A stretch of DNA of 64,000 nucleotides, taken from Neophaeotheca triangularis (Eukaryota). A program made the position numbers and the translations under genes. The stretch lies in contig BAAIJX010000026.1 of the NCBI GenBank assembly GCA_054600435.1, forward strand, positions 1-64,000, given 5' to 3'. Positions 1 to 64,000 of the stretch are shown here, one piece after another (within the stretch, counting starts at the first letter, position 1; every line of letters starts with the position of its first letter). The notes below the pieces were generated by a model. It had not been told where the DNA came from and searched no databases. It was given only the letters and a program-made list of their open reading frames with translations.

Positions 1-540
1 TACGGGTTTTAACCGGCCTACGGCCTGGGGTTTGGTTACCACTTTTTTTATTGGGTTTTTGTGTACAAACGTGGTAAAAAAAAAAAAACCCCCCCCCCCC
101 CCCCCCCCCCCCCCCTTCCTCTGATTCGACCGACTGCACCGACTCGACCGACCGTATACGATTCCACCACCAAAAGTATAAATCCCCTGAAAGCTGGGCT
201 TTTCCTTCGCCACTGCCCCCGAGGGTGGTGGGTTTCTTTTGCTCTTTTCTGTCTTGCTTGCGATGGGTTGATCAACCCCCCGCACCCCCCCCCCGCCCCC
301 GGTTTTCCTACCAGATTCCTTCCTTTACTTGCAGCGTTCCGGTACCGAATGGAACGATTGCGCATGACTTGGGCCTAACGCAGTATAACGCGAAAGTGAA
401 TGTGGAAGAGCGAACGTAAAAGGGTGTTACCCGACAGGGGTTGCTACCAATGGTAGATAAAAAGAGCTCTTCCAAGTCTGCTTTGTCTCCTACATCATCC
501 ACCGCAAACACTACCACTAAAGCGCAAAGCGCCCAATTCG

Positions 541-804
541 CTCGATTTCTACAACCTCCGTAGCCCCAAAGTCTCCCGCATCGCAAGAATCGGTCCTGCT
601 CCCACCCGGCTCCCCTTGGATCTACCTGGCGAGCTACGCAACATTGTCTATGAGCTTGTGCTTCTCTCGCCTGGGCGCTTGCAGCGCGGCAACAAGAGCA
701 TATCGATCGATGCCCCGCTACCGTCGCTTTTCGATAAGAAACCCTCTCCATCTACTATTCGAATGTATTTCACCATAGGCCCTCCAAGGATTACGAGCGG
801 CTGA
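541..804 (+). pseudogene. Fragment with fungal F-box-like motif (LDLPGELRNIVYELVL); no clear start, early stop
   Basis: Matches the common LxLPxELRNxIY motif of expanded ascomycete F-box-like families. The frame is closed by a stop at 454 upstream and at 802-804 downstream. Confidence 0.35.
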
Positions 805-1448
805 GACACTAGCTCAAGACTCATCACGAAGAACATACCCTTCATTGGGCACCACAGCTGCATGTTGCATGGTCTAACAATTGGCAGTGGGAACGTGCGT
901 AACTGTGCAGGGTCGAGCTCTTGGAGGAGCACGTGTTGAGGGACGATTTGAACGGCGTCTTGTGGGAGGTGCTTTTGGTGGCAAAGATAGAGGGGACGCT
1001 GCTACCGTGTCACCAATATCGTAGACCCAATACGGTAGATTATCGGGCGACTTGAGTCCTCGAGGGGGGAAAAGAGGCTGGATTCAGGCAACGACAACAT
1101 GTCATTTCTTGGCGTCTGAGACTGCTTCTTTGATCGTAGAGGTAGCTATTGGTATTACCGCCTGGACTTGCGCTGGCTGCCTGAAGTCGGGGTTCCGTCG
1201 ATCGTACGGTTTGGCATACGTTTTCCGTCTATGGCCTGGGTAGGGAGACGACATTGGTCTTGACCGAATCAGCAGTACTCGATCGTCAAGCTTTGAGAGA
1301 GGCGCGAGGCTGGTTCTCTGAATAGGGACATCTCCATACATTTCTGTACAGGAAAGCAGTGTTTTAACAACCGACAAAGGAGTTTCCAAAGACTAAATAA
1401 AAGTTTGAAGCAAGAGAAGTCAGGGTAGCCAGCTACTCTCTTCGACCC

Positions 1449-2534
1449 CTACCACCGCCTGACAAACTGGTTACACCCGACACAATTTCTTACTCGATCT
1501 AATACCCCAATCCGGGAATGGTTTGCCAGCGACATTTTTGCACCACAATAGCACCGCGGGTCCAGTTCAAGCGGTACCGTAAGATCGATTCTAGTAGCCC
1601 TGCGCCGCTGCTCCGGAGTCCTTACTGGTCGCTTCTTAGCATAGGGATTTTTCTTTTTCGTGTTCTTGACAATCCTCGTGCGTCTTCGGTTGAGATCTTC
1701 AAGACCACCAGGGACCGTCGATCTCTGCGTGTAAGCCATGATGTGGGCACGGCACATGTGATAGTGGCGGGGTTCGCCGAGGATGGCGTTGTTTGGGCCG
1801 GGCGGGCCAAAGGGTGGTAACGGGCCCACCGAGCTTTGTTTGGCGTGTCTGGTTGGAGGATTGGCTGGCCTCCAAGGCTGAGGGCCACAGCCGCATTGCG
1901 CCTCCCCTGGCCGCACGACTGGCTGGTTGACGACGGCCCACAGATAGCAGGTCCTGCAAACGCCTTGGAGAAGACCTTCAAGGCGCCACTCGTAGCGTAT
2001 CGCACGGATGCGCTTGCAGGGTACACATACCAACGTTCCACCGGTCTCAGGAGTAGTATGGAGGCCTGGATCGGGGAAGTTTGGGTCTTCGCGGCAGTCG
2101 CTGATTTCGTTCACTGCACTGAGTGTGCCGGCCCAATTTGGCTGCAGACTAGCGCGGTTTGGCGCAGAGACCGATTGATTCTCGCACATGCCATCCCAGG
2201 GGCCAGCCACCTCCCAGGGGCACTCCTTTCCAAATGGTAAACCAGGGGCCCGTGCGAATTTCATATTGATTCCTGACCAAGGCAACTGCAACGCAGTCGT
2301 GCTCAGGTCCATCTCGAAAGACTCGCATTTGTTTTTGCACATGACAAAGTCCGAAGGTCTCCAGCCGTTGGATTCGTAGTCGTTATTTGGTGCGTACATT
2401 GGGTTTGAGTAGAAGGCGTTGAGGAGGGATTTGGCTTCACGGCTGGTGAGGACTCTGAATAAGCCTGTAATTTGGGCATTCAGGACCATCCGTCCAATAC
2501 CGCCCACTGCATTCGTCAAAGCTGCTACGTTCAT
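1449..2534 (-). CDS. Hypothetical Cys-rich protein (361 aa) with several CxxC/CxC motifs and a basic NLS-like stretch
   Basis: Uninterrupted ATG-initiated ORF containing CVPC, CRTC, CGC, CYC, CVGC and RRRTRIVKNTKKKNPYAKKRP. Confidence 0.6.
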   Translation of the reverse strand: MNVAALTNAVGGIGRMVLNAQITGLFRVLTSREAKSLLNAFYSNPMYAPNNDYESNGWRPSDFVMCKNKCESFEMDLSTTALQLPWSGINMKFARAPGLPFGKECPWEVAGPWDGMCENQSVSAPNRASLQPNWAGTLSAVNEISDCREDPNFPDPGLHTTPETGGTLVCVPCKRIRAIRYEWRLEGLLQGVCRTCYLWAVVNQPVVRPGEAQCGCGPQPWRPANPPTRHAKQSSVGPLPPFGPPGPNNAILGEPRHYHMCRAHIMAYTQRSTVPGGLEDLNRRRTRIVKNTKKKNPYAKKRPVRTPEQRRRATRIDLTVPLELDPRCYCGAKMSLANHSRIGVLDRVRNCVGCNQFVRRW

Positions 2535-4015
2535 GTCGGCTATGAATCCGTGAGGTAAGTCTGGCTTGCGTAGGTTTGCCTATGATTGCACTCAAGTATC
2601 TCTTAAACAGCATAACAGTTTCTGAAAAGCTACAAACTGATTCGAAGGAACAAAGCAAAGCGTAGGTGACGATAGTCTTTGTTTGCAAGATTGTACCTAC
2701 CTGAGGAAAAGAGTTGGAAGTCTTTGTCGTAATGAAGCCCGCAAATGGATGAGATCTAGAACTTGAAAGGTTCACATCAGGCGGCAAAGTACGAGCGCCA
2801 GACAATGATACGCACAGTTCGATGATGTGAGTTCAAGCCGCTCCACCACAAGGCTTTATTCAAGACGACAGAGACAACTTCGGCATTAGACTGTTGGTAC
2901 ACAAGGAGTCACACCTCCCACTGGGGTCTCGAGTGAGAGAGCAGGTATGAACTATGAAGGTCCGTTTATTTTGGCAAGATGGGATGGCAAAGTGCGCCCG
3001 AGGACGCGCCTGCCCCGGCAACTTCCAACTCACAGTTGACGGCCTCTTGCATAACGCAAGAAGACCGGACTGCTCTCCCTTGGAAGGAAGACCTTGTGGG
3101 CTGCCGCGAGTTTGGCCAAGCGGCGCAAGTAGTTGGAATTGCCGATCTTGCTGGGTTTGAGAGTCAAGGGTACGACGGCTCGTGGCAACGAAATGCAGCT
3201 TGCTTTATACTACCGGCAGGATGGAGTTGCCTCTTGGATTAGGGCACCTGAACGTGGTCGTCTGAGTAGCATGGGGATGAGCGGGATGAGGAGTACGTTC
3301 GGCACTTGAACGACTCGGAGCCTTAAGACCGGGAACACATCCTCAGAGTTCTGAATCGTGTCGAAAACTGCCGCAGTCCCTTAGGTGACCGGGTGGTTTC
3401 TTTGTGCACCTAGCCAGCCAGTTGGCATAACCCATAGGGCATCCTATTGACTTCCGTCCCATCATGCTTCCGGCGAGGGTAGATAGGATGACTAAGTCCA
3501 CACGGGAGCTAACATGGGCGATAGATAATTATCACCATCTTAAAGTGTACAAGAATAAACATTGTCGAAGAAAGGAAGAGGTCGAACTTCATCTGTAGTA
3601 GAAGATTTTGCCGGAAGAGGAGCCTTTCGTTAGGGTTAGGGCTAATAAGCGCTAGAGACGGGAGCGGGAACGGGAGCGGGAGCACCTGACTGGGCTTCGC
3701 GACTGCCTACTTCCAAAACTTCCAATTCCCACCGTCGACCTCCACCTCCACTCTCACTACCATAACTACGAACCTTCAACTTTGTTGCCTTACACGGTCC
3801 GCGCATTAGCACGACTTCATCGTGTACGCTCGTTCACCTTGCCAAACCTCCCTTGTTGCTCGACGCCGCCGTCAAGGCCAGTCAGCGACAGCACACTCCC
3901 ACGGCGGCCACCTCAACCTCCCACCGGCTCCGCCAACCTCCGAACATCTTCACCTCACCCACAGCACCAGCGCACACGTACGCGCACGCGCGCAATTTCA
4001 TACCCATCAATCAAC

Positions 4016-5580
4016 ATGGTCAAGCGCAAGAACATGGGCCCGACGCTCGACGAGCTGTTGGAGCGCCCCTTCTGCTATTACTGCGAGCGCGACTTCGATT
4101 CCCTCCGCATCCTCATGGACCACATGAAGGCCAAGCATCTCAAGTGCTCTCGCTGCAACCGCCGCCTTAACACTGCCGGTGGTCTCAGGGTTCACATGGA
4201 TCAAGTTCACAAGGAGAAGCCCGACCTCATTGAGAATGCACTCCAATCCCGCGCCGACCCCACTGTCGAAATTTTCGGCATGGAGGGCATCCCGGAGGAT
4301 GTACTGCAAGAGCACAACCGCCGCATTAGTGAAATGTGGCACAAGCAAGAGCATGACCGTCGCGTCGCTACCGGTAATCCTCCTCCTGGTCAAACGCACG
4401 AAAGCAAGCGCCAGAAGAAGGAGGACCCCGCCGATGTCAAGGCGCGTGCCAAAGCTCTTATCGAGCAGAAGAAGGCGGAGAAAGCGGCCAAGGCAGCGGG
4501 TGGCAACAACGCAGAGGCTACTCCCGCCATCGGTACCCCCGAAGTTCAGATGCCCGACGCTTCACAGGTGAGTTTTGTTCATGCCTTTCACGTGAAAGCC
4601 ATGACAGTTGAATTGATCGAAATCTTGCAAAGGCCGCGCAGGCGCCTCCTCAGTACCCAACGCAAGCCGGTCCATGGGGTTCTTATGGCCCAGCTGGCTT
4701 CCCTCCAAACGCCGGCCATGAGCAATATGGTCAACCCCACTACGCTGGCTCTCCCGCGGGACCAGCGCCCTTCCAGCCGCCAAACCCTTACTCCCCGTAC
4801 TCCCCCGCACCGCCGCATGCTCAGTACCCAGGCCAGGGTGCCCCGAACTATCCCCCACAACACGGCTACGGTCCTCCCCCGGCCTATGGTGGCTACAACC
4901 CATCTCACACGCCCAACTTCGGCACGCCATCTCAGTCACCAGGCCAGGCAGCCTTCGCCAATGGTCGCCCTCATCCTCAACAGCGCGCCCACAATACTAG
5001 TATGTCGCCGCAAAGCGGTCAATCTACATCTCCCCAAACACAAGCACCCCCATCGCAACAGCAAATTAACAACATTCCCCCTCCACCAGGTCTGCCCAGC
5101 AGGCCCGCATTCCCCTCTCCCAATCTCACCAAAGAGGAGATGGCGGCCATGCACTCGGGTGGTACCGGCGCTCCAGGCGCTGTGCAGTCAATCGCTCTCA
5201 ACAGGTATGAGAAGAAAAAAGCCGAGTCTAATCGTCAAATGATTTCCGATTCTGTGGACGAGCTTATTGAATCTGTTACAAGTGGCGCGGCCAACGCGAA
5301 GAAAGCAAATGGCATCGGCCAGGAGCATCAGCAGATCGACACCATCGCCAGCCCCGCTCCTGTTGCTGACGAAGCCTACGCCAACGTCTCTGCTAGCGCT
5401 GTCACCACCGGTACTGAAGCTTTTCAGCCTGGCAACCAAGTCGCCCCGTCCTCGGACGCCGCTAACACCAAGGACGGCAAGAAGAAGAAGGAGAGCAAGA
5501 AGCAGAAGATTTTGGTCAACGAAAGTGAGTCCATTGAGGAGCTACTTGCCGGGCAGGCGCGTTACCAGACCCCGGCCTAG
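4016..5580 (+). CDS. C2H2 zinc-finger protein, BuGZ/ZNF207-like; exons 4016-4567 and 4633-5580
   Basis: RPFCYYCERDF...HMKAKHLKCSRCNRRLNTAGGLRVHMDQVHKE...EIFGMEGIP is the ZNF207-family N-terminus. The GTGAGT...AG intron 4568-4632 joins it in frame to a Pro-rich ORF ending at 5580. Confidence 0.88.
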
Positions 5581-6443
5581 GTGAGTCTCGGACACACAAG
5601 GCAAGTGAGAGTTGTTCTCATCCAATGGCACCATCACACGTTCGCTCCTTGGTGGAGGATGGATGCCGACTCTCAACGAGCCTGGGTCTGCGGGTATACT
5701 TTCAAGAACGTCGGAAGAATGGAGCATGTATTATCACGATTGTGGACAGCGTGGCGTTATGGAGCGGGAAAAGGCGTTTACTACGAACATGGTCGCGAGT
5801 GGGTCCCCATTCATCAGATCAGTGAGAGTGGTCCGGAGCAGAGTATAGCCCAATGGGAGGGAATGCGGTAGTTTATCCTTTTCCAGCAAATGCTACGGTA
5901 TCAAGTAGGTGCCCTTTGGGTCTTTGCTACATCTTCTTTCCCTATCCTGGCTTGCGTTGCTTCGAGCGTGCGAGGCACATGACTTGTCAAATGCAGCATT
6001 TACGTTCGCGAAAGAGCTTCGAGGTTTTGAAGATGAACGTTTGACCGGCAAGCGTAAGTGAAAGCTTTCGACAACAAAGGTTCGTTGCGCTCTTTCCCGC
6101 CCGTAGCAGTGTCTTGTTTTGCTGCGATCATATACTCACCGTCTCATAGCATAGCCATTCTATCCAGTTGGAGCATACTGTACCTGCCAGGTCAGAACGC
6201 AGCGTGCGGAAATTGCCATTCTGGAGGACAGATTTGGCGATGCTACTGCCGATCGGGTCCGTGTGGCCCCAGTGCTCACCATCATAAAGATGCGCATGGC
6301 TCTGCACTATTGATTGTCTCTGTCTGCGGTGGGCTTATTGTGATTGGGTGTCTACGCCGCGTGTCAGAGTATGGTGAGTATAGCCCTTCAACTTCTCAAC
6401 GAGCTGCTGACACAGCGTCCATTGTAGCCAGTCTCGCTCTCAA

Positions 6444-6848
6444 ATGCATTCGCATTGGATCGCGACAAGTCGTCGCAGCATCGAGAGCCTTGTGGTGTCC
6501 GCATGGTTAGCAAACAAAATCGGCATGGGGGGCTTCGCACCATCTCGCTCCATATTCTCCAGAGAACGAACACAAATTGGCTTGTATGAAAAGACTTCAT
6601 TTTCAAGTCTGAAGCATAGAACCCAGCCAGAAAAGACGAAGAGCAGTGGTACGCGTTTCCCCTTCCTTCTACTTCTTCCTAATCCAAAACCATGCTAACA
6701 CTACCGCAGACAAGCCTAACCCCCCTTTCTCCCCCTTGGTAAAGGAATCGACGTAAGTTCAATCCCGGCTACTGACACCAACCTTCGAGGCTACAGAGAA
6801 TCACCCCCGAAGCCTGAATCAAAAAGAAAACCAGCCTTCGGGTACTAG
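6444..6848 (+). CDS. Putative small multi-exon gene; start uncertain
   Basis: Canonical introns 6649-6709 (GTACGC..GCTAAC..CAG) and 6753-6796 (GTAAGT..ACTGAC..CAG) splice into an open frame ending ...PESKRKPAFGY*. A third intron-like segment lies at 6374-6427. Confidence 0.35.
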
Positions 6849-7459
6849 AAATTCTAAGTGGTTTCATTCTCCCTCGAAGGGAGTTTCTTTTTGCTCTTCT
6901 GGCCTTAGGTAGGTAGCTTTTTGCTTTGAGTTTCTCTATTCATCTCGCTCTTGAATGATGCTAAGGCGGTCGTTCTATTATAGCCACTTTGGCATAAAAT
7001 TTGATACTGATATCGTACGAAAACAGCTTAAATCGTAAGTGAGCAAGACACTCAATACAGTCAGTATTCAATCACTTAGTCTGCGCAGTTGGCTCATTAG
7101 TAATTCAGTTCTGTAGACTGAGGCGATTCTTTGTTGCCCAGCCAGCAGAGGCAGTGTTGGACACAAGCAAGCAAGCTGGGACCTGCACGCGCAACTGATG
7201 TGAAACAAGGTCTAGTAAAGTAGGCCACCACCTAGGCTTTCACATTTCTCACCTTTTTCGAGCCAGCTGCATCCGACAATACTTCCGCTTGTCAACCACT
7301 TGCTTTCTTGCACTCTTGCACACTTTCAAGTATAGCAATACAGCACTTTCAGCGGCGCAGCACCCCTTCACAGCAGCGCATCTCCTTTTCACAGCATCTC
7401 ATCGAGCCGTCAAACACACAAGCTCTTCGCTGAATACTTCACCTCCCACCACTGCCGTC

Positions 7460-8200
7460 ATGGATGAAAGGTCGATAGAGGAGATCCTCGCAGCGCGCGC
7501 CGAGCTCAACGAGCTCGAAGCTCACGGCCGCGCAGAGGGCCACACGGCAGAGGAGATCGCCGCAGCGCGCGCAAACTTCGAAGAGATGAACATCCGTAGC
7601 CGCACAGCCGAGGCACGCATGCGCACCGAGCGCACCGAGACCCAGCGCATCCGCGCCGCCTACGCCGAGCACGACGAGCCCCAAACCCCCGCCGAGCTCC
7701 TCAACAACACCATGCGCACCACCCTCTCGCTGCTACAGGGCGCCGCCACCACCGCCCAAAGCCGCCGTCACATTCTCCGCGGACACAACCAGCATCTCTT
7801 GCAGGGCGTCAGGACCTTTACTACTGGCCCTCGCCGCAGCAACCACAGTCGGGCGCTCTTGAGCTCCTTCAGGGACTTGGGCTGCGCGCTCGAGGGGCTC
7901 GTGGACGCTGTCGGCGCCCACCCCGCTCTGAGGCAGGGTGAGCGTCGCCAGGGCACGCGCCGTCGTAGGCGCTGCCCTCTCTCCCCTGCCGACGAGATTC
8001 GCCTGGAGGAAGAGGCCGAGGACCGCGCAGAGGAGATGGAGAGGTTGGGCTTGGTGGTCTTGGGGCAGCTGAGCCCCCAAGGCCGGGAGGACTTGGCGGA
8101 GTTGCTTGCAGGCATGGGGAATGGGATCGAGACTGCGGAGTTGAGGGGGTTGTTGGAGAGGGATGAGGAGGTGTTTATTGTCGGGGGGAGGTTGGGTTAG
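7460..8200 (+). CDS. Hypothetical helical protein (about 246 aa) with a duplicated EEI(L/A)AARA motif
   Basis: GC-rich ORF with coding-like codon usage and an ATG in GTCATGG context. Confidence 0.6.
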   Translation: MDERSIEEILAARAELNELEAHGRAEGHTAEEIAAARANFEEMNIRSRTAEARMRTERTETQRIRAAYAEHDEPQTPAELLNNTMRTTLSLLQGAATTAQSRRHILRGHNQHLLQGVRTFTTGPRRSNHSRALLSSFRDLGCALEGLVDAVGAHPALRQGERRQGTRRRRRCPLSPADEIRLEEEAEDRAEEMERLGLVVLGQLSPQGREDLAELLAGMGNGIETAELRGLLERDEEVFIVGGRLG

Positions 8201-9092
8201 AGGGTGGGGTGGGGTGTCTTCTCGGTGAGTTTCTTGTACTTTAGCTCGCTGCCTTCGTCGGTACGTTAGGCGGCTTATAGGCTTTGGCGTTGGTGTGTGG
8301 ACGTGGTTTGGTGTGGATGGCAGAGAGTAATTTAGCCGCTGGGGGCGTAAGCACTGAGAATCAAGAACATTGAGCGCGTCTATGAGCTTCCCTACTACCT
8401 ATTCAGACACGTGAGAAGGCCATTTCCAGCCATGTACCGTTGCCAAGCCATCACGAAGGGATTGAGAGGCTCTCATTCCGAGCTTCGAAACTTATTCTCG
8501 GCGTAATAAGTGCCCTTCAGACTTGCAGCGATTGTAGCGGTAGAGCCATAGTTGTAGACTCAAGTTCAGGATGGCCAGTACTGAGCATGGTGTTATCTAC
8601 AGGGCATCACGGCCGAGGACATACGATTCACAGAGAAAACTGGCAACACGAGTGGATCTGAGACGTTCTATCAATCATTACGGGTGTGATATCTTGCCAT
8701 GTTAGGCACAAAGGCGCCCCTTCTTGCTCTTCTGGAGCTTCCCAGCCACGTAATTGTCTTCGAGCTTGCTGCCGTCAGGATCATGGAGTTGTAGAGCGGA
8801 TGAGTGCCTCTTGCGCAAGCTCATGTGGGCGTTGAGCGGGCTCTCAAGGGTTGCGGCCGTGAGTGATTCAACGTGGTGGGTAGACAGAGTCAAGTGGGCA
8901 TTCTACAGCTTTTTAAAGGCACACGGGATTCCAATACTCAAAAGGTTTTGGTTCCCATAGGCAAGCTCAGTGTCGGGTCTACTGCAAATACACCTCCTAC
9001 AAACCCAGAGAAACTCTACCCCGTGCTCCCACAATCCGAACGACCCCACCCTACCCCCTTCCTCTGCCAATAGCCTCCCCCTTACCCCCTCA

Positions 9093-9599
9093 CTACCCCT
9101 TCAGGGCAACCGTCCAATACTCTCGCTCCTCGCTGAGAGCAAACCCCAAACCCTCCAAATGCAACCTCCCCTCATAACTCAAAGCCGCCACCTCCCACCC
9201 GAGCCCCTCGAACCTCTCTGCGTCTGACTCTGCGAGTTCCTCTAGGAGCTCCCGCACTCGGGTGTCTCCTATGTAACGGTAGTCGTAGTTGGTGAAATTG
9301 GCGGCGAAAGGATTCTCGGTGAGGAGAGGGAGTATGAGGTCGGGCGCTCCAGGCACGGTTACGGGGCAGAAGGGCCTATCGACGAAGTTGCGTAGGAAGC
9401 CGGATAACGAGACGGCTGGGACCTTGGGAGCAGTGCGACGACGATGATGAAGGGTGGTTGCGCCGGGGCCGGCGCTGAAGAGGTGAGGTTAGCGGATGTC
9501 GAAAAGCGATTTGCGAAGTGGGTATCTGAGGTAAATAGATGTGTACGTGGTGTATCGGACCGGGTAGCGCCCTAGAAACTGCGGCGGGGTGTCGGCCAT
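9093..9599 (-). CDS. Hypothetical protein (about 144 aa); exons 9599-9547 and 9474-9093
   Basis: The GTACAC..GCTAAC..CAG intron joins MADTPPQFLGRYPVRYT in frame to the 9093-9356 ORF. Confidence 0.5.
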
Positions 9600-11498
9600 A
9601 GTCTTAGTGTATTGTGGTGAGCTTGGGCAGTATTTAGATGGTTCGATGATGAGGATGCAGTGGCGATGGACTGGTATGGTTTTGGCATGGTATTATTGCC
9701 GTGGGTGAGGTTAAAAGGCGAAGGGCCTGTGCGCTGGCTTGGCAGCATGGTTCCGGCAAATTTTGTTGTAGATGCTATACAGTTCTCCTGACGTATATAG
9801 CGAGCCGGTACGAAGATCGTGGTTTCAAGGGGTATAGAGCTCCGTGCAGAGGAATTCCAGACACCGCCGGGAGGAGATTTGGTGCATGCTTTATCCTCAC
9901 CCTTTTTTTTTTCTGTTTCTTTCTCGGCGCCTATACGCTGTTCTTACCGGACTGCGACGAGCCAGGCGCAGTGGTTGAGGCAAGTGGCCCACGGTTCCAT
10001 ATAGGCGAGGGCCGAATGATCAAGTCTGCTGTAGCACCGAGAGCATCCAGTCAGGAACTCCGTTAATTGGCAGGGCGCCTGGGGAAGTTTGCAGCGGGAA
10101 AGCTTGCCACAGTGCCTTAGAGCGCCTTCGTATTGTGTTGAAGGACGGTAGGCTCAGGGTAAACCGCTCCAGAGTTCAGGTGTTTGGTCTTGTATGTAAC
10201 GATGGCAAGTAAAGACTATGATGGATGGGTTGCAGGTCGGATGCGGAGCAGGAAAAGAAAGAACTTGCGACTTAGCCCTGCGGTGCTGTATTTGTATCTC
10301 ATACTTTTTCCCCAATTCCACCAGTAGCAACTAGATGCTCTAACCCAATAGAATCTACTTCCAGCTTCTCGGCGAGGTCCAGAAGATGCTTTCCTGGACA
10401 CACTTGTCGCCAACTGCAGCTCAGGACCTCAGCAATGACCAAGGGTCTCCTATGTAATCAAGCAAGAGACCACCCAAAACCTCGCCGGGAACGATTCGAT
10501 GCTTCCGCGGAGCCTGAGCATTGAATTCGTTCCCGGCGATTTTGGTCAGTCAAAACATCCCGGCGAGTTTTGCCAGAAGAGCGCGTAGGTTCGAATGAAA
10601 AATACAAAAAACGTCCGCTCACTAGCGTGGCCTTTGGCGAGCCAATAGAATGAAGGCTTGTGTTTTGTGTACAGCTCTCGCGCCGGAGGATGTCCCGAGC
10701 GAAAGCAGCAAATGGTCGTTGTCCTTGCCAGAAGCGTTTGCCATTTCCAGTGCGATATGACCAGTGTCTGGGGCCACTGATGGGTACTTTGGCGCAATCG
10801 CTTTGACCTCAAAGTCGAGCACTCGCGGTGCCCCTCTTTTGGGAGGGGTTAGAGAGAATCGTGAATTGGCACTGATGTAATCTGGAGAATAGCGCTAGGC
10901 TACAGGCGATTGAGCACCTGTTTCAATCGACACTTTTCACTCTACTCGCGCGCCCCGTTGTTGCATCCAATTTAATATCCCCCCGCTCCCGAGCCTATTC
11001 ATGGGTCTGTTTGCCATAAGTCGCAATTCACAGAACCGTATGCGGGCACATCGAGGACGACATCTCCGCATTTGAGTCAATACCCCTACGAGTCCAGCAA
11101 TGGAAGGCACATTTCACTCATCCTGGACTGTCGGCACCGAGCACTCACACCATGCTGCGTTGCCGGTAGCGACCGCCATCTGAGGAACGGTATTTTGCGC
11201 AGAGCTCTTGGCAGGCTGCGGTCATGGCAGTGGAATGAAACTGGTTCGACTGTTAGTTTGAGCTTTACCGGCTCCTCTGGTTGAGCTGCGTCTTACCTTG
11301 TGGTACAAGTGCTATCTCTGTCGACCGCGGTCGACCCTCTGAAAACCCTGCGTGATACAGCCTCGATGCAAGTGGCTTAGCCAGGGTATAGCACGCCCAG
11401 TGTCCTGTTGACTCTCTTAACCTTGACTACTTCCTTCTTCTGACGCCTTCGCTAACGCCATGTCCATTTCTTCAGAGTCTGCGGTTGATTTTCAGCAC

Positions 11499-12089
11499 TC
11501 AATCCTCCGCAGCATCATCGACGCCCTGCCTCGCGCCCGGGCTCCTGCTCCTCTGCCTTCCACCGCCGCCGCGACGGCTGTCTCTCGCCCTGCCGCCGCT
11601 CGCCTTACCCGAAGGAGGTGCGCGCACGATAGCGTAATCGACGGTGACCTTTTCCTCCAGAAGATCGCCGCCATTGCCCTCCTCCACAGCGCGCGTGGCT
11701 TCTTCTAGAGTGCCGTATTGAACGAGAACGTAGCCCTAGTTGCCGCAATCGTGTTAGCATGTACTTCAGCTAATGCGATTCTGGAGATGTGTCTGGAATC
11801 ATACCTTGGCAAACCCAGTTCTGCGATCGAGAGGCAACTGCACATTCTTGACCTCACCAAACTCAGCGAAGAAATCCGTAATGGCCTCTTCGTCGGCTTC
11901 CTCGTGAATGTTCGTGCCAATGACGACCCAGCCTTCGACGCTGCGGATTGCGACAGCACCGTCAGCGCTGTGAGCTTCTTTGCCGCCATCTTGAGGGTTG
12001 CGCTGTTTGCGAGAGTTTTCGGGGGAGTTGGAGCGCGAGGGGGAACGGTCAATGTCCATCTCGTGGTCGGGGAGATTGGATTCGGCCAT
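11499..12089 (-). CDS. RBM8A: Exon-junction complex RRM protein Y14/RBM8A; exons 12089-11805 and 11735-11499
   Basis: [20 protein letters not shown]...[26 protein letters not shown] plus an RSRSP tail; canonical intron. Confidence 0.93.
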
Positions 12090-12568
12090 GGTGGAAGTTG
12101 CGGGATGTGAGCTAATTGGGGGTGCTCGTCCTATTTCTGTGAATTGAAGGTCGCGGCCGTGAAGTTGGAGCTTGGCAATGTTGCGCTGGCGGATGGCATT
12201 GGCAAGAGGTGAGGTTCAGACAAGGCTGACCGGCAAGTCCCGCTCCACATCCGCCCAGGATCCGCACTCGGGCTAAAAGCGACTAGCGCTGCAGGGACGA
12301 TATCGGTGACGATAACGGACAACCTCGATGTGTTTTACATTGACCTAAAGGGACTAGATTGCATTTTGCCAATGCTATTGGATGTATGCAACTCAGCAAC
12401 GTCTCCTGAAATCGAGTTGAGCTTGGTCCCAAATGCAGAATCGCTTGGAGAATCGGCTGGAGTGTCCAGATCATCGCGCATCTCGAATGCCACACTCAAG
12501 GCAGTCTAGTTGAGCGCAATCGAGGCTCAAATTCATTTGCAGCCGCCCAAGCGGCCAAGAAGTGGGAC

Positions 12569-15500
12569 ATGGACACAAGAAGCGATGGCGAGGATGTTCA
12601 ACTCGCCACGGACCCCGAGAACGCTTTTATGGACGACGACATGGACGTACTAGACCCCGCGGAACACGAGGAGACATCCAATGCCGTATCTAACGCGCAA
12701 GATCAAGACACTAAGAACCCAGGAATATTATCCTCGACTGCCCCAGCGTCTCAACCACCACCGCATGTAGATGCACAAGGGCGCGTATTGAACCCCAGAT
12801 CATGTGTCACTTGTAGAAAGAGAAAAGTCAAGTGCGACAAGATACACCCATGTTCGAACTGTAGCAGGGCGCACATCGATTGCGTATTTCCGGCGCCGGG
12901 TAGGGCACCTAGGAAGGCTCGAAAGATTGGCGAGGGACGAGATAAGGAGCTATTGGAACGGTTGAGAAGGTTGGAGGGTGTTGTCAAGGGTCTGGGGGTG
13001 GAGGTACCCAAGGATATGCAAGGTGGACTGGCTGAGGCTATAAAGAAGCCCAAGGACAATGGGGCGTCTGAAGAGCCTGGTCATCGGATACATGGAAGTG
13101 GAGACGAATCTTCAGGCATCATGTCAAGGGAGGATCCTGCCAGAGATGGTCTTCAAGTGTCGGGGAGCGAAGGGTATGCACAGGACGAGATGCTGACTAT
13201 GCCCCACATGCAAGAGTCAAGCACCAACGGCGGATTAATGGACAATGCTCAATGGGTAGAGAACCAGAGTCAGGGACGCTTCGAGAATCGCTTCGGCAGG
13301 TTGGTTGTCAATGAAGGCCGCTCCCGATATGTCAACACCACCTTCTGGGCAAGCTTGTCCAACGAGGTGGAAGACCTCAAAGGCATACTCAATGAGGAGA
13401 GCGACGATGATGGAGACGAAGTCTCTCCGCCTAACATGCTCGCTCCTAACGATAACCATCAAGGCTTTGTGTTCGGGTTCAGTTCGCAATCCGCTGACCT
13501 TCTCTCTCTACACCCACTTCCCAACCAAATTCCCAAGTACTGGCAAACTTACAAAGAAAACGTGGATCCGCTTGTCAAGGTCTTGCACATACCAAGCACC
13601 GAGCCTACAATCCTTCGCGCAGCCTCTCATCTTTCGAATCTCAGTAAAGGCTTCGAGCCGCTCCTCTTCAGTATTTATTATGGCGCAACGACTTCCCTCA
13701 GCCCGGAGGACTGCCGTGTCCGCTTTGGAGAGGAGAAAACGATTCTTCTGGCCCGCTATCGCTTCGCTCTCGAACAGGCTCTCGCTCGTGCAAACTTCCT
13801 CACGACAGAAGAAGCTATCGTGCTCCAGGCGTTCATCATTTTTCTCATCTGTCTCCGCCGCAACTCCGACGCTCGCGTTATATGGACACTGACTGGCCTC
13901 GTCGTACGCATAGCGCAAACTATCGGCATTCATCGCGACGGCACCCACTTTGGCCTTCCGCCTTTTGAGGTCGAGATGCGTCGTAGACTATGGTGGCAAG
14001 TCTGCATTCTGGATACCCGAGCTAGTGAAGACCATGGCTGCGATCCTACCATCACCGAGCAATCATTCGACACGCAAATGCCTCTCAACGTCGAAGACAC
14101 CGACCTCACCCCGGAGATGAAAAGTTTTCCGAAAGAGCGCAAAGGCTGCACAAACATGACGTTCTGCCTGATTCGTTTCGAAGTCTCCAACACCTTTCGT
14201 CGAATAAACTATGTGCCACCTGGACTATTGCGCGGCAGCAGTGATACCTATGCTTCAGTAAGCCTAGCAGACAAAGAGCGCTGGATAACCGAATGCCACA
14301 ACAGACTCGAAGAGCGCTATCTCGCTCATTGCGACATGAGCGTCCCGCTCTACTGGGTGACCGCAACAGTCGCCCGGCTAATGATGAGCAAAATGTGGCT
14401 AATGGTGTACCACCCCTTCCAACGTCAAGACGGTGGAGCCAGCCTGCCTCCCGAAACGCGCGACAAGCTCTTCATCACCAGCCTCGAAAACATCGAATAC
14501 AGCATACTGCTCGAGACTGAGGCCCGAACCATGCAATGGGGCTGGCTCTTCAAGACCTACATGCAATGGCACGCCTTGGCTTTCATCCTCAGCGAACTCT
14601 GCGTCCGCACGACAGGTGACATGGTTGAACGAGCCTGGATCGCCGTGAGCAAGACCCGCGGCGGTCGCTGGGGGAGCGAGAACATCACCGACGAGACTCC
14701 CGCGGGGCGTTTGTGGCGGCCGCTGAAGAAACTCTACCGCAAAGCCCGCGAGCAGCGAGCGCGAGGGCTGCGGGAAGAGGAACTTGCTAAACAGCGAGCT
14801 TCCGACATGCCGCGCCGGACGTATTCCCCCAATGCGAATCCGATGTTTGGACACTCGACGTCGAGGCCCGCTGTCACTCGTGCGCCGCTCAGTCTGGCGC
14901 AGTTGCAGCGGTTTAGTAATTATGGCGGGGGACCGAGTTATGGTGATCGGCCTATTGATTCGCACCGCTTGCTGCGGAGTCCGCGGACGAGAGCGCTGAG
15001 TCTGGCGGAGCTGGATCCGGGGGATCTTGTGGAGATAGAGGGTCAGAGAGGGCGGGGTGGCGCTTCTGCTACGCCTGTTGCACGGAGGGCAATGAGCAGG
15101 AGCGGTTCGCAAGGCCTTGCGGGTTTTGAAGGTTTGCCTGCTGCGTTCGCTCAACCAGGGCAAAAGGGCCCGACGCCTTTCGGGCAGAATATACTGAACG
15201 GCAGGGCGAGTGTGGATTTCAACGCGCCGATGACTGGGACTACTGCGGCGGCTTTGGGTAACAGTACGAACGCCGCTGTTTCTACGAACAACAACCCGAC
15301 CAATACTGCGCAGCGTTCGGGGACATATGCTCAGGATCCAGCTGCTGGCGCTTTCGAGTTTGATCTTGATGCTATGGAGGGTGTTACTAATATTGACAGT
15401 AACAAAGGTAGTGGTGACGATTTGGGGTTGAATTGGGAGGGCTGGGACCAGCTTGTTAGGCAGTTTGGTATGGATGTTGATGGCGGGCCTGCTGGGTTGA

Positions 15501-15577
15501 TGGGTAATGAGAGTGCTGTCTACGGGTGGGGCGGGCAGTCCAGCAGTACCGCCGGAAGTGGGTGGGAGGGAATTTGA
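12569..15577 (+). CDS. Zn(II)2Cys6 fungal transcription factor with fungal-specific TF middle domain
   Basis: CVTCRKRKVKCDKIHPCSNCSRAHIDC; GIHRDG...EMRRRLWWQVCILD; 1002-aa ORF. Confidence 0.95.
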   Translation: MDTRSDGEDVQLATDPENAFMDDDMDVLDPAEHEETSNAVSNAQDQDTKNPGILSSTAPASQPPPHVDAQGRVLNPRSCVTCRKRKVKCDKIHPCSNCSRAHIDCVFPAPGRAPRKARKIGEGRDKELLERLRRLEGVVKGLGVEVPKDMQGGLAEAIKKPKDNGASEEPGHRIHGSGDESSGIMSREDPARDGLQVSGSEGYAQDEMLTMPHMQESSTNGGLMDNAQWVENQSQGRFENRFGRLVVNEGRSRYVNTTFWASLSNEVEDLKGILNEESDDDGDEVSPPNMLAPNDNHQGFVFGFSSQSADLLSLHPLPNQIPKYWQTYKENVDPLVKVLHIPSTEPTILRAASHLSNLSKGFEPLLFSIYYGATTSLSPEDCRVRFGEEKTILLARYRFALEQALARANFLTTEEAIVLQAFIIFLICLRRNSDARVIWTLTGLVVRIAQTIGIHRDGTHFGLPPFEVEMRRRLWWQVCILDTRASEDHGCDPTITEQSFDTQMPLNVEDTDLTPEMKSFPKERKGCTNMTFCLIRFEVSNTFRRINYVPPGLLRGSSDTYASVSLADKERWITECHNRLEERYLAHCDMSVPLYWVTATVARLMMSKMWLMVYHPFQRQDGGASLPPETRDKLFITSLENIEYSILLETEARTMQWGWLFKTYMQWHALAFILSELCVRTTGDMVERAWIAVSKTRGGRWGSENITDETPAGRLWRPLKKLYRKAREQRARGLREEELAKQRASDMPRRTYSPNANPMFGHSTSRPAVTRAPLSLAQLQRFSNYGGGPSYGDRPIDSHRLLRSPRTRALSLAELDPGDLVEIEGQRGRGGASATPVARRAMSRSGSQGLAGFEGLPAAFAQPGQKGPTPFGQNILNGRASVDFNAPMTGTTAAALGNSTNAAVSTNNNPTNTAQRSGTYAQDPAAGAFEFDLDAMEGVTNIDSNKGSGDDLGLNWEGWDQLVRQFGMDVDGGPAGLMGNESAVYGWGGQSSSTAGSGWEGI

Positions 15578-15676
15578 TCGCAACTATTTAAGATGTGCCA
15601 CGACCAGCGAACGATTGTGGTGGTTACGCAGACGACTTCTGGATCTAAACTTTGCCGATACCCGCAGTGCCACCTC

Positions 15677-17893
15677 TCAGGCGTCAATCGTCGACTCAGC
15701 TCCCTTCAACTCGTTTCTCTTCGCCCTCCTCGCCTCTCCTTCCTTAATGCCTTCCTGCTTCCCTATCTTGCGCTGGGCTTTTGCAAGATGCTGGTGCCAT
15801 GGGATAGGCACAAATTTGCAATTTCGGACTTGAAGCTCCTCTGCAAGAGCACGAAGGCTGAAAATTCCATGTACTTTGAGCGTCTTTTCGTAGGCTTTAA
15901 TCAGCAGCAAGTTAGTGTTCCAGAACCCTGGGTCCTCATTCTCCTCTGCCTTTTTCATCTGCTCTTCCATCAACTGGCTTGCTGAGCTTAGCGTGGCAAG
16001 AAGTTGAACTGGCTGCCGTGTTGCGGCGACCTGCAAGAGAACGTCTAGACACTCCGTCTCATTATCTATGGGTGCCACGAGAGCGTCGTACACCATGATG
16101 CGCTCAGTTAGGGAGGCGTCTTGCAGAAGATGCTCTCGCTGGTCAGCGTTAAGCAAAGTGGCCATGACATCCGCACTTCGCGCCGACAGAACTGAATCCA
16201 GACCACCCGCAACATGCACAAGTGCACCACCATTCAATAATGCGTCCACACAATCAATATGACCTTTCTCAGTGGCCACCCCGAGAGCAGTCGTACGGGA
16301 ATCGTCTTCGACTTCATCTACTATTCCACTCGCTCCTCTCTCGAGTAGCAACTGTATCATCTCGCTATCTCCCATCTCTCGATAAGCAGCATCATGCAAC
16401 ACTGTCCATCCGTTGTATTGCAAGGTGATATCGGCTCCCTGATCCAACAAAAATCGAACGAGCTGCAAATTTCCACTGAGGACAGCCTTGCTGAGGGCAG
16501 AACCGCCGTAATCCAAGCTACATCCAGCATTGATATCGGCACCAGCAGCCAACAACACCTCGACCGCTTGAAAAGCTGTAGCTCCAATGCTATTTCGGCA
16601 GCATTTCATGATCGGCGTCCTCTGATGACTGTTTCTCTTGTTCACATCTGCGCCAGCTTCCAAAAGTATCTTGATGTATTTGTGTGAGGCGCCCGCCGAA
16701 CATGCTACAAGCAATGGTGTTTCTCGAAGGTGGCTATGGTCTAAGGCATCGACCTTTGCTCCTCGTCGGATAAGGAGCCGCAACAAGTCAAGATCGCAAG
16801 TGTTCCTTGATAAAATATGTAGGGCTGCTTGATAACCATGGTCCAAGTTGACATCAGCTCCATCATCGAGCAGCTTGGTCACGACGGCAATGTCGGGATG
16901 ACCTTTCATGATTTCGCAGATAAGGCGCTTGCTCAGATCCCGAGAGCTTGCAGTGGTCTGCACACTCGGCCGCTGGATCTTTGTGTTCGTAACCAAGCTA
17001 GCCGGCACCGTCGATTGTTCTGGGGAATAGGTGGCAAGCATATATGGGGCTCTGGCTGCGCTTGCGCTTACCGCCCAATCTTGATGGCCGCCATGTCTCG
17101 TCTCGACAGATCCTGGACCTGGATCCAAAGAACTCCAACTATGCCCAGATGGTTGCTCGTTCGGACTCGCGATCTGTGCCTGCTGGTGTGGAAAGGCTTG
17201 CGGGAAATCACTGTACGCATTGGACTGCAAATGAAGTGAGGCAAAGCTCGGTGGATCGAAACGATGTTGTCGAACAAGTGCGGAGGGCTCGGGAGGCTGG
17301 TCGGCTCGAGCGGAGTAGACTGGCTGCATGGAGTCAATCCCCTCGCGTTCTTCCCGGCCCAAAGCATGGCTGGTATCGTGATGCTGCGTCTGGGTCGTCC
17401 AGGTCCTCGGCAAGGTTGACGGCTCGAAAACTGACGGTGAAGGTTCGATAGGTTGGCTAGTCTGATTTGTACGTTCGGGCGTTTCTTCGAGGATGATCAC
17501 AGGAGCTGGTTCCCTGTTGCCTGGTCGCTTTTCGCAGGCTCTCAAGTGTTCACGCAAAGCGTCTTTGCGCTTCTTTTTGTTGCAGAGATGACAGACGACT
17601 AAGTTGGTCTCTGTATGCAATTGAGCCACATGTCTCTTGAAGTTCTCCTCTCGGGAGAACAACTTCTTGCAGGGTGCGCACTCGATTTTCTGGTTCGCAC
17701 TGGGCTGTCCCTCGCCGTGCACTTCTTCACGATGGCGCTTTAGAGACTTCTTCACCGTGAAAGTCTTGTCATTGCCGCAATCACGGCATGTGTATCGTGC
17801 CTCTGACATGATAGGATGTTGGCCAGTTTTGTTATTGCTAGGAGAGGTTGACGGTTGGGCCGGGGTGGGAATGCATCTGACATGGCTAGCCAT
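15677..17893 (-). CDS. C2H2 zinc finger + ankyrin-repeat protein (alternative start 17809)
   Basis: Three N-terminal fingers (CRDC..H..H, CAPC..H..H, CHLC..H..C) and about 7 ankyrin repeats (LLxxGADVN, TPLLVAC, SALSKAV, TVLHDAA, TALGVA). Confidence 0.85.
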   Translation of the reverse strand: MASHVRCIPTPAQPSTSPSNNKTGQHPIMSEARYTCRDCGNDKTFTVKKSLKRHREEVHGEGQPSANQKIECAPCKKLFSREENFKRHVAQLHTETNLVVCHLCNKKKRKDALREHLRACEKRPGNREPAPVIILEETPERTNQTSQPIEPSPSVFEPSTLPRTWTTQTQHHDTSHALGREEREGIDSMQPVYSARADQPPEPSALVRQHRFDPPSFASLHLQSNAYSDFPQAFPHQQAQIASPNEQPSGHSWSSLDPGPGSVETRHGGHQDWAVSASAARAPYMLATYSPEQSTVPASLVTNTKIQRPSVQTTASSRDLSKRLICEIMKGHPDIAVVTKLLDDGADVNLDHGYQAALHILSRNTCDLDLLRLLIRRGAKVDALDHSHLRETPLLVACSAGASHKYIKILLEAGADVNKRNSHQRTPIMKCCRNSIGATAFQAVEVLLAAGADINAGCSLDYGGSALSKAVLSGNLQLVRFLLDQGADITLQYNGWTVLHDAAYREMGDSEMIQLLLERGASGIVDEVEDDSRTTALGVATEKGHIDCVDALLNGGALVHVAGGLDSVLSARSADVMATLLNADQREHLLQDASLTERIMVYDALVAPIDNETECLDVLLQVAATRQPVQLLATLSSASQLMEEQMKKAEENEDPGFWNTNLLLIKAYEKTLKVHGIFSLRALAEELQVRNCKFVPIPWHQHLAKAQRKIGKQEGIKEGEARRAKRNELKGAESTIDA

Positions 17894-18130
17894 AGCCGGT
17901 CATGGGGAACTGCTTCTCTTTGATTCAGTGCTGGCCAGCCTGTCGTGCGCCGCGTCTGGCGAGTAGGAACACTGCCCGCACCTCCAGGACCTCCAGGACC
18001 TCCAAGACCCCAAAGACCTCCAGGACCGCCAGATCTATTGGTTGCCTTCAAACAACCAGACGGCGGCATAGCCACGACCGCTTCATTTACAGCGCTCGGC
18101 GCGCTAATGCAGGCGCGGTGCCGGCCTTAG

Positions 18131-18169
18131 ACGGTCACCCAAGCATACCCAGCGACGGATTTCTTTCCC
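18131..18169 (+). repeat. Left terminal inverted repeat ACGGTCACCCAAGCATACCCAGCGACGGATTTCTTTCCC
   Basis: Exact reverse complement of 23706-23744. Confidence 0.97.
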
Positions 18170-18549
18170 CGCGGGCCCGCCGAACTTTTGAACTTCTTTT
18201 ATTCTCTCTAAAGTCCTACTCTCTCTCTATTCACATACTATTCACACCTTTGTTATAATCTCTAACGTCCTCGACTTCTTTCATAGCGCAAATTGCGAAT
18301 ATGGCCGTATGCGGCCTAAGGCATCCTTTGTTTACGCGTTATGCGCGCGCCTTAAAGTCGCGACCTTACCACTTCGAAAACCACCTTCTATACTACTACT
18401 ACCACTACTACTACTACTACTACCGGTCCCTTTACTCGATTACACTAAGCCTACCTCGTTAGGGCATAGCAGTTATAGTCTATTAAGTATCTACTAGCTT
18501 ATAGGCTGCATATCATACTAATAAAACTACCGGCCAAAATTCACTCGCT

Positions 18550-19124
18550 ATACCCCCTAAAAAGTAGGTGTTTTTTCCTAAATTAAACACCTTTTAAGTA
18601 CACTCTATACTGACTTACGCATAAATAGACGTAAAGTTAGTCCTAAGCCGGACCCGAGCGATATTACTATCCGCGACCTTAAAAGGCTCTACCGTCCCGA
18701 AACTACCGACTCGAGCGACTTTTAGTTCGTGAAGTAAGAGACTTAGAGCGAGTAGCTTATCGAGTTAAAGGTAGGGGCTATACATAAAAATGTAGCTAAT
18801 AAGTTAAGGAAGTTTACTATAGCTAGTAAGATTATAGAGGATAAAGAGGTTAAGATAGATACGGTAGAGCCTTACTCGGAGTGTACTCGCTATAGTAATT
18901 AGCTACCTTACCGTGTTTATAAGCGCGTTAAGCTCGAGAGCGGCGTAGTAGTCGATAAGGGGGAGACATACGCGCTTTACAAAAGGTAGAGTAAGTCTCG
19001 CTACACTACTAACCGTAATAAGAGTCCCCCCTCTATTAAGGAGCGATTATAGCTAGCGGAGGCTACGATCTAGACTCTCTCTACTAGAATCCGTGCGCTC
19101 GAGTTTAGGAGGCCTAGTACCTAA
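18550..19124 (+). pseudogene. RIP-decayed transposon accessory gene: six-Cys cluster followed by a coiled coil
   Basis: Restoring TAC/TAT to TGC/TGT gives C-x2-C-x11-C-x16-C-x2-C-x7-C followed by IKERLQLAEATIQTLSTRIRALE. In-frame stops are TAG/TAA, explicable as mutated Gln/Trp codons. Confidence 0.55.
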
Positions 19125-19332
19125 GTAAGGGGAGGTCAAATAAGGAGTTTTAGGTTTTAAGAGCTAAATACAGCTATTATACCCTAAGTTAACTATAAGT
19201 TAGAATTTGTTTACTTTAAAAATCAATGAATTCATTGAATCTTACCTAAATTCAACTAATTAACCCTATAAACCTTAATTTTACTCCTTAAATCTATGAA
19301 AAAACCGCTATATAAACTCGAATTAAAGTGAT

Positions 19333-19659
19333 TTATTGATACTTATACGCAAATAGTAGCTAACTCGCAAAGCTACAAAATAAGGGGTAAGAAAAAAAGG
19401 AAAAACTAATAACTAAAAAAAAAACACTCGATTTAAGAGCAAATCCGCGAGAAAAAAAAAAGAAAAAAAATTATTGATACTTATGCCTACATAGTAGTTA
19501 ACTCGCAAAATAGACTAAACTAAACTCCTACCCTAAAAAAACTAAAATAATAAAAAAAAAAGGACAAAAAAAAAGCCTCTTAGAGCGCCTAGTCATTATA
19601 AGAAGAAAAAAACCGAGATTTTGATGCTATTTATGCGTAGATAGTAGCTAACTCGCAAA
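19333..19659 (+). repeat. Three imperfect ~39-bp direct repeats (TTGATxCT..TAT...ATAGTAGYTAACTCGCAAA) separated by A-tract spacers
   Basis: Copies at 19333-19371, 19471-19509 and 19621-19659. Confidence 0.85.
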
Positions 19660-19769
19660 CATGTTTCTTAAAAAAAAAAAACCGATAAAAAAACTAGTAA
19701 TCATAAGTACTAAGTCCTACGGCTCCCCCCTACGCCTACGTAGGGTATAGGTACTATAAGTCTCCTACT

Positions 19770-21377
19770 ATTTACCCCTTCTTCCCCCTTCCTTTACCCT
19801 TACCCTTACCCTTACCCCTAGACTTTCCCTACCCCTACCCCTATCCCCCCTACTAACCTCCGTCTTCTTTATCGATAGGCCTAGCTCGTTTAGAGCGGCG
19901 AGGTATCTCCCCTTCCTTACTATATAACTTATCGCTAGTCTATACGCCGCTAGAACCCCTATTACTATAGGTAAGAGGGTCGAGGGGGTCTAAAGGTAGT
20001 AGACTCGATAAGCGCGACGACTCGGAACTGTCGTTACTAGTACCGGTTACATCTTGCTTATCTCGCGTAGTAGATTTGCTATCCGCTTCCCCCTCCGGTT
20101 CCCCCTCTTGCTCTATATCCCCTCTATACCCTATAAATGTATTAAAGGTTAGCCTAGGGACTAGATCATAATAGAACGACTCGTTACCGCCTCGCGTAGT
20201 AGCTCGCGTAGCTCGTAGGGTCGGTATAAGGCCTATTAGGTCTATGAACTCCCTAATCACGTTAGGGAGCTATATCCTCGAAGTCTATAACTACTCCTTC
20301 TTAATCGGCGTATCCCCGGCCTCGGTACTAGGTTATATATCTTCGCTATACTCGTTAGTAGCTCGGTGGTTCCGGGGTGTCGCTATTATCTTGCTCTTCG
20401 AGTTTTTGCTCTTCTTTTTTCTACTCTAACGGTCTATACGTAACTAGACGACGATTTCTGCCTTATAAGGCTTGTTTTTACTAGCCTTAAAGGGGATTAG
20501 TACTTCTCGGATTAACATGCTCTTAACTGCACTACTATAGTTACGTAGACAGTCGTCGTCGTCGAAACTATTAGTAAAGCGATAAGTGTAGTACCGAGTC
20601 TAGGTCGAGTTAGGGTTCCTAGTCTGCTCATTACTACACCTTTTAGTTAAGAAGCCTAAAAGCGGTAAGCTAGACTCGACGAAGGCCTACTCTATGAATC
20701 CGTCTATAACCTCTTAGATCTTATATAGCTCGTTGTACTTCTATAGGTCTATACTAGGCTCGTCGCCGCTATAAGCAATAATAGTAACCTCTTATAACTA
20801 AAAAGTGACCTCTATCCGGAACTTAATAGGCTTTAGAGTAGGAGGTCTAGAGCTATTACTACGCTAAGTTGCCTCTAAGTTATATAAGCTTAAAGCTATC
20901 GAGCCCGTATAAGGCTTACCCTAGAGGTTTTGTAGACGAGTACCGGTTAGAGTACGGTACTCGTTAGCCCGGGATTTATAGAAGACGGTGTGCGTAGGAC
21001 GAGTTTAACGGCCTAGATCGCTATTACCTCGCTCCGTGACTCCTACTACTACGTCTTTATGGCTATACTCTTAATTCGCTAGCTCCTAATAGGAGGTCCG
21101 GGAGCTACTAGTATAGTCGGAGGCGTTTATCGAGTATATATGCTGGTCTAGATAGGCGTTGTCTCAGGGTAGGCCTCGTGGGGTAGTAGTAGTAGGGGCC
21201 ATTAATGTATAGCGGATACCCCTCCTATCTAGGGAGTAGGGGTTACGGAGTACGTATACGGGACATGTGTCTAGGTAGCTATAGAGTCGCTCGTGATTCC
21301 CCTTCGAGCGCGGGCAAATCGGATTGTTAGCCTATGTCAGTATGTAGTTATCTATAGTAGCTCGGTTAGTGTCTATA
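19770..21377 (-). pseudogene. RIP-decayed second accessory gene of the transposon; boundaries approximate
   Basis: Long coding-like stretch with TAG/TAA stops, a surviving ORF at 19940-20260 and a (GK)n-rich basic tail near 19780-19820. Confidence 0.45.
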
Positions 21378-21759
21378 GTAGTAGTAGCTCGGTTAGAGAT
21401 GTACGCGTAAGTAAGGTTAAGACGAAAGATAAGGTTGAAAAAGAGTAAGAAGTAAAGCTATGCGTATATAGAGATAACTACGAGATAGAAGAGAGTAAAA
21501 GGAAGAAAAAGAAAGAGGGGAGCGCGACCCTATTGTTTATAGCGGTTACGAATAATGCATACTAGCGGTCTAAAACTTACCCTTATATATGTAACTATGT
21601 AGGCGCTATTCACGCGTGATGTGTCGTAATCTAAGGTAAATAGTTATCAAAACAGCGGTACCGACCCCTATACTTTATATATAATGTTAAATCGAGCAAT
21701 AGAGGCGAATATAGCCTAGAGACACTAACGAGTAACACCCTAAGACACACAAAATCCAC

Positions 21760-23604
21760 TATAGGCTAGGGTTAATATTCGCTATAGGAGTAAAGTGCAT
21801 ATTACCTTACTCCGGTAGGTCATTGTCGCCTAGGCTAGTACTACTAACAAAAGGCTCCCCCGCCGTATTAAACACATCCCTAGCTACGTTAGTAGCTCGC
21901 TACCGTGCCGCCGCTAGTGGTCGCGCGAGCTTACTAAGATCCGGGGCCTTACTATACTACATATAGGTGTGAATTCGCTCTTTAAGGGCTATAAAGGCGT
22001 ATTAGTGGCGTCGTAGGCTGTCTACGGCGCTCTAGTAACCGTCTAAGTCACTAAATCCGAGCTCCCCTAAAGCATAAGTGCAAAATGCCTTAGTAGGCTT
22101 AGGTAGGTAGGCGTTAATGTCTAAATGTAAGGGTTAGCTACTAGATTATACATGAATCGTAGCTAGATATCTCGCTTACGGAAATTAGCTAACTCATTTT
22201 GTAGTAGGGTAATAAGGTTAGTAGGTATAGGGAAGCCATAGTCCCTCCTCCCTTATATCTAAGGGTACTCGTATAGTAGCTCGAGGACTCCTAGCACTAT
22301 ATAAGGCCTACTTAGCTACTTACGTATCTTGTGTTTGTTCTAGAGTTTAGTAAACTCGATAAACTGCTCGCGAATGATAGGTATATAGATAGCTAGGAAA
22401 GCAATATGGTATTAGATTAAGCTAGGCCTATAGATACCCCTACTTACTAGGTACTTAAAGTAGTGCTTCTAGGCATTAATCGATCCTCTAGTTACCTAGC
22501 CCTACTATATCTCAATATGCTAGTTTTACTTACTAGTACTATACTAGAAACAGTCCTTAAAGCTTAGGGGTTCGCTATTAGGTCCTAACCTCAATTACTC
22601 TACGATCTAGTAGTAAGCGTCTACCGTCATGGTAGTCTTACCCCCCCTATCGGTAGTAATGATTTCCGGAGTAACACCTATCTCTAAGACGGTCTTAAGG
22701 TATTACGCTACAACTAATACCCCTATACGGCCGGAGATACCTACATAGATCTACATGATTCTACGTGAATATGCGTCTATAGCACTATACACCTAAATAC
22801 TATATGACTCGAGCTTATAATAGGCGTCTATAGACTAGATATGATTAGGGCTAGGAATGTTAACTATACCGCGGACATACCGTATAGTACGGTTATAGCG
22901 CTTAAAGGCCTACGGATTAATCTGTTTTACGACCTTCTATAGTCGAGTCCTATAGGAGTAGTTAGTTTAGGCTAGAGTTTATAGTAAGTCCTACGTAAGG
23001 GGGGACTATAAGGTTAACATAGCAAAGTTCAGATGAAAAGTGCTAAGTTAAGTTAAGACGATAAGGAAACCGGCTATAGCTCGAGGTGTAATAGAGTAGA
23101 ACTCGCTTACCTACCTACGAGGTTATATTTTGACCGCATTTTGGCGTATAGGTTAGTTAGCCCGAGGTCCTTAATCGCACCGTCTTTATACTCTTAGGTT
23201 AATGCCGCGTATATATCTACCTCTATAGATGCCTCTTGCTATGTCCCCTTCTTAACACGCTTTATAAGGCCTATCTCTTTACGGAGCTTCATAACTATGT
23301 GTCTACTTATGTCACTAAGGCTGTCTGCTAGCAAAATCTACGTAATTTGCTCGTCTATGATGCGGTTTTCTGCGAATATATAGGCGAGTCTCGCGCGAAG
23401 CGTAGGTGTGTTAAATACACTAGTATTGCGGCGCTTTAACTATACCCCCTATGCTCGTAGTGACTAGCGAAGGCGCGTAGTACTAATATGGCAATCGTAG
23501 TTGTCTCGTAGTGCGGCATAGATCTCGTCTTACTAGACACTGTCGGCGGAGAGCGCCTCGATTTTGGCTCTAAAAGGTTCGAGGTCGATCTTGCGGCGAG
23601 TCAT
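21760..23604 (-). pseudogene. RIP-decayed transposase: N-terminal Clr5-like HTH region + integrase-core DDE domain
   Basis: Reads MTRRKIDLEPFRAKIEAL...; PSPNHI*SIDAYYKLE...AIDAYSRRIM*IYVG; ITTDRGGKT; F*YSTSK*N*HIEI**; AIYIPIIREQF..L*NKHKIRK. These correspond to the PGPN-W-D / D-x-G / NQRIE-WW integrase motifs. A probable intron lies near 22950-23110 and the 3' end is approximate. Confidence 0.85.
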
Positions 23605-23705
23605 GGTATCTCTAGTTTTCTAGGAATGGCGGAGTTTGTATAGCGAGGTACATGCGATTAAGTTTGAGTTAGGAAAGTGAAAGATGGAAGTTCAAGCAGG
23701 GCGTT

Positions 23706-23744
23706 GGGAAAGAAATCCGTCGCTGGGTATGCTTGGGTGACCGT
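23706..23744 (-). repeat. Right terminal inverted repeat
   Basis: Exact reverse complement of 18131-18169. Confidence 0.97.
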
Positions 23745-24527
23745 CCTTAGCTACTGCAACACAACTGCGACGGTCAGCGCGCACCGCCAGAGGCGCACCG
23801 CCTGAGAGAATACTTGTTCCCTGCCCTGACAAAATATTGAATATCTGCTGAGAAAACCTTGGTATTCCGACTTTTCCTTGAGGCTTGCAGATCGACACTG
23901 CCCGAGCGTATACATACATACACTACGCAGTGAGCACCTCCAGACCCTCCGCTGCCAGCTAGTCATCTGCGTCTGGAGGTCCTGCGCAGGGGAAGACCCA
24001 ACGGGAGCTTTTAGCTGGCGATGGATCGCCGCAAACCGCCGCTTAGTTTGCCAAAGGGTACCGCCAGAAAGGGTGCCTTGTGAACTCGCCATGAAACAGG
24101 TACACCACTAGGATCCGTCACCTCCAGGAACCGTTGCCTCGATGTATCTGTCTGTAATGTAGAGCACATGGTGTCAAGTGTTTTCATTCCCACTCCCTAT
24201 GCACCGACAGGCACCGCCAGAAACGTCAGCGTGCGGTGCGAACTTTGTCCATTGCGTATTCGCGTGGCCAAACATTACCCTTCTGACCTTGCTGTATTCG
24301 ACCGCCAGTGCCTCTGGCACCTCCAGAGTCTCCAGCGAGCCCAGCCTGGTAAACCCTTCTTTCACGATGCACAGTATACTTAAGTGTACGACCTCCTTCC
24401 CTCCGCTTGATATTCTTTCAATTGTATTCCTCAACTGTCTTTTAGAACTGTCCACTACAGCGCAACGATTTCTGCCTTCTTGAATACGCTTCCAATCATT
24501 CAAAGGCCACTAGAATCCACCTTGAGC

Positions 24528-24909
24528 ATGTCGCCAATCCAACCCAACAGCACCGCGATCGTTGAGCAAAGCACCTACACCACGGACTTGTCAACGGTCT
24601 CCGCGTCCTCCTCATCGGTCGCAAGGAACACCTCCGCCCTCGACCCAGAGATGACCTACGAAATCGTCTTCGGTATTTTGGCTATCGTGCTCGCCATTGC
24701 TACCCTGATTATCGCTGTCATCCACTTCCGAAAATCTACCCGCAAGCAAGACGGAAGCCAAAACATAGCATTCTACGAGCTCGAAAGTATGACATACAGT
24801 AGGTGTTACTGCTCCAAGTCCGTGAGGTTCGTAAGAGCTGACTCTTTCCACAGTTCGGCAATACCGCAGGAGTTCATCGATGCCCAGAGCACCAGAGCTG
24901 TTACATTGA
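24528..24909 (+). CDS. Small single-pass membrane protein; probable intron 24787-24853
   Basis: S/T-rich N-terminus, TM segment IVFGILAIVLAIATLIIAVIHF followed by RKSTRK; GTATGA..GCTGAC..CAG intron. Confidence 0.55.
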
Positions 24910-26290
24910 AGGACAAGATGTACTAGAAGCTATGGGTCGGTGCTTTGGTTCAGCTTGAGTTGGCGCCCTGGAGTTTGGATAGAACGCGGTGGGTTCGACT
25001 GAGAGAAGGGTTGGTGGGCGTGGTGGTTTCGGTTGCATACCAGGCATAGTGGAGTCTTCCGGCTATCGTTGCTATCGTGCGCTGCACAGCGCGTGTCTTG
25101 TTCGAGTGTGGGTGGCAGTCGAGGAGACGGTGGTTGTGTCTGTAGCTATATTTGATTCAATACTCACCGCGCGCGCCTGGTCGCTGCGCATACATCTTAT
25201 CGCCTTTCTGTGTCGGTCCGCGTAGGCGCAGTGTGAGGTGGTGCTTCGCTAGCTGCTTACGGGCACAGCCGTGAACGGTGGAATAGCGACTGCTTGTTGC
25301 TTTGTTGTTTGTGCCGGCTCGTGTAGGCGCAAAGCGAGATGCCGCTTGCGCAGTCTGTGAGCGATGACACTACGCCGCGTCCAGCGTGACTTCGCGCTGG
25401 AAGTGAAACTGGCGCCATGAGATGCGGCCTGCCCGAGTCCAGCGTTACGTCGGACCTAAGTGAAGAAACAACCACCTCCAAAAGAATCTCTTCTCCAACC
25501 CCAGGCCACCACAGCAAGCCCAGTGAATTGATGAAAAGCGCTGATCCATACAGCTTCGGAGTAGGTTGCCAAAAATTCCTTGCCGAACCGAAGTCCAACA
25601 TGGGGGTCGTTGATTAGTTTTCAACTAGCAATAAACTGAGCTCGAACGAATTCTCACTGCTACAGTTAATGCCCTTGCACTCGGATGGGAAAGAAAAGAA
25701 AGGAAGAGAAAGCGGAAGAGGGAGGCAGCTCAATGTTATAGTCGCGAATTGGCGGGACCGGGAGCGGGACGCTTAGTCAGCGATGCTTTGACTCATACGT
25801 GGGTGCCTGAGGTTTGAGACTTGGCTTTGGTCAAAGGAGAGAGGAGGGGAAGAAGGAAGTGAGGTAGGCTGTAGGGTAGCAACAGCGCATACTGGGTATC
25901 GACAATCTATATAGTACATTTGTGCAGGCTTCTCACGACATCCAAACTGGTATCAAGCGCACGCGTACCCGCGTTGGAGACCCCAGTGCTTTGCCCGTAG
26001 CGTCAAGCGTGGCCATGTACTGCGTCCAGAGCCGGCTTAGACCATGTATTCGCTCCTTGCTCTCGAAGCCACTGTGGTGATTCGCGCCGATTAAGAACCT
26101 CCATAATCGTCAAAGACGACGTGAGCTTCGTTCATGGGCCGTTCCCATCCACTGGCCTCAGTGTATTTGAATCGGCTTCTTGCTCGCCGACTGAACATTT
26201 CCACCATACTGACAGTCGTCGTGTCTCCAAACGAAACGCCCAAACAGCCTTCACAATGCCCATGACCCCTGGACAGATCTTGAGAACCAT

Positions 26291-28375
26291 TCACTCCATC
26301 GGCCCCTCCTCCCTCTTAACCGGATGCAAAAGCACGCCCCTAAGACACAACCTCCCACTCCCGGCCTCCTCCTCCCTCCTCCCACCCTCCCCCTTCTCAA
26401 CCTGCCCCAACCATCTCCTCCAAAGCCGACTCGCAAAGCCCGAATTATAATAAAAAGTACTGCCCAACAGATTATTCTCCCCCCAACCAAACGGACTCTG
26501 CACAATCTCCCTGGGCCAATTGAACTGCTGCTCCATATACCCCAACTCCCAATCGCGGTCGAAAAAGACTGGATGCGGCGCGTAGACGGCTTTGAGCCCG
26601 TGGTGCAGGGACACGGCCGCCGGCCACATTTCCGGGAACATGGTGTGTTTCTGTTTCCAGGTTTCGGCGTGCATAGTGTTGAGGAGGCGGCGGGAGAGGC
26701 GGGCGACGGTTATGATGGCGGCGCGGCGCGGTGGCGGTGGAAGTTGTCGATTGTAGCCGCTGATGTCGAGGCGGAAGACCCAGTTTGTTTTGCTCGGGTC
26801 GAAGAGCGGGTTGAAGGTGATCAGGTCTGCGTCTTCGCCTACGCCCCAGGTGTAGGTGTCTTCAGTGTATGAAGTTGGTGGGATGGTGTCGGGGGAGGGG
26901 GGCAGGGGGTCGCCGTTTTGGGCGAATTGATTGACGGGGCCCCAGACGGGGAGTGGACCGCTTTGCTCGGCGTTGTCGGTGTGCGCGGCATCGGCGGTTT
27001 CGCGCTCGACGGTTGCGGTGAAGTTTTCGTAGGAGCCGTGGTACTGGGGAAACCAGAAGCGGGAGCTGCGTTCCCACAGTCCTTTGCGGGGTTGCTTTTT
27101 CGCCCAGTTGGCAATTTGCGAGTGGAAGTCATAGTAGTGGCCGGTGTAGCGGAGGTCCATTTCCCAGTTCCAAATGAAGTCGTATTCAGGGTGTTGTTGG
27201 CTGAACCACTGCAACGCAAAGTGCGCGCTCCTGTAGACGCCGTGGATGTTACTACCAGCCATGTTGTGGAAGTTTTCGGGAAAAGGTCCAGGATAGTACA
27301 TCTCCATCTGCTGCTCCGACCAAAGCGTACTAATATTCCAAAACTCCCTTGGCACATGCTCCTGCAAAGTCTTGTCGTAAAGCTCCTGAGAAGCCCATAT
27401 CGGCAAACTGTTATCCTTGACATGCACCAAAAAGTGGACATCATACTCACCCCCCGATTTCAGCGCCAACTCATTAATCATAGCCCTCAACGACAGCATC
27501 TGCTGGCCGGTATACTTATAATCCAACCACGTCCTCAACACATAAGCCTGCCTTTTAACCCTCCCCTCGCCCTCAAACCTCCCCTTATTCTTCCTCCGAC
27601 ACCGCTCCTGCGCACTCCCCCAATCCACCTTGGTCCAATCCACCTCCTGCAATTTCTCCAAAACAGCCCCGCTGCCCTCACTCTCCGACTGACCCCCCAA
27701 CTCAAACCCCCCTAACTCCTCCTTCCCTCCATACCCATACGGCCCTAACCGTCCAAACCGCTCAAAACACATGCCCTCCTCGAGCCCCAATTCCCCATAA
27801 CCCCCATAGAACGGCTGCGGCATATACTGCGGCACGCCGGGATAAGCAAAAACATCAGGCGCCTTGACCCGCTCCTGCTCATCCAAAAAACACTCCCCAA
27901 CCCCCGCATCCTCGGGATAAGGATCGAACCTCGTCGGCTCGATCCGCGGCCCCTTCTTCAGTGCTTCCAAGTCCTCCGCGCTCAGCTCCGGCGGCACAGA
28001 CTGGTTATATCGATTCCCCGGCTCGTAGCGCTCAGAGCTCACCAGCGCTTTCAAACCGTTATAGTACCCCTTCAGCGGATGATAGTGCTCCCAGTAAAAA
28101 CCCGGTCCACCACCTCCCCCTCCATCTCCACCCTGGCTCTTCACACGCCTGTACCCTCCCCCACCCAGCAGCGCTAGAAGCACAAGCGCCGCTATTCCCA
28201 GAGCCAGCAATCGCGTCGCTGACCACCTTCCCACGCCCCATTGTCTGCGAGGGCCGGACGGAGTTGTGGAGCTGCTCGGGTTTGCGGTGGAAGTCTCGTT
28301 GGTGGGGAGGTTCTGGTAGCGAAAGGCGCGGTCGGGGAGGAGGCGGAGGGGGTTCAGGCGGGCGAGCGAGGTCAT
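26291..28375 (-). CDS. DUF3405-like type II membrane protein
   Basis: N-terminal TM; LRAMINELALKSGGEYDVHFLVHVKD, FIWNWEMDLRYTGHYY and HGLKAVYAPHPV motifs recognised from this fungal family. Confidence 0.85.
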   Translation of the reverse strand: MTSLARLNPLRLLPDRAFRYQNLPTNETSTANPSSSTTPSGPRRQWGVGRWSATRLLALGIAALVLLALLGGGGYRRVKSQGGDGGGGGGPGFYWEHYHPLKGYYNGLKALVSSERYEPGNRYNQSVPPELSAEDLEALKKGPRIEPTRFDPYPEDAGVGECFLDEQERVKAPDVFAYPGVPQYMPQPFYGGYGELGLEEGMCFERFGRLGPYGYGGKEELGGFELGGQSESEGSGAVLEKLQEVDWTKVDWGSAQERCRRKNKGRFEGEGRVKRQAYVLRTWLDYKYTGQQMLSLRAMINELALKSGGEYDVHFLVHVKDNSLPIWASQELYDKTLQEHVPREFWNISTLWSEQQMEMYYPGPFPENFHNMAGSNIHGVYRSAHFALQWFSQQHPEYDFIWNWEMDLRYTGHYYDFHSQIANWAKKQPRKGLWERSSRFWFPQYHGSYENFTATVERETADAAHTDNAEQSGPLPVWGPVNQFAQNGDPLPPSPDTIPPTSYTEDTYTWGVGEDADLITFNPLFDPSKTNWVFRLDISGYNRQLPPPPRRAAIITVARLSRRLLNTMHAETWKQKHTMFPEMWPAAVSLHHGLKAVYAPHPVFFDRDWELGYMEQQFNWPREIVQSPFGWGENNLLGSTFYYNSGFASRLWRRWLGQVEKGEGGRREEEAGSGRLCLRGVLLHPVKREEGPME

Positions 28376-29691
28376 TTCCGGGAGGGGCGCGTGGGGATCA
28401 TGCCCTGGGCGGCCGTGGGTGGGTGGGTTGCAGCCCACGATGCCGTAGTACCTACTTGGAGAGCTGGGAAAGCACCGTCAATGGTAAAAGGATTGTTCGT
28501 AATCTTCAGACCATGGAAGCCGATCTTGTCTCCTGAAAGTAAGCAACGATCGCAACTCCGTTTCGCGCTGGAAGCGAATGTCGAATCTTGGACTTGCTGC
28601 GACGAAGGGGCAGTGATGGAGCACTCGCGCGGCGCAGTTGGAGCGATCTGCAACGAGTCTGATTACAGCGAGGAATTTGGCGGGCGAAACCACTCGCGTA
28701 GATGAGAGTGGTGAGGTTTTGAGTGAGATTGATGAGGACGGGGTAGAGGTGTGTGTATGGAAGTAAAGTCTACCTATATAAGTATGTGTATGTACTATGT
28801 ATGTCCCGGCGAGTCTTGCTCGTCTGAAGCTTCCAATGCAGCCGCGGAGGGGGCGCCTGGAGAAGAGATCGCGGCTACCTAGTACTGGGGAATACTGTTG
28901 CATGGACAAGGTACCACGGCTAGTTATCCATAGATGACCTATCGAATACGAAGCATAGGGCCATCCACATCGACCTCTCGACTCAATGAGTGCAGGTGCT
29001 TTGAAGAAGAATATACATCCGTACTGTACGAACTGCGGCGGCATATTAATGAACCAAAACCTCCCAACCCCCACGGCTCAACTCTACAATTGCCACAACC
29101 GCAACAAACCAAGACACAAAGCAGTATGACGACCAAACTTGCTTTTCACAATCAATTACAACAATACGTAAGTCTAAGGTAGCACTCGACCGACCAGCAC
29201 AGAGCGCACGCGCAAAACCACGCTTCGCTCTCAATCAATCAATCGATCAATCACTCCAAGACACAGCACCCCGACAAAGGAACTCCCATACCATAACCCG
29301 CCATCGAGACGAGAAGCTCTGGAGGTCGCCGGCAAAAAGAAAAAGCTGCAAGTAGCGCAACCGTCTCGCCTCGGCTTGATGACCAACGCAAGTAGAAAAA
29401 GAAAGAAAAAACTCATTCGCTCATCGCCGTCGTTTTGAGCCATTCTTTCGCTCTCTCGTTGATGATTGGACCCCCAAAAAAACGCCGTGAATGCCATGCA
29501 TGCTGTGGAAAGCAGCAACACATCGTCTTGCCCGACCCTTACGTTCGTGCTTATTCAGAAGGGACAGTGGAGTGGTGATGAGTTGAGAAAATGTAAGAAC
29601 GCTGCCTCTAGTCCTTTGAGCGCCACGTAAGAAGATAGGGCGAGAAGCGCTGCTTGTTGCCACCAAGATTGTTGAGGAATGGCCTGCCCTT

Positions 29692-32059
29692 TTACTGCGC
29701 GGAAACGCCTTCCCTCAGGTTACTCGGCTCAGGCATCTTCTTGCCACGGCGACCCAACAGAGTCGCATTATCAAGCGACAGCTCGAAAGCGCCCTTGTTC
29801 TTGACCTGCCTCTTGGCCGCCGCAGCGACAGCGGGAGAGTGCTGGCCGTAGCCCTTTTGCTCCTGCTGGCGAGGAGCATTCGACTGCCTAGCCTGAGCCG
29901 CTGCCGAGATCCTCGTGTCGCGCATTTGCCTCTCTACGCCACCAACATCCGGGGCGCCAGACTTGGGAAGCTTCGCGGGCGGGTTCGCGGAGTTGGCGTC
30001 GTAGGGGGCCGAGGCGCCGTCTTCTTCGTCATCGTCCATGTCCTCGTCTACCGGATTCAGGCTGTTCATTGGGCCGCCACCGCGGAAGCCTTGCTTGAAG
30101 TTCTTACGGCGTTTACCCTCTTCCTCTTGACGGTGGACCGAGTAGCTGACGTCAAATACCTCGCGCAAGTTGACTGCACCGGGAGAGCGGAAGTCCATGC
30201 GGCGGCTGGCGCCAGGGGTCTCGTCCAGGTAGGCAAAGTCGGGCTTGAGTGGGGAGGGGCCCTTGTCGGAGCCGGTAGACTGCGCTTGTCGCTGGTAGAG
30301 TGGCGTCGCGAGCGGTGGCGCATCGGCGGCAGCGTTTGTTGGCTCGTCGCTCCCACGAATCCAGGGGTGGTTCAGGAATTGTGTGATGTCGTAACGCTTC
30401 TCCGGGTCGACTGTGAGGAGGTGAGAGACCAAATCTTGGGCCGACTTGGAGATGTCGTCCCACCACGGCGACAAGAAGGTATATTGACCACGCGCGACCT
30501 TCTCGGTAAGGACCTGGATGCTTTCGTCGTAAAACGGTGGGAAACCGCACAAAAGAGTGTACAGCACGCAACCCAGCGCCCACATGTCAACACTCTTGGA
30601 GTAACGCTCATCCTTGACAATTTCAGGGGCGGTGTAACCGACAGTACCGCAAGGGGTCATGGTCTGGTTGTCCCAGATGACCTTGGACAAACCAAAGTCG
30701 GCAATCTTGATTACACCAATGCCACCAGAGCCTTGACCCTTGATGAACTCGCCCTCGTCGGCCTTGTCCTCGTCCTCTGGCCCCTTAGGCTTGGGGTTCT
30801 TGGTCGGGATAAACGGAATCGGGTAGAAAAGCAAGTTTTCGGGCTTGATGTCACTGCTTCGGGTTAGTAACGATAAAAATTTGCCATTGGATGTATGTCT
30901 CGAATCTTACCGATGCACCACACCCGCCTCTTCGTGCAGGTACAGCAACGCCTCGGCCACTTGAGTGATGACATGTCGTGATAGGTCCTCGCTGAAGTAG
31001 GTCAAACGGACAATCTGGTGGAAAAGCTCGCCGCCGGGGCACAGCTCGAGGACAATGTAGTAGTATTGTCTAGATTCGGAAAAGTCGACGAGCTTCGTTA
31101 TGTTGGGGTGGTCGAGTTGTCGCATGATTTGTACTTCTTTGAGGATGTTGGCTCGCTAGAATACCGTATTGTCAGTTATTATTACTTACTCCCTGCAAGC
31201 CCATCTGTAGACGGCATAGCACTGGTGATGAAAGATACTGCGCACCTCCACTGTCTTCGGTGCCTTTTTCTCAAAGTCCGGATGCATTACGCCCTAAACG
31301 CCGCTGGTTGGCAAGGCTTCCGGTATACTTTCCATCGCAGGGGGGGGGGGGGGGGGAGCGTGATGGCTAGGGCAGTGCTATGCCGCCCACAGCACAAAAT
31401 GCAGGCAAGGAATGCGATGTCGGGTTCAAGCATACCTGTGTGGAATTCATTTCAAACTTTCGCACGACCTTGATGGCAACCTGCTCGTATTGGCCGTTGT
31501 TGTCTTTGGCGCGGTAGACGTTACTGAAGGCACCGTCACCCATCTTCTCCTGGAGTGTCCATCGCTCGAGACCCGGGTACTTGGGCAGCTTGCCCTTGCT
31601 CTCACGCTCTTCAGCTACTATCCGTTCCAGCACTGAGTTATCATAGTCCTTGTCCTTTTGCGACTTTTGTGCCTTCTTCTGATCCCTATCGACAGCCTCT
31701 GCTGCAGCGTTGCCGGCTCTGGCAGCTACGTTCCTGTTGTCGACGGCGGCGGCGGAAAAGTCACCCTTTGGCTGGTGTTGAGCACCCTCTTGGAGCGGCT
31801 TGTGTTCGTAAACATTGGGATCGCTCATGGCATGCTGGTCATGTTGTCGTTGTGCTTGGCCAGCACTCCGGCTGGCGCTTTGTGGTTGGTGTTGAGCGTG
31901 AACGTTGGAGACATGCGTGGTCGCTTGGTCAGGCGGCGATTTCGAGTCTCGCGCTTGTTTGCCATGACGGATGAAATTCTTGAGGTTCTGCTCAAATGTG
32001 TAAGTAGTCTGTTCGCGCTGATTGATATGGCTCTCGTCGCTGACCTGAATCGTCGACAT
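29692..32059 (-). CDS. srk1: MAPK-activated CAMK-family kinase Srk1/Rck2; exons 32059-32045, 31987-31436, 31293-31246, 31155-30911, 30853-29692
   Basis: KMGDGAFSNVYRA, VAIKVVRK, HRDIKPEN, DEGEF..G.GSGGIGVIKIADFGLSK and TPCGTVGYTAPE; all junctions are GT-AG and in frame. Confidence 0.93.
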
Positions 32060-32597
32060 TGTGAGAGATGTGTACTAGCGTGCTGACGACTAGCAAGCGG
32101 TGCAGGGGGGGGAAGGGCAAGCAGGAGACAGTTGGGCAGTGTGTGTTGCTGTTGTTTTGCCGGTCGGGGGAGGAGTGTTGGAAAGGAAAAGACAGGGTAT
32201 CTCGCTGGAAATCGAAAGGGGCGATGTGTGCGCGTCAAAGGTGAAGGGATGACGAGGTGAGGTGAAAGATTGGCAAGGATGTGTGTGGGTGGGTGTGGAG
32301 GAGTGTATAGAGAGGTAGGGTGAGGTAGGTGTGTGTAGGTAAGGTAAGGTATTGAGGAAAGTGTGGACGTCTGCGAGCCTGCGGGATGATGCGCAACTCG
32401 GCGGCATGACGTAGGTCGTTTGACAAAGGCGCCAACGCCAATCATGACGCCGGTAGGTAGGTAAGGTAAGGTAGGTACCTACCTAACCTACTTGGTAGGC
32501 AGGTACCTTGAGATGATGGAGGTGCTTTATTTCTTTCCCCCCTGCTGCCTTGCCTCGCCTTGCGCTGCCTGCTGCTCGCGTTATGGAATGGGGAATG

Positions 32598-32610
32598 AAG
32601 ATGACGATGC

Positions 32611-32646
<36 letters not shown>

Positions 32647-32654
32647 CGATGATG
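32598..32654. repeat. (GAT)n microsatellite
   Basis: Direct reading. Confidence 0.9.
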
Positions 32655-34501
32655 GTGCTGTTGACAGGTTGCTACTAACCTCAATATGCCAAGGCATGTC
32701 TGTCGTCGGGGCTGGTGGACCGCTTGCTCCGCTACAGTAGTAAGTAGTATCTCCCCAGGTTCGTCGTCTCTGGCGTGCAGGGAAGTAATCGGCGGCGGTG
32801 GTTGGATGGCGGGGTCGCTAAGGCAGATCCTTACTCACGGTAGGATGAGGTGAAGTGAGGTGAGGGTGACGAGGTGGTCGGTGTCAAAACAGTATACTAG
32901 GTATTTGCCGAGGAGGGATGGTTTATGTTTGGAGTGAGGTGGGGATGTACGAGTAGCTGTTTCTACACGTGAGATAGGTGAAGTGACGTTGGCGTGGCAG
33001 ACGAGAGGAGGTGGTAGAGGGCCCGGGGGGTGGTAGTTGTTATCAAAGTTAAACTAGTACTGGCGAAGAATGAGGTGATGATAGAAGAATCGTGCCCTAC
33101 CATGCCATGCCATGCCATCTAAGCGTGCCGTGCCCGTTTTTCGAGACTTTCATTGTTACATGGCTTGACTCCTCGAGTACTTGGACGGGGGATGGGCCGG
33201 GTCAGCGACAGGAATACTAGTGAATGCTAGTTACCGCTGTACCAACTTGGCCCAGTTTACCGCGTCGACAACCACCACTACTCCACGAGTTCATTATTAT
33301 TGCCCATCGTTCTCTATAGCGCAACTGAAGCTACTATCTTAGCAGTTAACAACACTCGTCGCTCACTGGCGATGATGAGGGCCGAGTCAGGTCGGTGCAC
33401 GACGTGCTTCCCGAGGTGCCGCCACAGTTCATCACACCTCAACTCAATTGGGCAAAAGCCGGCGATTTCAAGGTTAAGATATGGATTATCATTATGATTA
33501 GACGGGACGCTGGACGCCCGTCAGACATGGATGTCATAGCGGAGCCTCCAGCTTAACAAAAATCTCGCTGGAATGGAAGGGCAACTTGAAAATCTAGCGC
33601 GGACGCATCTGGCATCTGAATCCTGATAGCCCGAGTGCTCACCTCAGAACCAGGGTGGGCACAACGTCCACGACACTTCCCACTTGGCAAACGCACTTAT
33701 AAAGTCATGTCAATACAAGGAACGCGCAACCCATACAACAATCTAACCGGTCTACAACATCACATCGAGCTCGTCTCTGCCAAAACGCGACATGACGATA
33801 GCTTGCAATGTCCTGACCAGGCCTGGCTAATAAAAAAAAAAAAAGCGACGACCCACAGCCCCGTCCAAAGCCCTGCGTCAGCCCGCATGAGTCTTGCATG
33901 ATTAGCGCATCCATGGATCCCAAGCTACAGGCGGGCAGCGGGATGACGGAACTTCACTTGCTCGCACGGTCCTCGGCCCTAAACATCCGCTTTCGGATTT
34001 GCTTGGCCCTCTGCCATTCTGCTGTATCGCGAGTCAAGGACTCAAGGAGACCTACCCAGGTGGTAGGGTGTCGCTGTTTGTTGGCAGTTACGACATGACG
34101 AGCGTAAAAGATCTGCTGGTGCTCGAGACTCATGGATGTGGGCACCACTAGGCACTGAGTCCAGGCCAGGCAGGATGAGGCGGCCTCGATGGCTACTTCC
34201 CGGGGTCCTCGCTGATCAGGGGTTCTGAGAAAGGAGAGCGGGCATTTCGAGAAGTGAAGATGCGATGAAAGGTATGAGGGCCAAATAGGATGAGGTAGCA
34301 AATGAAAGGCATGCCGCACACAAGAGTGCAATGCGAGACTTCCAATCACCATCGGAATCATGAACCCCCGGAACCCCAACCCATACGAGCCAAAGAGGAC
34401 CCCGCAACCACTTTCAACACCCTACCACCTACAACAATGAGTGACAGTATCCAAAAAGCAGCAAAGAAGGCCCCGAAAAGCCGTGAGTAGGGAGCTCGCC
34501 G

Positions 34502-36431
34502 CTACGCCTCGACCTCAGCATTCCCAATCTCCACGCCATCAAACTCCCCCGTCCTTCCCACCCACGCCCAGGGCCTAAAAGCATTTCCACTCCCCCTCAA
34601 ACTCCCCCTCAGTTCCGGGAAATGCCTAACGAGCACCCCCCTCATAGTCTCCCTCTGCACCCACTCGATCCCCTCTCTGGTATAAACCTCGTCGTTAAAA
34701 TCCCCGGCGATAAATCTATCCGACTTGAGCCGCCGGCTCGCCATGAGGATGAAAACCCGAAACGCCGTGTCGCTGAAACCGAAACCGGCGGGCAGGGGCT
34801 CGCACAAGCAGCCGATGAGCAGGTCGACGGCTTCGAGGTCGTGGCCGTAGAGCTCGGCGAGCTCGCGGGCGAGGGACGCGTTGTTGCCGGTCAGCGCCAG
34901 GAAGCTCGTCGGTGCTGCCATGTGCATGGCCCGTCGGAAAGCGCAGTAGCGAGGGACGCCGCGTTCGCGGTCGCGGAGGATGTCGAGGGTGCCGAGGTCA
35001 AGGCGCTCGCCAGACGGCAGGCGGAGGTCGCGGAGGAAGGCGGGCGTGTTATGTATGGTGATTGCACCTGGGTGGTTGATGCCGAAGGAGTAGAAGGCGT
35101 CGGCGAAGCGGAGGCCCGCGTGGCCTTTGGTGGGTAGTAGGGGGTCGCGTGCTTTGCTGAAAGCGACGTCGGAAATGGGGAGCGTGGTTCGGTGTTCGCC
35201 CGTTTCGACGGAGAAGAGGGCGATGTTGTCAGGGATGAGAGGGTGCATGCGGTAGACGGAGACGAATTCCTCGGTCAGGCTGTAGGGGGCTACGCCTGAG
35301 TCGGCGCCGGAGCCTGGGATGCCGGAAATGGCCTCGCTGGGGGAGATGCGGCCGAGGATTTGCGTGAGTTGGGCGCCGACGAGGCCCGACCAGTTGGCGT
35401 TCATTGACACGTCGAGGGTTGGGTGCGCGAGGATGGCAGGCGTCCACTCGACCGTGTGTATCTTGGCCATAAGGGCGCAATTGATCAGTCTCGCCACGTT
35501 GAAGATCTGATCTCCCGACCAGGCAGGGTTGGACAATTTCAGCTGAGCGCAGATGGCATTGTGCTCAAGTGCGAAGAGCGTGTGCAGTAGTTCCAGCCCC
35601 AGCCACCAATTGTTGTTGAAACCCGTCTTTGGTATGCCATCCGCACCTCGTGGAAGGAAGTGTTCGCCGTTGATGGCATCCACCTTGAGAGTACCATCGT
35701 CTGTCTGTGAACGTAGTGCAGCAGTCGCCTCTTCGCTAGAGCCGTAAATCTGGGAGCCGTCCCACCTGTTACCAAGACATTAGCATTTTCAACCCGTGTG
35801 GTCCGAGGCAATCATACCAATGCGTTTCTTCATTTCGGTAGGCAGGATACTTCCGATCCGTCTCATCCAGAGGCTCGTCGACCTGCGTCTTCGCGATTCT
35901 CATAGGCCTCTCAGACCAGGAATCGTCCTTGTCGAGTTTCACTTCCCACTTCTCGTCGGCGGAATTGAAATGCTGCGCCCAGTCGTGCACCTGGAACTGT
36001 ATCCAAGCCGCCGCAAGCAGATTGACGATAGTCGCAGGCTTAAACTCGGTCCTGGCGAGCAACTTCTCGGAGATCGTCCTCGGGTTGGGCGTCATGAGAT
36101 CCTGGTGATTAGGCGGCGCCGTCAGATGCCTGGGAACGTTGCGGCCGAACCGCATACCGGCACACCCCATCCGAGGCTGCTCGAGGGAGTTGTGCAGGCC
36201 GCTGCTGTGCCGAGCTGCCAGGTACGTCGTCTCAGGCATAGGGTCGGTCTTGTTCGAGCCTTGGAAATCAGGGGCCGGGTAGGTGTCGAATAGGTTTTCC
36301 TCGCGAAGTTCGTCTCGCATGGCCAGGAGGTTGAGAGCGCCTAGGTATCTGGGGAGTTTGTGCCATGGTATGATGAGATTGATTACCTTGAATATGGCGA
36401 TTAGGATTCTTTGGGCGAATGTGTAGGCCAT
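34502..36431 (-). CDS. Animal-type heme peroxidase, fatty-acid alpha-dioxygenase-like; exons 36431-35818 and 35765-34502
   Basis: AAAWIQFQVHDW, HWWDGSQIYG (across the intron), AKIHTVEWTPAIL, EEFVSVYRMHPL, RDRERGVPRY and ASRRLKSDRF. Confidence 0.9.
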
Positions 36432-37237
36432 ATCGAGGAGCCTTTACTGCCTCTTTCACTGCTATAACTCTTGCCTTCTAGAGAATCGAAGGAAAAGTCT
36501 GGAGTGACGGGCACAGCAAACCTTCTTATGTGTTTCTTACCTCTACGAGCCTTCTCAGCTGATGCCATGCATGGGCGTGAGTCTGCGCCTCAGCCTCGTC
36601 CCTGGCGCCATGGCTGTCCCAACGAAAAGGCAGAGGATGAACGGCTGAGCTCAGAAGACAACTCACAGGCAATCGACGTGCATACGAGAGCAGACGCAGT
36701 CAGCTTAAGCTGAGCCGATTATTGTATGTAGCCAAGAGCGGGCAGTGCTGTTGCAACACCGCCTATTAACTCTTGCGGTGCAACAGATAATGAGGAGGCC
36801 ATTGGATCAGCCTCGAATGTTTTGGCCTCTCCGTACAGCGTTGGACGAAGCGGCCTTCTAGGACGAATCTGTGAACGATCCATGGGTGATGTGGGTAGGC
36901 GTAGGGTCAGAGTTGGTGTACCTTCTTCCAGGTCGAGAACATACTAGTACTTTCACGTATTCTGGGGTGTACCTTATACAACCTAGATGCTGCCACACTC
37001 ATTTCACGTACTACCACTTTAGCGTCCAAATGCCCTCTCGTTGGCTCATCTTAGAGGCATGCATCAAACACTCAAATGCCGTATCAAGTCGAAGTGAAAC
37101 CTGTGGGGCTTCAGCTACAAAGGTTTACAAGCCTAGTATAACCAGCTGCTACTCAGTCGCTACTCGGGTGAGTCCCTTCTCTCAGCCCATCATACTCCCC
37201 ACAGCACTCCCACCAAGCACCCCGAACCTCCTCTGCC

Positions 37238-37890
37238 CTACTGCGCCTTCTTCACATTCGCCCCACCCTTCGGCGCAAATCCAACACCATAATTATAAGT
37301 CAATGCACCCCCAATACTCGCACTCCAAAACAAAACCCCCGTCATCACAACACTCACCAACGCCATCCAACCCTGGGGCGCATACGCCGCCGCCATGGTC
37401 GTCTGCGCGCCCAACTCGACGCCCACGCTCTTACTCACCAACGCTTCCACAGTCTCGTTGCGCAAGCTCCGGCGACAATACCACATGTACGCCGACAGCG
37501 CGAGCACGACATCGTTGGCGAGAGCGTGCACAATGGTGGCTTTGACTTTGGGTTTCATCGTGCGGCCGTCGGCTTCGTATTTGCCTTGGCGCGAGATGAG
37601 GGCGTAGGCTTGGGCGCCGCCGGACATGACGGCGGGGATGGCGGTGAGTAGGCCTAGGGAGAGGAGGTAGTAGCTTGCGCGGGTGAGGTCGGGGCCCGGG
37701 GGGAGCAGTGAGGTGGCTGAGGCGGGTAGGTAGGGCCGGATGGCGTAGAGGGTGTCCAGGCCGTAGGCGAGGGCGAGGAAGGAGATGGGAAAGTGCACAG
37801 TTGCTGGGTGCAGGGGTTTGCTAGGGGTTTGTGGTGAGTATGGTCATGGGTCATGGTGAGCAGCATGGCTACGAGGTAGGCTTACTCCAT
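37238..37890 (-). CDS. DUF2231-like multi-pass membrane protein; 5-nt first exon (ATGGA), intron 37885-37821
   Basis: Spliced N-terminus MDKPLHPATVHFPI; HALAND; GGALTYNYGVG; about 4 hydrophobic segments. Confidence 0.8.
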
Positions 37891-38706
37891 GGTTGCGGTT
37901 GTGTGGTGGTTGGACTGGTTCCAGGTTGAGTTGGTCGTTGGTATGGGCTTCTCACTCGAATGCCTGGTAGAACTTGCAGGTGTTCAAGTCGTCGTCGGTG
38001 AAGAAAAGAAAGAAGAGAAGGAGGGGCAAAGGAAACAGAAGCTCCCAGCTTCCTTCCAGCCCTTCGCAGCCTCTCGGACATGACGACGTGGACAACCTCG
38101 ATTGAACTGCAGGTGCTGACCACGGTCGGGAAATGCAATCCATCTGATTGGTCAGAAGCTTTCCATACCACATCAAGACGCCGGAGTCAATCTGGTGGGG
38201 TGCCGACAACAAACATCTCGCCTGCATTTGGTAATTATTCGGCCGATCATCACCCAATGGTGGAATCCATATAGTACAGTTGCATTCTGATCTCAATGGC
38301 AGCTGCATACGCAATTCTGGGTTCCGACGAGCTCAGCGTCGCATTCAGAAGCGCGAGATGGACACGTCGAGGGTCGCGAAGACGGCGGTGCAGCGTCCAT
38401 GAGTGCTGTGAGTGCTATGCAGTACTCAAACAGCCATAGTCGTAGGTACCTTCCTGCGTATTGAAAGCCATCGTTGATACTTGTGGTCTACCACTACCGA
38501 CAAGCACAACCCAATTTAGACGACCGACAGCCACCACAATGAACTTCCAAGGCACACTCGTCCTTCAGAGCGAGCCAAGAGCACAGCTCGATCTTGTCAG
38601 AAGAAACCCACAACGTCCGAACCAACCGCAACTGTTCCCCAAACCCACTCAAAGACGAATAGACTTAACCCACAATCAACAAAATGGGAGAAAAGAAGAA
38701 AAAAGC

Positions 38707-39060
38707 CTACTTCCGCTCCCTCCCTTCCTCCTCCACTTTCTCCCCCAACCTCGCCCCCTCCATACCCCTCACAGCCTCCTCAAGCCCAAGATCCGTCCGC
38801 TCAACCTCCCACTCCCTACGTTCTTCAGCCGAAGGAGGTTCCGGCGCACCCTCGCGTTGGAAAATCGAGCGATGGATCGGGATGCGGTCATTCTCATCGT
38901 CGTCCTTGTTTGCCGGTTCAGGGGCTTTGGTGTTTGTCGCTCGCTCGCTCGTGGCCTGCTTGGCCTCGGGCTTCGCCTCTTCGCGGTGCTGCGTTTTATT
39001 AATTTTGCCTTTCACTCTGTCTTGCAGGCTCTGGCGACGGGTAGGGGCCTTGTCTGTCAT
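38707..39060 (-). CDS. Small hydrophilic hypothetical protein (117 aa)
   Basis: ATG in AAACATGA context; charged, coding-like ORF. Confidence 0.5.
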   Translation of the reverse strand: MTDKAPTRRQSLQDRVKGKINKTQHREEAKPEAKQATSERATNTKAPEPANKDDDENDRIPIHRSIFQREGAPEPPSAEERREWEVERTDLGLEEAVRGMEGARLGEKVEEEGRERK

Positions 39061-39357
39061 GTTTACTTTTTTTTAAGAATTTGGGGCTCGGAGAGTGGGT
39101 TTTAGTGGTAGTATTGCTGCTTGGGTTCTAGGACCTTTTAAGGTGACTAGAGACGCTGCGTGGGTTTGTGTGTGCATGCCGGACGGTATGAATATTATGT
39201 GAAGTGGAGTCTCATCGTTCGGTGCTTTATTCGAAAGCCGTTTGCTGTTTGTGAAAAACGAGCCGATGAACAAAGGATGGTACTGTTTCGTTGTGCTTTT
39301 CGAAGCCCGGCTGTAAGGGAATATCCAAAGGACGTAACGGTGTCGTCTTGGGGTCCG

Positions 39358-41202
39358 TCATGCCAGGCTCTCAAGTTCCAGCAGGCATCTCAGCACAGCC
39401 AACCCTCCACTGTGACTCTCGACTGTACGGCCTCTGCCTCGATCATTGGGATCGCAGTCATGCCGACCGGGCTCGCATTCCTGATGCTCTAGCCTTAGGG
39501 TTACAAGCTCTGGCTCAGAACGGCCAGCAAAAGCCGTGGGCTCTGCAACATATCCTCTTCCCAGCCACGGCTCACGAGCCAGGACACTCTCATCATTCCT
39601 ATAGTCAACCGCGCCTTTCACGGCGGGCGCATGCTCAACTTCTCCACTCCTATACCACCGTGCGCCCCACCAGCAGCCGTACTTGCCATTACCATCTCGC
39701 GAACTCAGAGCCGCGCGAGCATTATGCGCAACCCATGGCGCATAAAATTTGCAGCTCTGTCTATGCAACCACTCCAGCTCCTTACTAGCACCAAATGTCT
39801 TATCAGGAATCAGAGGCCCCAAAGGCAGCGGCTGGCAGAAACGGGCCAAGTGATGGAAGAAGATGCCCTTGAAAGTATGCGAATTTTGATCGCAAGTTCC
39901 GCGCGAGTCGCAGCGGTCTTCCAGGACGCCGTTGCGGCCGAGGCCTCGCCATTGCCCAACCGGTTCACCGTCAAGCACGACGGTGTGGGAATCGAGTGAC
40001 CAGCCAGTAGCCGCAATACTGTTGCGAATAAGCTCGTGGCCGTCTTCGAGGTAGCTTGTGTTCCCTGTGCTTTCCCATAGGCCTCTGAGACCGGAGAGCA
40101 CGACTGCCTGATTGTAGGTGAAGACTTGCTCGTTTCTAGCGTCACATTTCTTGGTCCCGAGGCTGCTATTGCGTTTCCACCCGGTGATGTGGAAGCCGTC
40201 GACGTATAGGCCGAGGGAATTGGTCATGTTGCTGTGCTTTAGCCAGTCGTAGCCTTGAATTGCGGCGGTGAGGTAAGCTGGGTCCTGAGGCTTCGCGCGA
40301 TCAAAAGTACCCTCACCCGAATCCGTCGTAGGAGCCGCAAAGAAGAACGGGGACTCATTGGCATCGCCGGGATGATGGAGATACATGTCCACGCTCGCGG
40401 AGACGTAAAGTTGGTTTGTGATGGCATTCTTGTAAGGGCCAAGGGAAGGGCTCCATACCATTCCGCCACCACACAATTCAGTGTCCCATCCCTTGGTGAT
40501 CAAATCGTAGAAAACTCTGGCGCGATGGGCAAAGACGTCAACGAACTGTAAGCCATGCCAAGGGTCCGAGAGGGTGCTGTTATGGGCACGAATGAACTTG
40601 ATGCTCTCTAGCCAGCCGAGTGTAACCCACGACATGTCATCGTAGGCCTGATTCCTGATGCTAAAAGCGTTTTCATTGAAGTGGTAGGCGATGGTCTGGG
40701 AGAAGAAGAGGTTGAGCTCGTTTTCTGCTTCTTGCCTGTGCCTTTCGTCTCTGCTGCCTACAAGACGCTGACCTGACGAGCTGATAGTACCCAACGAGGC
40801 GACAAGGTGCGTATTCAATACAGCAGCTGTCCAGTCTATGGATGTTGGCCATGTACCCAGCCAGAGCTCAAACCAGAATGTTTGCATGACATTGAGAGAC
40901 TGTCGCATCTCGGCCAAGACGTCGATGGGCTCTGCGGCATTGTCGCTGTTGTTGTCGACGACCTGATGGCGGTGCGCTGCATAGTGTCCAGTGGATTCTG
41001 GTGACAGCTGTAGTTGTAGTGGCGATGTTGGCAGAGAAGAAGTCAGCTGGCGTGAGAGGTCACGCGGAGGCGGAGCGTCTTTGTGGTTGGAGGCCGGCTT
41101 GCTCCAGGCAGCGACGGCACGCGTGCAGGTGGTTGACAAGCAAAGGAAGATCAAGATGGCGATGATGATCAACCTTCTTAAGGTTATGGACGAGTGAAAC
41201 AT
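39358..41202 (-). CDS. Glycoside hydrolase family 76 protein
   Basis: Signal/TM N-terminus; AYDDMSW catalytic motif, CGGGMVW, YKNAITNQL, TYNQAV and FKGIFFHHL. Confidence 0.92.
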   Translation of the reverse strand: MFHSSITLRRLIIIAILIFLCLSTTCTRAVAAWSKPASNHKDAPPPRDLSRQLTSSLPTSPLQLQLSPESTGHYAAHRHQVVDNNSDNAAEPIDVLAEMRQSLNVMQTFWFELWLGTWPTSIDWTAAVLNTHLVASLGTISSSGQRLVGSRDERHRQEAENELNLFFSQTIAYHFNENAFSIRNQAYDDMSWVTLGWLESIKFIRAHNSTLSDPWHGLQFVDVFAHRARVFYDLITKGWDTELCGGGMVWSPSLGPYKNAITNQLYVSASVDMYLHHPGDANESPFFFAAPTTDSGEGTFDRAKPQDPAYLTAAIQGYDWLKHSNMTNSLGLYVDGFHITGWKRNSSLGTKKCDARNEQVFTYNQAVVLSGLRGLWESTGNTSYLEDGHELIRNSIAATGWSLDSHTVVLDGEPVGQWRGLGRNGVLEDRCDSRGTCDQNSHTFKGIFFHHLARFCQPLPLGPLIPDKTFGASKELEWLHRQSCKFYAPWVAHNARAALSSRDGNGKYGCWWGARWYRSGEVEHAPAVKGAVDYRNDESVLAREPWLGRGYVAEPTAFAGRSEPELVTLRLEHQECEPGRHDCDPNDRGRGRTVESHSGGLAVLRCLLELESLA

Positions 41203-41393
41203 AGTACTATTATATTTAGGTATTATTTCCGAAAGAGGCAATGGCCTAAGCAGGATTTTGGACGGGTATCGGAAGAAAGAGGAGTGAGGGTGGGAAGGCA
41301 TGGAACACGGGGCCCGCATTCAGGTTTCTGGTCGACAGGGGTGAGGCCCGGGTGTAGAAAGATACCTCGAGGTCATGCTGTACACTATTACCT

Positions 41394-41468
41394 GTAGGTA
41401 GGTAGGTAGGTAGGTAGGTAGGTAGGTAGGTAGGTAGGTAGGTAGGTAGGTAGGTAGGTAGGTAGGTA
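41394..41468. repeat. (GGTA)n microsatellite, about 18 units
   Basis: Direct reading. Confidence 0.95.
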
Positions 41469-42621
41469 CTGTGATTCCGTGAACAAATGCACCTACGTGA
41501 CCTACCACCTGGCCGCAGTCAGGTCTCCCTCGCCACGCCAAAGAGGCGGTGTAAGGCAAGCAACCTGGAAGCTACTAACTATACAGTGCCTCCTTTTATC
41601 TGCCCACTACTACAGGTGGGAGCGGAGCAATATAAGCGCGAGTCAGAAGCGACGAAGAGACGTCTATGCGAAATTTCAAACTTGTAGTACAGTAGTAGTA
41701 AAGTAGTCGGGTGTTTGCGCAATCCGTTCTTGAGCACGTGCCCAAGATGAAAGTCGAAAAGGTCTAGAAGGTCGAGGTGGTCGTCGTAGTAGTATAGTAC
41801 TAGTAGTACTACTGTAGTAGTATGTTCCATTGGTACTGAGTACTGCTAGTTTTACCGACTACTGTCCTCCAGGGCTAACTTAACGTTTAGGTAGTCTCGT
41901 AGTTTGGTCACGCTCGATGCTGAATCTTTTGCTCTCCCTTTCGTCTACCTTACCTAACCTAACCTAACCTCACCACCCACTCACTACAAGCCTGCTAGCT
42001 AGTAAGGTGTGATCTGAACAGTAATACCAAGGTACGGTACGGTACCTACCTACGGCACTACTACTCGGTCACATGTTCACTATCATTATTGTTATTGATG
42101 AAATACCTTGGACTCTCGATACTACTCCACTACTACTATCTCCAGTACTCTGCCGCATCAAACACGCCACCGCCACGCCACGCCACCTCACGCAGACACG
42201 CTCGCTCTCGTCACACGCCTCCCTGCAACCGCTAACCTATCAAGCCTTTTAGCCCTTACCTCTTCACACCAGCGAATCCAGCAGCAGCAGCAGCAGCAAC
42301 AACGCCGTACCTGCATGCACCTCTACGACTACTACCATTTACTACCTACTACACTACTACCTAACCACTTCCTACATGTACTAGAGCAGCAGGAACTCGC
42401 CCCGGAAACCTAACCTTACTTTGCCCACGTCTTGCCTTACTAACCCAACCCGAACCTAACCCTACCCTCTTCGCCTCGCAGCAGCAGCAGACCGCCCATC
42501 TTGCCTCTCTCAGCGGGGTAGCCGATGAAACGGTCTACTCCCTCACTTCAAAACATTTCCTACCACCTCCCCTTCCGGATATCCTCCCTTCCCCCTCTTC
42601 CTCCCTGTGATTGAGGTCGCC

Positions 42622-45600
42622 ATGGACCTAAACGCACCAACCCTCGCACACCTCGCCGTCGACGACTATTCCCCCGCGACGCCAATGTCTAATATCACAG
42701 CTCCTTGGGTTTCGGACCCTGCCGCTCAGAAAATATTGCAAGTGCTGCATATAGCTTACCCGATAATTCTAATCATTCTGTTCCTCGGCGCTTTCACCAT
42801 TCGAAGTATTGTCACGGCTTCTAGCGACGATGAACTCACCAAAGATCCGCAACAGCTGGGCCCTGGCGGCAAACCACTGCCCAAGACCACCAAAAAGGAC
42901 CCCGCCGAGGCGAATGCGCTGGACTTTAGCAGGCCGAGGAAGCTGCTCTTTCAATGGCTGAGCGTGGGAGTGATTGGGAGCATACTGGCCAACATCGTCG
43001 TCGTCATAATACATGCCTTGTACGCAAGAGAAGAGCAATGGTGGTGCGGCCAGGCACCTGTTGTAGGTCAAGCCTAGCAAAAGCGGACACACAAACGGTC
43101 GGTTGCATGGGAAGCTAACCTCGATCCCTAGATCTACCTCGTCGGGTCCTTCATGGTATACGCCCTCCTTCTAATCACCCTCCTCGACACCGAACCCTCG
43201 CCTACTTTCGCCTGGCTGATAACATGGATCGTCGCCGAGGTTTTGGAGATAGTGCTACTAGGAGCCTCTTTCGCAGTCTACACCACAGATCATCGCGAAC
43301 CAAAAGTCGGAGACCCACAAGGTGGTGAGTTGGAGCGGGAGATGACGGAATGGGAAATCACCGAGGTGTGCATAGACATTGTACGCATCTTCTTGCTCGG
43401 ATCCCTCATCTGCTTCTACGCACTGTTTGTCTACCTGCAAGGCGTCAAGAGAAGAAAGAACGATGCTAGGAACGGAGAGGAAACACAGGGTCTGTTGGCC
43501 AATGGGTCTGCCGAGAACGGGGGCGCAAGCGCGCCAGGGTACGGCGCAACCAATGGACACCCTCCAGGCGGTCAGCGTGAAGCGCCAGCTGGATGGGAGA
43601 AGCCCGCCTCACCCCCTTCGCGCAGCTGGTGGGAATACCTCCGGGCCTACTCCATGTTTCTGCCCTACATCTGGCCCTACAAGGACCGCAAGCTTCAGCT
43701 AGGCTTTGTGCTCTGCTTCATGATTGTCATACTCCAGCGTGTCATTCAAGTCTTCGTTCCGATCCAAGCCGGCCGCATTACCGAATCACTCGCCCATGCG
43801 AACGGATACAGCGGCATGCCGTGGGGTCAAATTACCATCTACATTGCCCTACGCATCTTCCAGGGATCCAATGGATTGCTGGGGGCCGCACGTCAGGTCC
43901 TATGGATTCCCATCGAGCAGTATTCCTACCGCGAATTATCAGTCGCCGCCTTCGAGCACGTTCATATGCTGAGCTTGGAGTTTCACCTCGGCAAGAAGAC
44001 TGGTGAAGTGCTTTCCGCGCTTGGAAAGGGCGCCTCGCTCAATACTTTCCTCGAAAGCGTGACTTTCAACGTGCTTCCAATGCTCGTCGACTTGGGCGTT
44101 GCGGTTGTCTACTTTTTGATCAGGTGGGATGCCTACTACGCTCTGGTGATTGCTGTTGTGACTTTCTGGTACATCTACATTACGATTCGCATGGCGTCTT
44201 GGCGTGCAGACATTCGCAGACAAGCAACAAACGCATCGCGTGAGGAGGATGCCGTCAAAAACGACTCGATGGTGTCCTACGAGACGGTCAAGTACTTCAA
44301 CGCGGAGGCATACGAATTCAATCGCTACCGTGACGCTGTGAAGAAGTACCAAAAGGCCGAGTACCTAGTCACCTTTTCGCTCGCGCTCATGAACACGATC
44401 CAAAACCTGGTCTTCATGCTCGGTCTGATCATCGCCTGTTTCATTGCTGCCTACCAAGTTGTATCGGGCATGCGCGGAGTGGGAGACTTCGTGACGCTTC
44501 TCACATACATGACCCAACTCCAGGGCCCGTTGAACTTCTTTGGCACATTTTACAGGATGATCCAGAACAACATGATCAACTCGGAACGCATGCTCGAGCT
44601 GTTCAAGGAAAAACCGACTGTGGAGGACAGCCCGGATGCAGAGAACATGCCTTCCTGCGAGGGAGAAATACGCTTCAATGACGTTCGATTCGCCTACGAC
44701 AGCCGCAAACCAGCGCTCAACGGCATGACCTTCCGGTGCAAGCCAGGAACCACGACTGCTTTGGTGGGTGAGAGCGGTGGCGGCAAGTCGACTGTTTTCC
44801 GCCTATTGTTCCGGTTCTACAACGTCGAGTCTGGCGCCATTCAAATCGACCAGCACGATGCTGAAGCCGTGACAATCGACAGTCTGCGCAAGCATATTGG
44901 GGTCGTCCCACAAGACACGGTCCTCTTCAACGAAAGCCTCATGTACAACCTTAAGTACGCCCGTCAGACCGCTACGGATGAGGAAGTCTACGAAGCTTGC
45001 CGTGCCGCCTCGATCCACGACAAAATCCTCGGCTTCCCGGACGGCTACAACACCAAAGTCGGCGAGCGCGGCCTGAGACTTTCAGGGGGCGAGAAACAAC
45101 GCGTGGCAATTGCCCGCACCATCATCAAGGACCCACGCATTATCCTCTTGGACGAAGCCACCGCGGCTCTCGACACGGAGACGGAAGAGCACATTCAAGA
45201 AGCCCTCAAGACACTCTCGCGTGGCCGCACAATGCTCGTAATCGCCCATCGCCTCAGCACCATCACCATGGCCGACCAGATTCTCGTGTTGCACGAAGGC
45301 CGCGTCGCGGAGAAGGGCAGACACGAGGAACTCCTCGCCCAGCGCGGCAAGTACTGGGGCATGTGGCGCAAGCAAGTGCGAGCGCAGCGTGCAGCCGAAG
45401 AGGCCAAAGTACTCCGAGACAAGGCCGACAGGCTGCGGAGGGAGAGCATGAACAGCTCGGCCGAGGCGCGGGGTGGGCGCATCGACGAAGAGGAGAGCCC
45501 GAGTGGTAGCGACGAGGAGGTTGCGAAGCGCCAGCGGCAGCAGGGCGAACAGGTTGCCGCCATGGGCGATGTCGTCACCGACCCACGACCTAGTCCGCAG

Positions 45601-45684
45601 GCGCTTAGGGATGCCGCGCAGAGGTCGCCGTTTGCGATTGATGAGGATGTCGAGACGCCTGTGAAGCCCAAGGGTCATCCTTAG
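42622..45684 (+). CDS. hmt1: Heavy-metal tolerance ABC half-transporter (Hmt1/ABCB6-like); exons 42622-43062 and 43132-45684
   Basis: N-terminal TM extension, FHLGKKTGEV, YETVKYFNAE, Walker A GESGGGKST, LSGGEKQRVAIAR and ILLDEAT. Confidence 0.92.
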
Positions 45685-46675
45685 TGGTGTCTAGGGGAAT
45701 GTGAGGCTGGACTGATTTGGGGTGGGGGTCTGGTGCTGCCTCGTGGCGCAAGCAAGGGGTTGATGGAGATTAGATCTGGAAACTGGATACCGAGGATCGG
45801 GTCCATGGGATGAATCGATCTGGCTTGCGTTGCGTTGCGTGACTCGATCACCCCGGGGCATCGGAATGGGCGCGTGGCACACGAGACCAAGTCGTACAGG
45901 CGCTCCCTTGCCGCGCTTCGACTTTCCTTTTTTTTTTTTGCGCAACAGCCAGCCAGCCAGCCAGCCAGCTACGATGGTGGCTTGTTTTCTCGGGTCATTG
46001 ACAATTAACCCCGGCTTCCCTAGCATTCTCGAAAAGTGCTAAAAGCATAACCACCGAAGAAGCGGCCAACAGCTATGGAGAAGGATGCCAACGACGCAAA
46101 ACACGAAAAGGGCGGAAGACTTTCCTCTTGCTCCGGCACATCTTATTAAACAGCGAGAGCGGGGAGTAACGGGAGCCTTTTTCGCTCAACAAGGGAGATG
46201 GGGTGGACGGGTATAAACATCACAGCATGGTCTTCTTTCTCGGTCGCGTCGCGAATTCTAAAGCGTCGGAGCTGGCGGCATGGTTTCTGCTTCTGTTTCT
46301 GCTTGTGCTTCTGCTTGTGCTTCTGCTAAGTCTGGGGGATGAGGGGGGTGTTTTCGATTCCACACGTTGGAGGGTTGAGAGAAAGCCGGGGGAAGAGGGC
46401 GAATAAATTGGCCGTGGTTGTGCTGCTAAGGGCAGCGGTTCTGCTGAATGTAGAAGGTTGATTGTATGCATAGGACCGCTGGGGATTCTAGCGGAGAGCA
46501 TCGAGTAAAGGGAAGGGGCGTGCAGTTGTAGTTAGTCAGCTACACAGGCCGCTGAGTTAACAACGTCTTTTGATATACAACTTTTGTAGATGAATGAAAA
46601 GTAAGAAGAGTACGTTTAGTTTTTTTTTTTAGAAAAAAGAAGAAGAAGAGGAAGTTCTTTGCACAATGACTGTAA

Positions 46676-46715
46676 TAGGTAGGTAGGTAGGTAGGTAGGT
46701 AGGTAGGTAGGTAGG
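46676..46715. repeat. (AGGT)n microsatellite, with a complementary (ACCT)n tract at about 46814-46833
   Basis: Direct reading. Confidence 0.9.
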
Positions 46716-48544
46716 GAGGTAGGGTGGTTACAGACGCGAGGGCGTTTTTCCTTTTCCCCCGGCTCTCTTGCCTTGCTTTTTGATTCGGATCTGCTCCTTT
46801 ATTTAATCCTGCGCCTACCTACCTACCTACCTAGTTACCCTGTTGTTGTACCCCTTACACACCGGCTTGATTGGATAGGATAGGATGGGTATGTAACGAA
46901 ACGAAGGGCGGCGGGCCAACGAGCGCGGTGAGCGAGCTTTTGCGGTCGCTTCTAGGTTTTTTTGTGCATGGAGGCTTCTTTTGTTTATTCGTCTCTAGCT
47001 GTGCTGCTGGAGGTATGCTTGGGAACTGTTCAGGGGTCGCCTACTACTACTGGTCACGTTCTAGTGCGAGGCCTGTGGTCTTGTCGCTTCCGACGAGGTT
47101 TGGGATTTCGTGTGGAGATTTCGCAGAGTTACTGTATGGGTGATGATGGAGGGATAGGGTATGTAGTTGGCCCGGTGGTAGCGCGCTGTTTGACCGCTCT
47201 TTTGGAAACGCTTGCACTATACTGTGCCTAGGTAGTGTAGTGTATGTATGTGCATCTTTCTGCATGCAGGTAACAGCTCAGGATGGATGTTTTGATAGCC
47301 GAGGACGCTGCCTCGAGACGGCCATTTGACTTGAAGGAATCCCCTGCAGACGCCATGGTCGAGAGCAGATAGTGTCATCAATGTGGCCTTTTCTCCTGTA
47401 CTAACGTAACGTCCTAGGGGGCCCGGTCAAAAGGTTCTTGTCGCGCTGCCGCTCGTCTCGCTATACATGTCACTCGCTACTACAACTGTTTCTACAGGCT
47501 ATTGTGCATGTACATACTAGGTACCCGACTGGTTTTAGCTGTTCATTGCCGTGTAACCCGCCGAGACGGTACGGTAGACTAAAAACGAGGAGGTTTATGC
47601 TTTTTTTTTTTTTTTTGACCCGTGTGACGGGCTCTCGGAACGTTTGAGCCGAGGAGGGCCGGTAGTGGCATTAATAAAAGGTACTACTCTCTTTGCTTAA
47701 GGTTGATTTCAGGTTTGAGCGTTTGGACTTGGTGATGAGCTGACTTTTGGGTACGTGGACTTTTCCAAGTGTTACTTTGGGAGGGAAAGGGGGGGTAGGA
47801 GTACCGGGGAGATACGGCGGTAGCCTGGGTACTGGTGGTGATTTGGGGAGGGTGTGATGGGGAGGTGGAGGGGTTTGTCTGGTGAATGCATGAATGCATG
47901 AATACATCCATGGATGGCTTTATTAGTAGGTATATAGTCGGGTCAGCAGTTCCCCAATAGTTCTGTGATCCGTCGCTCCGGTTGAGACGGGCAGCCAAGT
48001 ATACTACTACTACTACTAATATGTAACTAACGCATGGAAGAAGCGAAGAAGACGGACGACGACTGGACCGGGCTCCTGGCGCTTGCTTTGGAACTATGTA
48101 CCTTGACTACCTTACCTACCTTTTACCTACTAGTACTAACTACTAGGTACGGTAAGGTACTGACACCTGCAGCAGTACTAGTAACTTCCATAGTACTAGC
48201 GTCCTGCCGGTGTACTTGGTTGAAACTTGCAAGTCATCAATGAATTATTAGGTATTAGGTATTAGGTACTAGGTATTATTACCATCAACTTACAGTGACC
48301 TTCACTAAATTAGGTAGATATGTATGTGTTGGTGGACGTGCAAAGAGGAGACGGGAGAAAACCTGAGGGAGGAAGAAATGAAAATAATGATGATGATGAT
48401 GATGATCATCTCGTCTCGTCTCCTGCCTCCTACCACCTTACCATCCTTCCCACCCGCCTTGATCCAAGGCTGATACAACGTCGGCATGCCTTGCCTCAAC
48501 TACCTTACAATGTACTAGGTACCTTTCCAATTACAACGTCCCAC

Positions 48545-48610
48545 AGCTACTACCACTACTACCACCACTACTACCACCACCGCCACCACCACCACCACCA
48601 CCACCACTAC
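48545..48610. repeat. (CAC/TAC)n microsatellite
   Basis: Direct reading. Confidence 0.85.
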
Positions 48611-49006
48611 CGACGTTCAATTACTCTTTTCTCTTCCTCCCTTTTCAACTATTATAGACATTTCATCAACTAAGCCCGTCTTTGCCATCTACGACATCGA
48701 CACCTTTCTCGGAGAGCATCGATAACCCTGCCATCTCAACCACGAACGGCAAGCGAGAGTCGCCGCATTTCCATATCCCCCCAGAACTCACTTGTCGGAA
48801 AACAGCACCCACCCACCCACGCAGCTAAATACTTGCACAACGCACGCATCCAGTACTACAATAATCTACAGTACTACATACACAACACAACACATTACTT
48901 CCAGCTTCTCTCACCTGCAGCAAAGCGAATCCCGTACCGCTGGGTCTCGAAGAAATCTCCGTGCAACACAACCAGCCAACCAACCCGAGCGCGCCTACAG
49001 CGCTAC

Positions 49007-50817
49007 ATGACCATGGCCTCGGAATCTGCAAACATCCCCATCGTGAGCATTCTCCTTTTTCTTTCTTTCTCTGTCTGTTTGCTCTCCTCGCATCGATTCG
49101 CATCTACCTCGTTGCATTTCTTCTGTCGTTGCCCTTTCGCTTCTGCGTCGTTACCCCATCCCACCCCGCCACAGCTTGCTTTGCATGCACCCGACGGCTT
49201 GCGCAGAACGAGAAAAGAAAACCAATAATGAACGCGCATGCGCGCGGGAAAGCCATGTGCAATCTCTCCCGTGTCATGCATGCCGAGCGAGCAGGCCGTC
49301 AGCATCAGCAACATCGAAGCCTGCCATTGAATTCGTTCTTGGTACGCTAGTGCTTCTCCTGCTTCGGGGTGCTGACAGCCGCGTGCTTTTCACGGTTCTA
49401 GGACGGCAGGTATATTGACAACAACAATGATGATGATGATAACGAGGGTGGAGACAGCGAGGACGATTCCATGACTTGGTCTTCGTGAGTCCCATCGACG
49501 TTTCTTTTCCCGTCTCTCTTCCTGGTACTTTCCCGTCGACTACTTCGATCATCGCATTGTTCACTTTCTTCTTATTATATCGACACTATGGCCCGTGGCG
49601 ATGACCTAGCTGACCATGCGTCTTCACGCCAAAGTGGCCGCACCGTGGCAACGACTACTACCATGTACCGACATGAAAACGGACGAACATATCACGCCTA
49701 CCGCGATGGCGAATACTGGCAACCAAACGACGCCCAGCAAAACAACCACGAGGGTATTGTGTGAGTCGACTTGAGAAGCGGCCTCAATGTCAATCTGCTA
49801 ATGCTTTCAGCCACCACCTCTGCATCTTGACCCTGCGAGACCGCCTCTTCCTCGCCCCCATCACCGACGACCCGAAACACATCCTCGACATTGGAGTCAG
49901 TAAATGCCCACGTCCCCCACTCCTTTACCCCCAAATACTAACCCCCGCCGAAACCAGACCGGCACCGCCATCTGGGCCATGGACGCCGCAGACAAATTCC
50001 CCTCAGCCCAAGTAATCGGCACCGACCTCTCCCCACTGCAGCCAGGGATGCAACCCGACAACTTCACCTTCGAAATCGACGACTGCCAGAGCGCCTGGGT
50101 GTACCCGGAAAACCACTTCGACTTCATCCACATCCGCGGCCTCTTCGGCAGCATCTCCGACTGGCCGGCCCTGTACCGCAACATCTACACGCACCTCAGA
50201 CCGGGCGCGTACATCGAGCAAATCGAGTGGAGCGTGCACAACCGCTCCTCGGACGGGCTGCTGGTGCGCGACGGCGTGCTCGGGCAGTGGAGCACGACTG
50301 CTATCGAGGTGGGCAGGCTGACTGGCAAGACTTTTGAAATCGCCGAGAACATGGCCGGCTTGATTAGGGAGGCCGGGTTCGAGGAGGTCGTGGAGAAGCG
50401 GTACAAGTGGCCCATTGGGCCGTGGAGTTCGGACAAGAGGTTGAAGGAGACGGGGAGGTGGAATTTGCTGAATTGGGAGGAAGGGATGGAGGGTTGGGTT
50501 ATGGCCGCTTATACTAGGGTGCTTGGGGTAAGTTTCTTTTTCGAGTCTCTGTTTTGTTTTGTTTTTCGCCTTTCGAGGCGTGGTTTGGTTGGTTGATTTG
50601 AGGATGTTGCTGACGGTTTTTGCTTTGCTTCGCCATTTTAGTACTCGTTTGCCGGGGTTCAGGAATTTCTGGACCAGGTTCGTGCGGCTTTGCGCGATAG
50701 GAAACAGCACGTTTATCACGAAGTGTAAGTTTGACATGAGCGCGAGGGGGGTTTCAAGCGACTGCTAACATGTCACTTAGGCGACTAGTGTACGCCCGCA
50801 AGCCTTTAGAGTCATGA
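49007..50817 (+). CDS. LaeA-like SAM-dependent methyltransferase; proposed exons 49007-49042, 49402-49484, 49635-49760, 49811-49895, 49958-50527, 50642-50724, 50781-50817
   Basis: Acidic N-terminus, YRHENGRTYHAY, YWQPND, LFLAPI, LDIGTGTAIWA, GTDLSPLQP, FEIDD, FDFIHIR, WPIGPW and VYARKP; canonical introns. The start exon is the least certain part. Confidence 0.88.
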
Positions 50818-51344
50818 AGTGAGATAAAGACTGGGACTGGAACTGGATTCCAGCGCTGGGGGTTTGACTGGTGGCTTTGGATACGCTATACTTTTGGCTA
50901 AAAAGATGGAGGGACTGCTCATTCTATTGATACCCGTGCTTTGGGCCCTTTGCGTGCGGCCGTCCATAGATCAATGACATAGACTGTTAATTTCCGTACT
51001 CGTGAGGTTCATATATCTTTTTGTCAAGTCCTGCTCTGCTGAAGTCTGCCCGTTTCCCGCCAGCAAGGGACGATAACGTCCTCGATGCAGTAGCCTGGGA
51101 CTGTTTGGTACCAATGACCGGTTCCCCGGGTCGTGCCGACTCGGCGGATTCATGTCATCGTATAGTGCAAGTCTTGCCGATGCCGGGACGCCGTCACCTT
51201 CCACCGGATTACGATGGACCTGGGTAGCCCTACGCGGTGCTCAACGGGCATAGGCACAGGTCCTTCACATCGCGGCAGTAAGCTTTCCTAACCCACTGAG
51301 CGGGGTCTAGTCTCTCTCTGTGCAGGAACGGGGCCTGAAGAGAG

Positions 51345-52206
51345 CTAACCGGTCGCCTTTTCTTTGCCCTTGCTGTCGGGAACCGTTCGGATGACTTCGA
51401 CGCCCGGTGCTTCGGCGAAAGCTATGGCTCGCGGTTTCTCCAGGCGCAGCTGCACAGTTGCTCCCGGGCAGTTTCGCGTGAGCAGTCGCCCGTTGAGACC
51501 GTCGATCACGTAGTCTACGAGGGACTCTAGCGTTTCGAAGGCGGTGCTTGTGATGAGCTGGATGAGTGTGTGTGTGTCAGTGATGTTCGGTCGTGTCGGT
51601 TTCAAGGCGATGCGCGCGGCATACCTCAATCATCAGCCGCTCGATCTGGAAAAGAAAGGCCGAGGGCAGAGCGCCGTCGAGGCAAAAGTTCGCCACCAGG
51701 GGTTGCCTCCCGGCTCGCTCGTACTCGTTCACGCCGACCAGACACATAGTATTGACGTCGCGGAGGTAGAGGCCGGCGTTGTCACCAGCAGGAGAGCTGC
51801 AAAAAACGAGCCCGCAAAGCCCGAACATGGCAGCCTTGGGCAACACGAGCTCGACTCTCTGATGGGCAATGACGGTCTTGCCGGAAGCGCGCTCGCCCAT
51901 TTTCTGCGCGGGCTCGAGACCGCAGTCGTTGATGACGCGGTCGTAGAATTGGCCTTGTTCGTTGGCGGCGCGGATGGCTTTGGCCAGTTTGCCGTAGTGG
52001 ATCGTCGAGTCGTCCAGGGCGTCTTTGCTGCCCGCTGAGGCGAAGCTGCCGACCAGCGTGAGCGTTACGCTGATTAGTCCTGGTTGCTCTTTTGTCTTGC
52101 CCCAGGCATCCATGGCCCAGACGTTTTCGGGGAGTTGGAGGTTTTTGACCGAGACAATGTCCTGGCCGGGTTGCCTGGGGCCCGACCAAGATGCTGGCCA
52201 GTCCAT
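51345..52206 (-). CDS. Stand-alone dihydroneopterin aldolase (FolB-like, tandem domain) protein; exons 52206-51625 and 51557-51345
   Basis: DAWGK..EQP, TIHYGKLAK, GVNEYERAGRQPL, FETLESL and LEKPRAIAFA motifs. Confidence 0.8.
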
Positions 52207-52757
52207 TGTCGGGGAGAAGGTAGTTTTGGGGAGCCGGGGGATTGTTTGGTCAAGTGTCGAGTAGTATCGAGCAATGTCAAGCGTGCTTTCAATCCGTTGT
52301 TACGAGCCTGGGTGACTTTACGTCTTGGAAGGCACTTTTCAGAACATCTGCATGCGCCTCATCACCCGCAGCTGCGTCTAGTGTTCAGGTCACTATCCAC
52401 ATCCCAGCCACAAGGTGACGTCGGGAGGGACCGGGCGGGCAGCTCCGAGTCCCCAGCTCGACCTCCAGATATCCAATACCTACACATGACACCCCTCGCA
52501 ATGAAATTAGGTAGAGTACTACTTCATTACCACTCATGTGATCTGCTACACACGTGGTGACACTGTGCCTCTTCCCCGTCTCCACCTCCCGCCTCCTACT
52601 GACCTAATTTGAATTGCGCTTTGTCAGTTCGTGGGCTCAGGCAAGCGACATGCTTCCTCTTCTTACCTCAACCTAAGTACCAAACTCAACGAGCCGTAAC
52701 CTTCGCGCTTGCTTTGAACCCTACCCTGACCCCAGTCTTGGCCTTTTGGAAGACATT

Positions 52758-54587
52758 ATGAATACAGCGGCCGACGAAGAGCCCGAAGTGCGCGCAGCAG
52801 ACTTGCACGAGGATGAAGTCGAGACGCGCGAGGCCTACGAGTACTGGGGCTACCTCTTCAAGGCCGACAAGACTGGCACCGATAAGCTCAAAAGTCTACT
52901 ACGCGGGCTGAAGAACAAGGTCAACGAGCAGTACGAGCGTTCTGATAACCCTGATTTGACACCTACGCAACTGGGCCATTTCTATCGCGAACTGGGGGGC
53001 AACTATGACCAGCTATTCTTGGGCACGCCTTCAACGGCCATCGCGTTCATCTATAAGAGCTTGGGATGTCTGCATTCGTTGCAGCCCCAACCTCACTCGA
53101 CGTTCACGGAGCCCACGATACCGGCTCTCAAAACTGAAGGTTGGATTATGTGGCAGACTATTCAGATCTTACTGGGCCCGGAGGAACATGCTACGTTCTT
53201 GAGGGAGGCCGTGAGAAGGTGGGATATCAAGGACCCGCGCACAGGAGAAGTCTTCCCCAAGCTGCTGCCACGCGAGTCGTTCCCGGCCGAACCAGACAAG
53301 CATATGGTCGCATGGTATGAGGGAGTGTCGGAACGCCTTAGGAAGGAGGCGGAGGAAGAGGAGGAGAAGCAAAGACAGATTGATCAAGCGGATGCGGAGC
53401 ATGATAAACTCAGGATACGTACCGAAGAGGCCGACGATGATGATTCACACGATTCTAGGGCGGCTCTGGCTTACTTCAGAAACCCTTTGTACAGGCATGT
53501 TGATGGTAGACCCAGCATCGTCCGCAAGACCAGCAAGAGGCCAAATTTGAGCCCTCGACAAACCGTGATGGATAAGGGAAAGCACGCAGCGACGACTGTC
53601 GGCCATGTTGTGCGTAACATCGCCAGCCCTAGTCTGTGGGATGGTGGACACAGCAGCAGCGGGAGTAGAGACCGTGACCGCGATAAGAGACGTCGCAGTC
53701 TTCCACACCATTACCCAGGCGAAACACCACCAACCGACTACTTCGATCGACAGTCTTCTCGACATCACTCTCACCACCACAGTCGACGACCCTCCACCGC
53801 GCAGGCTGAGTCTCCACGGGCAGGAACCCCTCCCATAGTCAGTCCACGCCCCCGATACGATAGGCACTACGATCCGCACCTGCGTCCTTCCAAGTCTCAC
53901 GAGCCAGCGCCGAGTCCGGGCGAATACTTCCCGCCGTTCTCCGCCTCGCCACAGCCGCATGATAGCCGCCGCAACTCCGCCCACGAGCCCTCGCCTGATC
54001 CAGCAATGAATCAAGATGCGAACTTCCAACAACCTTCTCCTGGCTTAGGTCCTTCTTTCGGACCTTCGCAATCACCTCTTTTCGCCTCTCACATAGCACG
54101 TCAGCCTCAACCTACAATCCCGAACAGCAACCCGTACAATTCACCACCGCAACAGCCCCAACCACGCCGCAGCGAAAGAGATAACGACCGCGACCGCCGC
54201 AGAGAATCCCGCCATGACTCTGAACCACCCCGCGACAGACGCAAATTCCACAGCCCGGACCGTCGCTCACGCAGCCGGCACTCGCGCCCCCACAGCCGCC
54301 ACTATCCCGAGAACCTCGAGCCGGAAGACCCACCACGCCGCCACACAAGCCACCGCCACCACCCCTCGACCTCCAACCGCCGCAGCGGCTCCGACGTGAG
54401 CGCCAACCACCCTCAAGCTCCGGGCGGCCACTCCTGGCCCCGCGACGACTACGAAACCGACGCAACCACGGGCTCAGGCCCTGAGGGCAGGGACAGCAAA
54501 GAAGGGCGCCGCGGTACTCGCCCCAAAGTCACGCGCTTTGTGACGCCCGTCAAGGGCGTGCACGGCCGGAGCTATCCCGTCGCTTAG
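52758..54587 (+). CDS. Conserved fungal hypothetical protein: folded N-terminal domain, long R/S/H/P-rich disordered tail
   Basis: Long ORF; YWGYLF, LTPTQL..FYRELGGNYD.LF and IPALKTEG.IMWQTIQILLGPEEH resemble a widespread Pezizomycotina family of unknown function. Confidence 0.85.
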   Translation: MNTAADEEPEVRAADLHEDEVETREAYEYWGYLFKADKTGTDKLKSLLRGLKNKVNEQYERSDNPDLTPTQLGHFYRELGGNYDQLFLGTPSTAIAFIYKSLGCLHSLQPQPHSTFTEPTIPALKTEGWIMWQTIQILLGPEEHATFLREAVRRWDIKDPRTGEVFPKLLPRESFPAEPDKHMVAWYEGVSERLRKEAEEEEEKQRQIDQADAEHDKLRIRTEEADDDDSHDSRAALAYFRNPLYRHVDGRPSIVRKTSKRPNLSPRQTVMDKGKHAATTVGHVVRNIASPSLWDGGHSSSGSRDRDRDKRRRSLPHHYPGETPPTDYFDRQSSRHHSHHHSRRPSTAQAESPRAGTPPIVSPRPRYDRHYDPHLRPSKSHEPAPSPGEYFPPFSASPQPHDSRRNSAHEPSPDPAMNQDANFQQPSPGLGPSFGPSQSPLFASHIARQPQPTIPNSNPYNSPPQQPQPRRSERDNDRDRRRESRHDSEPPRDRRKFHSPDRRSRSRHSRPHSRHYPENLEPEDPPRRHTSHRHHPSTSNRRSGSDVSANHPQAPGGHSWPRDDYETDATTGSGPEGRDSKEGRRGTRPKVTRFVTPVKGVHGRSYPVA

Positions 54588-56919
54588 GAGGCTTTGACGA
54601 CGGATGATCCTGAGGTTGTGAGGTTTCAGAGCCCGAGTGTCGAGGGGAGCGAGGGTGGGGGGAGTGGGAATGGGAGTGTAGGTCATGAGGGTGAAGAGGG
54701 TTTGAGGTGGTGGTGGGAGGATGAGAGGGTTGGGGGTGCGCAGTGAATGAGTGAAATCTCTGGTGGAAGGAGATTACCGGGTTTGCTTTGCGCACGCTTG
54801 ACTTTTGCTCCATCTCGTCCTTCATTCAAGTCATGGTTTTCTTGCTGCTGTTTATGTCTTTTGGAATGGTGGAAACGATACCCCAGGTTCTCTCTTAGCA
54901 TTACGCGTCACGATGATTCCATCTCTATTAGGGAAGTCTTGCTTCCGCACTCGATAACACTCTCCCGCAACTCCCCACGCTGTCCCTCCACCACGACAAT
55001 CAGAATCCTTACCATCCTATCTATCCACACAGCAAAAAGTCTGAAAGCATCCCATGGCCAGCAAAGGACGCGGGTGTAAGAACGCAGAACCCGTGACGCC
55101 AATGACAATCTTCCAAATCACCCTTTAACCACCCAAACCACCTCCTCACGTTAAGGTAAGGAGGTACTTCTTTATCATTATCATTTAGGTACAAGAAGAT
55201 GGCAACCGCCCCGGCGTGGGGCATCTTTGGAGCCTTCTCCCGAGACCCGAGACCCGCTATAACTTGCCGATTGCAGCGGGCGGACGACCCGAGTGGGTTT
55301 TTTCGACGAGTCTCCCGAAGCGGGAGCGGTGGGACTTCCAAAAGGTTGTCCTTGAACTTTTTTATTTAGGAGGTCCGCTGGTTTCTTTTTTTGGTCTTGG
55401 AGATGTGGCGTGTGCCTGCCTAGTACTGTACGGTGGGGTCCGGGATGGTTTATTCTATTGTTTAGAGTGTTTGCAACTGTTTTTTGATAATTTCCGAGGG
55501 TGGGGAGGGAGGATGTGTTGGTGGTCTTTGTTAAAGGGGGTGGTGGCGGGTGTGTTGGGTGAAGTCGGTGTCGTGTGCGACTGCTTGTAGCGAGTTTTGG
55601 GGAGGGGTTTTGTTAGGTTCTTGGTAGAGGGGAGGTGAGGCAGGTACGGTAGGAGGTACTAGGGTAGTGGTACATAGTAGTAGGTTGGTGAGGCGCTGGG
55701 ACAGCTCGCTTACTACGGTAAGGTAGGTACCTTACCTTACTACTGTGAGTTACCTTACGGTAGAGATTGAATGTGTGGCTCTTCGTGGCTGTGATGAAGA
55801 GTGGCGTGTTGGGGCCGGCACTCCTATTCTTATTATTAATATTCAGGGGAGACATCTAGTCTACAGCCCCAGATAGGGCTGCATCAGCACGCTGCACTGT
55901 ATCACTCATATGTACTGTAAGGTATACGGGTGATGGTTGTGTCTCGCCCGGGCCTTGACTTAGCGACTTCTCAACGCGAGAAAGCATTGGGTGAAGGACT
56001 TGGCAGATGGTGAGACGGACGGGATGGATCATGTTCATGGGAGCATCTGGAACGGTAGCACCTACTAGACCCTAGTAGTACCTAGTAGGTAAGGTGTTGT
56101 TATTATTATTATTATAGGAAAGCTGTGAGAACGTTTGTTGTGAACCTAGTGCTCTACCTCCTAACTTATTAAATTACTAGTCTCAACCGTCGAGGCTTTT
56201 TTTGCTTCGCGGCTGGTCTCGCCGATGCACTCTGCACTACTAGTCTGTCTACCCTACCTAGGTACTAATACCACTACTACTAGTCTACTACTACTACCGT
56301 CTGTCTGCAGACACGGAACCCTGCTTCTCGTGGGATGGAGATGCCGACCCTACTGTACTTTTACTAGGTACTACTACTACTGACTACTCACCTACTCCTA
56401 CTGCTACTACTGCTGGTGCTTTCGAGGTCCATCAGGAGCTCACGGGGTGACGGGACTCAGGGCAATAATTAATTAAACTATACCAAAGTCTATCATCTTG
56501 CCCCTGCCTCACATGCTGCTGCTTCTACCTACATACAATACCTACCTTACCTTACCTTACCTTACCTCTCCTTTGTGACTTCTCCTTCCTGCCTGCCTGA
56601 TCTGTTTAGGTCCTTCACTTACCTCCTCATCTTCTCACCCGCCATCCTCACCTGGAAATCTTGGAAATCTCGCATTGACCGAGCTTATCGTGGCGATAGC
56701 ACGGACCACCTTGTCCTCCAGCCGCCAACCTTAAGGTATAAACAAGTACTAACCCCCACCCTTCATGTGAGTTTCTCGAAACACCACCTACCCTACTTCC
56801 ACCTTCCAACTTTCTTTCTCCCTCCCACCTTTACTACATACCTCCACCTCGTCAACCTTCCCTCTCTGACACAGTCACCCTTCAGCTTATACACCACCCA
56901 CACAACACACACCTTCAAC

Positions 56920-59036
56920 ATGGCTTCAGCTCTCCCCACTCACATGAAGAACGGCGGCGCCGAGGCCTTTGACAAGGACAGGCACCACGGCAAGAGCCAG
57001 TCGCATGTTGTAAGTTTCAATCAACTATTCCCAGTGAACGAGATGTGGCAAGAGGAGGTTTTCACTGCAACTATTACTGCCTCTGGACACCACACGCCTG
57101 CTGAAATGGTCAATACCCCGGTGCATCACCGGCATCACCGCCCTCCTTCACCGCCAGCCGCACCAGCAAGCGGGGCAGACGCGGCAGAAGCGAGCCATTG
57201 GCCGGTCATGCATCCCTTCCGCCCCTACCAGCTGCAAGTGTGCATCAATGCCACTTCTACAAGCACAACTTTCTGCCGGGGCTTCTGCCTTGGAGGCGCT
57301 TCACACCATGGAGCACCCACATTCAGACAAGAACACCTGCTCAACTCCCACAGAACACACAAACCTCAGGCAAGGCCGGTGCCAGCGCGGAGCCATCGCT
57401 CATGGCCCGCGCTGGCGCCGAGGTTGCGGCAATATTGCAGAAAACCGTTAAGAGAATCATATAGGACGAGGCGAGCTCTTGGAACATGGACTGACGTGAG
57501 CTTTTTGCCCACAGGCTTTCGAGAATACCTCCACCTCGGTGGCAGCCTCCCAGATGCGCAATGCGCTCAACAACCTCGCGGATACGGTCGAGGACCCAAA
57601 GGAGAAGCAGGTTCGTGGCGCCAGCTACTCATCACAGCGTGAAATCAAAAACGCTAATAATCCAAAAGAGGTTCGAGACTGAGATGGACAACTTCTTTGC
57701 CCTCTTCCGTCGTTACTTGAACGACAAGGCCAAGGGCAACGAGATCGACTGGGCGAAGATCTCCCCACCCAAGCCTGAGCAGGTGGTCGACTACAACAGC
57801 CTTGGCAACTCCGAGTCTGTTGACTTTCTCAGCAAGCTCGCCGTCCTCAAGCTCAATGGTGGTCTCGGTACCTCCATGGGCTGCGTTGGCCCCAAGTCGG
57901 TCATTGAGGTCCGTGACGGCATGTCTTTCCTCGATCTGTCCGTCCGCCAGATCGAGTACCTTAACCGCACATACGGCGTCAACGTCCCCTTCGTTCTCAT
58001 GAACTCCTTCAACACCGACTCCGATACCGCCAACATCATCAAGAAGTACGAGGGTCACAACATCGACATCATGACCTTCAACCAGTCCCGCTACCCCCGT
58101 GTCCTCAAGGACTCTCAGCTCCCCGCCCCTAAATCATCCAAGTCCCAAATCTCCGACTGGTACCCTCCCGGACACGGTGACGTTTTCGAGTCCCTATACA
58201 ACTCTGGCATTCTCGACAAGCTGCTCGAGCGCGGTGTCGAGATTGTCTTCCTCTCCAACGCCGACAACCTCGGTGCTGTCGTCGACCTGAACATCCTCCA
58301 GCACATGGTTGAGACCAAGGCCGAATACATCATGGAGTTGACCGACAAAACCAAGGCCGACGTCAAGGGTGGCACCATCATCGACTACGAGGGCCAGGCT
58401 CGTCTTCTTGAACTTGCTCAAGTCCCCAAGCAATACGTCAACGAGTTCAAGTCGATCAAGAAGTTCAAGTACTTCAACACCAACAACATCTGGATGAACC
58501 TCCGCGCCGTCAAGCGCGTTGTCGAGAACAACGAGCTGGGCATGGAGATTATTCCCAACGGCAAGAGCATTCCCGCCGACAAGAAGGGTGAGGCCGACGT
58601 CAGCATTGTCCAGCTCGAGACTGCTGTCGGTGCTGCCATTCGTCACTTCAACAACGCCCACGGTGTCAACGTCCCGCGTCGCCGCTTCTTGCCCGTCAAG
58701 ACCACCTCCGACCTCATGCTCGTCAAGTCTGATCTCTACACGCTCAAGCACGGCCAACTGATAATGGACCCCAACCGCTTCGGCCCCGCTCCCCTGATCA
58801 AGTTGGGCGGCGACTTCAAGAAGGTTTCCGACTTCCAGAGCCGCATCTCCTCAATCCCCAAGATCCTCGAGCTCGACCACCTCACAGTCACCGGCAAGGT
58901 CAACCTTGGCCGTGGCGTCGTCCTCAAGGGAACCGTCATCATCGTCGCCACCGAGGGATCGACCATCGACGTCCCCCCTGGCTCCATCCTCGAGAACGTT
59001 GTCGTGCAGGGCAGCTTGAGGCTGTTGGAGCACTAG
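56920..59036 (+). CDS. UGP1: UTP--glucose-1-phosphate uridylyltransferase; exons 56920-57009, 57515-57610, 57669-59036
   Basis: [43 protein letters not shown] and RRRFLPVK; strong C-ending codon bias; in-frame GT-AG junctions. Confidence 0.97.
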
Positions 59037-59718
59037 AGTGTGATCACGGAAGAAGCGAGGTGTGTACGAGGAAGAGCTTGCACATAGTGTCCAGAGCGAG
59101 CATAGAAAACGAGAGAGGGGGGCATGAAATTATTCGACAGCAGTATTACCATGGCTGCTTCAGGACCATTTGGGTCATTAAAAGGCTTGCAGCTAGATGG
59201 GGGATAATGGCGTAGATACCGGAAATTGCTTTGTAACTGTCTATTCTATCAAGCCACGTGATATTTTCTTTTTGCCGTGTAATTATCAGGATATCGCTGT
59301 AAGTGAACCATCTTCAGACCGTACATGGAAGACGGTGAAGTCGAATGGATGGTGGAAATTCAAGCTAAGACCCTGGATCAACGCCCAGCAACAGCCGCGG
59401 CTACACATCCGACGTCAATGGGTAAACACTGAAACAGACCTGGACCCCAAGCTCGCGTTTCCAGAAAGCCGCTACCGAGCATTATTATGAATGTTTAATC
59501 TTACGCCCCGCCCTACCTTGTTATTGCGTAGCCAGCTGCCTAATAACAAGGCTACACGCAGATGCCTTCCAATTGTCTTATGCAGGCTCTTGGCCCCCGG
59601 TGTTGATGGACGACGTCTGTTGTACCCCGCCAACTCTCTTTACTCTTCTACACACCTTCATCACGCCCACTGTTTACAAAGGCCGACGGTCGGGGCTTGT
59701 TGGGAAAGGAGGCCTACC

Positions 59719-62409
59719 ATGTCTTCCAACCTCCCTGTCGACACCTCTTCGCCTTCTCCGCTGATATCCAAATTAGCGGAGAATCGTGCAGACAGTACAC
59801 CGTCGCGCAACACCCCTGCTAAGCCTCTATCCGGTCCCGGAGCTTCACGCCAAAGTAGACGATTACAGCTGAGGAATGCTGGCTTTCGTGGACCGACCAT
59901 GCCTTCTCGCAAAGTGACGCCGAAGGCTTCATCAGACATTACGGCGGACACACTCACATCGCATAGCAAAGATCGTTCGCCCTCAGAGGAAACTGAGAAT
60001 TACGCTCCGTCTGCGTCTATCAGGGTGCCGTCTGGCAATATGGCGCTTGGGGGCTTGCAAGTCGGCAAAACACGACGGACTTCAGGAGGCATCCTTCAGG
60101 AAATAAGAAGCCCCGGCTCACTCACTGGACGACAGAGTATTGGCAAAAAGGCCAAGCCAAGACCAAGCACAGGAAATTTTGTCGTGCAGAGTCCCAACGA
60201 CCCCGTGGCTCCGCGCAATGACTACGATGCCGCATTCACTGCGCACGAAACGCTCCTGTCGTCCCCGCCCCCTCCAACTTCGCATAAACATAGTATCAAA
60301 CCGAAGAAAACCAAGTCGCGAGCTAGGATACCGAACAAACAGCGCCGATCCGTCAGCGCTGAAGCGAGCAAATACATCGAAGCTTTAGAAGCGGAACTCG
60401 CCTCGACCCAATCGCAACTTTCTGCCGTCAACTCGCCAAGCGTGACGAGGCGACAAAAAAGCGCTATGCGTTCTCTCAACGCGGAGACGAGACAGCTGGA
60501 AGTCGAGATCGCAGAGTGGGAAGAGCGATACGATGAGAGGATACAGGAGGAGGCGGACCGCTTCGCTGAGATTGAAGCAGGCTTACGCGCTAACATTCGC
60601 TCTCTGGAACAGCAAGCGGAGGAGGGAACTTATAGGCTACAAGAACTGGAGTTGGAATTGGAGAATGCCAGGGACAGTCTAGAGTCAGCCGAGCAGGCTA
60701 ATGTGCATATGGAAAGGCGGCTGGAGATCATGGGGGAGCTATTGGCTACCTCGCCTACGAAAATCGACTTTACAACACCTGGTGCCGTGAGAAGGAACCG
60801 TCACCAACGTCCCAAGAGTATGATGCCGCGTTTCCCGACGGCAGGATCGCTCAGGGGGAGTCCGGAAAGAATCCCGCGAACCCAACCGACAAGTCCGGAC
60901 ATGGCGTTTGGCTACAGACGTGCCCCTTCGGCTGCTCCTTCGGCTGGCGACAACATCCACCAAGGATTGAGCATCGACACCTCCCTGCCGATCTCGGATC
61001 TGAGCTCAGATGGTGGGTCTGTCTTCTCAGAGGCGCCTATGACTGGTGATAGCATGACCACGGCGGGACCGGACACGCTCTCTTTATCCCGCACATCGTC
61101 GCATTTCGAGCCGCACGCCTTCAAAAAACCTACCCGTCGGATGCGGAGGTTTCACGCGGGCAGCATAGGTCCCAAACCCCTCATTTTACCTGCTACATCT
61201 CATTACGAGAGTGTGCCTGCTTCCGCCCCGCCGTTGGAAGAGCACCATGGATTCGCATTCCCTCCACCAGAGTTACTGCAGCCCGTTCACGGTCAGGGAC
61301 CCGAGGATTTGTCTGGCCATAGCCCGATAGTAGCTCGTCGACGAGCGTCTACGGAAGCCGACGAGACTACCATGGCAAGCTTGGAAGCGGCACCTTTCCT
61401 GAGTTTGCCGCAGACACACCAGAGTACAGGACTCGGTGGATTTGAAGACAGCTCGATGGGACCCAACTCCGCCGTCTCGCAAGCGACGACTAGGAACTTC
61501 TCCAGTCTCGGGTCAGTCCTGGGTCGCAATTTGATGGAAGAGCTAAGCAAAGCACGCACAAACGAGACCGAAGACCCCTGGAGCACCACCGGCGGCGCCA
61601 GCAGTGACCCAGACGAAACAAACATGCAAGAAGAACCAGCCGCTCTACAGAACACCGCCCACAGCAGCAGCACCAACGACGCCCTCGCCTCGCGCCCAAC
61701 CTCCAGCACAATCCTCCCCCTCGCCTCCTCCCCTTCCACTACTACCGCAACCACTTCCAAATCCTCAACCCCAACGCACCGCCAAACCCTCCACCAGCTC
61801 TTCGCAAACCTCTTCCGCACCCCACTAGCCCTCGCACGCCACGTCATCCAAAACGCCCAAAGCTGGGGCAGCGCCTTCTCCATCCCCGCACCCCTGCGCA
61901 ACGTGCAATGGTGGCTCGTAGGCGTCCTCTTAGGCCCCATGGCCAAGCGCCGCATGCTGCTCTCCCGACGCCCGACAGAGCTCGAGGGGGAGCGCACACC
62001 TATTCTCCGCAGCCCGGACAGCGAGAACGAAAGCAGCGGGTACGGCACTTTCCCCTCACCAACAGTGGCCTCCTCGCCTGACCCTTTGAGCGGTCCCGTC
62101 ACCACACTGCCCCGGCCTCGCCATCATCACCACCGTCGAAAGCTCTCCCATCGTTCCGCCGGCTGTAGCAAAAGTGATCGCAGTTGTGCTTGCGACAACT
62201 CTGGGGCCCTTGCAAAGCAGCGCGAGCGAAGCAAGCACTCGCCCTGGTTGTGGCTGAGATTCAGTCTTACGCTTGCTTTCGCCGTTGGCGCGGCTTTTAC
62301 CCAGGGGCCGGGGAGTCTGCTGGCTTGTCCGGGTGGGATCGCAGGTGGTGGCAGGATATTAAGGGGCAGGGGATTGAGTGAAGAGGCGGATCGGGAGGTT
62401 GAGGGGTGA
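59719..62409 (+). CDS. Hypothetical protein with central coiled coil and C-terminal hydrophobic segments
   Basis: About 896-aa ORF; heptad-rich YIEALEAEL...MERRLE; WWLVGVLLGPM and WLWLRFSLTLAFAVGAAF. Confidence 0.8.
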   Translation: MSSNLPVDTSSPSPLISKLAENRADSTPSRNTPAKPLSGPGASRQSRRLQLRNAGFRGPTMPSRKVTPKASSDITADTLTSHSKDRSPSEETENYAPSASIRVPSGNMALGGLQVGKTRRTSGGILQEIRSPGSLTGRQSIGKKAKPRPSTGNFVVQSPNDPVAPRNDYDAAFTAHETLLSSPPPPTSHKHSIKPKKTKSRARIPNKQRRSVSAEASKYIEALEAELASTQSQLSAVNSPSVTRRQKSAMRSLNAETRQLEVEIAEWEERYDERIQEEADRFAEIEAGLRANIRSLEQQAEEGTYRLQELELELENARDSLESAEQANVHMERRLEIMGELLATSPTKIDFTTPGAVRRNRHQRPKSMMPRFPTAGSLRGSPERIPRTQPTSPDMAFGYRRAPSAAPSAGDNIHQGLSIDTSLPISDLSSDGGSVFSEAPMTGDSMTTAGPDTLSLSRTSSHFEPHAFKKPTRRMRRFHAGSIGPKPLILPATSHYESVPASAPPLEEHHGFAFPPPELLQPVHGQGPEDLSGHSPIVARRRASTEADETTMASLEAAPFLSLPQTHQSTGLGGFEDSSMGPNSAVSQATTRNFSSLGSVLGRNLMEELSKARTNETEDPWSTTGGASSDPDETNMQEEPAALQNTAHSSSTNDALASRPTSSTILPLASSPSTTTATTSKSSTPTHRQTLHQLFANLFRTPLALARHVIQNAQSWGSAFSIPAPLRNVQWWLVGVLLGPMAKRRMLLSRRPTELEGERTPILRSPDSENESSGYGTFPSPTVASSPDPLSGPVTTLPRPRHHHHRRKLSHRSAGCSKSDRSCACDNSGALAKQRERSKHSPWLWLRFSLTLAFAVGAAFTQGPGSLLACPGGIAGGGRILRGRGLSEEADREVEG

Positions 62410-63191
62410 AGGGGTGCAGGGGTGATGCGTGGTGGCTGGGGTTTTGTGCGTGTTGGTTGGGGCGTTAGGGGGCGGCTTATGTTGTCGTTGTCGTTGTCGT
62501 TGTTGTTGTTGTTGTTTCTTGCGGATTTCTGAGGGGGTTGCGTTTGAAGCGGGTTTTTGTTCTTCTGACGAATTCAATTCCAGGATACCTCTGCGGCGGG
62601 ACTTGCTATGATTATGTATGAGTATTACGGCCATTAGTTGCATCTGGGTTACATGCTTTGATCACGAATCATTGTTGTCGCGGGTTTTGTGTATTTTGCT
62701 ATGTGATCGGTTCTACGCTCGCATCGAAGGGGGTACAGTAGTAGTTCCGTCAAAAAGTGGCTATTTCAAGGCAGCCGTTTCTCTAATTGCTAGTCGATAG
62801 CGATGTTGTTGTTGATTGATGAGTCTGCCGAGACTGTAGAGACGTGCACGTCTGAGGCCCTACTCTATTCTTTTGATCCTCCACCAATCAAGCCTAGTCC
62901 TCCGCTAACTCACCAAACACCCGTAGCCGACGACTAGCACCCAAAGGAACGCTCCGGTAACCCATTATTTATCGACCCAAGCGAACAGCCAAAGACAACG
63001 TTAAGAATGGTTGTCCTCACTCCCCATCCATTGCTCGACAGCCAAAACTCTAACCCTTAGTAGACTCTCCGTCACCCGCACGGACTCTATCAAACGACTA
63101 AGAAAGCTACAGCTAGTAAATCCCCACTGCTTGCTTCCTCAGCACGGGCCGAAAGAACAGCAAAAAGAGAAGAAAAAAAAAAGAGCAAAAA

Positions 63192-63310
63192 AGATACAAC
63201 AGGTGGGATTCCCACGTGGTCACCCACCGTAGTACTAATCACCCGCTTCAGTGCTTGAATATGGCAGAGCGGACGGGATGCCTTAGCTTCACTGAGCTGT
63301 GGTCGTATCT
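63192..63310 (-). rRNA. Dispersed 5S rRNA gene (119 nt)
   Basis: AGATACGACC...TCCCGTCCGCTC...TAGTAC...GTTGTATCT followed by a T-run terminator. Helices I-V pair, and a TATA-like element (TATATAAA) lies about 25-30 nt upstream. Confidence 0.95.
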
Positions 63311-63389
63311 GAAAGGTGCCGCTGCATTTGCGTTTATATACATTTTCAAAAAGAAGGTGCGATCGAGGAGATGGCTAACAGCGTAGACA

Positions 63390-64000
63390 TGTGTTAACTA
63401 ACTTAGCTCAAGATATACCGTGACTCGGACTCGAGTACTTAGTAGTAACCTTCAGCTGGCTAGCTACCAGCTCTCGAAGCACAAATTCCGCTAACCCACA
63501 AGCTCTAGCTCGCCGTCAAATAGCCCCTATAATGTAACTCCGAGTCCCCGGACCGTGTGGAAATGCGTTGGCACCTCTTACCGACCGCTTTCGCCTATAG
63601 TCGAGAGCTTGAAGGCTCGGCTATGGATTAGTTGTCTCCAATTGACGCTACTATACGGCTGCGTTTCCACGTTCCTCGGATCGAGGGTTTACTAGGAACG
63701 TCCCAAGCGCGAGTCGGGGCTAGACTTGGTTTAGACGACGCTGACCTCGAGTCGAGGTATACTTGAATACTCTAGCTAGACATCAGTAACCGCGAGGCAA
63801 AGTCTTTCGGTCTTTCTAGTTGATCGTGGCATCTATCAACGGAGTTTGGTCGAGACTAAAAGTATATGATTTCTCTCTACCTTGCCCTACGGCTTAATCT
63901 TTTAACTGAGCGAGTCTAATCTCTCACGAACACCTCTTAACGTCCGTGGCCTATGAATATCATCTAAACCACCGTGTAATCACCGACCTATCGATCGAAC
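63390..64000. mobile_element. Possible RIP-touched LTR-like relic running off the window
   Basis: Begins at TGTGTTAAC, is TpA-enriched, lacks ORFs and has a TATA-like motif near 63860. No second copy is visible in the window. Confidence 0.3.

Follow-up and report, generated by a model that had tools for sequence, protein, structure and literature searches.

A RIP-inactivated, IS3EU-related DNA transposon with GAC..GTC ends and a 4-bp target-site duplication in Neophaeotheca triangularis

The element and its significance

The 64,000-nucleotide stretch of Neophaeotheca triangularis DNA analysed here (contig BAAIJX010000026.1, positions 1 to 64,000; the window) holds a 5,616-bp element at 18130-23745, which we read, with a probability of roughly 85%, as a formerly autonomous ascomycete cut-and-paste DNA transposon of an IS3EU/GingerRoot-related lineage, killed by RIP. 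It combines an enzyme of a known type, that of IS3EU, with GAC..GTC ends and a 4-bp target-site duplication (TSD) that differ from the group's description in the parts of the literature consulted; it has the workings of IS3EU with ends and a TSD outside the IS3EU definition. DNA transposons are commonly classified by their ends and the length of the TSD, and IS3EU itself is an ill-described group. Around one transposase type both features drift, from TA with 6 bp to TA with 5 bp, ACGG with 6 bp and GAC with 4 or 5 bp, and rules demanding TA and 6 bp consequently miss or mis-bound fungal members.

Boundaries and target-site duplication

18126..18129, no strand: left TSD, CTTA, 4 bp (4-bp TSD in 10/10 family A/B copies)
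18130..23745, no strand: whole element, RIP-inactivated (perfect 40-bp TIRs, RIP signature, empty site)
18130..18169, plus strand: left TIR, 40 bp, starts GACGG, 100% complementary to the right TIR
23706..23745, minus strand: right TIR, 40 bp, ends CCGTC (inverted-repeat comparison)
23746..23749, no strand: right TSD, CTTA, 4 bp (flank sequence and flank table of copies)

The TIRs are 40 bp long (GACGG..CCGTC) and the TSD is the 4-bp CTTA. The original prediction had favoured 39-bp TIRs (ACGGT..ACCGT) and a 6-bp CCTTAG duplication, and had named the geometry given here as its alternative. It was right that the TIRs are exact, with 100% identity over 40 nt between 18130-18169 and 23706-23745, and that CCTTAG stands on both flanks, at 18125-18130 and again at 23745-23750; the TIR length was one base short, and CCTTAG is not the TSD. 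Tabulating the flanks of other copies, the check it had proposed, decides the matter: a 4-bp TSD accounts for 10/10 copies of the two closest families (A and B), and the 39-bp reading for 3/10. That reading does match the present copy and two others (C26, C1 and the C8 MITE), it is consistent with the empty site described below, and the published Styx TIR, as far as its description was available, also starts ACGG and comes with 6-bp TSDs. But it fails in the other seven copies (in C16 by one base), and a G precedes ACGGT at 19/20 family A/B ends whatever the target, the twentieth having A. The G, being kept at these ends, is thus part of the element, and we regard the 39-bp geometry, ruled out by the flank table, as scarcely credible. 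With a TSD of 4 bp, the 6-bp duplication is lost as an argument for IS3EU, and the element is less canonical than claimed. The boundary first preferred for it is itself an example of the mis-bounding described above.

All four families in this genome (A-D) have GAC..GTC ends, all GAC-ended copies coming from this one genome, and the terminal G is present at 25/26 scored ends. The TSD is 4 bp in 11/13 scored copies and 5 bp in 2/13, where family C contributes one copy and family D two; this count leaves out a family C MITE on C58, which is nested and whose right end is broken.

Empty site and decay

The empty site, which the original prediction had suggested looking for, was found in run X2, another sample of the organism, where 5,620 bases are skipped; this length cannot separate a 4-bp from a 6-bp TSD, since 5616+4 = 5614+6 = 5620. 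In the same run the element has roughly 5-25 times the depth of its flanks, contig depth not being equal to copy number. At many positions where this copy reads T or A, contigs of that sample (S2) have C or G. Run X3 placed nothing, from which no absence follows. A zinc-finger/ankyrin gene neighbours the insertion. The RIP signature is limited to the element, and stops interrupt the transposase frame of this copy 8 times in exon 1 and 20 times in exon 2, so that the element, predicted to be complete, is complete in structure but not in coding. The present copy is dead, ordinary debris, killed by RIP. Copies of family A show 6-9 transversions against 381-531 transitions across 5.6 kb, and the family probably spread recently, its copies afterwards being mutated where they stood.

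Transposase

23111..23604, minus strand: transposase exon 1, start codon ATG at 23604; a Clr5-like helix-turn-helix region; aligns with P0005 residues 2-156
22950..23110, minus strand: putative intron 1, 161 bp, GT..AG; position shared with families C and D
22180..22949, minus strand: exon 2, integrase-like DDE core; PF24764 and PF00665 matches
22121..22179, minus strand: putative intron 2, 59 bp, GT..AG; supported by a frame change
21800..22120, minus strand: exon 3, approximate at its 3' limit; P0002 and P0005 matched by tblastn, splice signals

The decayed integrase-core transposase with a D/D/E motif set, as first described, is borne out by minus-strand matches to PF24764 (E=2e-11) and PF00665 (E=1.5e-4) and by all three catalytic codons, which this copy keeps (D, D and E, with first bases 22828, 22651 and 22513), the first D lying ~205 codons from the ATG. 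The proposed Clr5-like N-terminus finds no match in this copy; weak matches short of the cut-off occur in the C32 copy (E=0.066) and the intact homologue P0005 (E=6e-4), and the metagenome relative L088 passes it (E=3e-8). No HHCC zinc finger was matched in six frames of this copy, a decayed sequence. Compared by eye with the supplementary alignment of PMC10045372, in the part consulted, the core motifs fit the IS3EU/GingerRoot rows and not the Ginger2/IS3 rows. The single decayed core found no homologues among longer proteins, and a seven-row core alignment used as query found five homologous proteins. No relatives were found in viral or prokaryotic contigs, and no solved structure matched below E=0.38.

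By analogy with DDE-transposase biology, the helix-turn-helix region would bind the TIRs, and the enzyme would release the ends and join the 3' ends (..GTC) to phosphates of the target spaced by 4 bases, or by 5 in some relatives, the TSD then being created by host repair. Short non-autonomous derivatives made from the transposase-side end are present, and the enzyme presumably mobilised them.

Genes 2 and 3

near 21405-21470, minus strand: putative short upstream exon of gene 2
19760..21334, minus strand: gene 2 main exon, limits approximate; decayed protein of ~500 aa (coding constraint, family D homologue)
19120..19740, no strand: A/T-rich spacer where the 3' ends converge, holding three direct repeats of ~57 nt (19315-19659)
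18600..19110, plus strand: gene 3, small and decayed, with approximate limits; in opposite orientation to the other two, with homologues in other copies

The two further decayed genes that had been noticed are indeed present and have homologues in other families. The gene 2 protein has a conserved N-terminal part of ~280 aa, then an acidic/Ser-rich and Gly/Lys-rich tail. Against family B its indels are all multiples of 3 (5/5 in comparison with C20) and its transversions fall 4/9/15 by codon position; frameshifting indels between families are concentrated in the spacer. Stop counts (25 in its own frame, 24 in the antisense one) are not decisive for its strand, which is settled by a same-strand homologue in family D (E=3e-10); the family C homologue is weak (E=0.03). 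Gene 3 encodes a conserved N-terminal domain followed by a coiled-coil-like helix, longer in families C and D and modelled at 139-191 in the C9 protein. Its homologues occur in the C32, C20, C43, C9 and C8 copies (28-41% to the C9 protein).

Neither gene has a Pfam match. The gene 2 profile gave 0 matches among 1.84 billion representatives, and none of 4,376 candidates for gene 3 was homologous; both searches used decayed sequences of low sensitivity, with no de-RIPed consensus, and absence is therefore not shown. Predicted folds (pLDDT 28.9 for gene 2; 50.5 for gene 3, with its N-domain below 50) are too poor for a fold search.

One might ask whether genes 2 and 3 were unrelated repeats or host genes, later nested in or captured by a single-gene IS3EU-type element. 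Their profiles find no match at 54/54 metagenome loci with related transposases (mostly short contigs; one negligible piece at E=0.73), the second gene of TACGG-ended relatives is another one, in divergent orientation, and the gene 2 and 3 block has been swapped between families A and B, all of which would suit such cargo. Against it, order and orientation are the same across families A-D, with transposase cores of 44-72% identity, gene 2 has been under coding constraint as it evolved, all matches to gene 3 in its own genome (6/6) lie in these elements, and no inner TIR/TSD pair was found. We therefore consider cargo improbable; recent nesting is ruled out by the kept order, the coding constraint and the lack of an inner TIR/TSD. 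Other full-length copies keep both genes, contrary to what the original prediction had feared, and because the layout recurs in four families this divergent, genes 2 and 3 are not nested insertions. We speculate that they are instead long-standing helpers, such as a transposition cofactor, a regulator or an anti-silencing factor, gene 3 probably working through its coiled coil; as two conserved orphan genes they are candidate new transposon helper proteins.

Relatives and classification

In a tree of 43/59 loci (at least 150 core residues) and 5 proteins, the four GAC-ended families form a single clade (support 100/99), which an earlier tree with 22/59 loci also recovered. The core nests among fungal transposases of TACGG-ended elements and is 36% identical to one of them; the tree holds no Repbase IS3EU or Styx protein, and placement is by motifs and relatives. 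Among the 18 longer of the 54 metagenome loci, whose TIRs were examined, none has GAC ends. L088 has TACGG..CCGTA ends and a 5-bp TSD, L087 is apparently a degraded form of that insertion, the ends of L084 read TACGG/TACGT but no clean TSD flanks them, and L115 has an ambiguous 104-bp repeat. The canonical ends of L088 tie this transposase group to IS3EU-type ends.

In the sections of the literature available, on which all comparisons below draw, IS3EU/GingerRoot elements have TA..TA ends (TAYGG..CCRTA in rusts) and a TSD usually of 6 bp (PMC10045372, PMC6839031, PMC12730594), with 6-8 bp in GingerRoot. IS3EU encodes two proteins (PMC8232023), TET+ families three, and IS3EU-related fungal elements with more than two genes are already known. 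The present element shares the integrase-like DDE core and its series of motifs, with no HHCC zinc finger, an HTH-like N-terminus (Clr5/HTH-like in homologues) with 100-300 aa before the first D, TIRs over 30 bp, the multi-gene layout that occurs in fungi, and positions 2-5 of its ends (ACGG), which are those of fungal IS3EU (TAYGG). It differs in its GA..TC ends, in a TSD of 4 (some 5) rather than usually 6 bp, in extra genes that are orphans by Pfam rather than alpha-kinase or TET/JBP, and in a transposase that reads inward from one end. The first description as IS3EU-like, with three genes and non-canonical ends, thus stands, although ACGGT..ACCGT are not those ends.

These departures in three diagnostic features could be taken to mark a superfamily of its own, and Kojima's group did treat IS481EU and IS3EU as separate on the strength of TSD and protein features, even with an unresolved tree. 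Yet the core motifs agree with IS3EU row by row (by eye), the core lies, as noted, among those of TACGG-ended elements, and TSD length already varies, as in L088 and GingerRoot; we think separate rank quite unlikely and prefer an IS3EU variant. Ginger1/Ginger2 and IS481EU also have integrase-like transposases, and 4-bp TSDs occur among them (PMC10045372, PMC6839031), but their ends are TG..CA or TNT..AYA rather than GAC..GTC. Ginger1 has the HHCC finger, the core motifs of Ginger2 differ, and IS481EU, with TNT..AYA ends, a single gene and a parabasalid host, fits in none of these respects. Sola and Kolobok have 4-bp TSDs and purine-start ends with their own, non-integrase-like transposases, and the rve/rva_4 match would point away from both. 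The original prediction had allowed for an already described family with the same ends; we found none in the literature, Repbase and Dfam lying outside the scope of the search.

Styx and a possible register shift

Styx/REP9 of Zymoseptoria starts ACGG, has a 6-bp TSD, and is an active 7.9-kb element with four genes, two of them with DUF3716 (PMC8232023, PMC10853768). The geometry first preferred for the present element, ACGG ends with a 6-bp TSD, is that of Styx. Both are ascomycete IS3EU-related TIR elements with several genes and RIP-decayed copies, and the 36-43-bp Styx TIR opens ACGG; by description, the present element differs in its GACGG start, 4-bp TSD, 5.6-kb length and three genes. 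DUF3716 had no match at E<=0.05 in its decayed sequence. That Styx itself was mis-bounded is ruled out, as its 6-mers do not share a fixed last base.

It is conceivable, if doubtful, that a Styx-like ancestor with ACGG ends, 6-bp TSDs and C-NNNN-G targets gave rise to the GAC/4-bp form by a one-base shift of the active site, that the lineage is widespread in fungi with three genes, and that the two orphan proteins are factors of a new kind, acting in transposition or in anti-silencing. The donor would be cut one base further out, capturing G..C as new ends, and the target attacked one base further in, taking the stagger from 6 to 4; if true, the lineage would offer a natural example of ends and TSD length changing in a coupled way. 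At C-NNNN-G sites, ACGG+6 and GACGG+4 products are letter-for-letter identical. The two elements share a similar C-over-G preference three bases off the target centre: the base outside the 4-bp TSD is C10 G7 A2 T1 of 20 here, and the outer base of the Styx TSDs is C34 G19 T9 A6 of 68 (difference, P=0.73).

Boundaries and target site

The window element is real and dead, and it is IS3EU-like in mechanism yet no canonical member, because its ends, the length of its target-site duplication (TSD) and its gene set differ from those of IS3EU. It is bounded by a perfect 40-nt inverted repeat (arms 18130-18169 and 23706-23745), between whose arms GC content is 37-45% versus ~54% outside, and the RIP signature in the window (TpA/ApT and CpA indices) is limited to 18001-23500. 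A contig from another sample of the same organism (run X2) connects 18124 directly to 23745, skipping 5,620 bases with six letters assignable to either side; the site is empty there, and the window element is therefore a true insertion with duplication. The empty site that the original prediction proposed to look for thus exists, but a skip of 5,620 equals both 5616+4 and 5614+6 and is compatible with a 4-bp and a 6-bp TSD alike.

Searches of the organism's own genome recovered four related families of three-gene elements with GAC ends, with copy counts that are lower bounds.

Copies per family in the own genome (C numbers are contigs)
Family A, at least: window copy; C32 (93% identical); C4 (90%, split by a ~19.7-kb nested element); non-autonomous C5:37187-38200, C17:368482-369232 and C1:1054246-1076137
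Family B, at least: C20; a copy split over C43 and C74; non-autonomous C8:284878-286041 and C16:206835-207986
Family C, at least: C9:423628-434153, 10.5 kb
Family D, at least: C8, 26.4 kb with nested LTR elements; non-autonomous C58:62478-64173

With the end placed at G, all ten family A/B copies carry a 4-bp TSD (CTTA, CTAG four times, CTCG, GTGT, GGGA, ATAC and GTGG), and 19 of their 20 ends have G as the outermost base, whereas the 39-bp terminal inverted repeat (TIR; ACGGT..ACCGT) with a 6-bp TSD (CCTTAG), which headed the original prediction, is compatible with 3 of the ten. That headline reading is therefore a coincidence produced by a C-NNNN-G target, and the alternative offered beside it, a 40-bp TIR (GACGG..CCGTC) with a CTTA duplication, is correct. 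The base next outside the TSD is C or G in 17 of 20 cases (P=0.004 versus window GC), and the evidence leans towards a target preference for C or G flanking the TSD and for CTAG (4/10) inside it. Family C and D elements start GACCG and GACTG, with one end GACTC, and their three scored copies have TSDs of 5, 4 and 5 bp; the scoring excluded a family C piece that is nested inside the family D element on C58 and whose right end is broken.

The non-autonomous elements derive both ends from the transposase-side end and contain an 18-bp-type minisatellite; a similar internal minisatellite containing GTCGCATT is seen in those of different TIR families. Several of the C4, C43/C74, C1 and C8 copies are broken up by RIP-mutated, LTR-retroelement-like elements with long direct repeats, the inserts in C4 and C74 being related to each other.

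Spread, decay and probable module exchange

Copies of family A are separated by 6-9 transversions versus 381-531 transitions, the latter chiefly at CpG and CpA (334 and 291 of 702), a pattern from which we conclude that the family spread recently and underwent RIP-type mutation afterwards. Between families A and B, transversions reach 11-12% at the left end, and likewise across the transposase and the right end, but 2.1-2.4% over genes 2 and 3 (contrast P ~1e-42), so that the gene 2+3 block (window 18451-21450) is ~5x less diverged than the transposase and ends. The two families are mosaics, in which this block was probably exchanged while each transposase kept its own TIRs; this is the simplest reading because no gene is better conserved across families than the transposase.

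The transposase

Inferred exons of the transposase
23604-23111, minus strand: exon 1
22949-22180, minus strand: exon 2
22120 to ~21800, minus strand: exon 3

The introns are GT..AG, and intron 1 occupies a position shared with families C and D. The core matches PF24764 (E=2e-11) and rve (E=1.5e-4). A search recovered five intact homologues, of which four are 35-41% identical; Aspergillus novoparasiticus is the source of one of them. Catalytic D, D and E are all intact in the window copy, E has become K in the C32 and C4 copies, and each of the 24 stops in the core frame is TAG or TAA. Compared by eye with the supplementary alignment of PMC10045372, the core motif series agrees with the rows for IS3EU (among them the rust element IS3EU-1_PGra) and GingerRoot, and disagrees with those for Ginger2 and IS3. 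The Clr5-like N-terminal region of the original prediction holds in part, being clear in the related metagenome locus L088 but weak in own-genome copies.

The tree comprised 43 of 59 loci and five proteins, a set without the named IS3EU and Styx proteins; in it, the four GAC families form a single clade (100/99) that adjoins the intact proteins P0002-P0004 (97/91) and sits among fungal-type transposases, including those of TACGG-ended elements. The ends of L088 are TACGG..CCGTA, and its TSD is 5 bp long. Both L088:5261-11529 and L084:5591-14045, a second metagenome locus, are TACGG-ended relatives, apparently un-RIPed, with a divergently oriented second gene that gave no match in a Pfam search; L084 also holds a nested, Ginger-like ORF with rve and integrase H2C2 domains.

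Genes 2 and 3

The two orphan genes
~21334-19760, minus strand: gene 2, with coding constraint in the A/B comparison and homologues in D and, weakly, C
~18600-19110, plus strand: gene 3, found at six places in the own genome, every one within elements of families A-D

Relative to C20, each of the five indels in gene 2 has a length divisible by three, and the transversions separating families A and B are distributed 4/9/15 over the codon positions, a sequence pattern that indicates coding constraint. Downstream of the transposase, a gene 2 profile matches family D (E=3e-10); its match in family C is weak (E=0.03). The two families also match each other in this region. Since the transposase cores of families A-D are 44-72% identical, the three-gene layout is old and no product of nested insertion, in line with the three genes originally predicted. 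The decayed forms of genes 2 and 3, used as queries, gave no Pfam or database match; the C-terminal part of gene 3 is a long helix in the predicted structure. Their conservation prompts the guess that they have a helper role. In the C9 copy, ~5 kb of additional low-complexity, repeat-rich sequence lies between the two genes; a Pfam search of it gave no match, a collagen-like repeat falling below the cut-off.

Comparison with known elements and likely transposition pathway

In the available text of the sources, IS3EU elements have TA..TA ends and usually a 6-bp TSD (PMC10045372), with TAYGG..CCRTA ends in rusts (PMC12730594), and GingerRoot has a TSD of 6 bp, rarely 7-8 (PMC6839031). The window element, by contrast, has GAC..GTC ends, a 4-bp TSD and another gene set. 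It also differs from Styx/REP9, which has four genes rather than three, a 6-bp TSD in 33 of 36 copies (available text of PMC8232023) and a TIR beginning ACGG rather than GACGG (PMC10853768 supplement). In the literature searched, no element of IS3EU type had GAC ends or a 4-bp TSD; the search did not extend to Repbase, Dfam, subscription journals, bioRxiv supplements or the PMC8232023 figure files, where such a family may be recorded. The element will chiefly interest transposon specialists.

For Styx we took TSDs by hand from 35 rows of Table S2 in the PMC10853768 supplement (isolate Arg00), dropped one duplicate and assumed the 34 six-mers to be true duplications; their outer bases, both ends pooled, are C34 G19 T9 A6. 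This profile resembles that of the base one outside the 4-bp TSD in A/B copies (difference P=0.73), a close match that hints at, but does not prove, a cutting register shifted by one base relative to Styx. However, a plain GC preference could yield the same profile, the sample is small (20 ends), and spacing varies in the 5-bp families and TAYGG+6 elements.

Beyond what is documented here (the ends and the footprint, an empty site, the type of enzyme, the arrangement of genes and the dependent elements), analogy with DDE transposases adds a likely pathway: the N-terminal helix-turn-helix region would bind the TIRs, the transposase would excise the element and transfer the ..GTC-3' ends into the target with a 4-base stagger, and repair of the staggered joint would leave the TSD.

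Surroundings of the insertion

Genes adjoining the element encode Zn2Cys6 and fungal transcription-factor domains, from which we infer a RIP-competent ascomycete host. A C2H2 zinc-finger and ankyrin-repeat gene (window 15677-17899, minus strand) has its likely ATG at ~17808; the left end of the element lies ~320 bp away, which places the insertion in the upstream region of this gene. A 9-bp tandem repeat, Pro-Gly-like in one frame, lies directly left of the insertion (17971-18040), with a weaker look-alike to its right (24301-24343), and a CTA/ACT microsatellite within the element (18385-18433) differs in length between families. The run X2 sample (S2; window 16000-25900), which lacks the window insertion, carries family members at other places; at many positions these read C or G where the window copy has T or A, and the sample may hold less decayed copies.
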